NCBI RefSeq assembly: GCF_006345805.1
Contig: NW_021828690.1
Location: 1 to 7,915, forward strand
Length of the DNA: 7,915 nt
From: Octopus sinensis
Lineage: Eukaryota
Direction of reading: 5' to 3'
Position 1 is the first letter of the stretch. Every line of letters starts with the position of its first letter. A program made the translations under genes and the position numbers. Under the pieces are notes generated by a model that made no database searches, had not been told where the DNA came from, and saw only the letters and a list, made by a program, of their open reading frames with translations. Below are positions 1 through 7,915 of this stretch, piece after piece.

Positions 1-291
1 ATAAGGAAAGATATGGACAGGATGAACCAATCTAACCTAAAATCCTTATTGTGTCTTTAAGATACCAAACCATTCACTTAACCCTGTGCTATGACGTTTA
101 CTGCTATCCCTAAATGATGATAATGTTGGAAATTCTTTAGATAACTGGGAAGAGAGTGCACCAATGTAAAGTAGACATCGGTACCGCAAGAAATTTTACA
201 CTGGTATATAGAATTCTTGATGTTAGAATTATTAGACATAAATTTAATTCTGTTGGAGTTGTCCTCAGAGACCAAACCATGTTTTTATTGC

Positions 292-357
292 TATTATTAT
301 TATTATTATATTATTATTATTATTAGTTATTATTATTATTATTTTATTATTATTATA
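292..357. repeat. (TAT)n/(TAA)n trinucleotide microsatellite abutting the 3' end of the minus-strand SINE
   Basis: Directly visible imperfect tattattat run. Confidence 0.95.
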
Positions 358-577
358 TCAAGCAATGATAGGGGGACAAACAAACACCGCACACACCATA
401 TATATATACTATACGATGGGCTTCTTTCAGTTTCCATCTACCAAATCCACTCACAAGGTTTTGGTCGGCCCCTGGCTATAGTAGAAGATACTTGCCCAAG
501 ATATCACGCAGTGGAACTGAACCCGGAACCATGTGGTTGGTAAGCAAGCTACTTACCACACACCCACTCCTGCGCCC
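357..577 (-). mobile_element. tRNA-derived SINE with CORE-like central motif (octopus OR-type family), 3'-truncated
   Basis: Minus strand reads GGGCGCAGGAGTGGGTGTGTGGTAAGTAGCTTGCTTACCAACCACATGGTTCCGGGTTCAGTTCCACTGCG. It has an A-box-like TGGGTGTGTGG (556-566), a B-box-like GGTTCAGTTCC (513-523), a CORE-like CTTGGGCAAGT (490-500) and an internal (TA)/(TG) stretch. Family assignment is from recall of an abundant Octopus repeat, not from a search. Confidence 0.8.
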
Positions 578-623
578 TATTCTCCTGCATTGGTACTCAT
601 TCGTGAAATGAGTACTAGCCTCA

Positions 624-674
624 TGTGTGTTGTGTGTGTGTGTGTGTGTGTGTGAGAGAGTGAGACAGACAGAC

Positions 675-772
<98 letters not shown>
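624..772. repeat. Compound microsatellite (TG)n-(AG)n-(AGAC)n-(AGAT)24
   Basis: Directly visible; the perfect AGAT array is 675-770 (96 bp). Confidence 0.97.
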
Positions 773-1284
773 GGGGCATGCTTGCAGGCGTATATTACGT
801 ATATTACCATATGGCATTCTCCTGACCAGCTGTTGTCTGCGATAAGATCAGAACGACTTCATCACCTTCCGACATTATCGCACCTCCAGAGATGCCGAGC
901 AACAGTAATGGCGGGATTCTTCTGACCCTTATTGTTTTACTGTCTATCATCCATGCAGCCGCCACAACTAACTAGGTGCAGATGTAACCACTCCGATCGG
1001 GAAACAACTTGATTGTTTCACTACATACTGAGGACTTGTTTGCTTGTCTGTTTGTTCCTTTGTTTATCTCCCATTTTTGTTTTCCGTCATATATCTACCG
1101 TATTCAAGATGAAGTGTTTTCTACTTTCCTCTTATCACCACGAATTACCATCTTGCTATGCTCCCTAAGTCCTATGCCAGCTTCGTAAGTTATAAGAGAT
1201 CCAGCTACAAACGGAAACGTCCCACCTGTACACAGGGCATAGGATACTGGTTCGTTGTTCATTCCCCGATTCTTTCACACTGAG

Positions 1285-1462
1285 TTCAAATTTTGGCACA
1301 AGGCCAGCAATTTCGAGTGGGTGTAAGTCGATTTCACCGACGACCAGTGTTCAATTGGTACTTATTTTATCGACCCTGAAACGACGAAGTTGATTCCGGC
1401 AGCATTTGAACCCAGAATGGAAGCATTTTTCCAGTGCGGTAACGATTCTGCTACTCGTCGTC
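1285..1462 (-). mobile_element. tRNA-derived SINE, second family (Meta-domain-like centre), shorter variant
   Basis: Minus strand: A-box TAGCAGAATCG, B-box GGTTCAAATGC, central TTTCAGGGTCGATAAAATAAGTACCA, tail GCTGGCCTTGTGCCAAAATTTGAA. Alignable by eye to the copy at 2082-2302. Confidence 0.8.
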
Positions 1463-1495
1463 TTCCCCAACTCCTTCACAATGTAGATGTACATA

Positions 1496-1641
1496 CACTA
1501 GCGTAGTTAGAGTGTATGCCACCTGGGGCGACCCTTCCATTTATCACCTCTCCCCGGGCCCCATAAAAAACACATATTGCATACAGCGGACCCAAAAGTG
1601 CCGTCCCTTTAAAAGTGCTACTCGGGAGCGGACCGCTAGTG
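1496..1641. mobile_element. Non-autonomous hAT-like MITE (146 bp)
   Basis: Terminal inverted repeats CACTAGCG (1496-1503) / CGCTAGTG (1634-1641). Flanked by an 8-bp near-perfect direct repeat TGTACATA (1488-1495) / TGTACATG (1642-1649); 8-bp TSDs are characteristic of hAT elements. GC-rich interior. Confidence 0.7.
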
Positions 1642-1656
1642 TGTACATGTTGTTAC

Positions 1657-1657
<1 letters not shown>

Positions 1658-1719
<62 letters not shown>

Positions 1720-1735
1720 CGTGCGCGTGTGTGTG

Positions 1736-1768
<33 letters not shown>

Positions 1769-1787
1769 TGTGTGTGTGTGTGTGTGT
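1658..1787. repeat. (GT)n microsatellite with a short (GTGC) interruption
   Basis: Directly visible. Confidence 0.97.
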
Positions 1788-2081
1788 AAATCAAGACCAT
1801 AACCGTTAAGTGCTTATTTGAAAAAAGAAATCGCTTATAAGGTTAAAAAGAAATAAAAACTATCCGAACAAGTCAGGCATTCAAAACACCGTTGTCGCAA
1901 TATATGAATTCTTAGCGTAACGTCTTTTAAAGACAATTTAGACACCAACTAGAACAGGAACGATAGAAGTATAAAAAAAAAAATTAATCCAGGTAACAAG
2001 TGATATTGTCTCCCTGTATGCAAATTATTCTAGGAAATGCCCACCAGGGTTCCCGAAAAATATTGCATTATTAGATAACAA

Positions 2082-2302
2082 GGAGGCGGTCTGGCAGAAT
2101 TGTTAGCACGACGGGCAAAATACTTAGCGGCAGTTCGTCCGCCTTTACGCAATAAGTTCAAATTCCACCGAAGTAGACTTTGCCTTTCATTCTTTCGGGG
2201 GTCGATAAAAGAAGCATCAGACATGCATTGGGATCGATGCAATCGACTCGACTCCTTTCCCAAAATTTCAGACTGTGTGCCTATAGCATAGAAAGGATTA
2301 TT
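2082..2302 (+). mobile_element. tRNA-derived SINE, same family as 1285-1462, near full length
   Basis: A-box TGGCAGAATTG (2092-2102), B-box-like AGTTCAAATTCC (2155-2166), central GCCTTTCATTCTTTCGGGGGTCGATAAAA (Meta-domain-like, from recall), a TCGAT-GCA-ATCGA stem-loop and an ATTATT tail. Confidence 0.85.
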
Positions 2303-2436
2303 GCATAACAATTATATCTACTCTGAATGAGATTTTTGGCCGAAGTAAGCATCAAAACAAAATTTTTGCTTAAACATAGATCTTAATTACAGTACTTGAA
2401 GCAGGCAGAATAATATCAGTGTAGTAGGATTATAAC

Positions 2437-2780
2437 TTCTTTCTTTCTCTCATCTCTTCCCAACACCCGTATAAACTCTGTCTCTCTTTTCTCTCTCTCT
2501 CTCCCTCTCTCTCTCTTTCCCTCTCCCTCTCTCCCTCTCTCTCCTTCTCTCCCCCTCTCTCTCCCCCTCTCTCTCTATTCTACATTTCATCTCATTCATT
2601 CAAACACACACACACATCCACTTTCTTTGTCTCCCACTATCTCTCCAGTCCTCTCACTCAAACACATAGTCTCCATCTCTCCTCCTTTCTGTGTCTCTCC
2701 CTCTCTGACTCTCTCTCTCTCGCTTTCACTTCTCTCTCTCTATTTCTCTCGCACCCTCTCTTTCTCTCTCTTTCTGTCTT
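2437..2780. repeat. Degenerate (CT)n/(CTCC)n polypyrimidine tract with a short (CA)n
   Basis: Directly visible. Confidence 0.93.
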
Positions 2781-2799
2781 CCAATTTCTTATCTACCAC

Positions 2800-3245
2800 T
2801 CATGCACTTACATCTCTACAACGACACCACCACCACCTGTTCAGCAACCACGACTACCACTGCAACCACACTATCACTACCATGAATACACCACCGCACA
2901 ACTACAACCAACCAACACACCACCCCTACCACCATCATCTTCATCGACCACTACTCTACCCTCCACTATACTAATATCACCCCACCCCACCCACCACTGC
3001 CACCACCGCCGCCACCGCCACTACCAACGCCACCAACACTATGTTATGACCACTACTGCACTACCACAAGCACACAACTACTTCTCTACCACACCGCTGT
3101 ACAAGCACCATTATCCCCAACCACAACACGGTACCCTCACCACACCTCTATCCTTACATCACCAACACCACACGACCATTACTCCTCCACACCGCCACGC
3201 CTCCACACTTCTCCACGACCGCGGCCATTATTCACTAATTGCCGC
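2800..3245. repeat. Degenerate (CAC/ACC/ACT)n low-complexity tract
   Basis: Directly visible C/A-rich triplet periodicity. Confidence 0.85.
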
Positions 3246-3299
3246 CATTACTCCATTAAAACATATATTCAAATATCCCCTTTTTTTCTGTTTTACAAC

Positions 3300-3395
3300 T
3301 CATCTTCCATTCATTCAACCTCCTCCTCTCCCTTCTCCTCCTCCACATCATCATTATCATGCTCATTATCATCCTCATCATCATCATCATCCTCA

Positions 3396-3441
<46 letters not shown>

Positions 3442-3535
3442 CATCATCATCATCATCATCATTATCATCATCCTCATCATCATCATCCTCATTATTATTA
3501 TTATTATTATTATTATCATCCTCATTATCATCATC

Positions 3536-3578
<43 letters not shown>

Positions 3579-3715
3579 TATTATTATTATTATCATTATT
3601 ATTATCATCATCATCATTATTATCGTCACCCTCATTATTATTATTACCATTGTTGTTGTTGTTGTTGCTGTTACTGTTGTTGTTGTTACTGTTGCTGTTG
3701 TTGTTATTGTCTTCC
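3300..3715. repeat. Compound triplet array (CCT)-(CAT)n-(TAT)n-(GTT)n
   Basis: Directly visible; it is the source of the poly-H/Y/I/V ORFs in the track. Confidence 0.95.
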
Positions 3716-3837
3716 TCCTTCCTGTTCTTTTCCGTTGCCCAAATGTCTTGTCTTTATACAAAGTTCTTACTCAGAAATTGCTTCTGCCGTTCCTGAACTT
3801 CCTCCCAGTTATAAATCATCAATTCTATATGTACGTA

Positions 3838-3940
3838 ATGTATGTATGTATGTATGTATGTATGTATGTATGTATGTATGTATGTATGTATGTATGTATG
3901 TATGTATGCATGCATGTATGCATGTATGTGTGCATGTATG
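3838..3940. repeat. (TATG)n tetranucleotide microsatellite
   Basis: Directly visible. Confidence 0.96.
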
Positions 3941-3959
3941 AGTGAATATTTGTAAGAAC

Positions 3960-4066
3960 GTATAAATATAAATAAATATATATAATATAAACGTATGTAT
4001 GTATATATATATATGTGTGTATGTGTGTGTATGTATGTATGTGTATATATATATCTATATCTATAT

Positions 4067-4120
<54 letters not shown>

Positions 4121-4310
4121 CATTGCATGTGTGTGAGTGTGTATGTATATATTTATACGTAATATATAGATAGATCTATATCTATATATCTGCCCGTCTC
4201 TCTGTCTTTTCTGTCTTCTCTCTCTCTCTCTCTCTCTCTCTCTACCTTTACATACATACATATATACATATATGCATATATGTATATATATATATGTATA
4301 TATATATATG

Positions 4311-4353
<43 letters not shown>

Positions 4354-4495
4354 TATATATATATATTCGCACATTTATACGTATTTATATGTATATGTGT
4401 GTGTGTGTATATATATATATAAAACATACTTGTGAATGTGTGCGTTTGCATACACACATACATGTATGTATTTTTGCCTTTGTAATTATATACAA
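3960..4495. repeat. Compound (TA)n/(TG)n/(CT)n/(CATA)n simple-repeat tract
   Basis: Directly visible. Confidence 0.93.
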
Positions 4496-5029
4496 TTGTA
4501 TAACTTCGCGTCTGTTATGTTCGGTTTTGTGCGATCCGTTTCGGAGAATATAAATACTACGTAGCTACATTTGTATTCTTTTATCGCATCTACCTACGGA
4601 ACGCCTGCAAATTCTTCAAGGCAGGAAATGTTAACCAAGCACCCTTAGCAAAGGCAACAATAACAGATAACCCCCTTCACAAGAGTTGCAAGGAGAGAGG
4701 CAAAACAAAAGAAGAGAAAAGACCTAGAAAACAAAAGAAAACGATATGAAAGAAAGGAAACCAAGGATATAAGAGACAATTCAAGAAAACTAGCAAAAGA
4801 GCCAAAAAGCAGAAACATTCTCTCGACGGTTTTCTTATCGTTACTCGGCATTGTAGAATGCAGAAAGTTTGGGTCAAGAGCTGAAAGAAGAATATTTATT
4901 TGTTTCTTCGGAGAAGCTTGTTATAATGGAAAGGATGTTACTGAAAGCGAAAGTGAAGTATATCAGCTGATGGTTTGGATAGATCGACACAACGAACACA
5001 AAAATGCATCTACCATTAAATATGTACGT

Positions 5030-5083
5030 AAACACACATGTGTATGTTTATACACACACACACGCACACTCACTCAAACACAA

Positions 5084-5131
<48 letters not shown>

Positions 5132-5165
5132 TATATAGATATATATATAGATATATACATATATT
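5030..5165. repeat. (CA)n followed by (TA/TAGA)n
   Basis: Directly visible. Confidence 0.95.
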
Positions 5166-5531
5166 AAGAAGATGGAATGAATAGGATTTAATCACAAATC
5201 ACAACAATTGTTTCTGTGCATTAATAACAGTTGTTAGTCGCTGAATTTTCTATTCCATATTATTACTTAATTATTATGCAAAAAAAATATCATCCAGCAG
5301 TAGTTATATACCCGCACGTCATCAGGTGAGTGGCTTTGAGAGCAATGCACAGAAACAATTGTTGTTTTGTGATTAAAGCTATTTTGTATGAATTTTGCGT
5401 TCACCAAAGAATTTTCATATGTATATCCAGTACATGGAGTATGGTGGCATATGGTAGCCGATATCTGTATAGGAACTTTGAAATGCACATTATGAGGTTA
5501 TTACTCAGATGAGTATATATATATATATATA

Positions 5532-5612
5532 TTACTCTTTTACTTATTCCAGTCATTGAACTGCGGCCATGCTGGAGCACCACCTTTGGTCGAACGAATC
5601 GACTCAGGATTA
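5532..5612 (-). mobile_element. Isolated 3' tail of a SINE, probably the same family as 357-577
   Basis: Minus strand: CCTGAGTCGATTCGTTCGACCAAAGGTGGTGCTCCAGCATGGCCGCAGTTCAATGACTGGAATAAGTAAAAGAGTAA, followed by (TA)n. It matches my recollection of the Octopus SINE 3' end; the family link is an inference. Confidence 0.7.
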
Positions 5613-5767
5613 AGAACTGAAAAGGTGCAGGTTTTTAAAAAAGATACATACTCTGCTTTGTGTATTGAGTCACAATTTAAGAAAATCCAGAATATATGTC
5701 TGCCCGCATGTGTGAATATATGTGAGTGTGCGTAGATGTGGTTCTGAACATGTGAACAAACGTGTAC

Positions 5768-5772
5768 ATACA

Positions 5773-5813
<41 letters not shown>

Positions 5814-5815
5814 GT
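5768..5815. repeat. (CA)n microsatellite
   Basis: Directly visible. Confidence 0.95.
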
Positions 5816-6054
5816 ATAGAGTGTTTGAAGTGGTGTACAACTAAAAGCATCATATGTGAGAAGTACTGCTCACTGCATACCAGTAAAATCTCGTTACCTG
5901 GATATATAAAATTTCAGCATTTTTTCAGACGCTGATGTCGTAAATAACCAGAAGGCTTATTAAAAATTAATTATTACCGATGGAAGCATAAAACCAAAAC
6001 AATGAAAGTTATAAGAAAGAATACAAGTCTCAATAGTTTGTATTTTTACATTAT

Positions 6055-6094
6055 ATTTCAGTATTTCGGGGTTAGTGACCCTTCTTCAGGAAAT
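6055..6094 (-). ncRNA. Minimal type I hammerhead ribozyme motif (Penelope-like), with one core substitution
   Basis: Minus-strand RNA: AUUUC-CUGAAGA-A-GGG-UCACUAAC-CCC-GAA-AUAC-U-GAAAU. This gives stem I AUUUC/GAAAU (5 bp), core CUGANGA, stem II GGG/CCC, core GAAA and a loopless stem III AUAC (the canonical palindromic form would be AUAU). Confidence 0.7.
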
Positions 6095-6179
6095 CTTCAG
6101 AGAAATCGCGTTTTGAGTTGATTTCTCTACTCTAACATCATTTCTCCGAAAATCTTTCGCCACTATTCTTCCTTCTTAT

Positions 6180-6688
6180 TTACTTCTGATATCTAGGAAT
6201 TGATATTAATCACCCAGCCTGGTATTTTAAGCAAAAATAAAGACCCTGAAATCTATCGAAAATTTCTCTGTGTGGCTCATTTAGTTTGACTAATACACTT
6301 GTAGGCCATCTTCTGATATTCTCTTTTCCTTCTCCAATTCAGAGAGGCTTGGAAACTGGAAGAATTGAAAGCGGCTTGTGTTAAATTTGAATTACTCTAA
6401 ATTGGATAGAAACGTGGAAAGGGCTGGTTTTACTTTGATAAAGTTTCACCTCATTTCCAGTTGTAAATTAACTTCATTGAACTTTGTGAATGCCATGTAA
6501 GCAATGTAACGTTAGCAATCCCATGCTAGCTGTTTCTTAGTTAATTAGAATCTTGGAAGAATTCAAAAATTGTTTTAAAAAGGAAATGAACACATCTCTG
6601 ACAGTTTCCCTTTTGTCAACCTTCGAAATTCTGTGAGCAACAATAAATGTTCAAAATCTTTATCATTCTCAGTCAGGAATTGAGAGCA
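6180..6688 (-). pseudogene. Decayed hAT (Buster/Charlie-like) DNA transposase fragment with stops and frameshifts
   Basis: Manual translation gives SQFLTENDKDFEHLLLLTEFRRLTKG (compare the family motif LLxHTEVRWLSxG), then IAYMAFTKFNEVNLQL, NFIKVKPALSTFLSNL, FFQFPSLSELEKEKRISEDGLQVY, DRFQGL and IPGWVIN (6205-6225; compare IPDWVINPF). These appear in the expected order. Homology may extend to about 6130. Confidence 0.85.
6298..6518. repeat. Inverted repeat, left arm (221 bp; original locus within the hAT fossil)
   Basis: Reverse complement of 7041-7258, differing by 6 substitutions and one 3-nt indel (counted by eye). Confidence 0.97.
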
Positions 6689-6968
6689 TGTGGTGTGTGC
6701 GAGATAGTTGATATATAAAGGCACCTACCTTCTCTTCGCTCCGATAGAGACCCTTCAGTGGTAACGGATCCTTCGTCACAGCCCCGACCCGAACGCTAAA
6801 GATAGCAGCTGCTTCACCCAACCTTAGCAACGTCTTCACACGTCTTAACACCTCGACGACCCACTTTGGAAAAGCCGAAATCCCCGCTGCCTGCGCACGC
6901 CTCACTGCTGTCCCTTCCGGTTGCCCCAGCTTCCGGTCAACGCACCCAGCTGCAGACGTCATCCCACA
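6689..6968 (-). repeat. 3' LTR (280 bp)
   Basis: On the minus strand it starts TGTGG at 6968, immediately after the PPT, and ends CCACA at 6689, a 5-bp terminal inverted repeat. The hAT reading frame resumes exactly at 6688. The partner LTR is not in the window. Confidence 0.75.
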
Positions 6969-6981
6969 CGCCACCCTGATC
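6969..6981 (-). other. Degenerate polypurine tract (PPT)
   Basis: GATCAGGGTGGCG lies between the pol stop (TAA, 6984-6982) and the LTR TG. Confidence 0.6.
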
Positions 6982-6984
6982 TTA

Positions 6985-7044
6985 AAGATCACAATCTCTC
7001 CGCTCCATGTCGTAGTCCACCATCCAACCGGGAGGGCGCCTTGC
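6985..7044. repeat. 60-bp direct repeat, copy 1
   Basis: 58/60 identical to 7256-7315. Confidence 0.97.
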
Positions 7045-7258
7045 TAACGTAACATTGCTTACATGGCATTCACAAAGATCAATGAAGTTAATTTGCAACT
7101 GGAAATGAGGTGAAACTTTATCAAAGTAAAACCAGCCCTTTCCCCGTTTCTATCCAATTTAGAGTAATTCAAATTTAACACAAGCCGCCTTCAATTCTTC
7201 CAGTTTTCAAGCCTCTCTGAATTGGAGAAGAAGAGAATATCAGAAGATGGCCTACAAG
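7041..7258. repeat. Inverted repeat, right arm (218 bp; inserted inverted copy of the hAT fragment)
   Basis: Reverse complement of 6298-6518. It is AT-rich sequence embedded in GC-rich retroelement DNA. Confidence 0.97.
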
Positions 7259-7315
7259 ATCACAATCTCTCCGCTCCATGTCGTAGTCGACCATCCAACC
7301 GCGAGGGCGCCTTGC
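7256..7315. repeat. 60-bp direct repeat, copy 2
   Basis: 58/60 identical to 6985-7044. Confidence 0.97.
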
Positions 7316-7915
7316 GCGTCAAGATCTTCTTAAGCTGGGCACCTCGTTCTCCCCCTCTCCAGAATCGTAGTCCGTCGAAGCGACAATCCTGCAAAGGTCC
7401 AAGACGTGTCGCGGCATTCCATCCACGGATACGTTGTTTCTGGAATTGACCGCCGTCACCGTTCCTCTGCTCCATTGAGACGTACAGCGCGCCTTTGGTG
7501 GCTTAACCCAGACTTCCTCCCCTATTTTTCGCGAACGGGTCCCTTCTCTTCCTCGTGACCCTCCGGCGCTTTGCTCGGGTGCCACTATCATATTTGAAAC
7601 ACAGCTCTCTGCGGCACAGATCCTCAGCTTGTCCGGATCGGGGAGACAAGTTGTACAAAAAACTGCTTCAAGCGGCGAAATGTGCCCTCTTTCGCGCTAT
7701 GGCCTTGACTGTCCGATAGTGCCTCTCCACGATCCCGTTACCGCGGGCCTATACGTTGCTCTGAAAAAACGACGCACATTCCACCGATCAAGCATAACCC
7801 TCAATGCTTCCGAACGAAACGCCGCCTCGTTTGTCCATCAGTAGTTCTTCCAAGGGAAATCCTCTCTATAAAAATATCCCGTTCTGGATCTGCGCGATCT
7901 CGTCAGCAATGCCCG
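7256..7915 (-). pseudogene. pol: Decayed retrotransposon integrase (catalytic core plus C-terminal domain)
   Basis: Reconstructed translation LEELLMD(N)EAAFRSEALRVMLDRWNVRRFFRATYRPA(G)NGIVERHYRTVKAIA has D (7835-7833) and E (7727-7725) at D-x35-E spacing across two compensating frameshifts. It continues SPLEAVFLYNLSP, then IGEEVWVKPPKARCTSQWSRGTVTAVNSRNNVSVDGMPRHVLD (track ORF 7319-7591) and the tail LRRS*RARRPxGWMVDY. In-frame stops at 7868-7866 and 7321-7319. Confidence 0.88.

Follow-up and report, generated by a model that had tools for sequence, protein, structure and literature searches.

The last codons of a degraded LTR retrotransposon in Octopus sinensis carry an inverted 218-nt copy of nearby DNA, set between two copies of a 60-nt stretch of pol. 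The arrangement lies in a stretch of 7,915 nt (NCBI RefSeq assembly GCF_006345805.1, contig NW_021828690.1, positions 1 to 7,915 of the forward strand), which is referred to here as the window. It is probably the product of one fold-back or MMBIR-type template switch, in which synthesis left its template at 7044, copied 6518 to 6298 and returned at 6985. The features on which the argument draws are the following.

6298–6518, plus strand: A, the template (source), 221 nt, AT-rich, CpG-poor and host-like; reverse-complement match to A'
6519–6688, no strand: host-like flank spacer between A and the probable element end, 170 nt; GC 0.33, CpG o/e 0.22
6689–6968, minus strand: probable 3' LTR, 280 nt; sense 5'-TGTGGGATG ... 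CACACCACA-3'
6969–6990, minus strand: palindrome and PPT; sense GATCTT-T-AAGATC AGGGTGGCG, with the pol stop TAA (6982–6984) at its centre
6985–7044, minus strand: B1, the last 20 pol codons (…ARRPPGWMVDYDMERRDCDL, stop), from translation and the relatives' C-terminal motif R-RRPP-W--DY-M
7041–7044, no strand: junction 1 microhomology TTGC, from direct reading and alignments
7041–7258, plus strand: A', the inverted templated insertion, 218 nt; composition foreign to the element
7256–7258, no strand: junction 2 microhomology AAG, from direct reading and alignments
7256–7315, minus strand: B2, the second copy of the last 20 pol codons (RARRPRGWMVDYDMERRDCDL), from translation and repeat alignment
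7319–7321, minus strand: in-frame TGA breaking pol just upstream of B2 (minus frame 0: …VPSLRRS, stop, RARRP…)
7322–7915, minus strand: integrase C-terminal region of the degraded LTR retrotransposon, from translation and homology to molluscan Pol/integrase fragments

Repeat geometry and junctions

The direct repeat B was recovered by repeat search and pairwise alignment at 6985–7044 and 7256–7315. Its two copies are identical at 58 of their 60 positions and start 271 nt apart. The inverted repeat pairs A with A' at about 97% reverse-complement identity. Pairwise alignment of the two segments, 221 and 218 nt long, gives six substitutions and one 3-nt indel near 6329/7230, at which the repeat finder split the match into 190 nt at 97% and 33 nt at 94%. 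A match of 218 nt at 97% cannot be due to chance. In the alignments of both repeat pairs, homology stops abruptly at all four edges. The insert was copied from sequence that is still present at its original nearby site, since A is kept at 6298–6518. The distance from template to insertion point is 522 nt, and the B-A'-B arrangement amounts to a net gain of 271 nt.

Both junctions share bases with their neighbours, as read directly and in the alignments. At junction 1, TTGC (7041–7044) is common to the end of B1 and the start of A'; at junction 2, AAG (7256–7258) is common to the end of A' and the start of B2. The joint chance of overlaps of at least 4 nt and at least 3 nt is about 8e-4. An initial annotation, made from the letters alone, had described A followed by B, inverted A and a second B at these coordinates, a gain of 271 nt and microhomology on both sides, and the searches and alignments reproduce it in full. 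It had further described the two duplications as similarly diverged. This agrees with the values obtained (2.8% for A/A' and 3.3% for the B copies; Fisher p = 0.68), in a test that has little power with two differences in B.

The retrotransposon tail and the end of its 3' LTR

Most of the window is AT-rich eukaryotic DNA with microsatellites of the types (TG)n, (AGAT)n, (CT)n, (ATT)n, (TATG)n, (TA)n and (AC)n. GC content rises to 55–65% from about 6700 to 7915. In this region a minus-strand frame is open from 7696 to 7322, ending ...IGEEVWVKPPKARCTSQWSRGTVTAVNSRNNVSVDGMPRHVLDL...RRS, and frameshifts and stops interrupt it between 7915 and 7697. To judge by its sequence, the retrotransposon copy is degraded and dead. 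Protein searches matched Pol/integrase fragments of Octopus bimaculoides, Elysia marginata, Plakobranchus ocellatus and marine metagenomes (E = 7e-24 to 3e-11). Identity to these relatives is 42–58% alignment-wide and reaches 77% in local BLAST; no close copies of the same family appeared in the protein search. Invariant positions in the integrase alignment are T72, W75, G78, S85, N87, N88 and V91-H97 (VDGMPRH). Pfam models gave no match to pieces of the window. In the relatives, the domains RVP/Asp_protease, RVT_1, DUF7047, RNase_H (PF00075) and Integrase_H2C2 were found, in this order where one locus shows it. Such an order suits gypsy, BEL/Pao and retrovirus-like elements alike and fits an LTR retrotransposon. 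The element qualifies as one in that an integrase-bearing pol is followed by a PPT and then by an LTR starting with TG.

By translation, B is the last 20 codons of the minus-strand pol/integrase. B1 reads ARRPPGWMVDYDMERRDCDL on the minus strand and runs directly into TAA (6984–6982). B2 reads RARRPRGWMVDYDMERRDCDL and continues for 26 more codons into A'; relative to B1 it has one Pro-to-Arg replacement and one synonymous substitution. A 124-codon ORF across B1 and the LTR is spurious. Of the 16 aligned relatives, 12 have the C-terminal motif RP-R-RRPP-W--DY-M-...stop, always as a single copy, and the remaining four (P0008, P0025, P0026 and P0027) stop short of the motif or lack it. Because the relatives carry this motif once, the two copies of B are the derived state, and A', which stands between duplicates of a motif that is single in relatives, is a derived copy. 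The ancestral single-B state is deduced only from families that are 42–58% identical in protein. The conserved pol C-terminus thereby provides an outside check on the ancestral state.

The start of the LTR was placed by comparison with relatives. One of these, on a 67-kb ENA contig (L001), has both LTRs, 380 nt each and of the form TGTTG...CAACA. Alignment of its LTRs sets the start of the 3' LTR at ...GATCAGGGGGGCG followed by TGTTGTG. The window has, in sense orientation and by direct reading, TGTGATCTT-TAA-GATCAGGGTGGCG and then TGTGGGATG at the boundary. Six further loci (L002, L003, L004, L005, L019 and L022) repeat the layout of L001, with the palindrome GATCTT-N-AAGATC, a G-rich tract and TGT(G/T/A)(G/T). 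The palindrome-PPT motif thus directly precedes the LTR start in seven relatives, and because it is common to all of them, it fixes the start of the window's 3' LTR at 6968, with the LTR running to lower coordinates. A purine run at rc(6724–6742) was considered as the PPT and rejected, since the relatives place the PPT and LTR start directly after the pol stop; this run is a motif near the LTR end that was found in L001 too. Beyond this layout the relatives' LTRs carried little information. Global alignment of the window LTR with that of L001 was essentially uninformative, the two being too diverged, and no LTR pair was found at the Elysia locus (L005). A blastn search of the LTR against all 32 related loci matched the short PPT motif alone. 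Protein-guided locus searches yielded 27 loci, all of them distant and from metagenomes, and none from viruses. An exact search for the 22-mer spanning PPT and LTR in JGI metagenome and IMG/VR contigs gave no match, and look-ups of four complete ORFs of the window gave no record.

The initial annotation had placed the event in the last integrase codons, just upstream of the PPT, and had predicted that other copies would have a single B and no A. The landing site stands, given that B is the end of pol and that the PPT and LTR start directly follow the pol stop, as in the seven relatives. The prediction holds at the distance of relatives 42–58% identical, which have the motif once (12 of 16) and no A-like insert in their loci (blastn of A, 32 related loci, about 124 kb).

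Is A part of the element or of the DNA around it? Three TG-type LTR ends are candidates: 6689, 6300 (at the edge of A) and 6271. The end at 6689 gives a terminal inverted repeat of 7/9 (TGTGGTGTG/TGTGGGATG), and the other two give 5/9. A maximum-likelihood GC change-point falls at 6720 (support 6716–6738, delta-lnL 20.4). Positions 6689–6968 have a GC content of 0.56 and a CpG o/e of 0.99, and pol has 0.54 and 1.24. The corresponding values are 0.35 and 0.34 for 6300–6688 and 0.34 and 0.69 for DNA further left. The motif GAAGGTA(A/G)GT is found 33 nt short of the 6689 end; in L001, whose LTR end is proven, it stands 24 nt ahead of that end (132 kb searched in all, with about one chance match expected). 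Against 6689 stands a TATA-like run 21–27 nt before it, which would suit a longer LTR better. The terminal inverted repeat, the GC/CpG break and the U5-end motif argue that the LTR most likely comprises 6689–6968, 280 nt; the 5' LTR lies beyond the window, to its right.

As the LTR most likely ends at 6689, A would lie 170 nt outside the element, most probably in host-like DNA. A has a GC content of 0.36 and a CpG o/e of 0.42 and resembles the surrounding non-element DNA. A' has 0.37 and 0.40, against 0.54–0.58 and 0.9–1.2 in the flanking element sequence. The host-like composition of A' amid GC-rich element sequence gives the event a polarity, in that host flank was copied into the element. 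With A likely outside the element, the event would be chromosomal and later than integration, and not an accident of reverse transcription.

Explanations for the inverted insertion

The setting proposed here is a minus-strand LTR retrotransposon of mollusc type that had already integrated, with its 3' LTR at about 6689–6968. The polymerase, the pathway and the direction of synthesis that we infer are as follows. During replication or break repair, a host DNA polymerase would have made a single switch-and-return error; a host polymerase is preferred to a reverse transcriptase because A is most probably host DNA. The growing 3' end ...CCTTGC, with the pol tail copied up to 7044, would have left its template and paired through TTGC/GCAA with the GCAA at 6515–6518 of the same-sense strand, 526 nt behind. 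The partner in this pairing could have been the other parental strand or, in a fold-back, the single-stranded tail of the growing end itself. The stretch from 6518 down to 6298, host DNA a short way beyond the element, would then have been copied before a second release. Re-annealing through AAG at 6985, 60 nt behind the point of departure, would have led to the re-copying of B, after which synthesis would have gone on. The product would be B, inverted A and B, and a mirror-image path on the other strand would give the same product. The second arm of the palindrome has the return point, 6985, as its first base. A return to a point behind that of departure demands that the template already passed by the polymerase had become single-stranded once more. 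Ordinary forks are not expected to offer this, but a migrating BIR D-loop (MMBIR) and resected break ends are, so break-induced or repair synthesis fits better than simple fork slippage.

Two pathways had been named at the outset, FoSTeS/MMBIR and templated insertion by polymerase theta. The geometry and the microhomologies favour an MMBIR-type switch, and this part of the proposal is retained. Polymerase theta is disfavoured by size and distance. Templated insertions made by this polymerase (TMEJ) are short, in the order of tens of nucleotides, and their template immediately flanks the break, so a copy of 218 nt from 522 nt away is large for it. The insert described here has neither the short length nor the flanking template.

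An accident at the stage of reverse transcription or cDNA is unlikely, though it fares best among the alternatives. It requires a 3' LTR that extends to about 6300, with A as the terminal (R-)U5 of the LTR. Nascent minus-strand DNA (the plus strand of the window, growing from 6300 to 6968 to 7044) might have folded back onto its 5' portion at 6518, copied until it ran off at its own 5' end, the LTR tip, and then undergone forced re-annealing to the co-packaged RNA 60 nt back. Alternatively, a break might have taken up a cDNA fragment from the LTR end, or such a fragment might have become half-integrated. Reverse transcriptases are prone to template switching, and with two RNA templates to choose from, synthesis would naturally resume behind the point at which it broke off. 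The edge of A at 6298 is 2 nt from a TG (6300–6301) that would give an LTR ending in ...GGCCTACA; this end matches the LTR start TGTGGG at 5/6 positions, and the ambiguity of the AAG junction lets A' stop exactly on that CA. The TATA-like run, at 6710–6716, would suit a U3/R border near 6685. The pol frame continues into A' and the PPT and LTR are intact, so that, as far as the sequence goes, the variant could still have transposed.

Several of these points are countered by the evidence on the LTR end. GC content and CpG o/e break sharply near 6720, and 6300–6688 resembles the host DNA further left. The end at 6689 has the better terminal inverted repeat (7/9), and its motif is placed as at the proven end in L001. 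The relative with both LTRs has an LTR of 380 nt and not of about 670 nt, and in A' the supposed tip is followed by nothing like a PBS. The match of two further bases (AG) would be a coincidence with a chance of 1 in 16. The idea of a cDNA or LTR tip was downgraded because composition, CpG, inverted-repeat and motif evidence all put the LTR end at 6689. Its fuller form is about as doubtful: with an LTR reaching 6300, A' would be a copy of the element's own minus-strand tip and a fossil of self-priming in reverse transcription. Such a variant might be heritable within the family, because pol, PPT and LTR remain usable.

Much less probable than a switch-and-return error is that A is an independent mobile unit (a SINE, a MITE or other) that was inserted twice, with the 60-nt repeat as an unusually long target-site duplication. 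A discrete segment between direct repeats does look formally like a transposon insertion, and genomes of this kind are repeat-rich. A, however, shows no hallmarks of a SINE or MITE. It lacks terminal inverted repeats, a tail of A-rich or microsatellite type, a pol III head resembling tRNA, 5S or 7SL, and an ORF; it matched no tRNA, and no Rfam family even at E <= 1. The copy at 6298–6518 has no flanking target-site duplication by direct reading, and element-specific termini together with such a duplication at every copy, as expected of a transposable-element insertion, are not what A presents. Both junctions of A' share microhomology with the target, and the two copies are inverted, 522 nt apart and end at identical positions. 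Two weak tests were negative as well: an exact search of JGI metagenome and IMG/VR contigs for a 22-mer taken from A gave no match, nor did blastn of A against the 32 related loci.

A similarly small probability is given to two unrelated events, a 60-nt tandem duplication of B and a later inverted insertion of A at the junction of the repeats. Tandem duplications are common, and the divergence data cannot tell one event from two. The insertion would nevertheless have had to hit the junction between the two B copies precisely, with overlap on both sides, and A' would still require a template switch, which is less parsimonious than one switch-and-return. Least probable is a chimera of assembly or amplification (a fold-back read or an MDA artefact): inverted chimeric junctions are a known class of artefact, yet the copies differ by eight substitutions and one 3-nt indel, and this divergence of about 3% has an evolutionary pattern and, as the initial annotation had argued, speaks against an artefact.

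Relation to known template switches and consequences

The signature of templated insertion by MMBIR is an inverted copy of a nearby template between microhomologies (PMC8421209). The event in the window resembles these MMBIR/FoSTeS insertions (MMB-TI) in its inverted nearby copy, retained template, microhomology at both junctions and gain in copy number of the flank (PMC8421209). Unlike it, the catalogued events have templates within 100 bp and inserts of read length (PMC8421209), compared with 522 nt and 218 nt here, and the present event is an old germline one in an invertebrate retrotransposon and not a somatic or disease allele. The operational criterion of MMBSearch, a template at most 100 bp from the insertion (PMC8421209), is exceeded at 522 nt; this bound is a limit of the search tool and not of the mechanism.

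The event can also be described by the four points of a template switch (Löytynoja and Goldman, 2017; PMC5453318), with point 1 at 7044, point 2 at 6518, point 3 at 6298 and point 4 at 6985. As in that scheme, the fragment from 2 to 3 is reverse-complemented and a new inverted repeat capable of forming a hairpin is created. The order of points in the window is 3-2-4-1, with point 4 before point 1. Classes in which 4 comes before 1 were missing from the high-confidence human-chimp set of short intra-fork events and were said to need re-opening of the new duplex (PMC5453318). The present event differs from that set in this order and in a scale about ten times larger. It documents, at the scale of hundreds of bases, the return-behind-departure class that was unobserved in the short primate events, and the order of this class points to BIR or break-repair synthesis.

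Fold-back (snap-back) synthesis in yeast offers a second comparison. At resected breaks, the inverted insertions that it yields reach about 150 bp (PMC11724301). The 3' end primes on an inverted microhomology in its own single-stranded tail, is extended and unwound, and is joined to the other end with 0–5 nt of microhomology (PMC11724301), as could have happened here. The yeast insertions are mostly 5–34 bp with a loop of about 41 nt (PMC11724301), whereas here 218 nt were copied with a 522-nt loop, and the 60-nt duplication needs explaining too. A direct duplication around an inverted copy, made by iterative template switches, is shared with DUP-TRP/INV-DUP rearrangements (PMC11293582). Those span kilobases to megabases, and their first switch uses pre-existing inverted low-copy repeats (PMC11293582); here tens to hundreds of bases and microhomology only are involved. 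Relative to the events catalogued in the cited surveys, both the distance (522 nt) and the insert (218 nt) are larger.

The general picture is unchanged, since the mechanism has been described before, the element is dead and nothing here implies a function. What is new is the placement of a 280-nt 3' LTR, and hence the position of A, most likely outside the element in host-like DNA. The window holds an unusually legible natural switch-and-return, with junctions, template, the re-copied 60-nt stretch and polarity in one sequence. It is also an example of how template switching can create long inverted repeats around transposon ends. The event left a 218-bp inverted repeat, 97% complementary, that brackets the 3' LTR and has a predicted fold of -529 kcal/mol (z = -35). 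Based on this model, a read-through transcript would fold into long dsRNA and could be a source of siRNA against the family.

Sequence motifs at the LTR boundaries

In the window and seven relatives, a short palindrome (GATCTT-N-AAGATC) is followed directly by a G-rich polypurine tract (PPT) and the LTR start, TGT(G/T/A)(G/T). The carriers of this arrangement are a clade of LTR elements from molluscs and marine metagenomes. The palindrome ahead of the PPT reads GATTTTAAAATC in Elysia, and in the window its centre is the pol stop codon.

Palindrome, PPT and LTR start in the window and related loci
Window, 6969-6993, minus strand
L001 (67-kb ENA contig), 10714-10731
L002, 630-656
L003, 668-694
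L004, 1319-1345
L005 (Elysia), about 9520-9545
L019, about 1817-1848
L022, about 1301-1334

A splice-donor-like motif, GAAGGTA(A/G)GT, lies 24-33 nt ahead of the LTR 3' end of L001 and the probable LTR 3' end in the window, and may serve as a conserved U5 signal or a splice donor.

GAAGGTA(A/G)GT near the LTR 3' end
Window, 6732-6741, minus strand
L001, 6245-6254 and 11066-11075

The related LTR element in L001 is 5.2 kb long, with non-LTR retrotransposon genes (Exo_endo_phos and RVT_1) on either side (1-520 and 15298-20618). The host DNA around it is repeat-dense, as it is in the window.

The palindrome and the return point of the proposed switch

The template switch proposed for the window has its return point at 6985, where the second arm of the window palindrome begins. 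A second AAGATC was found 5 bases past B2, the second copy of the 60-nt direct repeat at the end of pol. It sits inside the palindromes AAGATCTT and CTTAAG (window 7321-7334); the ancestral repeat unit was therefore flanked on both sides by copies of AAGATC. These two copies may have misdirected the re-annealing of a 3' end in ...CAAG.

An inverted block was also observed in a metagenomic relative, L031, whose pol and 3' UTR are collinear with L022 as far as about 1940. Some 150 nt later (region 1940-2138), the palindrome, PPT and LTR start recur in inverted orientation, as 46 nt with 85% identity to L022 1301-1346. This represents either two elements lying tail to tail or a further case of inverted rearrangement at this position.

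Decay and low-complexity DNA in the window

The window element is a degraded copy. Its pol is broken by an in-frame TGA at 7319-7321, 4 nt upstream of B2, and the end of the integrase core (…NGIVERHYRTVKA…) is spread across three frames with several stops (7697-7915).

Elsewhere in the window, 2400-3700 shows extreme strand asymmetry (GC skew as low as -0.97) and holds CT-rich, CCA/CCG-rich and ATT/ATC-rich low-complexity tracts. The 505-codon stop-free frame at 2428-3942 is a spurious product of this asymmetric region, with sub-threshold Pfam matches only. The very AT-rich block at 3828-4450 (GC 19-23%) is palindromic DNA derived from microsatellites: it is made of (TATG)n and (TA)n, and contains imperfect inverted repeats of 120-136 nt (3985-4120 versus 4277-4412, 75-82% complementary).
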